Part shown: positions 1 to 64,000 of the stretch, piece by piece
Layout of the letters: each line of letters opens with the position of its first letter
How positions within the stretch are numbered: the stretch's first letter is position 1
DNA from: Nitrosopumilus sp.
GTDB lineage: Archaea > Thermoproteota > Nitrososphaeria > Nitrososphaerales > Nitrosopumilaceae
NCBI GenBank assembly: GCA_965205425.1
Contig: CBDBGZ010000009.1
Coordinates: 640,001 to 704,000 of the forward strand
Direction of reading: 5' to 3'
Length of the DNA stretch: 64,000 nt
Program-made: the position numbers and the translations under genes
Notes under the pieces: generated by a model
Seen by the model: only the letters and a program-made list of their open reading frames with translations
Database searches by the model: none
What the model was told of the DNA's origin: nothing

Positions 1-36
1 GAATATTCTATTATGTTCGACAGTTATCAGGTAGAT

Positions 37-141
37 TTAATGTAGAAAGAATTTTTTTGTATGAGTAAATTCACAATCATCTGAACAAAAACTAGTTTTA
101 TCTAAGATGAAACTATCATCACAATTTCTGCATTTGGGCAT
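37..141 (-). CDS. small CxxC...FCSxxC metal-binding protein (TRASH/zf-FCS-like), 34 aa
   Basis: Read manually: MPKCRNCDDSFILDKTSFCSDDCEFTHTKKFFLH*; alternative in-frame ATG at 150; too short for the ORF track. Confidence 0.5.
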   Translation of the reverse strand: MPKCRNCDDSFILDKTSFCSDDCEFTHTKKFFLH

Positions 142-228
142 ATTATTCATATTTACGTAACTTCATAAGAAATAGTATGTTCAATTAGCACAACATATTT
201 TGTCAAAAATCTTTTGAATTTGACTGAT

Positions 229-1005
229 TTATTTTTCTACAGGAAGTTCTAATCTATTTCCCCATTCCCCCCAAGAACCAAGATAAACTCGAACATTTTC
301 AAATCCCAGTTTTTTCAAAACTAGAAAAGAATTGGCAGCCCGATATGCACCTTGACAATAAGTGACAATTTCAGTATCTTTTGGAATATCATACATTTGA
401 GATAATTTATCATCATTTTTGAAAGTACCATCTTCATTGAGATTTTGGTTCCAATCAATATTGATAGCATTAGGTATATGCCCAGATTGTGCTGCACGGA
501 TTGTAGATCCATCATATTCTGTAGAGGAGCGAGCATCAAGAATTTTCAAATTATCTAAATTATCTCTAATATTTTCAAATCCTGAAATAATAGCTGGGTT
601 GATTTTTCCTGAAAATCTAGAGGGTTTGAATCCATTGGGTTTTGTCTCAATGGGGAGATTTTCTTTTTTCCATTTTGTAATTCCTCCATCTAGCATGAAG
701 ACATTTTCATGTGAAAAATACATCAACATCCAAACACCTCTAGATGCAAGCATTCCAGAAATTGAATCATAAAATATGACTCTTTTCTCAGATGTCACCC
801 CAAGAAATGAAAGTAAATTTTGTGTTTGATTGTTAAAATTTTCAATTCCTTCTTGAGTTGTATCAATCCAATGAAATGCAAATAAATCCAAATGAACAGA
901 TCCTGGAATATGTCCTTCAAAATATTCTTTGAAAGAACGAGTATCTACAATGATGACATTAGGATCATTTAGAATTGAATTTAGTTCAGTTGTAGAGATT
1001 AACAT
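229..1005 (-). CDS. two-domain rhodanese / thiosulfate sulfurtransferase
   Basis: GHIPG and GHIPNA motifs, active-site YCQGAYRA, C-terminal YLGSWGEW signature. Confidence 0.93.
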   Translation of the reverse strand: MLISTTELNSILNDPNVIIVDTRSFKEYFEGHIPGSVHLDLFAFHWIDTTQEGIENFNNQTQNLLSFLGVTSEKRVIFYDSISGMLASRGVWMLMYFSHENVFMLDGGITKWKKENLPIETKPNGFKPSRFSGKINPAIISGFENIRDNLDNLKILDARSSTEYDGSTIRAAQSGHIPNAINIDWNQNLNEDGTFKNDDKLSQMYDIPKDTEIVTYCQGAYRAANSFLVLKKLGFENVRVYLGSWGEWGNRLELPVEK

Positions 1006-1039
1006 AATTTAGATAAAATGATCAGGACTAAATTGATTT

Positions 1040-1066
1040 GGATTAAAATAAAAAGAAGAAAAAAAG
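1040..1066 (-). terminator. U-rich archaeal terminator tract downstream of amt
   Basis: Minus strand reads as a long T-rich run (cttttttttcttcttttt-like) just after the amt stop. Confidence 0.4.
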
Positions 1067-1076
1067 GGTTTTTTTT

Positions 1077-2639
1077 CTATTCGTTAACGTATGCTCTTTC
1101 GCCATGCTGTGCCAAATCGAGACCAATCTCCTCTTCTTTAGGAGTGACTCTGATTCCGCCAGGCCATACGGCATCCATTACTTTTAGGATTACAATTGTA
1201 ACACCAAAGGCATAGCCTATTGATATTGCAGCACCAATGATGCTGATTGCTTGCTGTTCCATTCCTTCTGCAGTACCAGTCCATGCTCCGATACCGTCTC
1301 CAGTATCCCAAACGTGTGGGCTAGCTAATGTACCAGTCAAAATTGCACCTGTAAGACCACCCATTCCATGTACTCCCCATACATCTAATGCATCGTCCCA
1401 TTTGCGTGCACTCTTGAATGCTATTGCTGCATAACAAATTGTACCAGCTGCAATACCGATTATAATCGCAGCCATTGGACCTACCCAACCTGAGGCTGGT
1501 GTGATTGCTACCAATCCTGCTACTGCTCCTGATGCAGCTCCTACGACACTTGGTTTTCCTGTATGTGCCCAAGACATGAGCACCCAAGTGACTGCAGCCA
1601 TACCAGTTGCTGTATTTGTAACAGTCCATGCGCTGACGGTAATGCCGTCTACCATAACTTCACTTCCTGCATTGAAACCAAACCATCCAAACCAGAGTAT
1701 TCCTGCACCGAGGACTACCATTGGGATATTGTGTGGTTCCATTGGCACTTTGCCATATCCGAGACGTCTGCCAAGGACTAAGGCTCCAGCCAATGCTGCA
1801 AATCCTGAAGATATGTGTACTACAGTACCACCTGCAAAGTCTAATGCATAAGATGGCGATAAGTCTGGATCAAGGTCAATTGAACCTCCTCCTATGTAGC
1901 CTCCTCCCCAAACCCAATGTGCAATTGGGTCATAAACGAAGGTACCCCATAAGAGTACGAATACGATCAATGCGCTGAATTTGATTCTGTCAATCAAACC
2001 ACCAATAATTAGAACTGGTGTAATGATTGCGAAGGTTGCTTGGAACATTGCAAAGAGTTGGTGAGGTACTGTACCTGGCCAACCTTGACTACAATAGTCG
2101 CCATCCTTCATTTCATTCATCTGATAAGCATTAGACCATGTATCTGCACATGGACCTACTTCACCGAGAGGTGCCCATGCTGAGACTTGATTAAAGCCAA
2201 CATAATCTAAGTTACCCATGAATAAGTTTGCGTCAGAATCAACTCCACCAAATGCTAGTGAGTATCCCCATAGAACCCATTGTACTGACATTAGACCCAT
2301 TACAATAAGGGTCATACCAAGTACGTTGACGATGTTCTTTGATCTGGCTAATCCGCCATAAAAGAAACCGACTCCGGGAGACATGAGTAGTACCATTGAT
2401 GTTGCAGTTAGCATCCATGCTGTATCACCTGTGTCTATAAGACAAGGTAGCATGCCGCCTTCGCCATCATCATACCAACATTCGTTAGGGTTACCAGTGT
2501 AAATTCCACTGGTTCCTGCTACATATCCGTCCATACCATCTTCAACACTTTGTGCATATGCCTGAGACATAGCACCAGTTGCTGTGATAGATACTGCGGC
2601 TACAAGTAATAGAGCATACTTGTAGTTCCTAGAATTCAT
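1077..2639 (-). CDS. amt: ammonium transporter (Amt family) with N-terminal signal peptide/extension
   Basis: DTGDTAWML, FFYGGLAR, FQATFAIIT, DFAGGTVVHISSG, WFGWFGFNAGS, DDALDVWGVHG; twin His conserved. Confidence 0.97.
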   Translation of the reverse strand: MNSRNYKYALLLVAAVSITATGAMSQAYAQSVEDGMDGYVAGTSGIYTGNPNECWYDDGEGGMLPCLIDTGDTAWMLTATSMVLLMSPGVGFFYGGLARSKNIVNVLGMTLIVMGLMSVQWVLWGYSLAFGGVDSDANLFMGNLDYVGFNQVSAWAPLGEVGPCADTWSNAYQMNEMKDGDYCSQGWPGTVPHQLFAMFQATFAIITPVLIIGGLIDRIKFSALIVFVLLWGTFVYDPIAHWVWGGGYIGGGSIDLDPDLSPSYALDFAGGTVVHISSGFAALAGALVLGRRLGYGKVPMEPHNIPMVVLGAGILWFGWFGFNAGSEVMVDGITVSAWTVTNTATGMAAVTWVLMSWAHTGKPSVVGAASGAVAGLVAITPASGWVGPMAAIIIGIAAGTICYAAIAFKSARKWDDALDVWGVHGMGGLTGAILTGTLASPHVWDTGDGIGAWTGTAEGMEQQAISIIGAAISIGYAFGVTIVILKVMDAVWPGGIRVTPKEEEIGLDLAQHGERAYVNE

Positions 2640-2766
2640 TAAATTTATCGAAATTGAAAATTATTTAAGCATTGGAGACTCGAAAGAGTACAAAAAAGTA
2701 AATTATTATATTTTAGTATATTCTGATAATAACATAAAAGATGAATATTATGATAAAGGTGAGTAA

Positions 2767-3435
2767 ATGAAAGTCAAATCTTATACGAAATTAGCAATTT
2801 TTGATACATTCAAGACAAAAGGAAGTGATCTTACTGGAGAAGCAAATAGACAAAGAGCGATCATCGCCATCCTTGGCAGTAATGCAAATCCTGCAGAAAG
2901 AACAAGGACTGGAATTTCACAGAGAATTGCAAAAAAGCATGATATTGCCTGGAAGAACATCTATTCTGGAATATTTCGGGATTTAGATGAAATTTTACTT
3001 CCTATGGGGATAGCCGAAGAAGATGGCAGATTACCTTTGAAAAGAGGACCAAAAGCATTACAGGAAAAAGGGATTCCATATTATCATTTAACAAAGAAGG
3101 GAACTTTGGTAGCATTATCAATTAACGAATGTAAAAATAGAGAAAATCTTCTGATCGAGTTTTTCTCAAAGTCCGAACCAAAAGAGAAGGAATTTGAGAA
3201 GATTCTTTCTAGTCTTTTAAAGACAAGTCCTATTTTCACATATTCAATATTTCAAAAATATGTCAAGGCATTTTGTGAAAATAAAATCAAAGAATTACTC
3301 CCATTTGATCTCTCAAAATTACAAGATATTTCAGATGAATCTCTGATTATTCAGAAAGAGATTCTTTCTGCTTTTGCTAATTTATCAAAACAAGAAAAAG
3401 ATGAAGCCATAGTATTTTTAGATAAAATTACCTAG
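2767..3435 (+). CDS. hypothetical protein, probable winged-helix DNA-binding protein
   Basis: Helical N-half followed by wing-like IPYYHLTKKG; divergent from amt. Confidence 0.6.
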   Translation: MKVKSYTKLAIFDTFKTKGSDLTGEANRQRAIIAILGSNANPAERTRTGISQRIAKKHDIAWKNIYSGIFRDLDEILLPMGIAEEDGRLPLKRGPKALQEKGIPYYHLTKKGTLVALSINECKNRENLLIEFFSKSEPKEKEFEKILSSLLKTSPIFTYSIFQKYVKAFCENKIKELLPFDLSKLQDISDESLIIQKEILSAFANLSKQEKDEAIVFLDKIT

Positions 3436-3497
3436 GATTTGTTCCTAGAAACAGATCGCCAAACATTAAAATCAGTTGCATAGAGAGATTGATCGAA

Positions 3498-4535
3498 ATG
3501 GGCGGTTCTAAGAATGTCTATGCCTCAGTAAAAGCATACAGTAAACGAGGTAAATTACTTACAAGAGCAGATTTCCAAACACTTGCTGAATCAAGAGATT
3601 TGGAAGAGTTGATGACTAGAATCAAAAATACAGTATATGGAGAAGCTGTAGCAGATGTCCAAAAACCATATACTTCACAAACCATCGAATCAGCCCTTAG
3701 AAGTAAATTGGCTGATATTCATTATTCTATTGCAAAGACCTCAGGAAATTCTGGAGTATTAGATGCATATTATATGAAATTCATTGTTTCAAATTTGAAA
3801 TTAATTTTAAAAGGTAAAATCTTAGGAAAGCCTCAAGAAGAGATTGAATCCCATGTTAATCTTCATGCAGAGGAATTAATCAAACAAAGAGATGTTGTAG
3901 TTAAAGCACTGGTTGCCAAAGACTTTGAAGAAGCAGTTGCAAGTTTGAATTCAGTTCAATTTGCAGATGAGATTACAAAAGCTGCAGCATTATACAATGA
4001 AAAGAAAAACCTCCAAATCTTTGATACATATTTTGATAAAATATTATTCCAACACCTTGCAGGTGCTATGAAGAATTATGCAGATAAAGAAGCAACAAAA
4101 ATAGTTTCAATAGATATTGATTTTTACAATATTTTGAGTGTGATTAGAGGAAAATTTTGGGGACTACAAGAAGAACAAATTCAAGATTTGATAATTAGTA
4201 CCAGCCCACCAGCAAAAGAATTACTTGGAAGAATGATGACAGCAGCTACAGTTAGGGATGCATTCAATGAATTATCAAGTACAAAATACAAGGATTTGGT
4301 TCCTCAAGTTGAAAATGAATTAGATGCTATTGCCCAATTTGAAAGAGCATTTGAATTATCAATTTACAGTTCATCTCTGAGATCATTCACAAAGATGTTT
4401 AGCTTTGCAACAATTGTAGGAATTACAAAATTAACCTCATTTGAAATTAGAAATCTAGCAGCCATTGCTTTTGCTGTAGAACAAAAGATTCCAACTGAGA
4501 CTACAATGTCAAAGTTAATCCTAGAAGAAGAATAG
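3498..4535 (+). CDS. atpC: A/V-type ATP synthase subunit C
   Basis: YASVKAYSKRGKLL start, all-helical ~345 aa, EIRNL C-terminal motif; ATG 3498 preferred over TTG 3489. Confidence 0.9.
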   Translation: MGGSKNVYASVKAYSKRGKLLTRADFQTLAESRDLEELMTRIKNTVYGEAVADVQKPYTSQTIESALRSKLADIHYSIAKTSGNSGVLDAYYMKFIVSNLKLILKGKILGKPQEEIESHVNLHAEELIKQRDVVVKALVAKDFEEAVASLNSVQFADEITKAAALYNEKKNLQIFDTYFDKILFQHLAGAMKNYADKEATKIVSIDIDFYNILSVIRGKFWGLQEEQIQDLIISTSPPAKELLGRMMTAATVRDAFNELSSTKYKDLVPQVENELDAIAQFERAFELSIYSSSLRSFTKMFSFATIVGITKLTSFEIRNLAAIAFAVEQKIPTETTMSKLILEEE

Positions 4536-4545
4536 GATTTTTGAA

Positions 4546-4782
4546 ATGTTCAATTTTCCAAAGAAAAAAACTGAAATTTCTACTGAAGTATTAATCAAGT
4601 TTATCTGGGTAAGTTCATTTTTAGCCATGATTTTTGCCCTTCCTCCATTGGCAGTATTCTTAGGAATTTATTTTCTAACAGGAGAACTCATAATTGGTGC
4701 AGTTATTGGATTTGGCCTTCATTTTGTTATTCTAGCTTTTTCAGGAAAGATTTCAAAGGTAATTACCAAACTTGTGAGCTAA
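4546..4782 (+). CDS. small two-helix membrane protein
   Basis: 78 aa with two hydrophobic segments; directly follows atpC. Confidence 0.7.
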   Translation: MFNFPKKKTEISTEVLIKFIWVSSFLAMIFALPPLAVFLGIYFLTGELIIGAVIGFGLHFVILAFSGKISKVITKLVS

Positions 4783-4814
4783 GTATAAGAAGTCAAACAG
4801 GAAGATGATGTATT

Positions 4815-5465
4815 ATGATGGGAGATAGAGATTTTCGAGGCACTGTTGAAAATGCATTAAGCTCTATTGGAAAAGAGTTAGAAATTGACATAGATTCAGC
4901 AGATATTCAGACTATACATCTTCATGAGGCTGTTCAATGCCTAAGACGTTCATATTACGATAGAATCGATCCTCAAGAAATTCAAAGAAAAGGATTCAAT
5001 GAGCTTCTTACGGGATTACTTAGAAAACTACAATATGGAAGCGACCCAAAAGAATTTGATATTGAAGATATCAAACTAAAAGGCCAAGTAGACATGCTTG
5101 TTGATGATTCAATCTTCTTATTTAGAGGATCAACAAATGAATTAGAGAATCCTTTAGCAAATGATGTTCTTTATCTCAATGCTTGTATGTGGATTTATGA
5201 TAAACCAGATGGAATTATTGTTTACATTACTGGAGATAGAAAAGAAACTACATTTTCAATCTCACGAAATAAAAAGATGTTTGAGGAAGTAGTCCGACGA
5301 GTTCGAGTTCTAAATGATCTACTAAAAGAGAAAAAAACCCCCATCCTAGAACCATCCACTGAGTGTAACGATTGTCAATATTATGAAAGATGTTTTATGA
5401 AAAAGAAAAATACCAAACAATTAGACCTATCAGAAATGTTAGGTTTTGGCGACAAGAAAGATTAG
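4815..5465 (+). CDS. solo Cas4-like (RecB-fold, Fe-S) protein, apparently degenerate nuclease
   Basis: QCLRRSYY near N-terminus plus C-terminal CxxCxxxxxC; GQVD motif II; no CRISPR array or other cas genes in window. Confidence 0.75.
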   Translation: MMGDRDFRGTVENALSSIGKELEIDIDSADIQTIHLHEAVQCLRRSYYDRIDPQEIQRKGFNELLTGLLRKLQYGSDPKEFDIEDIKLKGQVDMLVDDSIFLFRGSTNELENPLANDVLYLNACMWIYDKPDGIIVYITGDRKETTFSISRNKKMFEEVVRRVRVLNDLLKEKKTPILEPSTECNDCQYYERCFMKKKNTKQLDLSEMLGFGDKKD

Positions 5466-5506
5466 TGAAAAATTAGAAAAATGTTGTAAAGGAAAAATTC
5501 CTTTGT

Positions 5507-5617
5507 TTAATCGAGTGGTTCCGGATGTCCTTTACCACGAAGAGCGAAACACACTACTGCGAGTGCAATTGCGACTCCTGCTGCTGCGCCAAATGCGGCC
5601 ATACCTGCTTCTGCCAT
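5507..5617 (-). CDS. 36-aa single-TM microprotein
   Basis: Read manually: MAEAGMAAFGAAAGVAIALAVVCFALRGKGHPEPLD*; GC-rich coding-like patch with a TATA-like TTATAAAA upstream on the minus strand. Confidence 0.7.
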   Translation of the reverse strand: MAEAGMAAFGAAAGVAIALAVVCFALRGKGHPEPLD

Positions 5618-5715
5618 TTGATAAAAAACAATGAAACGGGCTTTTATAACTTTGCCAATATTTTTTCTCTAAAAACATATTATCACAATTTTAAGATTTT
5701 ATGATACTATTGAGT

Positions 5716-6270
5716 TTATTTTGTAAATTCGAAATGAAGTTCATTTTCTTGACCGCTAGTCATTGAACTTAGATTGTAAAAGACATCGCCTGATACTCTC
5801 CATGATGGATTATCATTTTCAAAGGCTTGCCAAAGATCGGCAGTGTTTCCAGAATTTTTAATTGTCTTAGAATCTCTTAAAATGATTGAATTTTCACCAA
5901 GTAGCGTATAGTAATTTGAACCAAATTCAACCATTCCTGTAGGTCTACTACCTATTTCACCACCAGTAATTTGTTCAGTATCAGAATATCCTGTTTCATA
6001 TAATTGATAATCCATAGTTTGTACAATCATAGCACGTGGATTTGGATTTGAAAGTTTGAAAGCTATTTCAATAGTAACTGATCGTTCAGATATTTTGGCA
6101 ATTGAAATATCTTCTAATTCAATTTGAACAGGTTTTACTTGTGGTATACTAGAAGTTTCTGGATTGCTCTCTTGATTTGTAATTTCAATTGTAGGTCCTG
6201 TTAATAGAATTCCACCTAAAATTATAGCAAGGGCTCCAACTGCAGCACCAACAAAAATTTTAGGATTCAT
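5716..6270 (-). CDS. membrane-anchored LEA_2/WHy-like domain protein
   Basis: N-terminal TM helix; FKLSNPNPRAMIVQTMDYQLY motif. Confidence 0.7.
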   Translation of the reverse strand: MNPKIFVGAAVGALAIILGGILLTGPTIEITNQESNPETSSIPQVKPVQIELEDISIAKISERSVTIEIAFKLSNPNPRAMIVQTMDYQLYETGYSDTEQITGGEIGSRPTGMVEFGSNYYTLLGENSIILRDSKTIKNSGNTADLWQAFENDNPSWRVSGDVFYNLSSMTSGQENELHFEFTK

Positions 6271-6340
6271 AAATTTTGCATTTCTCCTACATATCTTAAA
6301 TGTTAAGATAGTTATTATACCATTCCAGATAGAAAAAATT

Positions 6341-6697
6341 GTGCAGTATTTTCAAGCAGTACAACAAGGAAAACAAAGAGCAAGTAAATCACAAATGAAG
6401 ATGTTTGAAGTAGCTGGATTTGGAATGTTAACTTTAACAACCAAAAAGATTGATGGAAAATTTTATCCAGTAGGAGAAGAAGAATTTACTGCAGTAATCG
6501 AATCACCAGACGGGCATGTAACAGTGATAGTAGACAAGGATGGTTTTACGAAGGCCCAATCCAAGGCTGTGGAAAAGGAAGAAGCCTTGTTAATTTACAA
6601 AAAACTAAGAGATACAGGAATTTCAGAATATCCTGAAAAAGAGATTCAAATTTGGTCAGAAACAAGACCAACTATTCAAAACAATAATTCTGAATAA
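6341..6697 (+). CDS. hypothetical protein
   Basis: 118-aa ORF filling the gap between oppositely oriented genes. Confidence 0.7.
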   Translation: MQYFQAVQQGKQRASKSQMKMFEVAGFGMLTLTTKKIDGKFYPVGEEEFTAVIESPDGHVTVIVDKDGFTKAQSKAVEKEEALLIYKKLRDTGISEYPEKEIQIWSETRPTIQNNNSE

Positions 6698-7381
6698 TTA
6701 TTTTGAAGGAAGAATAATTTGGGTGCCAACATCGCCACCTTTGATTGCTTTTTCAATGATTTTTGGATCTGCTTTTAAAATTCTTGTTTTGATTTTTGAA
6801 CGTTCAATAATTTTTAGAGCAACAATATCCATTAAATCATAACCACCAGCAACAGAATCTTCATGAACTAACATATTTTTCAAATTTTTCATTTCAATAC
6901 GTTTGAATTTTTTTGCTTTTTTGAATTTATTTGGATCCATATCATAAACACCAGCAACATCAGTTGCATTTAGAAATTGTTCAGCTTTAACTTTCTCTGC
7001 AATCAGAGCAGCAGTACCATTAGTACTTTGACCAGGATGAAGACCACCTGCTACTACAATTAATCCATCATCTACTGCATGTCTAACTTCCTGCAAAGTA
7101 GTTGGTGGATGTGAATATGCTTTATTCTTTAGAGCATAAATCAACAATTTTGCATTAAGTCTTGAAATTTCAATTCCTAGTTCATCAAGAGTAGATTCAT
7201 CAGCACCAGAAGATCTTGCATGGGAAATATAATGTCGTGCTATAGTTCCCCCTCCAGCAATAACAATTGGTTGGCAAACTTTGCTAATTTTTACTAAAAA
7301 TGTAGCATAATCTTTCAAAACTTTGACGTTATCCATGGCAAAAACGCGTCCAGATAATTTAATTACAATTCGTTTTTTCAC
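6698..7381 (-). CDS. pyrH: UMP kinase
   Basis: [37 protein letters not shown]. Confidence 0.95.
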
Positions 7382-8613
7382 TTTAGATCACCAATGATTG
7401 ATTTTGCGGCAATTTCAACTTTTTTTCTGTTCTTTTGATGGGTATAAACTCGAAGTATGTTCATGAACCCAGAAATTGCAGATACCACGGGTATTTGAGA
7501 AATAGGTATCTCTTTTGCCGATGATTTTCCACCCTCATTTGATATCAAAACTATCGATTTGGACTCGTTCTTTGAAGGTGCAAGTGGAATTGATGGAGTG
7601 ACAGAACTATCAACAAAAATCTCATTTTCACTCACTTTAGATTTTTTGGAGATTTCAACTCTAAGTTCATTAGTTAAAGTTTTTTTCAAATTTGTTCTAC
7701 TTGTAAGAATTCTCTCAAAAACACACTTTAACAATTTTCTATTTTGGTAATCTTCAGCAAATTGTCTTGCTCGTTTTAGTTTAGAAGATTTTGATGAAAT
7801 TAAAGACGATAAGACGTATTCATCAGTTAATTTAACAAATTCATTTAGATTAAAAGATGTAAATCCAAACTCATCATCAGATAATCTTAATGCTTCAATG
7901 AGCATGACTTCTGCAGCGCGAACTGTTTTATGAAAATATACTGCTTTGAACATTTGGTATCTAGAATGCATCATTGATTCAAAAGAATACAATGCTGAAC
8001 GCTCCAATGCAAGTTTTTTCTTATGAATGTCAAGTGATTGTGTAATTCTTTTATGATCTACCTTGGCATGTTCAGCACCTGTGAAATAACCATCTCTAAG
8101 TAAATAATCCATCATATCTGCACTTAATGCTCCAGATACAATTTCATTTAGATATTGGAATTTTGATTCTCCAAATGCAATTTTTGTTATAAGTTTTTTA
8201 TCAAAACCTGTTTTTGTAAGTACATCTCCAATTTCAGAGTTTAAGATTATTTTTTTACCATAATCTTCATGCGAAACTTTTTTTTCTTGAATTATTTCTT
8301 CAAATAAATGAGAAAATGGTCCATGACCAATATCATGCAATAAACCTGCCAGACGTAAAACTTGAATATCATCAGAATTTAGATATCCTTTTTCATTTAA
8401 TGCAAATCCAGCTTGACTAGCAATATGCATAACTCCTAGAGAATGTTCAAATCTACTATGTTGAGCTGCAGGATAAATCAAATGTGCACCAGAGAGTTGT
8501 CTAATCCGTCTTAATCTTTGAAAAAGAGGATTATCTATAATCGGAAGTTCATAATCATATACACGAATAAAGTCGTGAATTGGATCTATAATATCTAAAT
8601 AGTTTTTTTTCAT
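7378..8613 (-). CDS. HD-domain phosphohydrolase (SAMHD1/YdhJ-like dNTPase family)
   Basis: [41 protein letters not shown]. Confidence 0.92.
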
Positions 8614-9191
8614 AAGCCAAGTTTTTTTGAAAATGTTTTTAGAATTTCTTCATGAACTTCATCTTTAGATTTTGATGCATCAATAATTTTCCAATGTTTT
8701 TTCTTTGCAATAGTACGATAAATTTTAGATATTCTTCTTAAAAATTCTTCATTCTTTTCAAATTTATCTCTGTGAGTTTTTTGTCTATTAAATGATTCTT
8801 TTTGTGTTACGTCAAGTAAAATTACAAGATCAGCTTTTGGTAAACCATTATCTAAATTCTCCAGCCATTTTTGTTTCAAACCATTAGCCAAACCGTAAAT
8901 CAGATTTGAATGATAATACCTATTCATAATTAAAACAGAATTTTTTTCTTCAGCTGCTTTGATTGCGTCAAGTTTTTCCCATCTATTTGCTGCTAAAAGA
9001 CAATGAATTACCTGTGGAGGAAATTTCCGTTTTCCATCTAAATATTTCCTAATTTCCTTACCAATTGGTGTTTCGTAGTCAGGAAAATGAAATAATTTAG
9101 TCTTGATTTTACGTTTTTTCAGAGCTTTTGCTAACATTGTAGATTGTGTTAATTTACCTGCCTGATCTCCACCTTCAATGACAATAATCAT
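8610..9191 (-). CDS. tmk: thymidylate kinase
   Basis: IEGGDQAGKLTQ P-loop, FPDYETPIG, AANRWE. Confidence 0.93.
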   Translation of the reverse strand: MIIVIEGGDQAGKLTQSTMLAKALKKRKIKTKLFHFPDYETPIGKEIRKYLDGKRKFPPQVIHCLLAANRWEKLDAIKAAEEKNSVLIMNRYYHSNLIYGLANGLKQKWLENLDNGLPKADLVILLDVTQKESFNRQKTHRDKFEKNEEFLRRISKIYRTIAKKKHWKIIDASKSKDEVHEEILKTFSKKLGL

Positions 9192-9235
9192 AAGTTATCA
9201 AAACAGAGAAATTAATTGATTAAAAATCTATCAAG

Positions 9236-9375
9236 AGACGTCTTGCGTAATTATTTCTAGGCGTGAATTTTGCTGCAGGATTTTTCAAATTGGTTGAGAA
9301 ATTTGAATTTTCAGGTATGAATTCTGTTAAAATACAAAATTTGAGAAAAAATCTCTATAATTACGCAAGAGGTCT
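9236..9375. mobile_element. MITE-like 140-bp non-coding element with 19-bp terminal inverted repeats
   Basis: 9236-9254 AGACGTCTTGCGTAATTAT vs reverse complement of 9357-9375 AGACCTCTTGCGTAATTAT (18/19 identical); no ORF inside. Confidence 0.65.
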
Positions 9376-9411
9376 AAGGTTTATAACCAAAAATTGAGCA
9401 CATAACACAAA

Positions 9412-9792
9412 ATGGGTCTAGTTAAAGAAGTAATCAAAGAAATTGGAAACAAATCAAGGGAATTTTATGAATTTGTCCTACCACCAATTGACATGTACCT
9501 TAATGATGAAAATCTAAAAATTGTAATTGATATTCCAGGATTTACAAAAAAAGATATTGAATTATCTTTATGTGGAGATATTCTTTCTATAAATGCTAAA
9601 AAAATAATTGATGAAAAAGAATCTGAAACATTGATTTCAAATCAAAGACCAAATATTATTGATAAAAAAATTAGACTTCCTATAGAAATTAAACAGGGGG
9701 AAGAAAAAATAGAATCTGCAAAATATGAAAATGGAATTCTTACATTAATTATCTCTGTTACAAAGAAAGGAAAAAATATTCAAATAGAATAA
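9412..9792 (+). CDS. small heat-shock protein (Hsp20/alpha-crystallin)
   Basis: PPIDMY, IDIPGF, AKYENGILTL. Confidence 0.92.
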   Translation: MGLVKEVIKEIGNKSREFYEFVLPPIDMYLNDENLKIVIDIPGFTKKDIELSLCGDILSINAKKIIDEKESETLISNQRPNIIDKKIRLPIEIKQGEEKIESAKYENGILTLIISVTKKGKNIQIE

Positions 9793-11337
9793 TTAGTATT
9801 TCCTAAAAAATCCTGAAGCTATCATTATTAATCCCGATGAAATCATTCCAATAATTCCTAATGATTCATTTGATTGGAATAATAATACAGATCCAATAAA
9901 AATTGCTGATGCAAAAATACTTCCACTAAGTAAAGCCATAGGTTTTCTTTTTTTCATAAAAATTTGAGCTTCATCCATTAGCTTTTGCATATCTGGTCCT
10001 AAACGAATTGCAGAGTCAATTGACTTTGAAAAATTTTCAAATGAGATCTTTAATTCTTCTACATATGCTCGTGGTATAAGATTCTCTTCTTGGAGAATAT
10101 TTTTTAATACTTTAACAAATTTGAAATCAACATCATGTGTTTTGTAAATTCCTTCAATAATTGATGCCATTCTCATATACAACGCTAAATTTTTGGGCAA
10201 TACAAAAGGGAATTTACTCATTGTTTGATTTGCAAGTTCCATTAAACTTTGTACTTCCATTTCATCAGGCTTATTTCCATGCATTGCACGAATCGAAAGC
10301 TCAATTCCTTTTTCAATAACTGCTCTGTTGTATCCAGGAGTTAGCATTGAAAGATCATTCATTGCATTAACTACTCGTGAAGGATTTTTTTCAACGAGTG
10401 CTAGATAAAGTCGTATTAACTTGAATCGTGTTTCATTGTTTATTCTTCCTACCATTCCATAATCATATAATATCAATTTCCCATCATCAGTCACTGAAAT
10501 GTTACCTGGATGCGGATCTGCATGAAAAATTGAATGCTTAAGAAGCATTGTGAAAAATACTTTGTGAACATCAATTACAAGTTGTTCCCTATCAATTCCT
10601 TTTTCATCTAAGGCTTGTACATTTGTGACCTTAATTCCTGGTAAATATTCCATAGTTAGAACATTTTTGGATGAAAAATCATCATAAACAGTGGGTACAA
10701 TGACGTTGTTTGAATTTTCCATGTCTTTTTTAATTTTTTTAAGATTCTCAGATTCGTTGGTATAATCCATCTCTTCATGGATGGTTTCAATAAATTGAGA
10801 AAGCATAGCTTTTGCAGAATAGCGTAAATTTGGATCAACAAATCTTAATGCGAAAGGGAGAACTTTTTTTAGAACTTTAAGATCTTTTGCTATAATTTTT
10901 TCTATTCCAGGTCTTTTGACTTTGACAACTATTTGTTGCCCAGAAATTGAACCACGATAAACTTGTCCTAATGAAGCACCTGAAATTGAATTAGGATCAA
11001 TTTCATCAAATTTTTCATCTATTGAACCAATTTCTTTTTCAATTATTGGTTTTACTTGATCAAATGGGGCAGATGGAACATTATCTTGAAGTTTTGAAAG
11101 CTCTTCCAAGTAAGGTTGAGGTAAAATATCGGCTCTTGAAGAAAGCCATTGACCTAGTTTTATGTAAACAGGTCCTAATGAAATAAAAGTATCCAAGACT
11201 TTACGAGCATTTTTTCTAAATTGTTTTGAATCAATTTGATTTTTTTCTTGATTAATCCATTTCTTTCTATCCTTACGTAATGCTAGAATAGAAGGGAGTA
11301 ATTTGAAAAGGACTTGGATTGTTCTAACAGTAGACAT
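9793..11337 (-). CDS. ABC1/UbiB (AarF) family atypical kinase
   Basis: LGPVYIKLGQ, ASLGQVY, VVKVKRP, FHADPHPGN, DYGMVG. Confidence 0.93.
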   Translation of the reverse strand: MSTVRTIQVLFKLLPSILALRKDRKKWINQEKNQIDSKQFRKNARKVLDTFISLGPVYIKLGQWLSSRADILPQPYLEELSKLQDNVPSAPFDQVKPIIEKEIGSIDEKFDEIDPNSISGASLGQVYRGSISGQQIVVKVKRPGIEKIIAKDLKVLKKVLPFALRFVDPNLRYSAKAMLSQFIETIHEEMDYTNESENLKKIKKDMENSNNVIVPTVYDDFSSKNVLTMEYLPGIKVTNVQALDEKGIDREQLVIDVHKVFFTMLLKHSIFHADPHPGNISVTDDGKLILYDYGMVGRINNETRFKLIRLYLALVEKNPSRVVNAMNDLSMLTPGYNRAVIEKGIELSIRAMHGNKPDEMEVQSLMELANQTMSKFPFVLPKNLALYMRMASIIEGIYKTHDVDFKFVKVLKNILQEENLIPRAYVEELKISFENFSKSIDSAIRLGPDMQKLMDEAQIFMKKRKPMALLSGSIFASAIFIGSVLLFQSNESLGIIGMISSGLIMIASGFFRKY

Positions 11338-11342
11338 ATTAT

Positions 11343-11726
11343 TTACTCCAAATAACTTTTAATTTTCTTAGTTGCTACGTAGCCGAAATATCCAGAAATT
11401 ATTGACGAGAGTAAACCAGTAGAAATAGTTAATTTTTTTGAATCTTTATTCATTACTTTCTTTGCAATTTGTGAACCTCCAAAAACTCCACATGCTAAAC
11501 CAATTAAGACTTCAGGTGCATCATAAACTAAATGTCCAATCGGATCAATTCTAGGATCAATTTTATCTGTATGAACTAAAAATTTATCATTATATTCTCT
11601 AATGTGTAAATTACCATAACGGTATTGTTTATCTGCTCCATTTTTTTGTCCAAGGAATGTTTCTTCAGCATCTTCTAGCATGAATTCTCGTAATTCCTTT
11701 GGGACTTCAATTTCATCCCCAGGCAT
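11343..11726 (-). CDS. hypothetical protein with C-terminal hydrophobic helices
   Basis: 127-aa ORF co-oriented 5 nt upstream of the ABC1 kinase. Confidence 0.75.
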   Translation of the reverse strand: MPGDEIEVPKELREFMLEDAEETFLGQKNGADKQYRYGNLHIREYNDKFLVHTDKIDPRIDPIGHLVYDAPEVLIGLACGVFGGSQIAKKVMNKDSKKLTISTGLLSSIISGYFGYVATKKIKSYLE

Positions 11727-11959
11727 AATCGCAAGATCTAGTAATTGCTTATAATCTTACGGTATAGAATACGAACAGTCTAAGACCAATAACGAATTGT
11801 ATTTTGGTGACGACTAGATTAATTGTAGTAAAATAGTATTTAGATCTCACTGAGAATTTCTACGTGTATCTTTTATTCAGAAAAAATATATTTTATTCAA
11901 ATAGATAGGATGGAGGCTTTTCTCAAAAAATGTCCTTACACCATCTATTACATAAAATA

Positions 11960-12148
11960 TCATGTTTTCAAATTATTTTTTGTAAAAAGTATAAAACTTA
12001 TTCCAAATGCTATTAACATTAACACTCCAGTTACGTATGCATAATTAAATCCAATATTTGGATGAGTTTCTTGATGGTAATAATTTATCAAAAATGTTAG
12101 AACTAACAAAATTGCACCAAGATAAGTTAATTTGTGATGAATTTCCAT
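11960..12148 (-). CDS. small two-TM membrane protein
   Basis: MEIHHKLTYLGAILLVLTFL...; two hydrophobic segments. Confidence 0.6.
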   Translation of the reverse strand: MEIHHKLTYLGAILLVLTFLINYYHQETHPNIGFNYAYVTGVLMLIAFGISFILFTKNNLKT

Positions 12149-12190
12149 CAACATAAAAAAATCTCAATAACTATATGAACTTAGGAAAAT

Positions 12191-12295
12191 TTACAAAAGT
12201 GGAGTTGTGATAAATCCCACAATACTACCTGCTAGAAAGAGAAAAATGCCCTTTGCCATACCCAATATTATTTCCTTAAGATATGATATAATCAT
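12191..12295 (-). CDS. possible 34-aa hydrophobic microprotein
   Basis: Read manually: MIISYLKEIILGMAKGIFLFLAGSIVGFITTPLL*; sits in a co-oriented gene run. Confidence 0.35.
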   Translation of the reverse strand: MIISYLKEIILGMAKGIFLFLAGSIVGFITTPLL

Positions 12296-12330
12296 GATCT
12301 AAATTTCCCAAAAATGGAAATATCTATTGA

Positions 12331-12663
12331 TTATGGGTCAGATTCCATTTGGGACAATTTTGTAATTACTTGTTCCAATTCTGCTTTGTTTTCATCAATT
12401 ACTCGTTTTATTACTTCAATCTCTTCATTAATTTGATCTAAATGTACATCATCAGAATTTGTGATTTGATTTTCTAGATCTTCTAAGACTTGTTGATTAT
12501 ACTGATTTATTTTTTCTAATTCATTTTTGTATTTTTCTAATTTTTCATATTGATTAGAAATTTCAGGAACATCAATGTATTCTTGAGATGATAGAAAACC
12601 TAATGAAATTACTACACCACCTATAGATAAGACTGCAATGAGAATGATAATAGTTAATCTCAA
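12331..12663 (-). CDS. membrane-anchored coiled-coil protein
   Basis: N-terminal TM, heptad-rich acidic C-terminus. Confidence 0.7.
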   Translation of the reverse strand: MRLTIIILIAVLSIGGVVISLGFLSSQEYIDVPEISNQYEKLEKYKNELEKINQYNQQVLEDLENQITNSDDVHLDQINEEIEVIKRVIDENKAELEQVITKLSQMESDP

Positions 12664-12708
12664 TTTGATTAATACTTAATTCTCCATTTTAGATTTAAAA
12701 TTATATCT

Positions 12709-14013
12709 TTAATTTACCTCAATTGCAGCTTTTTTACGCCTGCGAATTATGTAAAATGCTGCACCAATTACCAAAATTAATGGAATGATAATCATTGTTG
12801 GATCAGTTTGATTTTCATCACCATTTGTTGGCTCTTCAACAAAAATTGTCTGTTCATGAGTTAGAAAGATCTCATCCCTAGTACTATCTTTGTATCTAAC
12901 TGTAATTTTGATATCATGTTCTCCATATTTTGGTTCACCATCAAATTCAATTGGGATGTTAAATGGCACTGGTGCATCAACTTCAATTTCATCAATAAAT
13001 TGAGTTGTTGATTTAATATTAGAATCACCTTTAGATTCAATAGAAACAAAACCAAATAATCCATCTTCATTTCCTTCATTAATTATCTCTCCAATTACCA
13101 TTTGTGTACCAGATAATTCAATAACATCTACATTGAAAATAGTTAAATCAATCAATCCTTTAATGTAAAAATCAACAATCTTTGAAACTTCATGCAAATC
13201 TCCATGTGCATTATAATATGAAATGGACAAAGGGATTCTTAGAGTATCACCTCTTAATGATTCAGGGACATATACTGTTGCAGTAAGATGTTTTGCAGAT
13301 TTTGGATCAATATTTCCAACATCCCAACTAGATTCCAAAATTACAACATTTTCAACATTGGTTGTAGATGATGATGTAGATGCAAGTTCAGTAGATGTAT
13401 TTGTTGCAATAATATCTACACCAGAAATTTGAGCAGTGCCATCATTAGCAATTTCAATTACTACATTATTGGATCTTAAAGAGGTAAGAAACGGTTCCAT
13501 AGCTTTAACATTGATTACACTATCACCTGTTACCTTAAAATCAAAATCAGCAAATGCTGTTCTAACTCCAGATTCTCTTAATCTAGAATAATCTACTTTT
13601 ACAGTTCCAGGATATTGTTGAATTTGTGCATTTTTGCCAATGTTTACAAAAAATGTTAAGTGGAAATTCTCTCCTGCTAATGAGTTTGAATCACTATCAG
13701 CATGAATTACTGAGCCTGGACCATCAGATGCAGAAAAACCTAATGGTAGAGATAATTGTCCTCTAATTCCTGTAATATCTTGAGTTCCTACATTAGCAAA
13801 TACAACAGTAAATGGAACATTACCGTCTCCTGATTCAACTTCAATTTTATCATTAAGCGTACCAAAATATGCATCTAAAAATTTGACATCACCAAAATCT
13901 CTTTCAAATGGAGATTGTCCAAATCCTCCAGATGTAATTTGTGCATGAGAATTACCAATAATCATTGGAAGCAACCATATCACAAGTAATGATAAAATAA
14001 TTTTAGAATTCAT
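12709..14013 (-). CDS. secreted COG1361-like S-layer/Ig-repeat protein with C-terminal TM anchor
   Basis: Signal peptide, repeated N-x-G beta-sandwich motifs, C-terminal TM followed by RRRKK. Confidence 0.8.
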   Translation of the reverse strand: MNSKIILSLLVIWLLPMIIGNSHAQITSGGFGQSPFERDFGDVKFLDAYFGTLNDKIEVESGDGNVPFTVVFANVGTQDITGIRGQLSLPLGFSASDGPGSVIHADSDSNSLAGENFHLTFFVNIGKNAQIQQYPGTVKVDYSRLRESGVRTAFADFDFKVTGDSVINVKAMEPFLTSLRSNNVVIEIANDGTAQISGVDIIATNTSTELASTSSSTTNVENVVILESSWDVGNIDPKSAKHLTATVYVPESLRGDTLRIPLSISYYNAHGDLHEVSKIVDFYIKGLIDLTIFNVDVIELSGTQMVIGEIINEGNEDGLFGFVSIESKGDSNIKSTTQFIDEIEVDAPVPFNIPIEFDGEPKYGEHDIKITVRYKDSTRDEIFLTHEQTIFVEEPTNGDENQTDPTMIIIPLILVIGAAFYIIRRRKKAAIEVN

Positions 14014-14705
14014 TATGCAGTTATCTCCATTTTTGGTGGTACATCACCTTCAAATGCTCTACCATCTTTAATTGTAATTACTCTATCAACATCACCGAAA
14101 TGTTGTCTATCATGTGTTACGATAATGAATGTCTGGTTTAGTTTTTTGGCCATTGATTTCATTAATTGAACAATTGTTTCGGAAGTAACAGAATCAAGAT
14201 TGCCTGTTGGCTCATCTGCTAATACAATTGATGGTTTATTGATTAAACCTCGTGCAATAGCTACTCTTTGAGCTTGTCCACCAGATATTTTATTGGCACG
14301 TTTATGGATTTGACCTTCAAGTCCAACTGCTTTTAGTAAATCTATTGCATCTTTTTCAGCATTGTTATTACCTGCCATTTGTAGAGGTAACAAAACATTT
14401 TCTAAAACTGAAAGATCAGTGAGTAGATTTGAGAATTGGAAGATAAATCCAAGTTTTTTATTTCTAAATGAAGATATTTCATTATCATTGAGTGTAGTAG
14501 TATCAACTCCATCAATTGAGATTTTTCCATTTGTAGGATGATCTAATAATCCAATCATATTTAGTAATGTAGATTTACCAGATCCAGAACTACCAACAAT
14601 TAAAACAAATTCTCCTTGTTTAATTGAAAATGAAACATCATCAAGAGCTTTTACTTGACTATCACTTTCCCCATAGATTTTATTGAGATTATTAATCTCA
14701 AGCAC
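14013..14705 (-). CDS. ABC transporter ATP-binding protein (LolD/MacB type)
   Basis: GSSGSGKST, ISGGQAQRVAIAR, LADEPTGNLD; GTG at 14705 chosen to avoid overlap with the permease. Confidence 0.93.
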   Translation of the reverse strand: MLEINNLNKIYGESDSQVKALDDVSFSIKQGEFVLIVGSSGSGKSTLLNMIGLLDHPTNGKISIDGVDTTTLNDNEISSFRNKKLGFIFQFSNLLTDLSVLENVLLPLQMAGNNNAEKDAIDLLKAVGLEGQIHKRANKISGGQAQRVAIARGLINKPSIVLADEPTGNLDSVTSETIVQLMKSMAKKLNQTFIIVTHDRQHFGDVDRVITIKDGRAFEGDVPPKMEITA

Positions 14706-14706
14706 G

Positions 14707-15894
14707 TTAGACAGTTCGCATAGCCTCCACAGGTAGTAATTTTGTCGCTCTATACGACGGGTATAGAGATGCAATTATTGCTAAACTAAATGACATTAAT
14801 GCTGTTTGGAAAATTTTTTCCCAGTTATAGGTTACTTCTAGTTCAAGACTTCCAGCAAATGACATTTTTGTTTCTTTAGCGTAAAAAGTATAACCTAATC
14901 CAGCTGCAGTGCCAACACCAGCACCAATAGCTCCAATTATCATTCCTTGAAAAATAAAAATTATTAAAATATCTTTTCGTTTAGCTCCTATAGATCTCAT
15001 TACACCTATTTCTCTAGTTTTCCCATTTACTAACATCATTTGGATTGTAACAACTGCAAATGCAGAAGACATCATTCCGAAATAACCAACCATGTTAATC
15101 ATAGCAATACCAGATCTAAAACCTTCAAGTTGTGATTCAGATGCTTCTTCTGTAGTTTCAGCAATAAAGTCATCGTTAGGAAATGAACGCAAAAAGAATT
15201 CTTTAACTTCTGTTGAAGTAGAGGAATCATGTAGTTTTACCATAAATGAACTTGTATCTCCATGTCTACTCATCATATCACGTAAAGTATCAATATGAAT
15301 AACACCAGAATAATCAAATCCTGTTCCTCCTGGCGAATCTGCTATTCCAGTAACTAGAAATCTTCTAATTTGATCTTGTCCCCATCTATCAACTACAAGA
15401 ACTTTTACGCTATCACCTACTTGAGCTCCTCCTAAATCTCTTGCAACAGAAGATCCTAATACAATAGAGTTTCTTGAAAAAACAAAACTTCCATCAGAAA
15501 CAGTCGCGTGTGCTGTAGAAGCTCTAACATCATTAAATGGATCAACTCCTACCAATGGAATTCTACTTTCTTCAACTAATTTTCCATTTTTTGTCATGTT
15601 CATTTCAGATGTTGCAGATAGCCGCGGAGTTGCGGCTTTAACATCTGGGATGCGTTCAAACCATCGAATAAGAGACTGATCAGATTTATCAATAAAATCA
15701 AATTCATCAGTTACAATCACATCACCTGTAGTGTAATCACGGATATCTCTGACAAAAGCATCATACAATCCTTGAAAAATTACAAAATTTACGTGAATAA
15801 CTAAAATCCCAACAGTTACCGCTAAAATGGCTCCAATTAGACTACCTCTTTTATTGAATAGCATTCTTTTTGCAAGTTTTACCCTATAATCCAC
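14707..15894 (-). CDS. ABC transporter permease (LolC/E / MacB / FtsX type)
   Basis: One N-terminal TM, large extracellular domain, KTREIGVMRSIGA, YPSYRATKLLPVEAMR. Confidence 0.92.
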   Translation of the reverse strand: MDYRVKLAKRMLFNKRGSLIGAILAVTVGILVIHVNFVIFQGLYDAFVRDIRDYTTGDVIVTDEFDFIDKSDQSLIRWFERIPDVKAATPRLSATSEMNMTKNGKLVEESRIPLVGVDPFNDVRASTAHATVSDGSFVFSRNSIVLGSSVARDLGGAQVGDSVKVLVVDRWGQDQIRRFLVTGIADSPGGTGFDYSGVIHIDTLRDMMSRHGDTSSFMVKLHDSSTSTEVKEFFLRSFPNDDFIAETTEEASESQLEGFRSGIAMINMVGYFGMMSSAFAVVTIQMMLVNGKTREIGVMRSIGAKRKDILIIFIFQGMIIGAIGAGVGTAAGLGYTFYAKETKMSFAGSLELEVTYNWEKIFQTALMSFSLAIIASLYPSYRATKLLPVEAMRTV

Positions 15895-15922
15895 GATAGA
15901 AATAGAATAGTCTAATATATAA

Positions 15923-15955
15923 TGTCTATGATGTATAGTGCTAACAGTATAGACA
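15923..15955. promoter_or_regulatory. imperfect palindrome, candidate operator between ABC operon and Lrp regulator
   Basis: TGTCTAT (15923-15929) ... ATAGACA (15949-15955), partial symmetry in the spacer. Confidence 0.35.
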
Positions 15956-16010
15956 ATTTTATATCATATTAGTTATTTCTATAGTTCATGGAGTCCTTTT
16001 AGGTGATATA

Positions 16011-16913
16011 ATGGACAATTTAGATATGAAAATATTGAATCGGTTATTGAATAATTGTAGAGAATCTGACAGGCAAATAGGCATAGAATTAGGAATTTCT
16101 GGAGGTGCAGTAAGAGCTAGAATTCGAAAGATGCAAAAAAACAAAATCATAGAGGATTTCTTCATCAAAGTAGAGCCTCCTGTATTGGGCTATGGAATAT
16201 TGTACTTTGTAGTTACAGGTGAAAATATTTCAGAAATTTTAGAGCAAGCTAGTCTCGTGGGTGAACCATATTTTGTCGTTCCATGTGTAGGAGGAATAAC
16301 AGTCTGTGGAATTTCTATTAAAGAAAATATAAATCAGAAAATTGAACTTGCAAAAAAATTGATGAAAGATGTCAGAGTTCTAAGTATATTCGAGGCAGAA
16401 AATCCTGGATTTAGTTCAAATTTAACAAAAACTGATTTAGAAATCTTAGAAGAATTAATTAAAGATCCAAGACAAAAAATTGAACAAATTGCAAAGAATA
16501 CAAAAATGTCAACAAAAACAATCACTAGATGCATAGAAAAATTTCAAGAAAATGATGGAATACAGTTTACATTAGTTTATGATCCAAAAAAAATTGAAGG
16601 TTTTATTCCTCATGCTGTACTAACATGGATTGATGGAGATTTAAAAGAAACCTTAGAAACATTAAACAATTCATTTTCAAATTCATATTTACAAATTCCT
16701 TTTATAGCAAAAAATCAAATTGTTTTGTTTATGTATAGTGATAGTATTTTTAAAATGGATGAATTAACACAAAAAGTTAGAAATGTTAAAAATGTAAAAT
16801 CAGCAGATTTGTTTATTCCAAAAAAGATTTTATTTTATATTAAATGGATAGAAAAAGCTATTAATGATTTTAAAAAATCACCTAAATTACATTTATCATA
16901 TCAAACAAATTAA
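16011..16913 (+). CDS. AsnC/Lrp family regulator with duplicated HTH
   Basis: Two Lrp-type HTH starts (MDNLDMKILNRL..., LTKTDLEILEELIKDPR...). Confidence 0.88.
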   Translation: MDNLDMKILNRLLNNCRESDRQIGIELGISGGAVRARIRKMQKNKIIEDFFIKVEPPVLGYGILYFVVTGENISEILEQASLVGEPYFVVPCVGGITVCGISIKENINQKIELAKKLMKDVRVLSIFEAENPGFSSNLTKTDLEILEELIKDPRQKIEQIAKNTKMSTKTITRCIEKFQENDGIQFTLVYDPKKIEGFIPHAVLTWIDGDLKETLETLNNSFSNSYLQIPFIAKNQIVLFMYSDSIFKMDELTQKVRNVKNVKSADLFIPKKILFYIKWIEKAINDFKKSPKLHLSYQTN

Positions 16914-16938
16914 ATAAGAATAATTTTCTATATACAAT

Positions 16939-17454
16939 ATGAAAGAAACTAAAATTTATGAAGGAAAAATTTTAGGTCTTAGTGTTTATGATGGAAAAAT
17001 AGAAGGTAGAAAAATTAAACGAGAATATATTAAACATAGAGGAGCTGCAGCAATGCTTGCTTTTGATGAAAATAAAAAAATAATTCTTGTTAAACAGCAC
17101 AGATTCCCACATGGATATGTTTTAGAAATTCCTGCTGGAACACTAGAAAAAGAAGAAGAACCGATAAAATGTGCATTTAGAGAATTGGAAGAAGAGACAG
17201 GATACAGAGCAAAAAAGATGACTCCTTTGATTACATACTATCCTTCAATTGGCTATAATGCAGAGGTGATTCATTGTTTTGTAGCCTCAGGATTAAAGAA
17301 AATTTCAGATTTGAAACTTGATGAGGATGAGATTTTGTCAGTAGTAAAAATGGAGTTTAAAAAAGTACTATCAATGATAAAAACTGGGAAAATTCAAGAT
17401 TCAAAAACTATTTGTGCTGTTTTGACATATGCTACAAAGAAAAAATTGTATTAA
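16939..17454 (+). CDS. NUDIX hydrolase (ADP-ribose pyrophosphatase-like)
   Basis: [27 protein letters not shown]udix box. Confidence 0.92.
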
Positions 17455-18435
17455 TTATTCATTGTAAATAGGTTGTACAAGATCTGCAACATCAGCCCAA
17501 GATTGTGCAATTCTTTCAAACATGTAAATTAAATCAAGGAAATCCAATGGAATTTGTTTTTTATTATCTAAACTAGTTCGTAGTAAACTAAGTTTTTCTT
17601 CATATTGTTTATGTAATGATATTGCCTCTATAGCTAAAAGTCTGTCAGGTTTTGTAAATGCATCAATAGATTTTTCTGCAAGTTTATTAAAATCTCTTAC
17701 TACATCATAAATTTTCTTTGAATATTCTTTTGATAAAGAAAAATTAAAAATGAAATTTGATAATTCAACAATAGAATCACCAGCATTTTCAAGAACATTT
17801 GCAGCAACTCTATAATCAAGCACATCAATATTTTCTAAATTAAATGCATTAGCTAATCTTCTATCAACTAAAGTACTACGAATTAGACGAACCAATAAAA
17901 AATATTGTCTATTTACTTCAACATCTCGATTTGATAATGTTTGTAGATTAGATTTATCATCTGAAATTAATCCATTTAAAACATCATCATACATTCCAAG
18001 TGCAATTGAACTCATTCTCTTGAGAATTTTTGCAGGATCAAGAGTTGTTGCATCCAAAAGAAATTGCATGTTAATATGAGATGCATCCTCTTCAATTATT
18101 TCCATTCCAACTAGACGTCTCATTGAATTACGAATTTCTTCTCTATCTTTACCTGGAATAATTGATTTTGAATTAATTTCAATTATGTCATATCCTAAAA
18201 GATATGCACCAGTAATATTTGCTACAATATTTTCTTCTTTAGGTAATGGATAAGAAATCACAAGTTCTTTTGTTGGACGAGTTTCTTTATTGGCAGAAAT
18301 TGAAATGCTATCTTGACCAGTTTCAAGTTCAACTTGGCTGCTTTTATCTAGATTATTTGCATCAACCCATTCTTTAGGTAATGATACTAGGATGCTACTT
18401 CCAATTCTTTGTAGGCGTCGAATGAATTTAGTCAA
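17455..18435 (-). CDS. phoU: phosphate uptake regulator (AbrB-like N-terminus + PhoU domains)
   Basis: RRLQRIGSSILVSLPKEW AbrB motif; LENAGD and FERIA PhoU repeats. Confidence 0.88.
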   Translation of the reverse strand: MTKFIRRLQRIGSSILVSLPKEWVDANNLDKSSQVELETGQDSISISANKETRPTKELVISYPLPKEENIVANITGAYLLGYDIIEINSKSIIPGKDREEIRNSMRRLVGMEIIEEDASHINMQFLLDATTLDPAKILKRMSSIALGMYDDVLNGLISDDKSNLQTLSNRDVEVNRQYFLLVRLIRSTLVDRRLANAFNLENIDVLDYRVAANVLENAGDSIVELSNFIFNFSLSKEYSKKIYDVVRDFNKLAEKSIDAFTKPDRLLAIEAISLHKQYEEKLSLLRTSLDNKKQIPLDFLDLIYMFERIAQSWADVADLVQPIYNE

Positions 18436-18500
18436 TTTATACTAATTTAATTAATTTAAGCCATATTCTTATATTTTGTGTAAAATTTAAACTCAGATCA

Positions 18501-19412
18501 ATGGAGGCAACCGCATTTTGTCCAGCTCACATTACAGGTTTTTTCAAAGCCCATTTAGAAGACAATCACGATAATTTAGAAAATTTAGGGTCAATGGGAG
18601 CAGGTTTCTCAATTAAGCAAGGAGTAACTACTAGAGTAAAAGTAAAGCAAAAAGATAATCAAGAATCAAATTTTAAAATTACAACTCATGGATATCAATC
18701 AGATAAAACAGATGTTTCAGAATATGTATTAAATGAATTTTTGAAACTAGGAGAATTTACAAATAAATTTTTTGAAATAGAGCATGACATTACAATTCCA
18801 GTTGGATATGGTTTAGGATCAAGTAGTGCAGTTGCATTATCTTTATCATTTGCATTAGATCAAGCCCTTGAAACAAAACTAGATAGAATAATCATAGGTC
18901 AAATTGCACATAACGCAGAAGTAAATTGTAAAACAGGACTCGGTGATGTTTTAGCTTCGTATCATGGTGGATTTGAAATTCGTGTTAAACCAGGAGCTCC
19001 AGGAATTGGTCATGTTGAAAAAATAGATACTGAAAAAATTTCTATTATTATGATTTGTTTCTCACCAATTTCTACAAATAAATTCATCAAAGAACGATTA
19101 TCTCAAATTAATGGTTTAGGAGGAAAAATGGTAAATAAATTATTAGAATCAAAAAACTATGAACATTTTCAAGATATGTCTTTAGAATTTGCAAAATATG
19201 TAGATGTTATGACCCCTAGAATGCAGAAACTAGTTGATGAGTTATCTGAAAATAATATTAAATGTGGAATAGCTCTTTTCGGTGAAACAATTTTTTCAAT
19301 GGTACCACAAAAAGAAGAATCCAAAGTGGTAGAAATTTTACAAAAATATTCTGATGGAATAATAATTCAATCAGAACTAGATGATAACGGAGCAAGGGTT
19401 CTTAATAATTAA
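18501..19412 (+). CDS. pantoate kinase (GHMP family)
   Basis: AFCPAHITGFF, GSMGAG, PVGYGLGSSSA, AEVNCKTGLGDV; heads the CoA cluster. Confidence 0.92.
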   Translation: MEATAFCPAHITGFFKAHLEDNHDNLENLGSMGAGFSIKQGVTTRVKVKQKDNQESNFKITTHGYQSDKTDVSEYVLNEFLKLGEFTNKFFEIEHDITIPVGYGLGSSSAVALSLSFALDQALETKLDRIIIGQIAHNAEVNCKTGLGDVLASYHGGFEIRVKPGAPGIGHVEKIDTEKISIIMICFSPISTNKFIKERLSQINGLGGKMVNKLLESKNYEHFQDMSLEFAKYVDVMTPRMQKLVDELSENNIKCGIALFGETIFSMVPQKEESKVVEILQKYSDGIIIQSELDDNGARVLNN

Positions 19413-19421
19413 TTAAAAATC

Positions 19422-20186
19422 ATGCCATTAATTCCTAAATCTCATCCAAGAGTAAAATCATTATTGATTCGTGAAAAATTAGTTGATGGATTTGATAAAG
19501 GATTAGTGGCTAAAGAGGGACTTTTGGCTCAAGGTAGAGGTGAAGCATTTGATTATCTTCTTGGGGAGAAAACAGGAAAAGCTGCATCGCAAGCAATCAA
19601 AGCTGCAGCAGCACAATTACTTCTAGCAGAAATGCCTGTCATTTCAATCAATGGAAACATCGCAGCATTATGTCCAAAACAAATTGTCAAGCTATCAAAT
19701 CAGATTAAAGCAAAATTAGAGGTGAATCTATTCTATTCCAATGAGAAAAGAAAACAGGCAATTATCAAAACTCTCAAAAAAAATGGTGCAAAGGAAATTT
19801 TAGGTACAAAAAGTACTTCATCTAAAAAACTACCAGGAATTGATTCAGCAAGACGAATTGTAGATAAAGATGGGATTTTTGTAGCAGATGTAGTAGTAGT
19901 TCCATTAGAAGATGGAGATAGAACGATGGCACTTAGAAAAGCAGGTAAAACAGTCATAACATTTGATCTAAATCCTCTTTCAAGAACCTCACAGACTGCA
20001 AACATTACAATTGTAGATAATGTGACAAGAGCAATTGATTTGTTAATTAATGAATCAAAAAAACTTTCAAAAAAGAACCAAAAAAGTCTTTTAAAAATTA
20101 TTGATGAATTTGATAATAAGAAAAATCTAAGAGAAAATGTCATGCAAATAAAAAATAATTTAACAAGGAGAGCAAAAATTGCATAA
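19422..20186 (+). CDS. phosphopantothenate synthetase (archaeal)
   Basis: IPKSHPR, GRGEAFDYLLGE, VPLEDGDR, DLNPLSRT. Confidence 0.93.
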   Translation: MPLIPKSHPRVKSLLIREKLVDGFDKGLVAKEGLLAQGRGEAFDYLLGEKTGKAASQAIKAAAAQLLLAEMPVISINGNIAALCPKQIVKLSNQIKAKLEVNLFYSNEKRKQAIIKTLKKNGAKEILGTKSTSSKKLPGIDSARRIVDKDGIFVADVVVVPLEDGDRTMALRKAGKTVITFDLNPLSRTSQTANITIVDNVTRAIDLLINESKKLSKKNQKSLLKIIDEFDNKKNLRENVMQIKNNLTRRAKIA

Positions 20187-21018
20187 AACTGTTCAAGATA
20201 TAATTAAAATGAAAAATGAAAAGAAGAAAATTTCAGTCATAACAAGTTATGATTATACTTTAGCTTCATTATGCGATAAATCTGGAATTGATATTCTGTT
20301 AGTAGGTGACAGCGCAGGAATGGTAATGCTTGGATATGAAAATACAATTCCTGTAACTATGGATCAAATGTGTATGTTTACAGAAGCTGTTAGTAGAGCA
20401 AGAAAAGATTCCTTACTTGTATCAGATTTACCTTTCATGTCATATCAAGCAAGTATTGAAGATGCCATAAATAATTCTGGTAGATTAATCAAAGCTGGTG
20501 CAGATGCAATAAAACTTGAGGGTGGATCAATAATGGCTGAAACAATTAGTGCTATTGTAGATGTAGGAATTCCTGTTATGGGTCATATAGGATTACAACC
20601 TCAAACTACAATGCTATCAGAAGGATACAAAGTTCAAGGTAAAACAAAAGATTCTGCAATAAAATTAATCGAAGATGCAAAAGAGCTTGAAGATGCTGGA
20701 GTTTTCAGTATTGCATTAGAAATGGTTAGTCATGAAGTTGCTCAAATAATTTCTGAAACAGTCAGTGTACCAGTAATAGGAATTGGTTCAGGAGTAAACT
20801 GTGATGGTCAGGTACTTGTTGTTCAAGATTTACTAGGTATGTATGACAAAATAAAACCAAAATTTGCAAAAAGATACATGAATCTGTCTGAAGATATTGT
20901 AAAATCACTTGAAAATTATCGAAGCGATGTAGAATCAGGCCAATTTCCTACTAAAGAAAATTCATTTTCAATGAATGAAGAAGAACTGAAGAAATTACGT
21001 GAACAACTTGGCAGCTAA
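20179..21018 (+). CDS. panB: 3-methyl-2-oxobutanoate hydroxymethyltransferase
   Basis: TSYDY, LVGDS, DLPFMSY, KLEGG, MGHIGLQPQ. Confidence 0.96.
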   Translation: MHKTVQDIIKMKNEKKKISVITSYDYTLASLCDKSGIDILLVGDSAGMVMLGYENTIPVTMDQMCMFTEAVSRARKDSLLVSDLPFMSYQASIEDAINNSGRLIKAGADAIKLEGGSIMAETISAIVDVGIPVMGHIGLQPQTTMLSEGYKVQGKTKDSAIKLIEDAKELEDAGVFSIALEMVSHEVAQIISETVSVPVIGIGSGVNCDGQVLVVQDLLGMYDKIKPKFAKRYMNLSEDIVKSLENYRSDVESGQFPTKENSFSMNEEELKKLREQLGS

Positions 21019-22258
21019 AAAGAAAATTAACAAAAAAGATCATCCATCTTTGGATATAGTTAGCTCATATGGAGTTGAATTATCTGGAAAAAAAATTGTA
21101 CTGTGTGTTGCAGGTAGTGTTGCAGCATACAAATCAATAGAACTTGCAAGATTACTAATGAGACATGGTGCAGATGTAAAATGTGTAACAAGTAATGCAG
21201 TTACAAAATTAATTCAACCAGAATATTTCAAATGGGCTACAGGGAATGAAGTAATTACAAAACTTACTGGTGAATTAGAACACATTAGATTAGCAGACTA
21301 TAATCAATCAGATCTAGTAATAGTGTATCCTGCAACTGCAAACACATTAGGAAAATTAGCAAATGGAATTGATGATACGCCTGTATCAACAGTACTTACA
21401 GTAGGTTTTGGCTCAAAAATTCCAATTTTGATGTGTCTTGCTATGCATGCATCAATGTATGAAAATTCAGCAGTTAAAAAAAATATTGAATTTCTAAAAA
21501 ATAAAATTGAATTTCTTTCCCCTAAAATGATTGAAGGTAAAGCAAAATCACCTGAACCTGAAGATGTCTTAGAAAATGTATTAAAGAAATTTGGGTTTTC
21601 ATCGGTATTAAAAAATAAAAAAGTGTTAATGACTGCAGGACCCACAATTGAATACATTGATCCGGTTAGAGTAATTACAAATTTGAGTTCTGGAAAAACA
21701 GGTTCACTTTTAGCATCTGAATTAATTTCTGCAGGGGCTAAAGTAACTCTAGTTTATGGTCCTGCAAATCAAGAACCACCAATTGGTGCCAAAGTAATCA
21801 ATGTTGCAACCAACAAAGAAATGTTTGATGAGACAAAGAAAGAACTGAAGAAAAAATATGATATTGTAATTATGGCTGCAGCCGCTTCAGATTATACTCC
21901 ACTAAAAACATCAAAATCTAAGATAAAAAGTGACAAAGAATCACTTGTAATTAGGCTCAAAAAAGCCCCAAAAATCATTGATCAAGTAAAAAAATTACAA
22001 AAAGATGCACTTCTAATTGGATTCAAAGCAGAGACGAATCTAACCAAAAATGCATTAATCAAATCTGCACAAAAAAAGATCAAAGACTCGGGTGCAGATA
22101 TTATTATTGCAAATGACATTGGCAAAAAATACCAAAAAAATACAGATTATAATCAAGTATTTTTTGTAGATGATAAAAAAATAACTACATCTGGTTGGAA
22201 GAAAAAAGAAAAAATTGTGAAGTTTATCAGAAAAGAAATTGAAAAGAAAATAAAATGA
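21008..22258 (+). CDS. coaBC: bifunctional phosphopantothenoylcysteine decarboxylase/synthetase
   Basis: GSVAAYKS, PATANTLGK, TAGPTIEYIDPVRVITNLSSGKTG, GFKAE. Confidence 0.95.
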   Translation: MAAKKKINKKDHPSLDIVSSYGVELSGKKIVLCVAGSVAAYKSIELARLLMRHGADVKCVTSNAVTKLIQPEYFKWATGNEVITKLTGELEHIRLADYNQSDLVIVYPATANTLGKLANGIDDTPVSTVLTVGFGSKIPILMCLAMHASMYENSAVKKNIEFLKNKIEFLSPKMIEGKAKSPEPEDVLENVLKKFGFSSVLKNKKVLMTAGPTIEYIDPVRVITNLSSGKTGSLLASELISAGAKVTLVYGPANQEPPIGAKVINVATNKEMFDETKKELKKKYDIVIMAAAASDYTPLKTSKSKIKSDKESLVIRLKKAPKIIDQVKKLQKDALLIGFKAETNLTKNALIKSAQKKIKDSGADIIIANDIGKKYQKNTDYNQVFFVDDKKITTSGWKKKEKIVKFIRKEIEKKIK

Positions 22259-22434
22259 AAAATTCTGATATCAAAAAACTAATTTCACAATACAAAGATA
22301 CTATCATGAAACAAAAAAAGAAAAATGCTGATAGTTTTAGATTATCTGAAAAACTCAAAGAGATAGAACATAGATACTATCATGAAACAGGAAGAACATT
22401 AAAATCAGATTTAGATAATTTTAAAGAAGATTGA
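22255..22434 (+). CDS. 59-aa hypothetical protein
   Basis: Read manually: MKNSDIKKLISQYKDTIMKQKKKNADSFRLSEKLKEIEHRYYHETGRTLKSDLDNFKED*; ATGA overlap with coaBC and TTGA overlap with the next gene. Confidence 0.75.
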   Translation: MKNSDIKKLISQYKDTIMKQKKKNADSFRLSEKLKEIEHRYYHETGRTLKSDLDNFKED

Positions 22435-23267
22435 AGCAATCTGAATATAAAAAACGAAACATGACAATCTGGAATGAGGTTGCGCCAAGGTATCATAAAA
22501 GATGGGCATCTGAAGATAAAGGACCATTTGCAAGTACAAAAAAGTTAGTGTGTTTGGTTGATATTAAAAAAGGAAACAAAGTACTTGATGTTGCATGTGG
22601 AACAGGAGTTGTTATAAAAAAATTAACCCAAAAAGTTGGTAAAACTGGATATGTAATTGGTACAGATACTTCAATTACTGCAATAAAGATTGCAAAAAAA
22701 TGGAATAATAAAACATCCAATCTGTTTTTTGTAAATGCTGATGCTGAGAATTTATCATTTAAAGAAAAGTTTGATATTATTACATGTCAATACGCATTGT
22801 TTTTTTTTCCAAATGCCTCAAAGGCTCTAAAAAATATGAGAAAAAATCTCAAAGTATCAGGCAAATTAGGCATGTCTGTGCATGGTCATAGAGAGAGAGT
22901 ACCATATTTTGGAAATATTTTAGATGCTGTTACCCAGTTTATTCCAGAGTATATTCCGCCAGGAACTCCAGACTTGGATAGATTTGGTACAAAAAAATCA
23001 TTTAGAGATGAGGTGAGAAAAGCTGGATTTTCAAATGTCATAGTCAAAGATTATACTTTCAAGTATAGTCCAGGTAATTTTGATGATTATTGGAGAAATT
23101 ATCTCAAATATGTTGCAAAACCAATCAAAGAAAAATTAAACTCACTTGATAAATCACAAAGGAAAGAACTCAAAGAAATGATTAGAGAAAATACAAAACC
23201 ACACACAAAAAGAAATGGAATTATACAATTTCCTTGGGAAGTTTTAATTTTAACAGCAAAATACTAA
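22431..23267 (+). CDS. class I SAM-dependent methyltransferase (UbiE-like)
   Basis: VLDVACGTG, ADAENL, FDIITC. Confidence 0.9.
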   Translation: MKQSEYKKRNMTIWNEVAPRYHKRWASEDKGPFASTKKLVCLVDIKKGNKVLDVACGTGVVIKKLTQKVGKTGYVIGTDTSITAIKIAKKWNNKTSNLFFVNADAENLSFKEKFDIITCQYALFFFPNASKALKNMRKNLKVSGKLGMSVHGHRERVPYFGNILDAVTQFIPEYIPPGTPDLDRFGTKKSFRDEVRKAGFSNVIVKDYTFKYSPGNFDDYWRNYLKYVAKPIKEKLNSLDKSQRKELKEMIRENTKPHTKRNGIIQFPWEVLILTAKY

Positions 23268-23279
23268 AAATTAAGAGAA

Positions 23280-23765
23280 ATGGCCAAAGACAAGAAAAAG
23301 AAAGAAGAAGAAAAACCAAAAAAGAATGATTTCAAGTCATTCCTAAAAAAAAGAGCTCCAATCTATCTTGCTTTGATCGCAATGTTAGTAGTATTTGTAA
23401 TTCCTGAATATACCAAAGGAACACTAGAGAAAAGTTTTCCAGAATTTTCAGCTGAAGAACAATTGGTTGTAGATATTTTGATGAAATATGATGGTCCAAA
23501 TAATGATGGATTAACAGTTTTAGAAGCATTAGAGAATAAAATAGATGAAGAATATCCTAATGAAAAAATCTATGATCATAAAAAGACTGTTGTTGATTTA
23601 GTTGTAACAGGTATAGATTCTGAAGAATACAATGTAAATTTTAATTTTAAATCACATAATGGTGAAATGAATTATGATTGGAATGTAAATATAATTTCTG
23701 AAGAAATTTCTTCTAACAATCCAGATGCAAAATACATAATTGATTTAGTAAATTATTATGATTAG
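23280..23765 (+). CDS. hypothetical single-TM protein
   Basis: Basic N-terminus, TM helix, acidic ectodomain. Confidence 0.75.
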   Translation: MAKDKKKKEEEKPKKNDFKSFLKKRAPIYLALIAMLVVFVIPEYTKGTLEKSFPEFSAEEQLVVDILMKYDGPNNDGLTVLEALENKIDEEYPNEKIYDHKKTVVDLVVTGIDSEEYNVNFNFKSHNGEMNYDWNVNIISEEISSNNPDAKYIIDLVNYYD

Positions 23766-23767
23766 GC

Positions 23768-24832
23768 TCAGATTGTAACTAAATCTTTAGTAAATTTGTG
23801 CATTACAATTGGTCTATCCTTTACAATCAATGAATCTTCAATTCTTATTCCAAATTTATTTTGAATGTAGATTCCTGGTTCTACAGTAATTGCCATATTT
23901 TCTTTTAGTTTAGTATTACTTCTGTAAGAAACAGTTGGGAGTTCATGTACTTCTAATCCAATACCATGACCTGTCGAATGAATAAAATATTTGCCATAAT
24001 TTTTTTCTTCAATAAATTTTCTACATGCAGTATCAACATCTTTGCAATCAATATTTGGTTTTACGGATTTTAGACCAAGTTTCTGAGATTCTTTAACAAT
24101 TTCATACGCTTCATTTGCTTGTGATGGAATTTTTCCTAGTGCAAATGTTCTTGTTGCATCAGAAACGTATCCTTTGTATCTTAATGTAAGATCAGTTACT
24201 ACAAGATCACCTTTTTTGAATTTTCTGTTAGTTACTTGTGCATGTGGAAGTGCACCATTTGGGCCTCCAGCAATTATCAATGGATTTAGTGTAGATTTGT
24301 AACCAGTATCAAACATTTCTTGTTCCATTGCATATGTCATCAAAATTGTTTGTAATTCTGATTCTTTTTGACCAACTTTCATCTTTTTTGAACAAATTTG
24401 GAACATTTCATCAATGATTTTTGATGCTTTTTTGAGAATTTGGATTTCTTTTTCATCTTTTATTATTCTGGCATTGTAAAATGGTTCAGTTGATGATTTT
24501 ATTTTTGGTATTGATTTTCTCAATGACATCATAATAGAGTAATTTTGGCAATCAGTACAAACTCGATTTTTCTTTATTTTCTTAATTACAGATGAAATTA
24601 GTCCTTCTCCACGTTCAGCCGTTATAACATCACAATCTTCAGATTCTTCTATTGCTCTTCCTACTTCTAATTCAGGAGCAATAATGGTAGTTTTTCCATT
24701 TTTTTCAAGTAAACCAATTGCCTCACCCCAAAATCCGGTCATATAGAATAGATTTTCAGGCTCAAATGTAACTAACGTATCACAATCGATCTTTTGAGCG
24801 TATTTTAGAAGATTCTTTCTGCGTTGCTTCAT
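23768..24832 (-). CDS. Xaa-Pro aminopeptidase (M24B)
   Basis: YVSDATRT, HSTGHGIGLEVHE, TVEPGIY, GIRIED. Confidence 0.94.
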   Translation of the reverse strand: MKQRRKNLLKYAQKIDCDTLVTFEPENLFYMTGFWGEAIGLLEKNGKTTIIAPELEVGRAIEESEDCDVITAERGEGLISSVIKKIKKNRVCTDCQNYSIMMSLRKSIPKIKSSTEPFYNARIIKDEKEIQILKKASKIIDEMFQICSKKMKVGQKESELQTILMTYAMEQEMFDTGYKSTLNPLIIAGGPNGALPHAQVTNRKFKKGDLVVTDLTLRYKGYVSDATRTFALGKIPSQANEAYEIVKESQKLGLKSVKPNIDCKDVDTACRKFIEEKNYGKYFIHSTGHGIGLEVHELPTVSYRSNTKLKENMAITVEPGIYIQNKFGIRIEDSLIVKDRPIVMHKFTKDLVTI

Positions 24833-24903
24833 ACAGAAACATCTCTATTTCTCAATTTATGTATGATGTAAAGTTTGTATATGGAAAATTGAACCAGATC
24901 GCA

Positions 24904-25911
24904 ATGGCTGAAGAGAAGAAGAAAGTTGTTGCCTTACTATCTGGAGGATTAGATAGTCAACTTGCAGTAAGAATGATGCAAGAACAAGGTTTTGATGTTT
25001 CAGCTGTTGCAATTAAAACTCCATTTTGTGATTTTGATTGTGGAAGAGGATGTGGTTTTGAAATTAGAGAAAGAGCAGATGATCTTAATGTGAATTTAAA
25101 AACAGTTTATCTTGGTGATGAATACATTGAGATGTTAAAACATCCAAAGCATGGAATAGGTGCTGGATTTAATCCATGTGTAGATTGTAGAACAATGATG
25201 TTTGATGCAGCAAAAAAACACATGGAAGAAATTGGTGCAGAGTTTATTATTTCTGGAGAAGTATTAGGTCAACGTCCAATGAGTCAACATGCACCATCAT
25301 TACATATTATTGAAAATGAATCAAACTTGAAGGGAAAAATTGTTAGACCATTATCAGCTGGTCTCTTACCAGCATCAGATGCTGAAAAAGATGGTTTGAT
25401 TAAAAGAGAAAATCTTGGAATGATTAAAGGAAGACAAAGAAAAATTCAAATGAAAATGGCTAAAGAGTATGGAATTGAAAATCCGCCAAATGCAGGTGGT
25501 GGTTGTTTGTTAACAGAACCACAATTTGGAATCAAAGCTAAAGATTTGTTTGATCATATTGAAACTCCAACAATTAATGAAATTGATTTGTTAAAAATTG
25601 GAAGACATTTTAGATTAGACGAAGAAACAAAATTTGTTGTTGGAAGAAATAAAGATGAAAATGAAATGATCAAAGCATTAGCATTGCCAGGTGATATTTT
25701 ACTTGAGGCTAAAGATTACGTAGGACCAGTTTCAATCTTACGTGGTAAGAATGCAAAATTACATGTAAAATTTGCATCTACGGTAACTTTAAGATATTCA
25801 GATGCACCAAAAACTGAACACAGTGTTGTTTCAGTAAAAAATGGAGATTTGAATGAAGAAATTACTACAGAATGTGCAGAAGAACAATCTTATCTTAAAT
25901 TTAGAATGTAG
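24904..25911 (+). CDS. PP-loop tRNA sulfurtransferase-like protein (ThiI/MnmA-related)
   Basis: LLSGGLDS PP-loop, NPCVDCR, GEVLGQRPMSQ, GGCLLT. Confidence 0.82.
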   Translation: MAEEKKKVVALLSGGLDSQLAVRMMQEQGFDVSAVAIKTPFCDFDCGRGCGFEIRERADDLNVNLKTVYLGDEYIEMLKHPKHGIGAGFNPCVDCRTMMFDAAKKHMEEIGAEFIISGEVLGQRPMSQHAPSLHIIENESNLKGKIVRPLSAGLLPASDAEKDGLIKRENLGMIKGRQRKIQMKMAKEYGIENPPNAGGGCLLTEPQFGIKAKDLFDHIETPTINEIDLLKIGRHFRLDEETKFVVGRNKDENEMIKALALPGDILLEAKDYVGPVSILRGKNAKLHVKFASTVTLRYSDAPKTEHSVVSVKNGDLNEEITTECAEEQSYLKFRM

Positions 25912-25984
25912 GCGTGAAATTTTTTAAAAATTAGTTAAAACTAAGGAAGAGTTTTTGAGGAAGTAGATCTCATTTTCAACAAGG

Positions 25985-26263
25985 ATGCAAAAACAAGAAA
26001 ATTCCACATATCTAAAGGCCATAACGATTAGAGACATCAGTGATGTTCATTCTATCAAAGAAGACATCAAAAAGGAGATGATCCTAATTCTAAGAGTAAC
26101 ACCATTAGCACAAAAAGACGTGGAACAACTTCGTAAAGTAGTTGAAGAGTTGTATTCTATTGCAAAAGCTGAAGATGCTGAAATCGCAAGACTAGGAGAA
26201 GAGAGAATCATAATTGCTCCATCTAGTATAAAGATCTGGAAACCAGAATACGATCTAAAATAA
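25985..26263 (+). CDS. sepF: SepF-like protein
   Basis: Fold pattern ILILRVTPL...LRKVVEEL...IARLGEERIIIAPSSIKI. Confidence 0.7.
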   Translation: MQKQENSTYLKAITIRDISDVHSIKEDIKKEMILILRVTPLAQKDVEQLRKVVEELYSIAKAEDAEIARLGEERIIIAPSSIKIWKPEYDLK

Positions 26264-28195
26264 TTTTATTGCTTCTTGAACTTGTGGATAATGTGCAGGT
26301 ACCTTATACATTCGTCTAATATTCATAGCAAGATTTTCTGATTTCTTACGTTCTCCGTGATTTACTAATACACGTCGAAGTTTTGGTCGTAATCTTTGCA
26401 CAAATGACATTAGTTGATTATAATCACTATGTCCACTAAATCCATCTAATTTTTCTACACCACAATTAATTGAAACAACTTCAACTTTACCCTCTTTGCC
26501 CAACATTGTTGCTTGTTTAGAACCATCTAGAACTCTTCTTCCCAAAGTTCCATTTACTTGATAAGAAACAAACAGAACTTTGTTCTTTTTATCAGGTGCT
26601 ATATTTTTGAAATATTCTAAAACAGGTCCACCTTCTAACATTCCAGATGTAGCCAAGATAATGCATGGAGAATTATCCCTCATTGGTTCTTCTCTAGCAT
26701 CAGCGTGTTCAATGTTGGTAAAGTATTCAGAATCAAATGGATTATCATCAGTTTCTAGAATTTTTTGTTTTAGTTCTCTTGCAAGGTATTCAGGATAGGA
26801 TTCATGTATTGCTGATGCCTCAGAGATCATTCCTTCTGTAAATACAGGTGCTTCAACCATTTCTCCTGATTTCATGTAATGATCAATTACCATCATAATT
26901 TCTTGTGCACGTCCAACTGCAGGAATTGGAATTAAGACTTTACCTCCATCAGCCAAGGTATTGTTTACAGCATTAATGAAAGCAGATTCTACTTCTTGTC
27001 GAGTTGGTTGAATATCTTCTTTAAGACCATATGTACTTTCAATCAATAATGTTTCTACTCTTGGGAAATTCCAACTAGCAGCTTCAAACAAAATACTTTT
27101 TCCAAATTTAATATCACCTGAATAAACAAAGTTGTGATCACCATTTCCAATATGAAAATGACATAAAGCTGAACCTAGAATGTGTCCAGCATTTGCAAGT
27201 ACAAGTTTAATGTCAGGGGAAATATCAGTAACAGTTCCATATGGTAAAGTAATTGTTTGTCTCATAATCTGTTTAACATCTCGTTCAGAATAGATTGGAG
27301 TTCTACCTTGAGCAGAAGCTACTTTGATTGCATCTAATTGGATCAAATTCATCATTGGTAATGTTGGTTCAGTACAATAGATTGGACCTTTGTATCCATA
27401 TTTACATAATGTTGGTAAAAATCCAGTATGATCTAGGTGTGCATGTCCAATAACTATGGCATCAAGTTCATCCAATGTTATGTTTAAGGAATCTAATCTT
27501 GGAAATGCATCCATAGGAGAGCGCGCACCAGGATTTATTCCACAATCAATTAGGATTTTACTCTCAGGAGTTGATAGTAGTAATGAAGATCTTCCTACTT
27601 GACCAAATCCACCAAGAGTATAAAGTGAAACTTCTGTTCTTTGAGATAATCTAGGTCTAAAAATCTCATCACCAACCTGCTTAAGCTGTTTACTTCGTTC
27701 AACTGAGGCTTGTTTTAAAGTAGCATTGATTGTTTGAATTGTACGTGAAGGGATAGTAGTAGCTTTTCTAACACGTAATCTCCATCCTATTTTTTCAGTA
27801 ACTTCAGCATGATTGAATTCTTTAGCATTTCTTTGTAATAACCAAGGTCTTTTTGCTTCTATAGATACTTCACCAGTTGCAGTATCAAAAATTGTTCCTT
27901 GAAGATTTGCTTCTTTTGGAACACAATCAGCTAAGATTTTTCTAGCTTCATCTTCAGGTTTTCTAATTGATTCATCAGTTCGAACAACAATTCTTTTTTT
28001 AATAATATTTACAAGATTAGAAATTGTATCATTGTTTTCCATCAAGTAACGTGGAGAATTTGTATAAAGAGCAATTCTTGGTCCTTCATATTCTATTTTT
28101 GTTACACTTGCCTCTTTTGGTATACTTTGCAGTATGGTGGCCATTATATTCTGGCTAGTAGGAGGTAAATCTTTTGATTGTTGTTTTCTTTGCAT
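26255..28195 (-). CDS. beta-CASP ribonuclease aCPSF1 / FttA (KH + MBL)
   Basis: KH N-terminus (IEYEGP), HAHLDH, AGHILGS, GFSGHSD; next to psmB as is typical. Confidence 0.95.
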   Translation of the reverse strand: MQRKQQSKDLPPTSQNIMATILQSIPKEASVTKIEYEGPRIALYTNSPRYLMENNDTISNLVNIIKKRIVVRTDESIRKPEDEARKILADCVPKEANLQGTIFDTATGEVSIEAKRPWLLQRNAKEFNHAEVTEKIGWRLRVRKATTIPSRTIQTINATLKQASVERSKQLKQVGDEIFRPRLSQRTEVSLYTLGGFGQVGRSSLLLSTPESKILIDCGINPGARSPMDAFPRLDSLNITLDELDAIVIGHAHLDHTGFLPTLCKYGYKGPIYCTEPTLPMMNLIQLDAIKVASAQGRTPIYSERDVKQIMRQTITLPYGTVTDISPDIKLVLANAGHILGSALCHFHIGNGDHNFVYSGDIKFGKSILFEAASWNFPRVETLLIESTYGLKEDIQPTRQEVESAFINAVNNTLADGGKVLIPIPAVGRAQEIMMVIDHYMKSGEMVEAPVFTEGMISEASAIHESYPEYLARELKQKILETDDNPFDSEYFTNIEHADAREEPMRDNSPCIILATSGMLEGGPVLEYFKNIAPDKKNKVLFVSYQVNGTLGRRVLDGSKQATMLGKEGKVEVVSINCGVEKLDGFSGHSDYNQLMSFVQRLRPKLRRVLVNHGERKKSENLAMNIRRMYKVPAHYPQVQEAIKLF

Positions 28196-28202
28196 TAAAT
28201 CA

Positions 28203-28835
28203 CTAAAGTTTGATGACGGCTTTCTTTTGCTCATCAGTTAATAGACGGAAACCATCTTTGTCCATAATTGCGACATTAATTCCGTCACCTGTACCAATGT
28301 TTCTAACTATTGCGGCTTTAACAGCTCGTAGAGCTACTTGTTTTGCTTCTTCAACTGTAAGGTCTTCTCTATATTCTTCTTCTAGTAAACCATAAGCAAC
28401 TGGAGAACCGCTACCAGTTGTTACATATGATTTCTCTTCAACTGAACCAAACATATCGACATTAAATAAAGAAGGACCATTTGCATCATATCCACCAAGT
28501 AAGATATCAGCCATGAATGGATATCCTCTATTTTGATGAAATATCAAAGAACAAAGTCTTGCAAGGGAATGAATTGAAATGTCACCTTGTTTTTCAACTC
28601 TGTGAAGATTAGAATGATAGCGTAAAATATCTACAATGTTTTGTGCGTCTGCAACACCACCGGCCAAGGTTAATCCTGCGTGTTGATCAATTTGTTGAAT
28701 TTTCATAGTGTTGTTATTTGCAATAAAATAGCCCGCACTGGCTCTCATATCAGCACATAATACGACACCGTCTTTAGCCTTAATACCTACAGTGGTAGTC
28801 CCATGCAAAATTTTTTCTTCAACGTTATTTGACAA
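28203..28835 (-). CDS. psmB: proteasome beta subunit
   Basis: Propeptide + HG/TTTVG, GSGSPVAYG. Confidence 0.96.
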   Translation of the reverse strand: MSNNVEEKILHGTTTVGIKAKDGVVLCADMRASAGYFIANNNTMKIQQIDQHAGLTLAGGVADAQNIVDILRYHSNLHRVEKQGDISIHSLARLCSLIFHQNRGYPFMADILLGGYDANGPSLFNVDMFGSVEEKSYVTTGSGSPVAYGLLEEEYREDLTVEEAKQVALRAVKAAIVRNIGTGDGINVAIMDKDGFRLLTDEQKKAVIKL

Positions 28836-28931
28836 AATACACCTACTAAGATAAAGTGAAGTGAATCAATCCCTTTTAAATAACTTTTTGATCCCTTGAA
28901 ATCATAAATAATGATAAAAAATCAAGATCGC

Positions 28932-29975
28932 ATGCAATCGCACACAATGGAATTACCTAGGCTCATTGAAATTGGAGAAAAAAACATCAATGATTTTGGA
29001 AAATTCCTCATTTCATTAAACAAACCAAAAAAAGTATCATTGGTAGCTGGAACAAACGTTCAAAAAATTTTAAAGAAAAAAATAGAAAAATCATTAAAAA
29101 CAAAAAAAATTCAATTTATTTGGCATACTTCTATAGATAATCAAATAAAATCATTAAATCAAATACAAAAAGATGTTAAAAAAGATAATTCTGATTTAAT
29201 TGCAGGTATTGGTGGTGGACGTTCAGTAGATACTGCTAAATTAATTTCATACAATTTAGGAAAACCATTTGTAAGTTTGCCAACTGCAGCTTCTCATGAT
29301 GGAATGGCAAGTCCATTTGTATCAGTTAAAAGTGATAAACCGCATTCCATTGTTGCGACTGCTCCAATGGGAGTTTTTGTGGATATTGATATTATCAAAA
29401 AAGCTCCAGCAAAATTGTTAGCTAGTGGATGTGGAGATCTTATTGCTAATATTATTGCAGTAAAAGATTGGCAATTAGGTCACAAAAAGAAAAAAGAATA
29501 CTACGGAAGATATGCAGCTGATTTGGCCATGATGAGTGCCAAAATAGTAATGGAGAATTCTTCTGAATTTGCCAAAAAAGGATTAGATGCAAGAGTAATA
29601 GTTGAAGGATTGATTAGTGCAGGAGTCGCATCATGCATTGCTGGAAGTAGTAGACCATGCTCAGGTGCAGAACATCTTGTTTCACATGCACTTGATAAAC
29701 TTGCTCCAGGAATTGGATTGCATGGAGAGAAATGTGGATTGGGTTCTATTATGATGGCAAAACTGCAGGGACAAGATTGGAAAAAAATTATTAAGACTTT
29801 GAAAGATGTTGGAGCTCCAACTACTGCAAAACAAATTGGTCTTAAACCAGAAGTAATAGTTAAAGCTCTAATGATTGCACAAGATCTAAGACCAGAAAGA
29901 TATACAATTCTAAAAGAAATTAAAATGACTGAGAAAACAGCATTGAATCTTGCAAAGAACACTAAAGTAATTTAA
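28932..29975 (+). CDS. egsA: sn-glycerol-1-phosphate dehydrogenase
   Basis: GGGRSVD, PTAASHDG, SSRPCSGAEH, LHGE. Confidence 0.95.
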   Translation: MQSHTMELPRLIEIGEKNINDFGKFLISLNKPKKVSLVAGTNVQKILKKKIEKSLKTKKIQFIWHTSIDNQIKSLNQIQKDVKKDNSDLIAGIGGGRSVDTAKLISYNLGKPFVSLPTAASHDGMASPFVSVKSDKPHSIVATAPMGVFVDIDIIKKAPAKLLASGCGDLIANIIAVKDWQLGHKKKKEYYGRYAADLAMMSAKIVMENSSEFAKKGLDARVIVEGLISAGVASCIAGSSRPCSGAEHLVSHALDKLAPGIGLHGEKCGLGSIMMAKLQGQDWKKIIKTLKDVGAPTTAKQIGLKPEVIVKALMIAQDLRPERYTILKEIKMTEKTALNLAKNTKVI

Positions 29976-30718
29976 GCAGTTTTTTGTTCTGGAGCTTTTG
30001 CTTTAATTTCAGGTTTCTTTTCTTGAGCTTGTTTGTTGATGTGAGTTTCAACAAAGCTAACTTTTTCTAAGGTTGGAACAAATTTGAAAACATCTAATTG
30101 AATAAAGTGTTTCATGATTTGTAATCCATCAGCACGAAGAATTTCTTCAGGAATTGTAACACTTGCTTCTTTATCTTTTAAGTCAAATGCAATTTTTGTA
30201 TCCTCTACAGGTAATCTGTTTTTAAGAATTCCATCTACTCTGTCACTTGGAGAATCAAGTGATTTGATAACATTAACATCAAACAAAATTGTTTTTCCAG
30301 CATATCTGTGATTGTAATCTACTTGAACTCTACCTGAACCAATATAACGAATAATTCCTCTTTTATTATCAACTTCAATTGTGTCACCAACTGTAACTTT
30401 CTCTGCATCTTCTCCTAGTTTTCTAATAGGAATCATTCTGACTTTTCCAGAATCTCTTTCACCAAAACCTTTGTCAGGTGTTACTTCTACTGTAAGTTTA
30501 TCACCAACTGCAGTTTTTGCAAGTGCTTCATCAAGTCCTTTTAGAACAGGATAAGAAACTTCACCAATAGAAACTAGTTTTGGTTGATACTTTACATTTT
30601 GTTCATGAATAGAATGTTTTTTTGCATCTTCTTCAATTGTGGTATCAAATATTTCCTCGGTATCTTTTACTCTTGCAGTATAATCTACTAAAATTAATGA
30701 TCCTTTATCAAATGTCAA
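29972..30718 (-). CDS. FKBP-type peptidyl-prolyl isomerase (long archaeal type)
   Basis: GLDEAL, PDKGFGER, VDYNHRYAGKTI. Confidence 0.92.
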   Translation of the reverse strand: MTFDKGSLILVDYTARVKDTEEIFDTTIEEDAKKHSIHEQNVKYQPKLVSIGEVSYPVLKGLDEALAKTAVGDKLTVEVTPDKGFGERDSGKVRMIPIRKLGEDAEKVTVGDTIEVDNKRGIIRYIGSGRVQVDYNHRYAGKTILFDVNVIKSLDSPSDRVDGILKNRLPVEDTKIAFDLKDKEASVTIPEEILRADGLQIMKHFIQLDVFKFVPTLEKVSFVETHINKQAQEKKPEIKAKAPEQKTA

Positions 30719-30759
30719 TGTGATCGGTCTCGAATTTCCTTATATTAAGTTAACAGGGT

Positions 30760-31905
30760 TTAGAGAGCTTTTAATTTTTCTTCTGCAGTTTTAAGTCCTG
30801 CTTGAGCATCTACATCATATCCCATCATTGATAGTGTAGCTGAGATTGAAGAAATAGTTCTCATTACATGATAAGGACTAACTTCACCCATACATCCAAC
30901 TCTGAAGACTTTACCTTTAAGATCACCAAAGCCACCAGCAACTAGTACTTTGAATTTATCAGCTAATGTACTTCTAAAAATTTTGTCTTCAAGTCCATCC
31001 AAGTAATTTAATGCAATAATTGAGATTGAACGATCTTCTTCTTTTGCAAATGGAGAAAGACCCATTGCACTTAGACCAGAGTATAATGCATCAGAACAAA
31101 CTTTATGACGTTTAAAGACATTTTGTAATCCTTCTTCTAAGATCATGGATAATGCTTCTCTATATGCATACATCAATGGTAATGCAGGTGTGAAAGGAGT
31201 ATGTTTTTCTCCATCATAAAACTTGAAGTATCTTGCTAAATTGAAGTAGTGTGTTGGTGGTGGATTTTCAATCATGTATTTTTTGGCTTTAGCACTAACA
31301 GATATTGGTGAAATTCCTGGAGGAGCAGCTATTGCTTTTTGTGCACCAGTAAGACATACATCAATATTCCATTTGTCTACTGGAAGTGGAGCACCGCCAA
31401 GTAGTGAAACAGAATCTACAACATAGAATGCATCATTCCTTGAAGTTAAATCAGATACTTTATCAAGATAATTTATCATTGTTCCTGTTGAAGTTTCATT
31501 GTGAACAGCATAGAATGCTTTTACATCTTTGTTATTGTCAAATGCTTCTTTAACTTGATCAAAAGTTGCGTTTTCTCCGAGTGTAGTTTGAAGTTTTACA
31601 ACATTACCTCCTTGGCCTTCAATTAATTCTGATAATCGTCTACTAAATTCTCCATTTACAGGAATGATAACTTTATCACCTTTTTTAACTAAATTTACAA
31701 CACTTGCTTCAACTGCACCAGTTCCTGATGCAGATAATGCTACAATATCGTTTTGTGTTTCAAATACTTGTTGAGTTTTATCAACAACATCAGTGTATAA
31801 TTCTACAAAATCATCGCTTCTGTGATTGATAATGGGTGCTAACATTGCCCTCATTACTCTATTTGGTACATTTGTTGGACCAGGAAGCATTGAAAGATAT
31901 TCCAT
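30760..31905 (-). CDS. class V aminotransferase (serine-pyruvate/alanine-glyoxylate type)
   Basis: MLPGPT, HNETSTG, DSVS, GAQKA (PLP lysine). Confidence 0.92.
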   Translation of the reverse strand: MEYLSMLPGPTNVPNRVMRAMLAPIINHRSDDFVELYTDVVDKTQQVFETQNDIVALSASGTGAVEASVVNLVKKGDKVIIPVNGEFSRRLSELIEGQGGNVVKLQTTLGENATFDQVKEAFDNNKDVKAFYAVHNETSTGTMINYLDKVSDLTSRNDAFYVVDSVSLLGGAPLPVDKWNIDVCLTGAQKAIAAPPGISPISVSAKAKKYMIENPPPTHYFNLARYFKFYDGEKHTPFTPALPLMYAYREALSMILEEGLQNVFKRHKVCSDALYSGLSAMGLSPFAKEEDRSISIIALNYLDGLEDKIFRSTLADKFKVLVAGGFGDLKGKVFRVGCMGEVSPYHVMRTISSISATLSMMGYDVDAQAGLKTAEEKLKAL

Positions 31906-31944
31906 CTGTTATCTAACACCAGTTATTTTGGGGTTTATTTATAA

Positions 31945-32439
31945 TTAGAGATTTTTCAAATGTTCTTTGGCACCAGTTTTTTCCAAAAAGTTTCTTGTAC
32001 CATTAGGAACTAGATCATCCCATTTTTGATCACAAATTATCAGATCGCGAATATTGGTTCCAGATAGAGATTTTCTATTTAGAAAAGGAATTGCAAGAAC
32101 TTGGATATTTCTTTTAGAGTACAAATGTTTTGTCAAGTCATCATTTGAAAAAATAATATCAAATTTTGGTACTATAGTATCTATTTTTTCAATCCATCGA
32201 ATATGATTATCTACATCGGGAATAAAATAAATTGAAATTTTCTCTTTCATTGAATCACCAATAGAAGCTAAAATCATTTCTTTGCGTTGTTCTGCTGTAA
32301 ACGGATTATTTTTTTCCACAGGCTTATTTGAGCTCCCTAATCCTACCCACAATTTATCGACCTTAGATAATGCATATTGTAATGCTTCAAGATGACCCAA
32401 GTGAAAAGGTTGGAATCTTCCTATCAACAAACCATTCAT
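31945..32439 (-). CDS. nadM: nicotinamide-nucleotide adenylyltransferase
   Basis: GRFQPFHLGH, NPFTAEQR, SGTNIR. Confidence 0.93.
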   Translation of the reverse strand: MNGLLIGRFQPFHLGHLEALQYALSKVDKLWVGLGSSNKPVEKNNPFTAEQRKEMILASIGDSMKEKISIYFIPDVDNHIRWIEKIDTIVPKFDIIFSNDDLTKHLYSKRNIQVLAIPFLNRKSLSGTNIRDLIICDQKWDDLVPNGTRNFLEKTGAKEHLKNL

Positions 32440-32500
32440 ACAAACTATAGAAAATTTCTTTTTAAAAAACTATCATAAAGAGCAGTTATCAGAAAAAATT

Positions 32501-33523
32501 ATGGATTTTCTAAAAATTAATGGAGGTCATGGAGAAGGAGGAGGTCAGATAATCCGTTCTGCAATAGTACTTTCATGTATAACAAAAAAACCAATTCATT
32601 TAGAAAATATTAGAAAGAATAGAAAAATTTCAGGATTAAGACCACAACATCTTACTGCAATTACTATTCTTCAAAAAGTTGCAAATGCTAAAGTGGTTGG
32701 AGCAGAAATAGGATCAACTGAGTTAAAGTTTATTCCAGGTAATATTGAAAATTTGGATTTAATTGAAGATGTTGGAACTGCAGGGAGTATTCCATTAATT
32801 TTACAAGTGTCAATTCCTGTAGTTGCGATATCAAAAAAACAACTTAATTTAAAAATTAAAGGTGGAACAGATGTACTTTGGAGTCCAACGACAGATTATA
32901 CTCAACATATACTAAAAAATGCATATTCAAGAATGGGAATTAGTTTTTCATTTGAATTAATCAAACGTGGTTATTATCCCAAAGGTAGTGGAGAAATTAA
33001 ATTAAAAGTTAATCCATCAAATGTAAAATCAATAACATTTTCCAAAAGACAAACAAATAATGTAAAATTAATTTGTTCATTTTCAAAATTAACAGAAGAA
33101 GTAATTGAAAATGAAATAAATAAAATTGTGAAAAAATTGACCAATGAAAATTTTATTGTGGATACAGAAATAAAGTTAGAAAATGCAGTTGATTCAGGTG
33201 CATCCTTGTTAATTTACAGTATTGATGAAAATTCTATAATAGGAATTGATGCTTTGTATGATAAAAAAACACAAGAATTTGATTTAGATCTTGAGAAATT
33301 TATTCAAAGTTATTCAGTTGATGAGAATTTGGCAGATATGCTTGTAGTTCCTGCTAGTTTAGGTTCTGGAAAAACAGTTTTTCAAGTAAAAGAAATTACA
33401 AAACATTTAGAAACTAACTTGTTTGTTACTTCAAAAATCACTGGTTGTAAGTATGGAATTGGGAAGACAAGTTATGGTTTTGATGTAATTATTGAAGGAA
33501 TATCAAACACCAGCATCAAGTAA
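32501..33523 (+). CDS. rtcA: RNA 3'-terminal phosphate cyclase
   Basis: GEGGGQIIRS, GLRPQH, GTAGSI, RGYYPKG, HLETN. Confidence 0.93.
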   Translation: MDFLKINGGHGEGGGQIIRSAIVLSCITKKPIHLENIRKNRKISGLRPQHLTAITILQKVANAKVVGAEIGSTELKFIPGNIENLDLIEDVGTAGSIPLILQVSIPVVAISKKQLNLKIKGGTDVLWSPTTDYTQHILKNAYSRMGISFSFELIKRGYYPKGSGEIKLKVNPSNVKSITFSKRQTNNVKLICSFSKLTEEVIENEINKIVKKLTNENFIVDTEIKLENAVDSGASLLIYSIDENSIIGIDALYDKKTQEFDLDLEKFIQSYSVDENLADMLVVPASLGSGKTVFQVKEITKHLETNLFVTSKITGCKYGIGKTSYGFDVIIEGISNTSIK

Positions 33524-34000
33524 TGATGCAAAAAATAGAATAGCTATTGATAAAACTACAGTAATCTCTCCAAGGATGATTATTTTTTTCCTTAATTTTT
33601 GTATTTCAAGTTCTGGCATTTGATTTGACATAATTCTTTCTTCAACATCTTTACGAATTACTCTAACATGAACAGCATATGTTACAATTAATGCAATTAC
33701 AAGAATGATTTTGATAATTAAAAATGTCCCATAACTAGTTGATACTAGAAGATCAGGTTTACTAAGTAAGACATGTGAAGTATACAAACCTGTAACCATT
33801 AAGATAATCAACGATGGAACAGCAACTTTGTTAAATCGTCTACCTACACGAATCATTATTTGCATTCTTTCTTCAATAGAATTTGTCATGGTTTTCAAAA
33901 GTGGAGAAAATACAATTCCAATGAATAATGAACCGCCAACCCATATTGCAGCTGCAACAAGATGAATCCAAGTGATAATTGCCTGTTCTAGAGCAGCCAT
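33503..34000 (-). CDS. CopD-family membrane protein
   Basis: WIHLVAAAIWVGG motif, four TM helices. Confidence 0.8.
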   Translation of the reverse strand: MAALEQAIITWIHLVAAAIWVGGSLFIGIVFSPLLKTMTNSIEERMQIMIRVGRRFNKVAVPSLIILMVTGLYTSHVLLSKPDLLVSTSYGTFLIIKIILVIALIVTYAVHVRVIRKDVEERIMSNQMPELEIQKLRKKIIILGEITVVLSIAILFFASLLDAGV

Positions 34001-34081
34001 AGTTTATGATATTTTAAATCAAATATTATGTATTTGGATCTTGCCAACCTTTTTTAGTTGTACAAATCTGGAATCATTGAA

Positions 34082-34576
34082 ATGGCACTTCAAAGTAAAT
34101 TGATAGTTTATCTAGCAATAGTTGGAGTTTTAGCATTAATGGGAGGAATTATTTTCTATGCTAGTCTGGATAATGATGAACTTGCTTTAATTGAGGTTGA
34201 ACTAACAAATGTGAAACTATTAGATGTAAACACAGTAGAAAATCAAGCAAAGTTTGAAGTTACATTTTTGGTAACAAATCCAAGTGACAAAACATTAACA
34301 GTTTCACAAATAGATTTTCAACTATATGGTAATGGTGACTTGTTAGGTCCTGGATTATATTCTACAACAGACATAGCATTACCAGGTAGAGCATTGTTTG
34401 TTTCAGGTGCAGAAATTCCATTGAAAAATATATTTGTTCTAAGTAAATCTGAAATAAATTCAGAAGTTTATGAGGATGCAATAAATGAAAGATTAACAAG
34501 TTTTTCTGCTGAAGGAAAAATTATCACTCAAACTTCCTGGAGTGAAACTGAGAAAGATTTCAAGACAGGTTATTAA
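34082..34576 (+). CDS. membrane-anchored LEA_2/WHy-like domain protein
   Basis: N-terminal TM; FLVTNPSDKTLTVSQIDFQLY motif. Confidence 0.7.
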   Translation: MALQSKLIVYLAIVGVLALMGGIIFYASLDNDELALIEVELTNVKLLDVNTVENQAKFEVTFLVTNPSDKTLTVSQIDFQLYGNGDLLGPGLYSTTDIALPGRALFVSGAEIPLKNIFVLSKSEINSEVYEDAINERLTSFSAEGKIITQTSWSETEKDFKTGY

Positions 34577-34584
34577 TTAAAAAG

Positions 34585-34658
34585 TGGGCCTAATGAGATT
34601 CGAACTCATGATCACCGCCATGTCGAGGCGGTATCCTAACCAGCTAGACTACAGGCCC
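34585..34658 (-). tRNA. tRNA-Val (GAC)
   Basis: Minus strand GGGCCTG...CCGCC-TC-GAC-AT-GGCGG...TTCGAAT...TAGGCCC-A folds as a cloverleaf; CCA not encoded. Confidence 0.95.
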
Positions 34659-34727
34659 ATTGAAAAATAAATCAAATAATTGACATTATTAACGTTTAAC
34701 AAAAGAAAGAATTGAGGTAGAAAAGAG

Positions 34728-35438
34728 ATGACAGAAGATTTTACTGATGAAGAAAAAAGAGGTTTCTACAAGGCAATCTATTCAAGAAGGGATGTAAGAT
34801 CTCACTTTATATCAAAACCAATAGAAGATGAGGTTTTATCAAAAATTCTTAACGCAGCACATCATGCACCATCTGTAGGATTTTCTCAACCATGGAATTT
34901 TATTTTAATTAAAGATCAAGATACTAAAAAGAAAATAAAAGAATCTTTTGAGGAAGAAAAAAATCGTTCATCACAATTAGTGGAGGAACCGAAGAAAACA
35001 AAATATCTTTCATTTAAACTAGAAGGTATTTTAGAATCACCAGTAAATCTTTGTGTAACATATGATCCTACAAAATTTGGACCATTTGTAATTGGTCGTT
35101 CAAGTATTCCTGAAGCAGGTCTTTACAGTGTTTGTTGTGCAATTCAAAATTTATGGCTATCAGCTAGAACAGAAGGGGTTGGATTAGGATGGGTAAGTAT
35201 TCTATCAAATGAAACTTTGAAAGAAACTTTAGATTTACCTGAACATGTAATCCCTGTTGCCTACTTGTGTTTAGGGTACGTTGATGAGTTTGCAGAAAAA
35301 CCAGATCTTGAAACTAAAGGGTGGTTACCAAGACTAGAATTGAAAGATGTGGTATATTTTGAAAAATGGAATGATAAAGAAAACAAAAACTGGGAAAAAA
35401 TTCAAACTATGATTAAAGATAATCTTGATTACGCTTAA
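34728..35438 (+). CDS. bluB: 5,6-dimethylbenzimidazole synthase
   Basis: RRDVRSHF, APSVGFSQPW, SVCCAIQNLWL, GLGWVSI. Confidence 0.93.
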   Translation: MTEDFTDEEKRGFYKAIYSRRDVRSHFISKPIEDEVLSKILNAAHHAPSVGFSQPWNFILIKDQDTKKKIKESFEEEKNRSSQLVEEPKKTKYLSFKLEGILESPVNLCVTYDPTKFGPFVIGRSSIPEAGLYSVCCAIQNLWLSARTEGVGLGWVSILSNETLKETLDLPEHVIPVAYLCLGYVDEFAEKPDLETKGWLPRLELKDVVYFEKWNDKENKNWEKIQTMIKDNLDYA

Positions 35439-35462
35439 ATAATTAAGAATGTTTTTTTTGCT

Positions 35463-35555
35463 GGGCTTGTAGCGCAGAGTCAATTTGACGCGCAACATGG
35501 ATAGCGCAGTAGCCTCCTAAGTTACAGGTCGAGGGATCGAAGCCCTCCAAGCCCG
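35463..35555 (+). tRNA. tRNA-Arg (CCT) with an 18-nt intron in the D-loop (35478-35495)
   Basis: Acceptor GGGCTTG/CAAGCCC, D-stem GCGC/GCGC, anticodon arm GTAGC-CTCCTAA-GTTAC, T-arm GAGGG-ATCGAAG-CCCTC. Confidence 0.9.
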
Positions 35556-35594
35556 TTTAATTTTTTATTCATGGAAATTTAAATACAAAGACAA

Positions 35595-36137
35595 ATGGCT
35601 GAAGTTATGAAAGTTGTTGTAATATCTGGCAGTCCAAGAAAAAATGCAAATACACAAATCATAATGAAATATGTTTATGAATATACTAAATCAAAAAATC
35701 AAGATACAAAAATCATCAATCTATCAGAGGATGACATTGAATGTTATAAGGGATATGATGTAGAATATAATGAAGCTACTAAAACTGCTGCAAAAGAAAT
35801 TATGGATGCGGACGTTTGGATAATAGGAACACCAATCTATAATTCATTTTTTAGTTCTGCGTTAAAAAATTTGTTTGAATATGTAGATTATAAAAAAACT
35901 GCAGGGAAAGTAGCAGGAATGGCAATTTTAGCTGCAGGAGATATTGGTTTTATCAATGTCCAAAATCTAGTTACACAATTATTGTCATATTTCAGAGTAA
36001 CTACAAATCCAAAAGCAGTATTTTTAACTACAAAATCAGTTTCTGAAAATTCTATTACCGATGAAAATGCACAAACTAGATTAAAAGAAATGGTAGATGG
36101 AACTTTAGAACTTGCTTCTAAATTACAGCAAGATTAG
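35595..36137 (+). CDS. NADPH-dependent FMN reductase (flavodoxin-like)
   Basis: ISGSPRKNANT, GTPIYNSFFSSALKN. Confidence 0.9.
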   Translation: MAEVMKVVVISGSPRKNANTQIIMKYVYEYTKSKNQDTKIINLSEDDIECYKGYDVEYNEATKTAAKEIMDADVWIIGTPIYNSFFSSALKNLFEYVDYKKTAGKVAGMAILAAGDIGFINVQNLVTQLLSYFRVTTNPKAVFLTTKSVSENSITDENAQTRLKEMVDGTLELASKLQQD

Positions 36138-36276
36138 TGTGTAGATAAACTATGAAGATTTTTACTGTGTAACTACCCTTAAAATTAGCCTCAATATTGT
36201 CCTGATCAGAATTTAAAATTCTAAATTTGTATTCATAATAACCATCTTCATTTACATCAGTTTGAGCAAAGTGTAT
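36118..36276 (-). pseudogene. 3' remnant of a beta-rich protein gene abutting IS630
   Basis: Open frame IHFAQTDVNEDGYYEYKFRILNSDQDNIEANFKGSYTVKIFIVYLHTNLAVI* without a start, ending at the IS boundary. Confidence 0.4.
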
Positions 36277-36359
36277 TTAGTTTAGGCATATAAATTTTGA
36301 ATAAACTGTCAAGTATTTTAACCCAAAAGATCTAGATCGTAGAATCAATTCATGAAACC

Positions 36360-36959
36360 ATGTCAAAGAGTACAAGACAATCCAAGGTTTCCTCTGGGAA
36401 TCAATTCATGAAAGGTACAAGCATTAATTTTTTAAGAAAAACATGCAAGAATGAAAAAAATGCAAAAGCAAAGATAAGACTAAAGGCTGCAATACTAAGA
36501 AAACAAAATATTCCGTATTCTGTGATATGTGCAAGTCTGGATGTCATACCATCAACTCTGTCCTACTGGCTAAATCGAATGGATGAAGAGGGAATATCTG
36601 CATCACGCCGCAAGAAATATTCTGGTTCTAGATGTTTTTTAAATGAAAAACAACTAGTATCATTAAGAAATGATCTGATTTCAGGTCCAGAAAAGTTTGG
36701 ATTTAACCAATTCATGTGGAGTACAAGAATGGTAATTACACATGTGAATAAAAAATACAACACCCTATACTCTGCACGTGGAATGCGTGAATTGCTGCAC
36801 AGAATTGGATTCTCATCTAAAAAACCACGTCCCACACATCACAAATCAGCCTCAAAAGAGGAACAAACCCGTTTTAAAAAAACGCAAAAAGGAGTATCAA
36901 AAAATATTCCAAATTGGGACATATCACACTATGTCTGGATGAGTCAACAAACAAGATAG
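36360..36959 (+). CDS. IS630 transposase OrfA (HTH region)
   Basis: WSTRMV...LLHRIGFSSKKPRP HTH; FKK at slippery site TTTAAAAAAAC near 36873. Confidence 0.88.
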   Translation: MSKSTRQSKVSSGNQFMKGTSINFLRKTCKNEKNAKAKIRLKAAILRKQNIPYSVICASLDVIPSTLSYWLNRMDEEGISASRRKKYSGSRCFLNEKQLVSLRNDLISGPEKFGFNQFMWSTRMVITHVNKKYNTLYSARGMRELLHRIGFSSKKPRPTHHKSASKEEQTRFKKTQKGVSKNIPNWDISHYVWMSQQTR

Positions 36960-37420
36960 CACCTAACATAAAGCGCGGATGGTATCTTGCAGGCAATAAC
37001 ATTACCACACCAATTAATTACACTCGAGAAAAATTTCAATCATTTGGTGCATTGGGGGATGACGGCGTATTTTTTTGTAGGTTCTATGATAAATCAAACA
37101 CAGACTCATTTCTTGATTTCTTAAAATCCTTGCAGAAACAATTTGGCAAGAAACTGTTATTATTTGCAGACAATGCATCATACCACAAAAGTGTTAGAGT
37201 AAAAGAATTTCTCAAGGTATCAAAAAGAAATGTAATCATAAGATATTTTCCTGCATACACCCCAGAACTCAATCCAATTGAGGTACAGTGGAGAGAAGAG
37301 AAAAATGGTAATGCCAATACATTCTTTGTAAATGGAACTGAGATGAGAAAACACATGCAGAAGAGATTAGATAATGGAGACGTTCGAGTTGTGAAATTAT
37401 TCAAATATTTAATGCCTTAA
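36914..37420 (+). CDS. IS630 transposase OrfB (DDE domain), in -1 frame relative to OrfA
   Basis: CLDES, ADNASYH, PAYTPELNPIE triad. Confidence 0.9.
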   Translation: MGHITLCLDESTNKIAPNIKRGWYLAGNNITTPINYTREKFQSFGALGDDGVFFCRFYDKSNTDSFLDFLKSLQKQFGKKLLLFADNASYHKSVRVKEFLKVSKRNVIIRYFPAYTPELNPIEVQWREEKNGNANTFFVNGTEMRKHMQKRLDNGDVRVVKLFKYLMP

Positions 37421-37515
37421 CTATAAAACTCTAATTTTGGAATAAAAGATTCATTACAAATCTATATGATCAAACTGCAAAAGTCAAATATTAACAGATT
37501 ATATCAATAGTACTA

Positions 37516-37635
37516 ATGAATTTGAAAAAAGATCCTACAGAACTATGTTCATGTAAATGTCATTTTGGTGGTGCTGTTAGTTGTCCTGGATGTAAAGAGA
37601 ATCATGATGAAATTTGTTGTCATTGTAAAGATTAG
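37516..37635 (+). CDS. 39-aa Cys/His-rich metallothionein-like peptide
   Basis: Read manually: MNLKKDPTELCSCKCHFGGAVSCPGCKENHDEICCHCKD* (8 Cys, 3 His). Confidence 0.6.
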   Translation: MNLKKDPTELCSCKCHFGGAVSCPGCKENHDEICCHCKD

Positions 37636-37637
37636 AT

Positions 37638-38114
37638 CTATTTACTCTTAGTTTTTCTTTCTGATGCAAGCATTTTGAGATTAGCTAATTCAGTTTTTAA
37701 TGATTCAATTTGTACAAGAGTTTCAAGATTAGCAATTTCTTGATTTAATCTTTCAATTTCACTATCTTTGAGTTTAACAGTTTCTTTTACATCATTTAGT
37801 TCATTAGATAATTCATTTTGAATTTGTTTGATTTCTGAAAGACTAACTTGTGAACCTGTGGTTGTAGTTTCAATAGTTTGTGTGTTACTCAAGCTTTTTT
37901 TTTCGGCATGTGTTGGTGCGTGATGATGCATATAATCAGTACTTTTTTGAGAAATCCAACATGTGAAAGTCATGAACCATGTAATTGGAACAGCCATAAT
38001 GAAAATAAAGTTCAATAAAGGTGCAAAATCTAAAAACCAAGGCCAAAGACCAGTTAATACTGCTGCAAAAACTCCAGTTACTAATGTGGCTAGATGGTTA
38101 CCAACATATCCCAT
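37638..38114 (-). CDS. hypothetical protein: two TM helices, His-rich linker, coiled coil
   Basis: Hydrophobic N-terminus, MHHHAPTH, heptad C-terminus. Confidence 0.75.
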   Translation of the reverse strand: MGYVGNHLATLVTGVFAAVLTGLWPWFLDFAPLLNFIFIMAVPITWFMTFTCWISQKSTDYMHHHAPTHAEKKSLSNTQTIETTTTGSQVSLSEIKQIQNELSNELNDVKETVKLKDSEIERLNQEIANLETLVQIESLKTELANLKMLASERKTKSK

Positions 38115-38196
38115 AATTATTTGAAAATTTCATTATTTATAACAGTAATGCTAAAAATCACAAAATAATATAATTAAAAAGAAAAAAGAGCCGAGT

Positions 38197-38427
38197 TTAT
38201 TCGTCTTCTTCAGTGGTAGTAGTTGCTTTTGGCATGTCTGATTGTAAGATTTGGATTTTTTGCAATAGTTCAGTTCTTAGATCTCTTGCAACTCTTCTTA
38301 CAGTTGGTCTTGGAACGCCAAGTTCATCAACTACTTTGGTGTAAATATCCTGTTTGTCAGTCACACCCTTGTCAAGATAAGAATTAATCGCTTCTTTAAT
38401 TATCGTGCTTTGGTTTGTACGATTCAA
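38197..38427 (-). CDS. small HTH-like protein
   Basis: VVDELGVPRPTVRRVAR resembles a helix-turn-helix. Confidence 0.7.
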   Translation of the reverse strand: MNRTNQSTIIKEAINSYLDKGVTDKQDIYTKVVDELGVPRPTVRRVARDLRTELLQKIQILQSDMPKATTTTEEDE

Positions 38428-38673
38428 CGAATACTGAATTTTATTTGTTCTATATAAGACTATAACTTTTGGAATTTCAAAATGTCATATCTAATAAATT
38501 CAAATTGTGTAAATAATAATAAAATTAAAAATTTTCAAAGTCTACATCAACAAGTTTTCTAACGAAAAACGTACTGATCATTGTGAATTTTTCAATATTG
38601 TTAAACTATCTACAGGAATTTTCCAAGACCTTTTCACAAAAGACTATTAAGATGTATTTGTAGATTCAACCTA

Positions 38674-39150
<477 letters not shown>

Positions 39151-40044
39151 ATGAAATCAATCGTAGTATTTATCATAATTTTATTAGTGCTAGTAATTCC
39201 TTCTGCGATTGCTCAAGAAGTGAGTATAGGGAAAGAAGCTAATCAAAAATCAATTATTTTTACAATAAACGAAACGGGTGAAATTCATGTTATACACATT
39301 GTTGATTCTTCTAATTCTCCAACACAAGTTGAGTTAATTGACGGTGAAATTCAAAATCTAATCATTACTAATGAAAAAAATGAAGAGCAGATGTTTTCAA
39401 TAATTGGTGAAAATCAAGCTGTATTGATTTTTCCATCAGATAATGATTCAATAATAGAATATGATTTAGAAAATGTACTTTTTCTTAAAGATAATTTTTG
39501 GACATTAGATTTTCTGTATTTAGAAACTACAACTTTTATTGTTCCTGAAAAATTAAATGTGGTTTATGTAAATGGCAATGTAGTTCACTTAGGTGACAAA
39601 AAAGGATTCACATGTCATGGTTGTCAAATGATTTTAGAATATGCATTTAATGAACCTACAAATACCATAAATGTAGATTGGGAAAATAAAAAATTTGTTG
39701 TAGAGATGAGAACTTTTGCCAATATAGAAAATTTTGAGTTCAATCAATCTGAAAAAGAAATTAGTTTTAATGTAAATGAGAGCAATCAATTCATTACAGC
39801 TATAATTCCATTAGAATTATTGTGGGGACCATATGCAATATTACTAGATGATGAAAAAACGTATTTCAATGACTCCAAAAATAATGGCACACATGTTTGG
39901 ATTAATATGAAACCTAATAATACAGGGGAAATTAGTATTATTGGAACTACAGTAGTGCCTGAATTTCCAATAATAGCTCCCTTAGCTATTGGATTTTTAA
40001 TGATAATGATGATTCCTTTAATTAAAAAAATTAATCTCCGCTAG
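39151..40044 (+). CDS. secreted protein with PEF-CTERM sorting signal
   Basis: Signal peptide; C-terminal VVPEFP + TM + basic tail. Confidence 0.82.
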   Translation: MKSIVVFIIILLVLVIPSAIAQEVSIGKEANQKSIIFTINETGEIHVIHIVDSSNSPTQVELIDGEIQNLIITNEKNEEQMFSIIGENQAVLIFPSDNDSIIEYDLENVLFLKDNFWTLDFLYLETTTFIVPEKLNVVYVNGNVVHLGDKKGFTCHGCQMILEYAFNEPTNTINVDWENKKFVVEMRTFANIENFEFNQSEKEISFNVNESNQFITAIIPLELLWGPYAILLDDEKTYFNDSKNNGTHVWINMKPNNTGEISIIGTTVVPEFPIIAPLAIGFLMIMMIPLIKKINLR

Positions 40045-40186
40045 AACCACAAGAGCAGAAACCATATTCATCTATTCTAACATTACAAATGACACATTTT
40101 TCACCATAATCTACTTCCCAGGGTTCCTTACCAAAAAGCTTAAAATGATCATCTATTTCGATTGGAATCTCTCTTTTCTTTTCCAA
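40031..40186 (-). CDS. 51-aa zinc-finger microprotein
   Basis: Read manually (TTG start): MEKKREIPIEIDDHFKLFGKEPWEVDYGEKCVICNVRIDEYGFCSCGSSGD*. Confidence 0.7.
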   Translation of the reverse strand: MEKKREIPIEIDDHFKLFGKEPWEVDYGEKCVICNVRIDEYGFCSCGSSGD

Positions 40187-40234
40187 TGATTTGTATAGTC
40201 ATTTCAACTATACATACATTATCTGAGAATAGTC

Positions 40235-40429
40235 ATGAAAATTGAATGTGGATGTCATTGTATAAAGTGCAAAAGCACAAATTTAGAATCAAACAGAATT
40301 GGGCAAGTTGAGAAAGATGGATATTTTGATATGCATCACACATGTAAACAATGCAATACACATTTTGATCATTTAGATGGAGAAATTTTTTCACACTGTG
40401 AGAAATGTAATTTTTTAATTAGTGACTAG
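40235..40429 (+). CDS. small Cys/His-rich zinc-ribbon protein
   Basis: CGCHCIKC, HHTCKQC, HCEKC. Confidence 0.75.
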   Translation: MKIECGCHCIKCKSTNLESNRIGQVEKDGYFDMHHTCKQCNTHFDHLDGEIFSHCEKCNFLISD

Positions 40430-40906
40430 TTGTTCTTGAGCAAAATAGTGCGTTCTGTTCTCTTCTGAATTTTTCATTATTTCTTTGCTAGAAGCCATTT
40501 TAGCCAAAGCTTTCGATACATCTAATGGACTAGCAGCCCAACCATATTCTCTAAGCTGTTGAACAGTTTCAGTTACAGTTCTTGGTGAATCAAAGAATCT
40601 ACTTGTTTCTAAAATTCTTAATTTTGATTTAATTTCGTGAGCAGTAATGTATTTGGGTTCAGCAAATTCTGGTTCATATGCTTCTGCATCATCTAAATAT
40701 TCTAATCCAAATTGTTCTGATTGCTCAACTTGAGTTGGTTTTTGGATGCTTTCAGACTCGTAAACTATTTTTGCTTGATTTTCAGGTAAGTGGTTTGATA
40801 GATTATCTATGATTTCACCTAATGTTTGATTATCCACGTAAAAATCTCTAGAGTCAACCTCAATTTCGTTTTCGCCTATTTTGAGTTTAATTCTAGCCAT
40901 TGACAA
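40415..40906 (-). CDS. hypothetical protein with C-terminal winged-helix-like region
   Basis: FFDSPRTVTETVQQLREYGW...VSKAL pattern. Confidence 0.7.
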   Translation of the reverse strand: MSMARIKLKIGENEIEVDSRDFYVDNQTLGEIIDNLSNHLPENQAKIVYESESIQKPTQVEQSEQFGLEYLDDAEAYEPEFAEPKYITAHEIKSKLRILETSRFFDSPRTVTETVQQLREYGWAASPLDVSKALAKMASSKEIMKNSEENRTHYFAQEQLVTN

Positions 40907-41030
40907 ATAATCATTTAATTTTGATTTATTCTGTTAGCTCTAAGGAGCTTTAAGATTAGATCAAAACTTTTACACAATTTATTGGGATTTTTTTCCCTTC
41001 AGGTTAAATGTAAATTTGTAAAAACTAGTC

Positions 41031-41480
41031 ATGGAACGATCTAAGAAAGTAGGCGTAATTGTTCTGTTTATACTTGGTATGAGTATTTTTGGATATTCAC
41101 AGTATGCTTCTGCATCTCAAATTGGAGTGAGTATTAGTCAAAGTGAATTATTAGATGAAAATGACGTAGGTTCAAACTATAATGTAGAGTTACAATTTGA
41201 TAATCCCTCATTACTATTACTTTCAGCAGGTGAAACAGAATTTTTTGTAATTTCTAATGATGAAATTATTGGAAAAGGTAATTTGGAATCATTTACTTTA
41301 CAACCATTAGATAGTAGTTATGTAAAAGGTACTTTCCATACTGATGTAAATTCAGACGAAGCACAATCAGTAAAAATTTCAGGTGTAACAAAATATGATA
41401 TGTTGATTACATCTATTGATGTTCCATTTGTATACTATCCTACAGAAGAACAAGCAAGAGAATTTATACATCAAAATTAA
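41031..41480 (+). CDS. membrane-anchored LEA_2-like protein
   Basis: N-terminal TM; VELQFDNPS motif. Confidence 0.65.
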   Translation: MERSKKVGVIVLFILGMSIFGYSQYASASQIGVSISQSELLDENDVGSNYNVELQFDNPSLLLLSAGETEFFVISNDEIIGKGNLESFTLQPLDSSYVKGTFHTDVNSDEAQSVKISGVTKYDMLITSIDVPFVYYPTEEQAREFIHQN

Positions 41481-41491
41481 TTTCTCATCAA

Positions 41492-42385
41492 ATGCTTACT
41501 GTTTTTGGCTCTACAGCACTAGATACAATTAGAACCCCAAAAAAAACATTAAAAAATGTTTTAGGAGGAGCAGCTACCTTTGCAGCAATTTCAGCTAGTA
41601 ATTTTGTAGATACTGGATTAATTGCAGTTGTTGGGAAAGATTTTCCAAAATCACATCATAATACATTGTCAAAATATCTTGATTTGCAAGGATTAACAAT
41701 CAAAGACGGAAAAACATTTCGTTACGATGGGAAATATAATAATACACTTAGTACAAGATCAACATTAAAAACTGAATTAAATGTTCTTGAAGATTTTAAG
41801 GCAACAGTTCCTGAAGCTTATAAAAAATCCCAGTTTGTATATCTTGCAAATAATGATCCAGAACAAAATACATCATTGATTAAAGAATTTGATAAAGTTA
41901 AATTTTCTATGTGTGATACAATAGATTTTTGGATTTCTACAAAACGTGAGGCAGTAATTAAAATGATCAAAGCAGTTGATGCGGTTGTGATTAATGATGA
42001 AGAGGCTAAACTTCTAACCAAAGAATTCAATCTGATAAAATGTGCAAAGAAAATGATGCAATGGGGTGCAAAATATGTTATAATCAAAAAAGGTGAGCAT
42101 GGTTCCTTGATGTTTTATGATGATGTTATTTTTCCAACTGCAGGATTTTCATTAGAAGATGTTGTAGATCCTACAGGAGCAGGGGATTCTTTTGCAGGAG
42201 CAATGATAGGATATCTAGCAAGTAAAAAATCTACTAAAATTTCAGATATCAAAAAAGCTGTTGTTTATGGAAATGTCTTAGGATCATTTGCAGTTGAGAG
42301 ATATGGATTAGATGGTTTAATAAAAATAAAAAATGGGGACATTGCAAAACGTGTAAAAATATATGAAAAAATGATTCGTTTCTAA
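41492..42385 (+). CDS. PfkB/ribokinase-family carbohydrate kinase
   Basis: LGGAATF, KKGEHG, DPTGAGDSFAG. Confidence 0.93.
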   Translation: MLTVFGSTALDTIRTPKKTLKNVLGGAATFAAISASNFVDTGLIAVVGKDFPKSHHNTLSKYLDLQGLTIKDGKTFRYDGKYNNTLSTRSTLKTELNVLEDFKATVPEAYKKSQFVYLANNDPEQNTSLIKEFDKVKFSMCDTIDFWISTKREAVIKMIKAVDAVVINDEEAKLLTKEFNLIKCAKKMMQWGAKYVIIKKGEHGSLMFYDDVIFPTAGFSLEDVVDPTGAGDSFAGAMIGYLASKKSTKISDIKKAVVYGNVLGSFAVERYGLDGLIKIKNGDIAKRVKIYEKMIRF

Positions 42386-42424
42386 AAAGACTTAAGTTCA
42401 ATAATTTTCCAAAATAATTTATCA

Positions 42425-42775
42425 TTGTCACAAGAAACATCTGAAAAAGATCGGCTAGATACAATATTCAAACTTCAACAAGGTCTATCAAACATGATGA
42501 AATTAGATAGGTATCCAAAGGACACTGAAGGAAGAGTTTCTGCATTATGTACAGCAATAATGCATGAGGTAGTTGAGCTACAAAGAACAACAAACTGGAA
42601 ATGGTGGAAAACTCCAGTTGAATTTAACGAAGCTGAAGCAAGAGAAGAATTAATCGATATTTGGCATTTTGTTGTACAAGCATCTTTGGAACTAAAACTT
42701 ACGCCTGATGATATTTTAGATGAGTACAAAAAGAAAAATGAAATAAATCGTGAAAGACAAAGAACAGGATATTAA
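42425..42775 (+). CDS. all-alpha (dimeric) dUTPase family protein
   Basis: HEVVEL, WKWWK, EELIDIWHF, KNEINRERQRTGY. Confidence 0.88.
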   Translation: MSQETSEKDRLDTIFKLQQGLSNMMKLDRYPKDTEGRVSALCTAIMHEVVELQRTTNWKWWKTPVEFNEAEAREELIDIWHFVVQASLELKLTPDDILDEYKKKNEINRERQRTGY

Positions 42776-42779
42776 AAAT

Positions 42780-43247
42780 CTAAATTTGTTCTGAAATTAA
42801 TTTAAAATCAGTTTGATTAATCATATTTACAAGTCTTATATTTTCTTGAAAATATTTTATTTCTGATATTGATACTTTAAGATAAGGATCTGGGCTAGTA
42901 GAATTAATTATTTTACCATTTCGATCAACACCATTTTTGTGTAATTCAAATAATGAATGACCAGATTTATGTCCCCAAACCTCTTTTCCACAAACAATGA
43001 TAGAATTAACTTGTGGGTTTTGATTTACATATTTGATAACAGAATCAATTCCTTTATTTTCAGATAATAGACGTCCTACAATTGATATTTCATTTAGAAA
43101 TTTAGAATTTGCAAAATTTTTCAACAAATCTATGCTTGAAAGAGTACAAATTGCTACTGAAGATTTTGAATTACCAAGGTAAAATTCTTCATTGATGGGT
43201 AAAATAGCCTTACATAATTCGCCAATAGCCTCACCTATTGCATTCAT
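42780..43247 (-). CDS. MtrA-like corrinoid-binding domain protein
   Basis: VAICTLSS, GRLLSENKGID, VCGKEVWGHKSGHSL, NGVD motifs of MtrA. Confidence 0.8.
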   Translation of the reverse strand: MNAIGEAIGELCKAILPINEEFYLGNSKSSVAICTLSSIDLLKNFANSKFLNEISIVGRLLSENKGIDSVIKYVNQNPQVNSIIVCGKEVWGHKSGHSLFELHKNGVDRNGKIINSTSPDPYLKVSISEIKYFQENIRLVNMINQTDFKLISEQI

Positions 43248-44329
43248 AGTATTTCATGCATTGTTTTGGCAATGAATTCAATATTTTTTTGAGTTACACC
43301 TGGATGAATCGGTAAAGAGAGTACATGAATAGATGCCCAATCAGTAACAGGAAGTTTTGTTTTTAATTTGTAAAATGGAGTTTTATGAATTGGTGTTGGA
43401 TAGTATGCTGCTGCACCAATTCCTTTCTCATTTAATTTTTTTAATAATTTGTTACGTTTATCTGATGAAATTGTATAAAGATACCAATTTGTATTTTCAT
43501 TTTTTCTTTCATTAGGTAGTTCTACTTTAAGATCAGAAAGTAATTTTGATAATAATTTAGCATTATTTCTTCTAGATTTTAAAAATTTAGGAAGTTTTTT
43601 CATCTGTACAGTCGCAATAGCTGCATTAATTTCTGGTAATCGTAAATTCAAACCAAATATTCTAGTATCATATCCATGTACCATTCCATGATTTCTAATC
43701 ATCAATAGTTTATCGCGAAGATTTTTGTTATTGGTTACAACAAAACCTCCTTCACCTGCAGTCATGACTTTAGCTGGATACATACTATAACATCCCATCT
43801 CAAAGAAAGTTCCAGTATGTTTTCCTTTGTAAGTAGATCCTAATGATTGTGCAGAATCTTCGATTATAGGTATATTGTATTTTTTAGAAATTTCAGATAA
43901 TCTTTCAATAATTGCAACATTTCCATAAAGATGAACTGGGATTATAGCACGAGTTTTTTTAGTAATTTTTTTTTCTAAATCATCAGGATCAATAGTAAAA
44001 TTTTCTTTTAAAACATCAACAAAAACTGGTTTTGCTCCAGTTGAAACAACTGCATTTGCAGTTGCTACAAAAGTAAAAGAAGGAACTAAAACTTCATCTC
44101 CTTTTTTGACATCTAGCGCATAAAGGGCTGCCTGTAAAGCTGCAGTGCCAGAATTTACTGCAATAGCATATTTTGAATTTACAAAAGATGCTACAGATTT
44201 TTCAAAATTTTGAACATATTTCCCTCCTAAATTGGCAGCAGACGTTAATGCACCATTTTTTAGAATAGATGTGACTACAGATATCTCCTCTTTGCCTACA
44301 AGAGGAATGTTAATTGCAATTTTCAACAT
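43244..44329 (-). CDS. DegT/DnrJ/EryC1/StrS aminotransferase
   Basis: NSGTAAL, FTFVATAN, PVHLYG, EDSAQS, SMYPAKVMTAGEGG. Confidence 0.93.
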   Translation of the reverse strand: MLKIAINIPLVGKEEISVVTSILKNGALTSAANLGGKYVQNFEKSVASFVNSKYAIAVNSGTAALQAALYALDVKKGDEVLVPSFTFVATANAVVSTGAKPVFVDVLKENFTIDPDDLEKKITKKTRAIIPVHLYGNVAIIERLSEISKKYNIPIIEDSAQSLGSTYKGKHTGTFFEMGCYSMYPAKVMTAGEGGFVVTNNKNLRDKLLMIRNHGMVHGYDTRIFGLNLRLPEINAAIATVQMKKLPKFLKSRRNNAKLLSKLLSDLKVELPNERKNENTNWYLYTISSDKRNKLLKKLNEKGIGAAAYYPTPIHKTPFYKLKTKLPVTDWASIHVLSLPIHPGVTQKNIEFIAKTMHEIL

Positions 44330-44393
44330 TATTCCTGTTTATAACTAGTCTATAAATCTCAGCAAAGAAACATGAATTTTTATATTTCAAAAT

Positions 44394-44972
44394 TTGGCAA
44401 ACGGCATCATGAAGCCACGTCATTTAGAAAAATCAGATTCAGGCTACAAAGTCTATCTATACATTTTTTATATTTGCGGTTTCATAATGGCAACATCATT
44501 AGTTTTTGGTGTATATGTTACTATGATAGAATGGTTAGAAAATGGAACTTATGTTATGGGTGAAACAATTCATAATACAACTATTCCATTTGAAAATTTT
44601 GCTAGAGTATCAACTTGGATATTTTTCTCAACAATAATTGGTTGGTATTGTGTTACAAGAATAGGCTGGAGAAGAACTGCCGGTGAGAAAATTATTGGTA
44701 CAAGAATGGCATTACTTCAATTGATGTTGCTAAGTTTTTCAATAATTTCTCTCTATGAAGTGTTATACAATTTTACAGTGTTAAATGCACAAATGACTGC
44801 AGGGATAATAGATGGGATGGTTCCAGACATTGATAAATTATCGATAGCTTATCCAGATCCAGAAAGACCGTGGAATTTAGTTTTTGCAACCAAAGTATTT
44901 CTTGCATCATTTATCATTAGTACTCACGCATTTTATCTCAGTATAAAACCTAGAAAAAGTCTGGATGAATAA
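44394..44972 (+). CDS. multi-pass membrane protein
   Basis: Four hydrophobic segments. Confidence 0.75.
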   Translation: MANGIMKPRHLEKSDSGYKVYLYIFYICGFIMATSLVFGVYVTMIEWLENGTYVMGETIHNTTIPFENFARVSTWIFFSTIIGWYCVTRIGWRRTAGEKIIGTRMALLQLMLLSFSIISLYEVLYNFTVLNAQMTAGIIDGMVPDIDKLSIAYPDPERPWNLVFATKVFLASFIISTHAFYLSIKPRKSLDE

Positions 44973-45017
44973 TAGATTTTAAAAAAACTATTTCTACTTT
45001 GTTTGATTTATAGTAAC

Positions 45018-45206
45018 ATGGGGTTATTTGGTTCTAACAAAAATGAATTAAAATGTAAAAAATGTGGAACCGTACTATCTGATTCTGACAGATTAAAAAA
45101 ACACCAAGAAAAAGCACACAATAAGAAAAAAGAAAAATGTAGAGCTTGTGGGGCAGAATTTGATTATTCTGAAGATCTAAGAAAACATAAAAAGAATTGT
45201 AAATAG
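45018..45206 (+). CDS. small C2H2 zinc-finger protein
   Basis: CKKC...H...H followed by CRAC...H. Confidence 0.75.
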   Translation: MGLFGSNKNELKCKKCGTVLSDSDRLKKHQEKAHNKKKEKCRACGAEFDYSEDLRKHKKNCK

Positions 45207-45209
45207 AGT

Positions 45210-45419
45210 TTATTCTGATAATCCAGATTCATATTTTGGTTGTCTTTTCAAAGCTTTTTCAATTGCTTCTAAATTTTTGATCTCGTTTTTCGAATTTAGT
45301 GATAAAGTTTGGATCATTTCTGAGCCTAATTGAACTGATTGTTCAGGTAATGTTTCAAGAAATTTTTCAAGCGCTTTCTTGTAATTGGCAATTAATTCTA
45401 ATCCTTCTTCAAGAGTCAT
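45210..45419 (-). CDS. hypothetical protein
   Basis: Helical ~69-aa ORF. Confidence 0.65.
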   Translation of the reverse strand: MTLEEGLELIANYKKALEKFLETLPEQSVQLGSEMIQTLSLNSKNEIKNLEAIEKALKRQPKYESGLSE

Positions 45420-45512
45420 GAATAATCTATACATATTGACTATTCAAACCTTCTAAATTCAAAAGAAATTTTTGAATAACTTTATACGTTTATTCTCAAA
45501 AGTTGTTTTGAT

Positions 45513-46559
45513 TTGGACATTACAGAAAAAGTAGATTTGATTATGAAATCACCAACTGAGGAAGTTGTAACACAAGAAGAATTAATAGAATTATTCAAAA
45601 CAAATTCATCACCAAATCACTATATTGGTTTGGAAATTTCTGGATTCTTGCATCTTGGTAGTCTAATTAGTACTGGTTTTAAAATTAATGATTTTGTAAA
45701 GGCAGGAGTAAAGTGTAAAATTTTTCTTGCAGATTGGCATACTCTGATTAATGATAAATTGGGCGGGAATTGGGAAACAATTGCTAAAGTTTCAAAATAC
45801 TATCAAGATGCGTTCAAGTTAGTTTGTCCTGATGCAGAAATTGTCTTAGGCTCAAAACTATACGAAGAAAAAACAGAATATTGGTCTGAACTTGTTAAAT
45901 TTACAAAACATATGTCAATTGCTAGAACAATGAGAACTTTAACAATTATGGGAAGATCAGAAGATGATAAAAAAATTGATGTTGCTAAATTACTTTATCC
46001 TGCAATGCAAGCAGTAGATATTCATTCTTTAGATGTTGATATTGCACATGCTGGAATAGATCAAAGAAAAATACACATGCTTGTAAGAGAAATATTTCCA
46101 AAAATGAAATGGAAAGTTCCTGTTGCTGTTCATCACAAGTTGTTACCAGGACTTTCAAAACCTGCAGATACAAATGATAATAAAATATTAGGAAAAATGA
46201 GTAAATCAGATCCTAATTCAGGCATATTTATTCATAATACTGATGATGAAATTAAGAAAAAAATCAGCAAAGCATGGTGTGAGGAAGCAAATATTCAAAA
46301 TAATCCTCTATTAGAAATTTCAAAAACTGTAATCTTTCATGAGTTTAATGAAATGAAAGTAGAAAGACCAGAAAAATTTGGTGGCAATATGTCATATACA
46401 AATTATAATCAATTAGAAACAGATTTTGTTGAAAAAAAATTACATCCTGGAGATTTGAAACAAACAGTTGGAAATTATTTAGTAAAAATAGTATCTCCAA
46501 TTAGAGAAAAATTAAACCTCAATGAAGAATTGAGTGAAGCAATTAAGAAAAGTTTCTAA
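45513..46559 (+). CDS. tyrS: tyrosine--tRNA ligase
   Basis: YIGLEISGFLHLG, YPAMQAVD, GIDQRKIH, KMSKS. Confidence 0.96.
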   Translation: MDITEKVDLIMKSPTEEVVTQEELIELFKTNSSPNHYIGLEISGFLHLGSLISTGFKINDFVKAGVKCKIFLADWHTLINDKLGGNWETIAKVSKYYQDAFKLVCPDAEIVLGSKLYEEKTEYWSELVKFTKHMSIARTMRTLTIMGRSEDDKKIDVAKLLYPAMQAVDIHSLDVDIAHAGIDQRKIHMLVREIFPKMKWKVPVAVHHKLLPGLSKPADTNDNKILGKMSKSDPNSGIFIHNTDDEIKKKISKAWCEEANIQNNPLLEISKTVIFHEFNEMKVERPEKFGGNMSYTNYNQLETDFVEKKLHPGDLKQTVGNYLVKIVSPIREKLNLNEELSEAIKKSF

Positions 46560-47350
46560 ACTTTAAGATTTGGATTTGTTTGTTCTTCTAAATTATATTT
46601 TGATTTGTATCCTCTTGGATTGATCATCAAATCTTTGTAAGTATACGTAGATGAATTTCCAACAATTACAGTACTAACCATACCTAATTCATCTGAATGG
46701 TTTGGTAAATTTTCTAAATCAGTTATTACAATAGTTTCAGATTCTCTAAATGCGCCTTTAATGATAGCAACAGGTGTAGTTGGTTTTCTGTATTTTAAAA
46801 GAACTTTTCTTGTATCTTGTAATTGATGAATTCTTTTTTGACTGGCAGGATTGTAAATAACAAGTACAAAATCACCTTGTGCAGCTGCTTCAACTCTTTT
46901 TGAAATAACTTCCCATGGAACTAGTAAATCACTCATACTAACTACTGCAAAATCACTCATTAGTGGTGAACCAATTATTGATGCACATGAATTAAGAGCA
47001 GACACGCCAGGAACAATTTCAACTTGTAAATCATCAGTAGGATTCCATCCAGATTCAGCAAGTGTTTCATAAATTAGCCCAGCCATTCCATAAATTCCAG
47101 GATCACCACTTGAGACAAGTGAAACAATTTTTCCAGATTTAGCAAGATCAATGCATTGATGAGCTCTTTCAACTTCTTGAGTCATAGCATAACGATGAAC
47201 AGTTTTACCTGCAATTAGATCTTGAACCAAATTTACATAAGTTTCATAACCGACAATCGTATCACTTTCACCAATCACTTCTTTTGCTCGAAATGTCATA
47301 TGATCATGATGGCCAGGTCCGATACCAACAATGTAGAGTTTACCAGTCAA
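46556..47350 (-). CDS. cbiH: precorrin-3B C17-methyltransferase
   Basis: VGIGPG, SSGDPGIYGMAG, SMSDLLVPWE, PRGY. Confidence 0.93.
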   Translation of the reverse strand: MTGKLYIVGIGPGHHDHMTFRAKEVIGESDTIVGYETYVNLVQDLIAGKTVHRYAMTQEVERAHQCIDLAKSGKIVSLVSSGDPGIYGMAGLIYETLAESGWNPTDDLQVEIVPGVSALNSCASIIGSPLMSDFAVVSMSDLLVPWEVISKRVEAAAQGDFVLVIYNPASQKRIHQLQDTRKVLLKYRKPTTPVAIIKGAFRESETIVITDLENLPNHSDELGMVSTVIVGNSSTYTYKDLMINPRGYKSKYNLEEQTNPNLKV

Positions 47351-47397
47351 TTTTAAAAGAAATTTTTTTTTAAGTAATTTATCCGTTTAGTGAGGTC

Positions 47398-48861
47398 TTA
47401 TTGGAATGGATCTATGAATGGAGAATTCACTATGTGATCACTGTTTGTAGGTCGTGCAATACTTACTGATAACATATCATCTGCTCGAAATGAATCAATA
47501 TCAGATTTTGTTTCAAGAATTTTTGCAGTTCCAGCATCATTCCATTCAACTAGATAAATTCTCCACATTGGACTATAATTTTGATCACCAAGTGCAGCTG
47601 CAGCAATTCCTGGTTGAAATCCTAATGGACCAGAACCAAGAATGCCATTTTTGAATTGGAATAAATCAACTGCTCCCGAATTAGCAATGAGATTAGCAGA
47701 ACTTGGAGATGATACAACTCCCATTGATTCAGCAGGACCTGTAGGTGTTGCATCTGTAACGATATAGTAAATTGTTCTTCCATCAGGACCCCAACCTCTA
47801 TGAGCTACAAATGTTACAGTCATTTCTTCCTCATTGATTTCAGTTATTTGGCCACCACTGTATGACATTTCATCTGTAATTTCTTTATCAGGGCGAACTA
47901 TCATTTGTCCATCTGGCCAACTAATTTGAGGAGCATTTAGTATTACTCCTGTTTCATTAAATTCAATTCTGCCACCTTCTTCAGCTGCAATTACATCTGC
48001 TGCAGATGTAAACTCAATTTCTTTTTGTCCAACTTTCCATGTAACTTCAATTACAGAACTTAGTGCACTATATTCTGATTCTTGTGAAGGAGTATTGGAA
48101 ATAACTTCATTTTGAAATCCATAAATTCCATCGCCCTTGATTCCATTTTTAAAAATAAATAATTTTTGTAAAGTGTTTTCTGGAACATTTGCAAGTAATG
48201 GAGCAACTTCTACTCTCCATCCTTGTTTGTCAGAAATTATTTTTGCATAATCTTCATCACTACTATCAGTAATAATGTATAGAACTTGATTGTCTTCATA
48301 GATTCCTTTATGCATTGGAATTATAGCTGGAACATTTGTTTTTGATAATAATGATAATGGTTCCTCTTTTTCTAATTCAATTTTTTGCATAATTATTTCT
48401 GTTGGTTGCCCTCTGATCCATCCATCAACACTTACAGTTGTAGTGAATTCTTTTGAATTTGGAGAATGTAAAGCAAGAGCAGCTCCTGTAAATTCAAACG
48501 ATCCTGATTTTTCTTGTAAATCAATCAAGGATAAACCATAGATAGTTTTTCCATCTACACTCCATGTAGGTTGACCTTTTGATTCCTGAGAACTAATTTC
48601 ATGCAAAACTACAATCTGTACAGGCTCACTTGAAGTAAATGTCATAGAACCATCATAAATTGTGCCTTCATTAGGAGATAAAATAAGTGATAATTGATGA
48701 TTTTCATGTCCTTGACCTGGATCTTGAGAAGATGTTATAGTCTGAGTAAAATGAATTTTTTTTCTAGAACCTGCATCTACAAGTTGATCAGATGTAGAGG
48801 ATACAAAAATAATTCCAACTGTAAAAATAACAATTATTAGTAAAGCTGGAAGTTTTTTCAA
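47398..48861 (-). CDS. secreted protein with internal repeat of an uncharacterised domain
   Basis: Signal peptide; two repeats (YIITDS...F.F.NG..G.G..GFQ...YS and YIVTDA...FQFKNG..G.GPLGFQ...YSPMW). Confidence 0.8.
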   Translation of the reverse strand: MKKLPALLIIVIFTVGIIFVSSTSDQLVDAGSRKKIHFTQTITSSQDPGQGHENHQLSLILSPNEGTIYDGSMTFTSSEPVQIVVLHEISSQESKGQPTWSVDGKTIYGLSLIDLQEKSGSFEFTGAALALHSPNSKEFTTTVSVDGWIRGQPTEIIMQKIELEKEEPLSLLSKTNVPAIIPMHKGIYEDNQVLYIITDSSDEDYAKIISDKQGWRVEVAPLLANVPENTLQKLFIFKNGIKGDGIYGFQNEVISNTPSQESEYSALSSVIEVTWKVGQKEIEFTSAADVIAAEEGGRIEFNETGVILNAPQISWPDGQMIVRPDKEITDEMSYSGGQITEINEEEMTVTFVAHRGWGPDGRTIYYIVTDATPTGPAESMGVVSSPSSANLIANSGAVDLFQFKNGILGSGPLGFQPGIAAAALGDQNYSPMWRIYLVEWNDAGTAKILETKSDIDSFRADDMLSVSIARPTNSDHIVNSPFIDPFQ

Positions 48862-48898
48862 TAAATATTTGTGATTGTGTTCCCTTAAATTATTTGTC

Positions 48899-50302
48899 TT
48901 AATTGATTTTATCTAGGGCAAATTCATTATGTAATGCTTTTACAGCTGCATTAGTATCAGAATTTTTCACAACAAATGCAAGATTAAGTTCAGAAGAACC
49001 TTGAGTAATCATTGATACATTTACTTTGTTTTTCTCAATAGCACCAAAAACTTTTGAGGCAACTCCAACAGTTCCTCGCATTCCTGATCCAATTAATGCA
49101 ATTATAGCAACATTCGTAGTAACGTCTAATTTTTTAATTATTTTTCCCAATAGTTCTAATTCTAATGCACTAACAGCTTTGTCAAGATCAGTGTTCTTTA
49201 CTACAATAGTGATACTTGATTCAGAAGGATTTTGAGAAATCATCATTACATTAATTCCAGCTTTTGCTAGTGTAGCAAATATTTTTGCTGCAGTGCCTGG
49301 AGTTCCAACCATACTGCCTCCTTGGACATCAATTAATCCATTATTTTTAACATTACTTACACATTTTACAGTATTTTTTACTGCTGAAGAAGTTGATGCT
49401 GAAACTAGAGTTCCCTCATTTTTGATATTGAAAGAACTTCTAATTTTTATTGGAATTTTTTTTGTAATTAGAGGCTCAAATGTTCGTGGATGTATTTGCT
49501 TTGCACCAAATAGAGCCATTTCAATTGCTTCAATGTATGATACTTCTTTGAGTAATTTTGCATTTTTTACAATTTTTGGATCTGCAGTCATTAATCCATC
49601 TACATCACTCATTAACCAAATTTCATCTGCTTTTATGCAAGAACCTACAATTGTTGCAGAATAATCTGAACCTCCTCTACCAAAAGTAGTTACATGTCCA
49701 TGTTGATCAGCACCTACAAATCCTCCTACAACTGGAATTGTTTTCTTTGAAAATAGAGCATCTACAGTCTTTGACACTCTTAATCTAGTTGTATCGATGA
49801 GAGGTTTTGATTCACCAAAATTAGAATCAGTCACAATTCCTACTTCTTTTCCAGTTAAAGTAATTGATTTTTTTCCAGAATCATTGATTGCGGCTGAAAC
49901 TAATTTAATTGATAGTCGTTCTCCAAATGAAAATAGGTAATCCATAGTTCTAGGTGTAACTTCACCTAACAATACCATTCCATCAATAAGTGCAACAAGT
50001 TCATCAAAGTCTTGATCAAATTTTGATAATAGTTTTTTCCTTATCTCTGATTTTTTAATTGTCTGTTTGGCTAATTGTTTATGTCTATTGGTAATTTTTG
50101 ATGCAAGTTGTTCTGCTTTAGATTTATTTTCTTTTTTCATTGATTCAGAAATTTCTATTAGATCATCTGTAGTTCCGCTGGTTGCAGAACAAACTACAAC
50201 AATATGGTTTTTCTTTGATAATTCATTAAGATGTTTAGCTACTGCTTGAATGTCTTTTGCGGCAGAAATTGATGTTCCACCATATTTTATTACGAGTCTC
50301 AA
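48899..50302 (-). CDS. lysC: aspartate kinase
   Basis: KYGGTS, SFGERLS, TFGRGGSDYSA, DVDGLMTADP, two ACT domains. Confidence 0.95.
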   Translation of the reverse strand: MRLVIKYGGTSISAAKDIQAVAKHLNELSKKNHIVVVCSATSGTTDDLIEISESMKKENKSKAEQLASKITNRHKQLAKQTIKKSEIRKKLLSKFDQDFDELVALIDGMVLLGEVTPRTMDYLFSFGERLSIKLVSAAINDSGKKSITLTGKEVGIVTDSNFGESKPLIDTTRLRVSKTVDALFSKKTIPVVGGFVGADQHGHVTTFGRGGSDYSATIVGSCIKADEIWLMSDVDGLMTADPKIVKNAKLLKEVSYIEAIEMALFGAKQIHPRTFEPLITKKIPIKIRSSFNIKNEGTLVSASTSSAVKNTVKCVSNVKNNGLIDVQGGSMVGTPGTAAKIFATLAKAGINVMMISQNPSESSITIVVKNTDLDKAVSALELELLGKIIKKLDVTTNVAIIALIGSGMRGTVGVASKVFGAIEKNKVNVSMITQGSSELNLAFVVKNSDTNAAVKALHNEFALDKIN

Positions 50303-50337
50303 TTCAAAATACCTGAACTAGTTAATCTTTAAATGCT

Positions 50338-51084
50338 TTAACTTTCTACGCGTGGAGCCAAGTAAAAGTGAATTCTACCAATATTTGCTACTTTAAATTC
50401 AATTCTAAGAGGTTTTGCGCTTGAAAATTCACATGTAATTGAGCCTGCATTGGAACCGACTGCTTTTACTACAGGATTTAGATATTCTAGGCTGTAAGTA
50501 CCAACACTGTCTTCTTTTGAAGAAACCTCTTCAATCTCTTTATCGTCTTTATCTAAATCAATTACAACTTCGCCTGAATCACCTTTTCCTGAGAAATGTC
50601 CTTTTGAATCAGATGTATTGATTGTAAGATAATCAGACACTACTTGTACATCCCCAAGAATTTTATCAAATTTAGAAGAAGTTAAAATAATTTTTGAATC
50701 ATATGGGATTTTTGGTAATGGGGTATCAGTAGCAGAACTTTCAATTAAACGCATTTTATATTTTTTATTTTTACCAACTGTTACAAGTAACATATTTTGT
50801 TCAGAGATACTAATTTCTATGCTATCTTTTTTATCAGCTCTTTTGATAAGTTTTGAAAATTCATCAATCCTTACTCCAAATTTAATATCACTATCACATT
50901 CGTATTTTTCAAATGCAGAGTTTGGCCAAGAGATATCAATTAAAGCAACATGTGATGGATCCATTCCTCTGAAAGTAATTCCTTCTGCTGTAGCTACAAA
51001 AGTTGCTTCTTCAACAAGTGTAGATATTGCAGAAATGATAGCTTTGAGATCATCCGATCCACTAGTTTTTGCTCCAAAAGTCAA
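50338..51084 (-). CDS. pcn: DNA polymerase sliding clamp PCNA
   Basis: MDPSHVAL, YSLEYL, FYLAPRVE. Confidence 0.96.
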   Translation of the reverse strand: MTFGAKTSGSDDLKAIISAISTLVEEATFVATAEGITFRGMDPSHVALIDISWPNSAFEKYECDSDIKFGVRIDEFSKLIKRADKKDSIEISISEQNMLLVTVGKNKKYKMRLIESSATDTPLPKIPYDSKIILTSSKFDKILGDVQVVSDYLTINTSDSKGHFSGKGDSGEVVIDLDKDDKEIEEVSSKEDSVGTYSLEYLNPVVKAVGSNAGSITCEFSSAKPLRIEFKVANIGRIHFYLAPRVES

Positions 51085-51118
51085 ATCAATTTTCTTCTCT
51101 TTATGTACAAGTTAAACG

Positions 51119-51436
51119 TTATGTGTAATCACGCCAGGTGTATTTACATTTCTGACATCGGTAAAATCTAGTTGTAGGTTCATCAGCACTTCGGGTTTGG
51201 AACATCCAACCAACTGCCTCATCATGACCACATTTTTCACAGTCAATTTTTACTGTTGGATTTGTGTCTTCTCCTTCATCTCCCTCAAAAGCTAATAAGG
51301 AAAAATCTGGTTCTTCTTCAGCAGGAATTTTTTTTGTAGGTTTTGATTTTCCACCTTCAGCATATCCACATTTAGAACATTGAAGGCCTGAGCCATTATT
51401 TTTTAATTTGACCTCACATTTGGGGCAAAACTTCAA
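51119..51436 (-). CDS. tfs: transcription factor S
   Basis: Two Zn ribbons, QTRSADEP acidic hairpin. Confidence 0.94.
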   Translation of the reverse strand: MKFCPKCEVKLKNNGSGLQCSKCGYAEGGKSKPTKKIPAEEEPDFSLLAFEGDEGEDTNPTVKIDCEKCGHDEAVGWMFQTRSADEPTTRFYRCQKCKYTWRDYT

Positions 51437-51438
51437 AT

Positions 51439-51717
51439 CTAATTTACCTTAATTTTAGAATGGAATAGTTGATTGAACTCTTGAGACATTTTGATTGCTG
51501 TATCTGTTGCTTTTTTAATTTCACCAAGTGGTTTTGAACGTGAATTTACTCTCATCCAACATTCATTGGTAAGAGGATGTTTTACAATGACACCTGCAAA
51601 ATCAGTACTTGATGCTTTTAGTAGCTCATGCTGAATAATGTATAAAATTCCGATATCAGTTTCGGTGATTGAAAGGCTGATTTCTTTAGGTTCAGAACTG
51701 ATCACTTGTGCGTTCAT
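51439..51717 (-). CDS. rpoL: RNA polymerase subunit L (Rpo11)
   Basis: FAGVIVKHPL motif; rpoL-tfs-pcn order. Confidence 0.8.
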   Translation of the reverse strand: MNAQVISSEPKEISLSITETDIGILYIIQHELLKASSTDFAGVIVKHPLTNECWMRVNSRSKPLGEIKKATDTAIKMSQEFNQLFHSKIKVN

Positions 51718-51768
51718 GTATTCAGAAAAAGCACTTATTGCGGATATAAATCATTATGAACGGGAATA

Positions 51769-52305
51769 ATGGGAGAAAGTAAGATTTCAGCGATCGAATT
51801 AGTAAAATCAAAGGATGAGTACTCATCTGATGAAAATATTGAGATAAATGTTCAATTTTCAGTCGAAGGTGACCTTAGAAATGCTTTCAATGAGGCTAAT
51901 TGGACCAAAGCCTACAACAACAATGATGTTTCATTCAAATTGAAATTTGGTATTAAATTAACGACTGGTGGATTAAGAAAGAAGGAATTGGGAAGAACTA
52001 TGGATACTTATCGAAAGGCATCAATATTTTGGACAAGAAATCCAAAACTGGTCAATCCAATGAAAGACAGACGAATCTGGGTTCAGGTGGCCAAAAACTT
52101 TGAGCCATTTATCAGACTATCAGAAGAAGAAGTAAGACAAGAATTATTTGATTTTAATGAAAAATTTGTCTTCAAAGCATCAGATTTGGGAAAAGGAACT
52201 CATAAGATAAGTGCTGAAACTTTTGCTTCTTGGCAGAAACATGATTTTACAGAAACTGGAAGTATCAAAAATAGCTCAAGTGATTTAGAGATCACCATCA
52301 ATTAG
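51769..52305 (+). CDS. hypothetical protein (its 3' end carries the island attachment site)
   Basis: 178-aa ORF; stop codon lies inside the TCAATTAGGG repeat. Confidence 0.8.
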   Translation: MGESKISAIELVKSKDEYSSDENIEINVQFSVEGDLRNAFNEANWTKAYNNNDVSFKLKFGIKLTTGGLRKKELGRTMDTYRKASIFWTRNPKLVNPMKDRRIWVQVAKNFEPFIRLSEEEVRQELFDFNEKFVFKASDLGKGTHKISAETFASWQKHDFTETGSIKNSSSDLEITIN

Positions 52306-52373
52306 GGTTAGGCTCAAGATTTACTAAAAATAACGACTAGGGATTTTTAACAGTAATTGAATTATCTGTCTTG

Positions 52374-52541
52374 ATGGCAGTTAGAATAAGTTTTGAAAAT
52401 TCAGAACAAGCTTTGCAGGAATATCTTGACTCTTGTTATGCTGTGTCACATAGTACTGCAACTGTTAACGGTTACAAGAATGCAATAACAGGAAAGACAA
52501 AAGGATTTAGAATATTTCTCAAGGAAAGATACGATTGTGAT
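52374..52541 (+). pseudogene. N-terminal fragment of a probable tyrosine recombinase/integrase, truncated by IS5
   Basis: EYLDSCYAVSHSTATVNGYKNAI...FRIFLKERY resembles the integrase core-binding domain; frame is cut at the IS end. Confidence 0.6.
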
Positions 52542-53424
52542 GGCCTTGTAGAAACCATAATAAAATAACAAAATCTAATTTTCTAATCCTGTAAGCATTG
52601 TATGCAATTAACCTGTACAACATCTCATTGTCCTGAGTTGTAACATTTCTTGATGTGACATCTCCTGACATTATCTGTTTGATCACAAAAAAGATTGTTT
52701 CAGATTTGTTTCTCTGATGGTACAATTGTACAGGAAAGTTCCTCTTCATCTCCTTTCTATGAATTCCACTGGTTCTGTAAATTGGAACTGTTCCATATCG
52801 AGTTGGAATTATTGCAGCTGTGTTGATCTGTTCTGCACCAACATGGTTATTCTCATCATCAAAACCCATGTCACCTAACACAATATCAACTGGAACAATA
52901 TTGTTGGTTTTGTACAACAATGGCAGAAAATCAGGATTATCATGTTGCATGTTGTGGTGTGTCATGACACAGCAAACAAGCTGTGTATTCATGTCAGCAC
53001 AAACAACAACTTTTAGGAAATTCCTGCGTAACTGTACTCTTTTTGTATAATAGTATGATGCTGTACTGTAACTGAATCCGCTACCATCAATTCCAGCTAG
53101 AACCAGTCTGACTTTTTTGTACAAAATGAATTCCTGCAACATTTTATGTAACAGATTTCCTTCCAGTCTTGCAGCTGCCTTTTGTAGTGTGGTGTAATGT
53201 GGAATGGTAGACAAACCAAGATATTCCTGAATTCCTACACATTCTTCTAAAAATTCTGTAAATCTTCTATAACTCTTTGATTCGTACTGTCGTATTGCCA
53301 AGAGTATGAGATGTGTCCAAACAGAATAGATATGATTTGATTTTGGATGTAAGAACCTGGGAATTCTGCATCTGGTGATTATATTGAGTAGTGTTTTGCA
53401 CATTTTGACGTATGATGAGACCAT
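52519..53424 (-). CDS. IS5-family DDE transposase
   Basis: IPHYTTL, GIDGSG, GDMGFD, YHQRNKSET (YREK-like). Confidence 0.9.
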   Translation of the reverse strand: MVSSYVKMCKTLLNIITRCRIPRFLHPKSNHIYSVWTHLILLAIRQYESKSYRRFTEFLEECVGIQEYLGLSTIPHYTTLQKAAARLEGNLLHKMLQEFILYKKVRLVLAGIDGSGFSYSTASYYYTKRVQLRRNFLKVVVCADMNTQLVCCVMTHHNMQHDNPDFLPLLYKTNNIVPVDIVLGDMGFDDENNHVGAEQINTAAIIPTRYGTVPIYRTSGIHRKEMKRNFPVQLYHQRNKSETIFFVIKQIMSGDVTSRNVTTQDNEMLYRLIAYNAYRIRKLDFVILLWFLQGHHNRIFP

Positions 53425-53512
53425 ACTGTAATCTGCAAATACAATCCTAATGGATCTAAATTAGCTAGAATGTATCACAATTGGGTTAAAATCAGATGGT
53501 TTCTACAAGGCC
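52542..53512 (-). mobile_element. IS5-family insertion sequence (971 bp)
   Basis: Perfect 17-bp IRs GGCCTTGTAGAAACCAT (52542-52558 / 53496-53512); no flanking target duplication. Confidence 0.9.
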
Positions 53513-53664
53513 GTTCAAACCCAAAGATTTCAGTGATAATTAGTAGAATTATTGAGAAAAGAAAAAATGCACAAGTTCTAAGTTAATTTAAAGATCTCAG
53601 AATTGACACCCCCAATGTTTTTGGGGTTTCTGCTTGCAATGGATTTTTCATTTTCATCAAAAGA

Positions 53665-54657
53665 TCAAACTTTTAATTTTTGTGTTTTATTTTCAATATC
53701 TTTAGAAATATCACTCATAATTTTTGAAAATTTCTTTAGATCAATAATCAATTTTCCACGTAATGTCACATCTTCACCTTCAATAGCAGCGCCTGTAACA
53801 ATCATTAACTTTCCGGGTAAAATTACTGGATGTCCTACCCTAGCAATCACCATTGAACGCATAGTAGGATATACTTCTTTTATGTGAAATTTTTCATCAG
53901 GTTCAACAGAAATCAAATCCATTAATTGTCGTCGTCGAGTGTCTTTTTCAAAAGATAAGAAACTCTCAGACATTATTCTCAAAAAGCTTACTACATCTTT
54001 TTCACCTTTGCCAATTTTTTCAGCTGCAGAAATGATTCGTTTTCTATTTTTTGATGGAATTTGTTCTACAATTGTTTCAGTACTAACTTCAAGATGGAAA
54101 GGGAATTCAATATCTCTAACAGTAAATTGATCAAATACTTTTTTCCACAGGTTCGCATAATCTAATGCAATCTCAATATCAGTCTCAATTCTTTCTTTTC
54201 CAAAGTGTTTGGAGGTTTTATTTATTCTAGATGAAACTAAGGCGTTTTTTAGATCCTCAGAAACTTTGACTCGGACTTTTATGAATACAGTACCAGATTT
54301 AACATCACGAATTAATTTCCCAAAATCAATTTTTGCTTTGTCCTTTTCGACGGTTATGATTCCCAAATTTACAAGATTTTCATTTTGAGGAATTCCATGC
54401 CCATATATCTCAATTATGTTCTCAAATTCAAGAGGTTTCTTCGTAATGCTTTTGATTTTGTTTAAGATGTCTCCGCTTCGTGAACTTTCATCCCCTAAAG
54501 AGAGCATAAAAGCAAATTCAAATTCTGATGCTCTATGATAAAATGTAGCTCCTTTGTGTATTATTATTTGAGATTTAATCAGATGTTGTATTCCACTATT
54601 TGCAACACTACCCAAAGTATTGAATAATGAACTCAGGAGAATAGGATCAATAGACAA
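53665..54657 (-). CDS. hypothetical protein (330 aa), island cargo
   Basis: Long ORF 3 nt downstream of the 264-aa gene; no recognisable family. Confidence 0.8.
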   Translation of the reverse strand: MSIDPILLSSLFNTLGSVANSGIQHLIKSQIIIHKGATFYHRASEFEFAFMLSLGDESSRSGDILNKIKSITKKPLEFENIIEIYGHGIPQNENLVNLGIITVEKDKAKIDFGKLIRDVKSGTVFIKVRVKVSEDLKNALVSSRINKTSKHFGKERIETDIEIALDYANLWKKVFDQFTVRDIEFPFHLEVSTETIVEQIPSKNRKRIISAAEKIGKGEKDVVSFLRIMSESFLSFEKDTRRRQLMDLISVEPDEKFHIKEVYPTMRSMVIARVGHPVILPGKLMIVTGAAIEGEDVTLRGKLIIDLKKFSKIMSDISKDIENKTQKLKV

Positions 54658-54660
54658 ACT

Positions 54661-55455
54661 CTAAGAAACTTTTGGTTCAAGAAGAATCGTAGATTGCCCC
54701 TTCAAATCAGAAGCAATAGGAACTTCTAGACTTTCTTTTTGTTCAATTTGAATTGGGACATCAATTAATTTTGTTTCATATTTATTTCTCATAGCATCGT
54801 AATATTCAAATCCCATTGAGATCATTCCATAACCTTTTCCTTTTACAATAATTTTTGGAGTAACACTTTGAATAGAATTAACAAAGAGGGGGGTTTCATC
54901 ATCAATATTTTCAACAGTTTGTTTTAATGTGATTTTCATTTCTTTAGCATTAACAACTTCAATAAAGGGTGCAAAATTTAGTATTCTACCCTTCCCTTTA
55001 CTTACTAAATTAAAACTCAATTGAGGGAGCATTGGGTTATCCTTTGTAACAACAATACCACTATTGTTCAAATTTTCTACTGCAATAATTGGTCTTATCA
55101 AATTAGTCTTTAGTGAAATTGTTTCTAATGTTTCATTATTTTTCACAAAGTCGATTTCAAAATTTAATTCGCGCTCTTGTTCTGGAACCAATTCATAAAA
55201 ACAACCAAATCCAATAAAGCCATCAATTAACAACATGTCTTTATCAACTACAGCTTTTCCTATTTTGATACTTTCCTGCGTTAAGACTTTTTCTTCAACG
55301 TTTAGAATTCGGTGTAAATTGATATCAGCTTCTGCTTTGATTAAAATTTGATCAAAATCAAAGTTTTTGTCCCATTTTACCCAAGATAGTATTTCTTCTT
55401 TGGGAAGAGCCCATTCAGAAATGTGTTTTTCAAGAATTTGTAATTTTGGGGCCAT
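54661..55455 (-). CDS. hypothetical beta-rich protein (264 aa), island cargo
   Basis: Long ORF, AGGAG upstream of ATG; alternating hydrophobic pattern; no recognisable family. Confidence 0.8.
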   Translation of the reverse strand: MAPKLQILEKHISEWALPKEEILSWVKWDKNFDFDQILIKAEADINLHRILNVEEKVLTQESIKIGKAVVDKDMLLIDGFIGFGCFYELVPEQERELNFEIDFVKNNETLETISLKTNLIRPIIAVENLNNSGIVVTKDNPMLPQLSFNLVSKGKGRILNFAPFIEVVNAKEMKITLKQTVENIDDETPLFVNSIQSVTPKIIVKGKGYGMISMGFEYYDAMRNKYETKLIDVPIQIEQKESLEVPIASDLKGQSTILLEPKVS

Positions 55456-55508
55456 ATCATATTCTCCTAAGTAGGTCTAAATGAAGATTATCGTGTATTC
55501 TATAAAAT

Positions 55509-56550
55509 TGTTCTTTCCAGAAATTATTTCGTGTCACTTTCATGAGTAATTCCTCCATAGAATGCTTGGGTCTATGAGTATTTCGTTTGTTATCATCTTG
55601 GAGTGATACGCATCAGATGGTGTCTCCATGTTATCCAAGTCTAGTGCGCCATGAACTCTAATGTGATTGTACCAATGCATAAACTGCTCCACTGACTCAA
55701 AGTATTCTATTTTACACTCAAAGATATCCCAGAACTTTTCTAGCTTACCATTTGTTTGTGGATGTCTCACTCTTGTACGAGAGTGCTTTACGTGATGTCT
55801 CATTAGTTGCTGCTCAAAGTCTACTGGCTTGTTATGATCAAGAGTATTGACATTTGATGTGAACTGTTTTCCATTATCAGATAGTACGGATGCTGGTCTA
55901 CCGTGATTCTTTATTGCATCAGATAGTACTGCAGAAGAATTCACAGATGTTGCCTCATCATACACTCCGAAACCCGTGATAAATCGTGAGGCATCATCTT
56001 CAAATGCAATTAGTTGTTTTCCTGCCCAGCGTGAATCATGTATTGTGTGCCAGTCAGTATGCCACAGTGAATTTGAATATTCACGTTCATACCTGATCCA
56101 CTTTCTTCTCATCTTTTTCCGTGGTTGCTCAACTGATAATCCTTCATCTAGCATAATCTTGTGGATGCGATTGTGGTTTATCTTGGTATTGTACAATTTT
56201 GATATGATTTTCTCAAGGTATAGTGCGTTTGTATGAAATTTTTCTTGAACTTGTTTGACTAGCTCTATCTCGTGTACAGTGACTGGCTTTTTTGGACGCC
56301 CTGGTCTTTTGAGTGTGGGAATCTTTTTGGTTTTTTTGTACTGAGAGTAGACTTGTTGTACTCTTCTAGGCGTTATCTTGAGGATTACTGAAATATCTAA
56401 ATTCTTGACTTTTTCATTTTTAGATTGTATAATCCACCTGATCTTATTCTCATCTAACTTTACCATAGGTATGCCACGATACCCACGCATACGATAGTAT
56501 GGGAATGATGCTCTCCTAGTTAAGGGGTGAAATAATTTCCGGAAAAGATA
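55509..56550 (-). mobile_element. IS481-family insertion sequence
   Basis: 22-bp imperfect IRs TGTTCTTTCCAGAAATTATTTC / TATCTTTTCCGGAAATTATTTC (18/22); no clear target duplication. Confidence 0.82.
55540..56466 (-). CDS. IS481-family transposase (rve integrase core)
   Basis: LWHTDW, EDDASR, LSDNGKQF, PQTNGKLEKF; start at MVKLDE preferred because the longer ORF starts outside the IR. Confidence 0.9.
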   Translation of the reverse strand: MVKLDENKIRWIIQSKNEKVKNLDISVILKITPRRVQQVYSQYKKTKKIPTLKRPGRPKKPVTVHEIELVKQVQEKFHTNALYLEKIISKLYNTKINHNRIHKIMLDEGLSVEQPRKKMRRKWIRYEREYSNSLWHTDWHTIHDSRWAGKQLIAFEDDASRFITGFGVYDEATSVNSSAVLSDAIKNHGRPASVLSDNGKQFTSNVNTLDHNKPVDFEQQLMRHHVKHSRTRVRHPQTNGKLEKFWDIFECKIEYFESVEQFMHWYNHIRVHGALDLDNMETPSDAYHSKMITNEILIDPSILWRNYS

Positions 56551-56605
56551 ATACAAGTCATCATGAAAGTATTAAAAAGACTAGATCTCGTAAGATGTGA
56601 TAGTA

Positions 56606-57298
56606 ATGCTTGAGGGAAAGAAGTATTCGTCAATTAATGCGGCACAACTTCTAGGTCGCCCACTTAATGATATTGAATTAAAAGCTGATCCAGGACCACT
56701 TTTCGTAGAAGGTTCTTTAGATATTCCATTACCATGCCCAAAAGTATCAATCATTGGTTCCAGAAAAGCATCTACACAAGGAATTGCAAATGCTCAAAAA
56801 ATTGCAAAAGTGCTCATCGATAATCAAGTAATTATTGTTAGTGGACTTGCTGAAGGAATTGATACTGCAGCACATGTAACAGCATTAAACATGAATGGGA
56901 AAACTATTGCTGTAATTGGTACACCGTTAGACAAAGCATATCCAAAAATAAATTATGAACTTCAACAAGAATTAATGAAAAGTCATCTAGTAGTTTCACA
57001 ATTCCCTACAGGTTATCCAATTACTGGGAAAAATTTTGTAATACGAAATAGTACAATGGCACTTATTTCTGATGCTTCAGTAATTGTAGAAGCTGGAAAA
57101 ACAAGTGGTTCAAAACATCAAGGGTGGGAAACTCTCAGAATGGGAAGACCATTATTCATATGGGAATCTGTTGTGAACGACAAAGAATTAGATTGGCCTA
57201 CAGAAATGATTGAACATGGAGCAGTAGAACTATCTGATCCATCAGATATACTTGAAGTACTACCAACACGTTTTGAAGTAATTGATGTATTTCAATAA
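56606..57298 (+). CDS. dprA: DprA/Smf-like protein (Rossmann domain only); putative ShosA-type antitoxin
   Basis: IIGSRKAS, VSGLAEGIDTAAH, TIAVIGT, FVIRN, VEAGKTSGS. Confidence 0.9.
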   Translation: MLEGKKYSSINAAQLLGRPLNDIELKADPGPLFVEGSLDIPLPCPKVSIIGSRKASTQGIANAQKIAKVLIDNQVIIVSGLAEGIDTAAHVTALNMNGKTIAVIGTPLDKAYPKINYELQQELMKSHLVVSQFPTGYPITGKNFVIRNSTMALISDASVIVEAGKTSGSKHQGWETLRMGRPLFIWESVVNDKELDWPTEMIEHGAVELSDPSDILEVLPTRFEVIDVFQ

Positions 57299-57953
57299 TG
57301 AAAATTAATAATATTGATTTTGGATCTCTTCTTACATATTCCCTCGTGGAAATACAAAGGAAGAGGCTCGTTCAAGAACATTTAAAGCAAAATTGAAGAG
57401 TGATGGATATTTAGAAAAAGAAAACATTCTGATGACAGAATACATAGCAAAAGGAATTAAGAATAATTTAGAAAAACTTCCTTTTGCTCATTTCTTTAAA
57501 GCAAATTCTATCCTTATTCCAACTCCAAGTAGTTCTCTTACTAAAGCAAATACACTTTGGGTTCCACAACGTTTAGCAACTGCTTTAGTGAATAATGGTC
57601 TAGGAAAGAAAGTCAGTTCATGTCTTGAACGTACAAGTCCTTTACGAAAATCCCATACAAGCTCAAATGTAAACAGACCAAAAGCTCAAGAACATTATGA
57701 TACGATGGCAGTTCAAAAAGAACTTTCTGAACCTGATGAAATTTTACTAATAGATGATTTCATAACCAGAGGATCTACATTCATTGGAGCTGCAAATAGA
57801 CTGAGAGATGCATTCCCAAATGCCAATATTCGAGCATTTGCTGGAATAAAGACAATAAGCAGACCAGAGAATTTTAAGAGAATTTATGATCCATGTATAG
57901 GAAAAATTGAATTTGATGGTGTAGATTCATTCAACGATTGTATTGAAGAATAA
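57298..57953 (+). pseudogene. ComF-like phosphoribosyltransferase (putative toxin) with a 1-bp frameshift near 57341
   Basis: ATG 57298 overlaps the dprA stop; MKINNIDFGSLLTYS then a -1 shift restores PRGNTKEE...LKSDG; PRPP loop LLIDDFITRGST; LIPTPSS. Confidence 0.82.
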
Positions 57954-57978
57954 AATTTCATATTATTTAGTCATGAAA

Positions 57979-58254
57979 TTAGAGATCTAAATTACAATTC
58001 ATACAATACCATTGCCCATCAGCAGTCTTATCTCTCATCTTTTTTGGATGTTTACAATTTGGAACTAATTCTTTTTTGATTATATCCAAAACTCGGATAT
58101 TGTCTTTATGACAGTCTGAAAGTGTCTTTGCAAGTTTGCCTATACTATCATCTCCAATATTCCAGGATTTTGATGGGTCACTCATGGCAGTATGCATTCT
58201 TGTTTCATAATCAATTAGAAAATCAAGTAATTGTAAGGATTTTTTGACTGTCAT
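57979..58254 (-). CDS. hypothetical protein with C-terminal Zn-ribbon
   Basis: CKH...WYCMNC at C-terminus; last gene of the island. Confidence 0.7.
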   Translation of the reverse strand: MTVKKSLQLLDFLIDYETRMHTAMSDPSKSWNIGDDSIGKLAKTLSDCHKDNIRVLDIIKKELVPNCKHPKKMRDKTADGQWYCMNCNLDL

Positions 58255-58421
58255 ATACTCAATATCAGATTATGATAAAAAATGAAATATTAAAAAAGAA
58301 TTAACTGTAAAATCAGTGTTGTACAGTTACATTTTGAAGCTAAACATGCCTGAAAAAGCGGTTATTATAAAAAAATATTCCAGTCAATTAGGGATATAAG
58401 GAACTTTTTTGGTGAATTAAT

Positions 58422-58574
58422 ATGACAAAATATGATGGTCTGCTAGGACAACCACTTCTTGAAATAGAAGATCCTGATAAAGAAGGCGGCGTAACTTTCA
58501 TTATGAAAGATAATAGATTTTTGTTCATTAAAGTAGTTGATGGAAAAATTGAGACGGTGTCAATTCCAGAATAG
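58422..58574 (+). CDS. 50-aa hypothetical protein
   Basis: Read manually: MTKYDGLLGQPLLEIEDPDKEGGVTFIMKDNRFLFIKVVDGKIETVSIPE*; GGTGA upstream. Confidence 0.72.
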   Translation: MTKYDGLLGQPLLEIEDPDKEGGVTFIMKDNRFLFIKVVDGKIETVSIPE

Positions 58575-58584
58575 GTGAAAATGA

Positions 58585-58731
58585 ATGATAGATGTTGAAG
58601 AATTCAAAATGAAAGAAATTGTAAAAATTGAAGAGTCTGATTCAAATGACGAATTGACAGTAACTTTTACAGATAGTAAAACTATGAAAATCAAAATAGT
58701 TGATGGTAAACTAGTTTCAGAATCTGTTTAA
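58585..58731 (+). CDS. 48-aa hypothetical protein, similar to the preceding ORF
   Basis: Read manually: MIDVEEFKMKEIVKIEESDSNDELTVTFTDSKTMKIKIVDGKLVSESV*; AGGTGA upstream. Confidence 0.68.
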   Translation: MIDVEEFKMKEIVKIEESDSNDELTVTFTDSKTMKIKIVDGKLVSESV

Positions 58732-58732
58732 A

Positions 58733-59227
58733 CTAATTTCTAACATGTTTTTCATAAAATCCGATAGCTAATTCTTGTACTTTAGATTGAATTGAACCAG
58801 GTCTTTCATCTCGAATTTTTTTAATTGCATTATCTGCTGAAAATTTTTTGTATTTGATAAAATAACATGCAAGGATTGTTCCAGCTCGTCCCATTCCTGC
58901 TGCACAATGAACCATTACTGCTTGTTCATTTTTAATTTGTTCATGTATGAAATCAACTGCAGAATCTATTCTGTCCATATCAGGAGCTGTCAAATCAGGA
59001 GTTGGTACATGAAGATATCCAATGTGTTCTACCCAATCATCAGGCAATGCTTGTTCAGTCATGGTAACAATTGATTTTACTCCTTGACTCATGAGCCAAT
59101 CAAATTCATCAGAGCTAGTTGGAATTCCCGAGCCTGCTAATTTTTCTTCAATTAGCCATGAAAAGTTAGTCGGTTTTTTAGTGATTTTTCCATGAACCTT
59201 TCTCCAGATATTTCCAGGTTTACTCAT
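58733..59227 (-). CDS. dual-specificity protein phosphatase
   Basis: VHCAAGMGRAG CX5R motif. Confidence 0.93.
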   Translation of the reverse strand: MSKPGNIWRKVHGKITKKPTNFSWLIEEKLAGSGIPTSSDEFDWLMSQGVKSIVTMTEQALPDDWVEHIGYLHVPTPDLTAPDMDRIDSAVDFIHEQIKNEQAVMVHCAAGMGRAGTILACYFIKYKKFSADNAIKKIRDERPGSIQSKVQELAIGFYEKHVRN

Positions 59228-59267
59228 GTTAGAACTAGGATAATTCTATATTTTTAGTATTGCTAAA

Positions 59268-59930
59268 TTAGATTTTTGATGCTACTGCACGAACAGGTGA
59301 TCCTGTTGCATCTTTTAATTTTAAAGGAAGAATTGTAAAAGAAAATTCTTTTGATTGGATTTTGTTCATGTTTGCTAAATTTTCAACTATCAAAATATTA
59401 TTTTTTGATAAAATATGGTGAACATTAAATGATTCATCTTTTCCAAGATCAATGCTAGGTGAATCAATTCCAACTAGATTGATTTTTTTTGATACAAGGT
59501 ATTTTGCAGATGATGTATCTAATCCAGGATTTTCAGTGAAATAATTCTGTTTTTTTAGATTTTTTTGCCATCCTGTATAGAAAAAAATTGATGAATGGTT
59601 TGGGATTTTTCCATTCTTTTTTTCAAATGTTGTAATATCCGTTTTAGTAATAGATGTATTATTTGATTTTTTGAGTTTAATGAGAATACCTTTTCCGATT
59701 AGTCTATCAAGTGGAATCTGATTAATTTTTAGACCATTTTTAACAAAATGGTATGGTGCGTCAAGATGTGTACCAGTATGTGAGCTCAAGAATAATAATT
59801 CAAGGTTATATCCATTTGTTTTGATATCTGACCATCGAATGAATTGTGGTGTGGGAGAACCAGGAAAACTTGGAATAGATTCAGATATTGTAAGTGACAG
59901 ATCTATTGGTTTCACATCAACAGATTGCAT
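59268..59930 (-). CDS. cyclase family protein (kynurenine formamidase-like)
   Basis: HTGTHLDAPYH, GIDSPSID, GSPVRA. Confidence 0.9.
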   Translation of the reverse strand: MQSVDVKPIDLSLTISESIPSFPGSPTPQFIRWSDIKTNGYNLELLFLSSHTGTHLDAPYHFVKNGLKINQIPLDRLIGKGILIKLKKSNNTSITKTDITTFEKKNGKIPNHSSIFFYTGWQKNLKKQNYFTENPGLDTSSAKYLVSKKINLVGIDSPSIDLGKDESFNVHHILSKNNILIVENLANMNKIQSKEFSFTILPLKLKDATGSPVRAVASKI

Positions 59931-59990
59931 TGGTGATTAATCAGTTTTAAAGAATGAAAGGTTAAATACTGTCTGATGAAAAAACCCCTT

Positions 59991-60248
59991 GTGCCTATAG
60001 CATATGTTCTATTGAATTCTGATTTAGGATCAGATGAATCAATTATCAATGAAGTAAAGCAAATTCTTGCTGAAGAAGACATCAAATTTGAGGTTCAAGG
60101 TGTATACGGAGTGTACGATATTGTCTTGAAATTATCCTCTAATGATGGCGAAAAATTACGTGCAATAATTACTAACAAAGTTAGAAAAATCAGTAAAGTT
60201 CAATCAACTCTAACCATGATGGTAATTGAAGAACAAGAAAATCTATAG
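59991..60248 (+). CDS. stand-alone Lrp/AsnC ligand-binding (RAM) domain protein
   Basis: AYVLLN...GVYGVYDIVLK...STLTMMV. Confidence 0.88.
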   Translation: MPIAYVLLNSDLGSDESIINEVKQILAEEDIKFEVQGVYGVYDIVLKLSSNDGEKLRAIITNKVRKISKVQSTLTMMVIEEQENL

Positions 60249-61394
60249 TTTCTTTATTGCCTCAACTACTTCAAGCATCTGAGATTCAGTATTAAAAAAG
60301 TGAGGAGATGCTCGTACAATTTTTTGATCCATAATTTCTCTTACAGCTAAAATGATATTTTGTTTTTCAAGTTTATCTACAATTTTTTGTGAATCAAATC
60401 CTTTGATATTGAATGAAACAATACTAGTTCTAACATTTTGATCATCAGGACCATACAAAATAATATTTGGCATCTTTGCCAACTCTTCTCTAAACATATT
60501 AGAAAGATATCGGTTTTTTTCACGAATATTATTTATTCCAAAATTCAACATATAATCTGCAGATGATGCTAGTCCTACTATTCCCACATAATTTCTAAAA
60601 CCAGTTTGAAATTTATCTGGTAATTCTTTGAATGCAAGTTTTGAATCATCATAAAAAATTGCAGATTCACCACCAATTGTTTTTGGTTCTAATAGTTCAC
60701 TAGATTTCCTATTACAATAGAATAATCCTGTACCCATTGGACCACAAAGCCATTTAGATCCATTAAATGACATAAAATCACACTTTATTTTTGAGACATC
60801 AACATCTCCAATACATCCTATAGTTTGTGCACTATCAATAAAGAATGGGACTTTGTCATCAAGTATTTTTCCTATTTCTTCTACAGGTAAAATTGATCCT
60901 GTATTATACAAAGCATGACTAAGCGCAACTAATTTTGTATTTTCATTTACAAATGATTCTAAATCATCTAATTGAAAGAATCCGTCATTATCAATAGGTA
61001 GATTTTGTATTGAAATTTTTTCTTTTAATTTTAGCCAAGGATAAAAATTAGAGTGATGTTCATGCGTCATTCCACGAATAATTATGTTAGAATTGTTATC
61101 AAAAGTTAATCCATTTGCTACAAAATTAATCCCGTCAGTTGTACTTTGTGTAAGAATTATTTCATCAGGTTGGCAAGAAATTATTTTTGCTATAGTTTTT
61201 CGTATATTTTGTAGTTTTTCAGTAACAAATGGTTCAGATTTTTTTGAATCAGGTCCAATTGAATTGTATGTAATAAGAAATTCTTTCATTGCTTCAATAC
61301 TTTGATTAGGCATTAAAGAAACAGATGCATTGTTTAGATAGATTTTATCTGATGATGGAAAATCATTTGAGATATCTTTTGATACTAAATTCAT
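60243..61394 (-). CDS. class V PLP enzyme (cysteine desulfurase-like)
   Basis: YLNNAS, EHHSN, DSAQ, GSKWLCGPMGTG, RASPHFFN. Confidence 0.88.
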   Translation of the reverse strand: MNLVSKDISNDFPSSDKIYLNNASVSLMPNQSIEAMKEFLITYNSIGPDSKKSEPFVTEKLQNIRKTIAKIISCQPDEIILTQSTTDGINFVANGLTFDNNSNIIIRGMTHEHHSNFYPWLKLKEKISIQNLPIDNDGFFQLDDLESFVNENTKLVALSHALYNTGSILPVEEIGKILDDKVPFFIDSAQTIGCIGDVDVSKIKCDFMSFNGSKWLCGPMGTGLFYCNRKSSELLEPKTIGGESAIFYDDSKLAFKELPDKFQTGFRNYVGIVGLASSADYMLNFGINNIREKNRYLSNMFREELAKMPNIILYGPDDQNVRTSIVSFNIKGFDSQKIVDKLEKQNIILAVREIMDQKIVRASPHFFNTESQMLEVVEAIKKL

Positions 61395-61420
61395 TATTAT
61401 ATCTGTAAAATCTTAAACTT

Positions 61421-62014
61421 GTGTTGGATAAAAATCCTAAGCAAATCATAGATAGTGATTTAACACAGATTCAAATCAAATTTGAACAAAAGAATCCAAA
61501 TATTGTATTGTGTTTAAAACCATTTGATAAAATGGATTTTCTAAATAGATTAATCAATTCAACTGAGAATCCAATAATTTTCATTGATATGGATTTACTT
61601 TATACAGGATATGTTCAATCTGGAATGATTCAGAAAAAGGAGAATGTGACTATTTTTTGCCCAAATAAAACAAATTGGAAAAAAAATTTATCAGAAATCA
61701 TTTCCAAAATATCAAATGATAGATTTTTGGTAATTATTGATTCATTTAATGGAGCATACAATTTATTTGATGATTTAGAATCTGTGTTATTCATTAATTC
61801 ATGTGTGATGTTACTTGCTTCAATTGGAAATCATGTTAAATCATCAGTTGTAATAACAGGGATGGCTAGAAAAAAGGAAAATGATGGTTGGGTACTATCA
61901 CCAGGAGGAAAACACATCATTAAATCTGAAAAAACTGGTGTATATTTTCTGAAAAAAACTAGAAATGGTTTGGTTGTGGATACTTTGAATGAAATGGATG
62001 GATTTTCAATTTGA
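61421..62014 (+). CDS. hypothetical protein, degenerate RecA-like fold possible
   Basis: IIFIDMD and LVIIDS strands, no Walker A. Confidence 0.65.
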   Translation: MLDKNPKQIIDSDLTQIQIKFEQKNPNIVLCLKPFDKMDFLNRLINSTENPIIFIDMDLLYTGYVQSGMIQKKENVTIFCPNKTNWKKNLSEIISKISNDRFLVIIDSFNGAYNLFDDLESVLFINSCVMLLASIGNHVKSSVVITGMARKKENDGWVLSPGGKHIIKSEKTGVYFLKKTRNGLVVDTLNEMDGFSI

Positions 62015-62056
62015 AATAATAAGATCGGCAATATTTGATTTTTTGCGATCAGAATT

Positions 62057-62090
62057 CAAACGGCGTTATAAAATAGCAAACGGCGTTATA
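62057..62090 (+). repeat. 14-bp direct repeat (x2) upstream of ferredoxin
   Basis: CAAACGGCGTTATA at 62057-62070 and 62077-62090. Confidence 0.8.
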
Positions 62091-62144
62091 CAACGAAATT
62101 TTTAGGCAAATTATATTAATACCAAATCAAGAAATAATTTTGTT

Positions 62145-62444
62145 ATGCCAGTAGGAATTATTCCAGACATCAGCGAACAAATGTGTATCGGATGCGCACT
62201 ATGTGTAGAAATCTGTACCACACTTGGACCAGATGTCCTTAGAGTAAAACCAGTTGAAGGCTGGAAGAGAGGTAAAGCATTTGTCTTCTACCCAGAAAGA
62301 TGTATTTCTGATGGTGCATGCATCGGTGTATGCCCAACAAAAGCAATCTTTTGGATGCGACCAATGGACTTTACTGTTGGACAACCAGTTCCACTCTACA
62401 AAAACTCAGTCTTCGTCAAAGGTTGGACTGAATTAATCGATTAG
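62145..62444 (+). CDS. 4Fe-4S dicluster-type ferredoxin
   Basis: CIGCALCVEIC and CISDGACIGVCP. Confidence 0.92.
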   Translation: MPVGIIPDISEQMCIGCALCVEICTTLGPDVLRVKPVEGWKRGKAFVFYPERCISDGACIGVCPTKAIFWMRPMDFTVGQPVPLYKNSVFVKGWTELID

Positions 62445-62599
62445 ATTAGTTCATCAATTTTTAATTTCTTTTTATTATTTTAAATTTTAACAGTACCAGG
62501 TGCTTCATCATTGCAAGTAATTATCAAATCAAAGAATTACTATAGGCATAATATACTCAAGAAGAGTTGATATTCCTATAAACTAAACATAGAACAAAA

Positions 62600-64000
62600 A
62601 TGTCAATTTCAATTAATCTAGGTAAAAAGCTCATTTTTTTGGTACTAATAGTATCTGTTGTTACTCTTTCAATTACAGCATTTCTTAGTTTCAATTATGC
62701 TGATCAAATCCTGAAAGAAAAAGCAGGAGATCAATTATTAGGAGAATCTAGAGTTAGAGGAGATACACTAAGATTACTTTTTGAATCACGAATTGAACAA
62801 AATAATATTCTTGCTAGTGATCCTATGATTCAATTATTAATTTCAGAAATGAATCAAATACCTGAAAATGAGCTAAAAGAACTTAAAGAAAGCAATCGAA
62901 GAGATTTTTTAATTCAAGTTCAAGCATTCCAAGAATTAATTGGGTTTTCCATAGAATTTGAAGATACAAAAATAATTGGTAATAATGGAAAAGTATTCTT
63001 TTCTCTAAGCGGTATTACAGATGAAGATTTTATTGATGATGAATTTTTTCAAAAAGGATTAAAAAAATCATTTATAGAATTTGAATCAGCTGATGCTGGC
63101 AAAAAGATGATTGTAGTATCTCCAGTATTTGCAGATGATAGTAAAAAAGGAGATGATGCAATTGGAGTGATTATTTCAAGAATGAGAACGTCATCAATTG
63201 ATAATGTTCTGATTAATCGAAGTGGATTAGGGGAATCAGGTGAAGTTTACATTGTAAATAATCAATTATTGATGTTGTCTGAATCCAGATTTTTAGAGAA
63301 TGTCGTATTCCAGCAAAAAGTTGATACTTTGGCAGTTCAAAAATGTTTCAATAGTGGAGAAAAATTTTTAGGATTTTATGAAGATTACAGAAATGTTCCA
63401 ATTTATGGATCATCTTATTGTGCAGATGATTTAGACATAGTATTACTTGTAGAAATTGATCAGGCAGAAGTAGAAAAACCGATTGAAGATTTACAAGATA
63501 GAATTCTCATAACTGGAATAGTAATTACATTAGGAATGGGAATTACAGCTTTTCTGATATCAAAATCACTTTCAAGACCACTTCTCAAATTAAAAAATGC
63601 TGCAAACAAAATTGCAAGTGGAGACTTCGAAGTAAGAACTAACATCACAACAGGTGATGAAATTGGCGAATTGTCACATGCATTTGATTCTATGGCACAA
63701 AAATTAGAAGAATCATTAATTGAGATTAAAGAGAAAGAAGACGTCATTAAACAACAAGAAGACATATTGTTGAAATTTTCTCAGCATGAACAAAATGATT
63801 GTGTGGGTGTTATTGACATGACAGACTCTACCAGAATTTCATCTAAATTATCTGATGACGATGTGAGTAAAATGTATGAAATTTTTCTTAATTTCATGGC
63901 AAAAATTGTTCGTAAACATAACGGAGAAGTGGTGAAAAATATTGGAGATGCGCTAATGTTTAGATTTGCAAATGTTGATTCTAAAGATATTGTTGCAGTG
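62600..64000 (+). CDS. membrane-bound class III nucleotidyl cyclase (TM-sensor-TM-HAMP-cyclase), truncated by the window end
   Basis: Read manually, absent from track: MSISINLGKKLIFLVLIV..., HAMP (IASGDF...DEIGELSHAFDSM), cyclase VIDMTDST and VKNIGDALM. Confidence 0.88.
   Translation, partial: MSISINLGKKLIFLVLIVSVVTLSITAFLSFNYADQILKEKAGDQLLGESRVRGDTLRLLFESRIEQNNILASDPMIQLLISEMNQIPENELKELKESNRRDFLIQVQAFQELIGFSIEFEDTKIIGNNGKVFFSLSGITDEDFIDDEFFQKGLKKSFIEFESADAGKKMIVVSPVFADDSKKGDDAIGVIISRMRTSSIDNVLINRSGLGESGEVYIVNNQLLMLSESRFLENVVFQQKVDTLAVQKCFNSGEKFLGFYEDYRNVPIYGSSYCADDLDIVLLVEIDQAEVEKPIEDLQDRILITGIVITLGMGITAFLISKSLSRPLLKLKNAANKIASGDFEVRTNITTGDEIGELSHAFDSMAQKLEESLIEIKEKEDVIKQQEDILLKFSQHEQNDCVGVIDMTDSTRISSKLSDDDVSKMYEIFLNFMAKIVRKHNGEVVKNIGDALMFRFANVDSKDIVAV

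Follow-up and report, generated by a model that had tools for sequence, protein, structure and literature searches.

The window, i.e., the whole stretch of 64,000 nucleotides analyzed here, has flanks that code for PCNA, TFS and RpoL and contains a 6.1-kb island (52308-58393) flanked by a 10-bp direct repeat (Table 1). The original prediction placed two intact ORFs of 264 and 330 aa in this region, and both were recovered in the order gene A then gene B, with a gap of 3 nt. A 2051-bp segment spanning A and B showed 0 differences in contigs from two public runs, which may derive from the sample that yielded the window itself. For both genes, the nearest homologues bearing a name came from a Nitrosarchaeum MAG, and, with the flanking genes, this makes a Nitrosopumilus-type ammonia oxidizer the probable host. 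When compared with the three closest loci, dN/dS was 0.14-0.21 for A and 0.09-0.13 for B, while a fourth comparison was saturated; judged by these substitution ratios, A and B are real genes under purifying selection. The dN values were similar for both genes (0.11-0.26 for A and 0.11-0.23 for B). A sigma-70 promoter scan returned 19 sites versus 13.6 +/- 3.3 expected, using a model that is unsuited to archaea. As had been claimed, no transmembrane helix was detected in either protein (best 19-residue Kyte-Doolittle mean of 1.26 for A and 1.47 for B), and no signal peptide was seen in the N-termini of A or B, which were judged by eye. The maximum 19-residue mean in 23 A-B pairs was 1.54, which is below transmembrane strength.

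Table 1. Features of the island and its left edge, in window coordinates.
Feature	Position	Strand	Remarks
Conserved gene at left island edge	51769-52305		178 aa
Left 10-bp direct repeat, TCAATTAGGG (att-like)	52298..52307	+	Overlaps stop codon of the conserved 178-aa gene
Tyrosine-integrase-like N-terminal stub	52371..52541	+	57 aa, cut by IS5
IS5-family element	52542..53512	-	17-bp perfect terminal inverted repeats; 22 near-full-length genome copies
Gene B	53665..54657	-	330 aa, TTG start
Gene A	54661..55455	-	264 aa, ATG start
IS481-like element between gene A and shosA	55509..56550	-	1042 bp; 32 near-full-length genome copies
ShosA/DprA-like antitoxin gene, intact	56597..57298	+	PADLOC ShosA E 8e-69; Pfam DNA_processg_A
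ShosT-like PRTase toxin gene, frameshifted near 57340	57298..57953	+	PADLOC ShosT E 4e-25 (3' part)
ORF without family match	57979..58254	-	91 aa, Cys-rich motif at end
Right 10-bp direct repeat	58384..58393	+	

The 10-bp repeat occurs 6 times across the 2.2-Mb genome and is present as a single copy at the empty site in relatives G008 and G032. The site was empty in three of five same-genus genomes, in which the small genes found here from ~58420 onward come immediately after the 178-aa gene; in the fourth genome the site is occupied by a DprA-like gene of its own, and in the fifth by unrelated cargo. Within the genus, the 3' end of the 178-aa gene acts as a hotspot for insertions (window 52298-58393; G172, L140:3230-3931; G152, L142:5559-9716). 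Over 53 aa, the integrase-like stub was 43% identical to an ORF of 380 aa at G000:C9:786672, which was named an integrase by eye from its motifs, without a library scan.

The two genes had been described as lying in an otherwise decayed island, divergent from a DprA-PRTase pair. The integrase stub and the broken PRTase gene agree with decay, but two transposase ORFs are open. The orientation is indeed divergent, but the IS481-type element stands between the two pairs and the PRTase gene is frameshifted; this frameshift was also present in contigs of three runs, with no indel relative to the window. Both IS are multi-copy in the genome, and the transposases are therefore uninformative on the function of the island. 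A composite transposon was rejected, as the two IS belong to different families and each has more than 20 genome copies. The window's genome (G000) exhibits an IS bloom, with 22 and 32 near-identical copies of these two IS plus further families. A-B is the sole intact multi-gene cargo remaining in the island. In G175, an ORF resembling the 91-aa ORF by eye is located directly after B (L036:6915-7178).

Pairing, subtypes and distribution

The original prediction reported no recognizable motif or known family, and the library searches bear this out. In Pfam, neither protein had a significant match, the sole hit being SipL with A at E 0.056. PADLOC 2.0.0 (2023) gave 0 families at E<=1 for both proteins and, for 10 other members of the family drawn from the two subtypes, 0 at E<=0.001. 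NCBIfam and PHROGs gave no match, and PDB sequences gave no significant match (best E 0.066 and 0.62). No relatives were found in viral contigs searched with two A profiles, in plasmids, or in phages searched with one subtype-II B. A keyword search of the literature returned no paper on such a pair, a search that an unnamed family would escape and that supplements listing it without a name may also elude. By sequence comparison, A-B is an undescribed two-gene archaeal family of two subtypes in the libraries tested.

Close sequence searches returned 24 B and 19-23 A proteins, and a B profile run against 1.84 billion proteins returned 68 clusters (50% identity); 10 B-cluster entries that were looked up bore no name beyond 'hypothetical'. 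Subtype II was found through weak genome matches. Its A proteins are 330-365 aa in length, with a ~100-residue helical insertion in the second domain, and its B proteins are 305-340 aa. The two subtypes are homologous by hhalign (97.6% for A; 92.8% over 264 columns for B, for which shallower profiles gave just 1% and 54%), at a mean identity of 17% for A and 13% for B. Subtype I formed one supported branch in both gene trees, a result already expected from linkage alone. Profile comparison did not support A and B as paralogues of each other (0.2% and 0.3%).

Matches in host-class genomes numbered 14/401, 7/401 and 16/396, and 18 genomes had clear copies in all; the family was found in ~5% of the sampled host-class genomes. 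A further 11 of 396 genomes matched in a second class of the same phylum, which appears to be Bathyarchaeia. Several carriers have large, IS-rich or ~70% GC genomes. The window's genome has a second copy, of subtype II, at G000:C5 about 39500-42600 (L041:6510-9623), in which B is IS-split; a PD-Lambda-3A-like gene lies directly upstream and a type III RM system 4 kb off. The ~70% GC genome G345 has four divergent copies on C2 (L095, L096, L097 and L099), one intact and three broken. A 909-aa A fusion (G203) and a 420-aa form (G292) were set aside, because their low-complexity sequence suggests read-through in GC-rich DNA to a start further upstream.

Pairing was assessed in 43 loci scanned with five profiles, with near-duplicates left out and several loci coming from one genome. 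The check proposed earlier, constant pairing in a homologue and neighborhood search, came out in favor of the pair, with A then B in 34 of 43 loci. The pair was intact in 23 loci, with gaps of -29 to +17 nt, and in 11 loci both genes were present, but one of them was broken or truncated at a contig end; among these 11, the B of L110 was recognized by eye and the A of L036 came from the profile search of genomes. Nine loci had A only (four intact or near-intact, i.e., L031, L038, L100 and L101; four broken; one at a contig end), a class that is inflated because most loci were found with A queries. Two further loci found through B (L011 and L055) carry B pieces only. Every intact B found in the 401 class genomes with both subtype-I profiles had an adjoining A, and B was located directly downstream of A in 9/9 metagenome loci found with A, including three near-duplicates. 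An intact B was observed beside a fragmented A in L113 and beside an IS-split A in L037. No third gene constantly travelled with the pair in any context examined.

The proposal of a cytoplasmic two-component module fits these results: the pair moves as a unit, is patchy, occupies variable sites and has no segment of transmembrane strength. The converse possibility, that the homologues occur independently of each other or belong to a housekeeping or surface family, was answered in part; the genes are paired and have no housekeeping match, but 9/43 loci contain A only and the Ig fold of A is common to surface proteins.

Predicted structures of A and B

The model of A, built with 32 sequences, had a pLDDT of 83 and is nearly all beta, as had been anticipated. 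In this model, A would comprise two tandem Ig-like beta-sandwich domains (~1-122 and 123-252). A fold search with domain 1 returned Ig folds of pilins, adhesins and cohesins at Z 8-9.4 with no standout; the best was 8gsy_B (Z 9.4, rmsd 2.9, 107 aligned), followed by 4igb_C (Z 8.9). Many unrelated Ig folds reach these Z values too, and identity is 4-16%. The CARDB-like Atlas features of A were weak and below the recognition threshold. The Gram-positive pilin and adhesin domains of CnaA type and the CARDB and cohesin Ig domains resemble domain 1 of A in general fold, whereas A lacks their signal peptide and anchor. The residues conserved across both subtypes are L17, E20, N52, G82, R121-P122, G154 and a YxDxxxNxY motif, which is probably structural. 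A pilin-type isopeptide bond in A was rejected, as the required Lys is not conserved family-wide.

The model of B, built from a 70-sequence alignment, had a pLDDT of 90 and a pTM of 0.82. It consists of N-terminal helices (5-28), a beta domain (32-131) and a second beta domain with long strands (141-306), which includes a helical insert (193-248), followed by a C-terminal helix (307-325). The earlier description of an N-terminal helix followed by beta-rich regions holds for the first helices and the beta domains, but B as a whole is alpha/beta owing to its insert and C-terminal helix. The Foldseek matches were sandwiches of the Ost1, mu-homology and aminopeptidase types, all at low TM (0.26 or less), and a structure search of 48,161 chains gave a best Z of 5.4; the weak structural neighbors of the first beta domain were pilin/adhesin Ig domains. 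Viral structure models gave no match to B (best E 0.004, TM 0.14). As modeled, B has no close solved structure. The nearest Atlas feature clusters for B pointed to the fourth domain of BREX BrxC (PF25796) at a score of 0.90-0.92, below the recognition threshold; in the three best clusters, 11-44% of members carry PF25796. However, B has no Pfam, PADLOC or NCBIfam match and no ATPase, and no BREX locus is tied to the pair.

Actinoporins, ClyA and HeLo/Bell domains are pore-formers or death effectors with an N-terminal amphipathic helix. B has such a helix as well, in its case before a beta-sandwich, but shows no sequence or structure match to these proteins in Pfam, PDB sequences, Foldseek or the structure search, and its helix is charged in subtype II. 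No actinoporin, ClyA, MACPF, gasdermin or aerolysin was among the top 50 structural matches of B, a list from which absence excludes no family. The first helix had a hydrophobic moment of 0.49 with 1 charge in 18 residues, compared with 0.45-0.63 and 5-8 charges for the other helices of B. Its charged fraction was 0.11 in subtype I and 0.26 in subtype II, and that of the whole protein was 0.26.

Positions of B conserved across both subtypes were mostly Pro, Gly or hydrophobic (P281 in 20/20, G301 in 19/20 and P201 in 18/20). The best-conserved charged position was E47 (13/20), and no catalytic-type residue was conserved across both B subtypes. From the conservation pattern of A and B, we infer that neither is an enzyme.

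Possible roles of the pair

We considered A to be a predicted sensor or adaptor and B a predicted non-enzymatic effector. A role of the pair in defense is a candidate that we place just short of an even chance, and as such it is reasonable but unproven. The more specific reading that we prefer, a non-enzymatic sensor-effector pair directed against viruses, is held tentatively, as possible rather than probable. In such a pair, the Ig-fold protein A would recognize a viral protein and, once bound, would trigger B; B would then oligomerize with its N-terminal helix freed, and the helix would damage the membrane or arrest the infected cell. The full chain, in which A senses and B acts on the membrane, is unlikely as a whole, and B as a membrane effector is speculative. 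The broader version, an archaea-specific, enzyme-free innate immunity in which a tandem-Ig receptor (A) activates a membrane-disrupting protein of new fold (B) via the released amphipathic helix, shared between ammonia-oxidizing archaea and another class of their phylum, is likewise rather unlikely. We infer every step beyond a co-inherited pair with predicted folds.

A model for the role of A is offered by the bacterial Schlafen pSlfn5, whose cytoplasmic Ig-like domain is reported to recognize tail assembly chaperones of phages (PMC13056530). Both would be cytoplasmic Ig-like beta-sandwiches, A by its model. However, the sensor of pSlfn5 is fused to a tRNase, whereas A is a separate two-domain protein, and the two were compared by fold description only. 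No Schlafen or other nuclease domain was matched in A or B in Pfam, PADLOC or NCBIfam. Ig-like domains are also present in CnuC of CoCoNuT, with no known role (PMC11090510). ShosTA, reported to be a two-gene anti-phage toxin-antitoxin (TA) system (PMC11961720, PMC12961424), is matched by the DprA-PRTase pair on the island, the toxin gene of which is frameshifted; A and B are unrelated to it. No ShosTA neighbor was found at the other A-B loci examined.

Several observations favor the preferred sensor-effector reading, i.e., the pairing, the homology of the two subtypes in both genes, the position as mobile cargo at a site empty in relatives, the patchiness, the frequent decay, the lack of an enzyme signature and the precedent of pSlfn5. 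The neighborhood of the loci had been expected to be enriched in defense genes, and this expectation failed to reach significance. For 20 loci, the 4.5 kb to the left and to the right were set against 20 control windows of 9 kb from the same contigs, all picked before scanning. PADLOC defense genes (cut-off E<=1e-10) were present at 9/20 loci versus 5/20 controls (two-sided Fisher p=0.32), or at 8/20 without a Rad50-like hit (p=0.50), and Pfam defense-type families, as classed by the analyst, were present at 6/20 versus 3/20 (p=0.45). The PADLOC comparison covered the ORFs without a housekeeping Pfam match, which numbered 100/192 in the test set and 68/158 in the control set. The trend is in the expected direction and unproven, and the carrier genomes are defense-rich anyway. 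At 11 of the 20 loci there was no PADLOC match within 4.5 kb.

The defense neighbors at single loci are striking and also favor the sensor-effector reading, but they were chosen by eye and are unmatched to controls. They include ShosTA in the window, the PD-Lambda-3A-like gene directly upstream of the pair in L041, an Mrr-type nuclease directly downstream in L104 and L105, and type III RM directly downstream in L094. YhcG and HD-CE flank the pair in L113, one on each side, a MORC-type ATPase is nearby in L101, and a PD-Lambda-4A-like gene is nearby in L036. Archaeal proteins of ~1250 aa with a PD-Lambda-4A match and no Pfam match were observed at L036:389-4162 (E 5e-28) and L128:7940-11644 (E 7e-38). 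At L002:11509-17807, the pair adjoins a Cas1 gene and an 886-aa ORF that is PolB-like by eye, forming a casposon-like cluster.

Against the sensor-effector reading, A is about as conserved as B, whereas a sensor in an arms race might diverge faster. In addition, the matched neighborhood test is not significant, and some loci (L107, L108 and L030) sit amid housekeeping genes. The modeled fold of A is common to pilins, adhesins and cohesins, no solved pore-former is among the best structural matches of the modeled B, and the predicted uncharged first helix is found in subtype I only. Four loci also keep an intact or near-intact A without B.

The most probable alternative, which we nevertheless consider unlikely, is an accessory cytoplasmic scaffold with a non-defense role (stress or protein sorting), spread as a passenger of mobile DNA in genomes rich in IS. 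The non-significant defense enrichment and the housekeeping surroundings at several loci would suit such a scaffold, as would the weak 3Di likeness of B to the mu-homology and Ost1 domains; however, the pair lacks a conserved third partner gene in every context. Conflict genes typically show frequent gain, loss and decay, and this pattern in the pair is more typical of them than of a scaffold.

A TA addiction module is decidedly unlikely. In this case, B would be constitutively toxic, A would bind and neutralize it, and the mobile DNA would thereby be stabilized. The gene order is antitoxin-first, with coupled spacing in the 23 intact pairs, and the pair adjoins another TA pair. A also stands alone in the four intact or near-intact cases, while no intact B was seen without an A gene or remnant, but discovery with A queries biases towards A-only loci. 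In L113 and L037, moreover, B is intact by a fragmented or IS-split A, which weakens this reading, and neither a DNA-binding domain in A nor an enzymatic domain in B is predicted.

We are equally doubtful of a surface or host-interaction pair, adhesin- or pilin-like, that would leave the cell by non-classical export and be favored in animal-associated lineages. The pilin/adhesin Ig domains are the best structural neighbors of A and weak ones of the first domain of B, and the CARDB-like features of A, although below the recognition threshold, point the same way. Several carriers are large, IS-rich or ~70% GC, one of them with four loci; elevated GC and a variable transposase load are reported for sponge-associated Thaumarchaeota (PMC7848895). 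However, no segment of transmembrane strength was present in the 23 pairs, no signal peptide was visible, no conserved secretion genes are near the pair, the Lys for a pilin isopeptide bond is not conserved family-wide, and members of the family are present in another archaeal class as well.

Least probable of all is a non-toxic restriction, in which the A-B complex would sequester a viral or plasmid protein (e.g., an assembly intermediate) and the cell would survive: A and B have the look of binding scaffolds and lack a conserved catalytic set, and a broken A is tolerated next to an intact B, but the same weak neighborhood signal applies and the N-terminal amphipathic helix kept in both subtypes stays unexplained.

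The pair is invisible to every library tested and is old enough for its subtypes to stand at 13-17% identity. Should it be defensive, as in the preferred sensor-effector reading, nitrifiers of global importance would possess an immune module that is lineage-specific and enzyme-free; without a defensive role, A and B still form a new family of two proteins, one of which has an unmatched arrangement of folds. What is new lies in the parts and the pairing of A and B, and their function is predicted only.

Two loci contain B in other arrangements. At L011:9587-10504, in a Nitrososphaera MAG, the C-terminal half of B is located behind a fragment that is phosphoesterase-like by eye, and it is probably a rearranged remnant. 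At L102:6458-7897 (G195), an extra subtype-II B that faces an intact pair is preceded by an N-terminal domain of 190 aa without a known family, a fusion that is a possible clue to B as an effector module.
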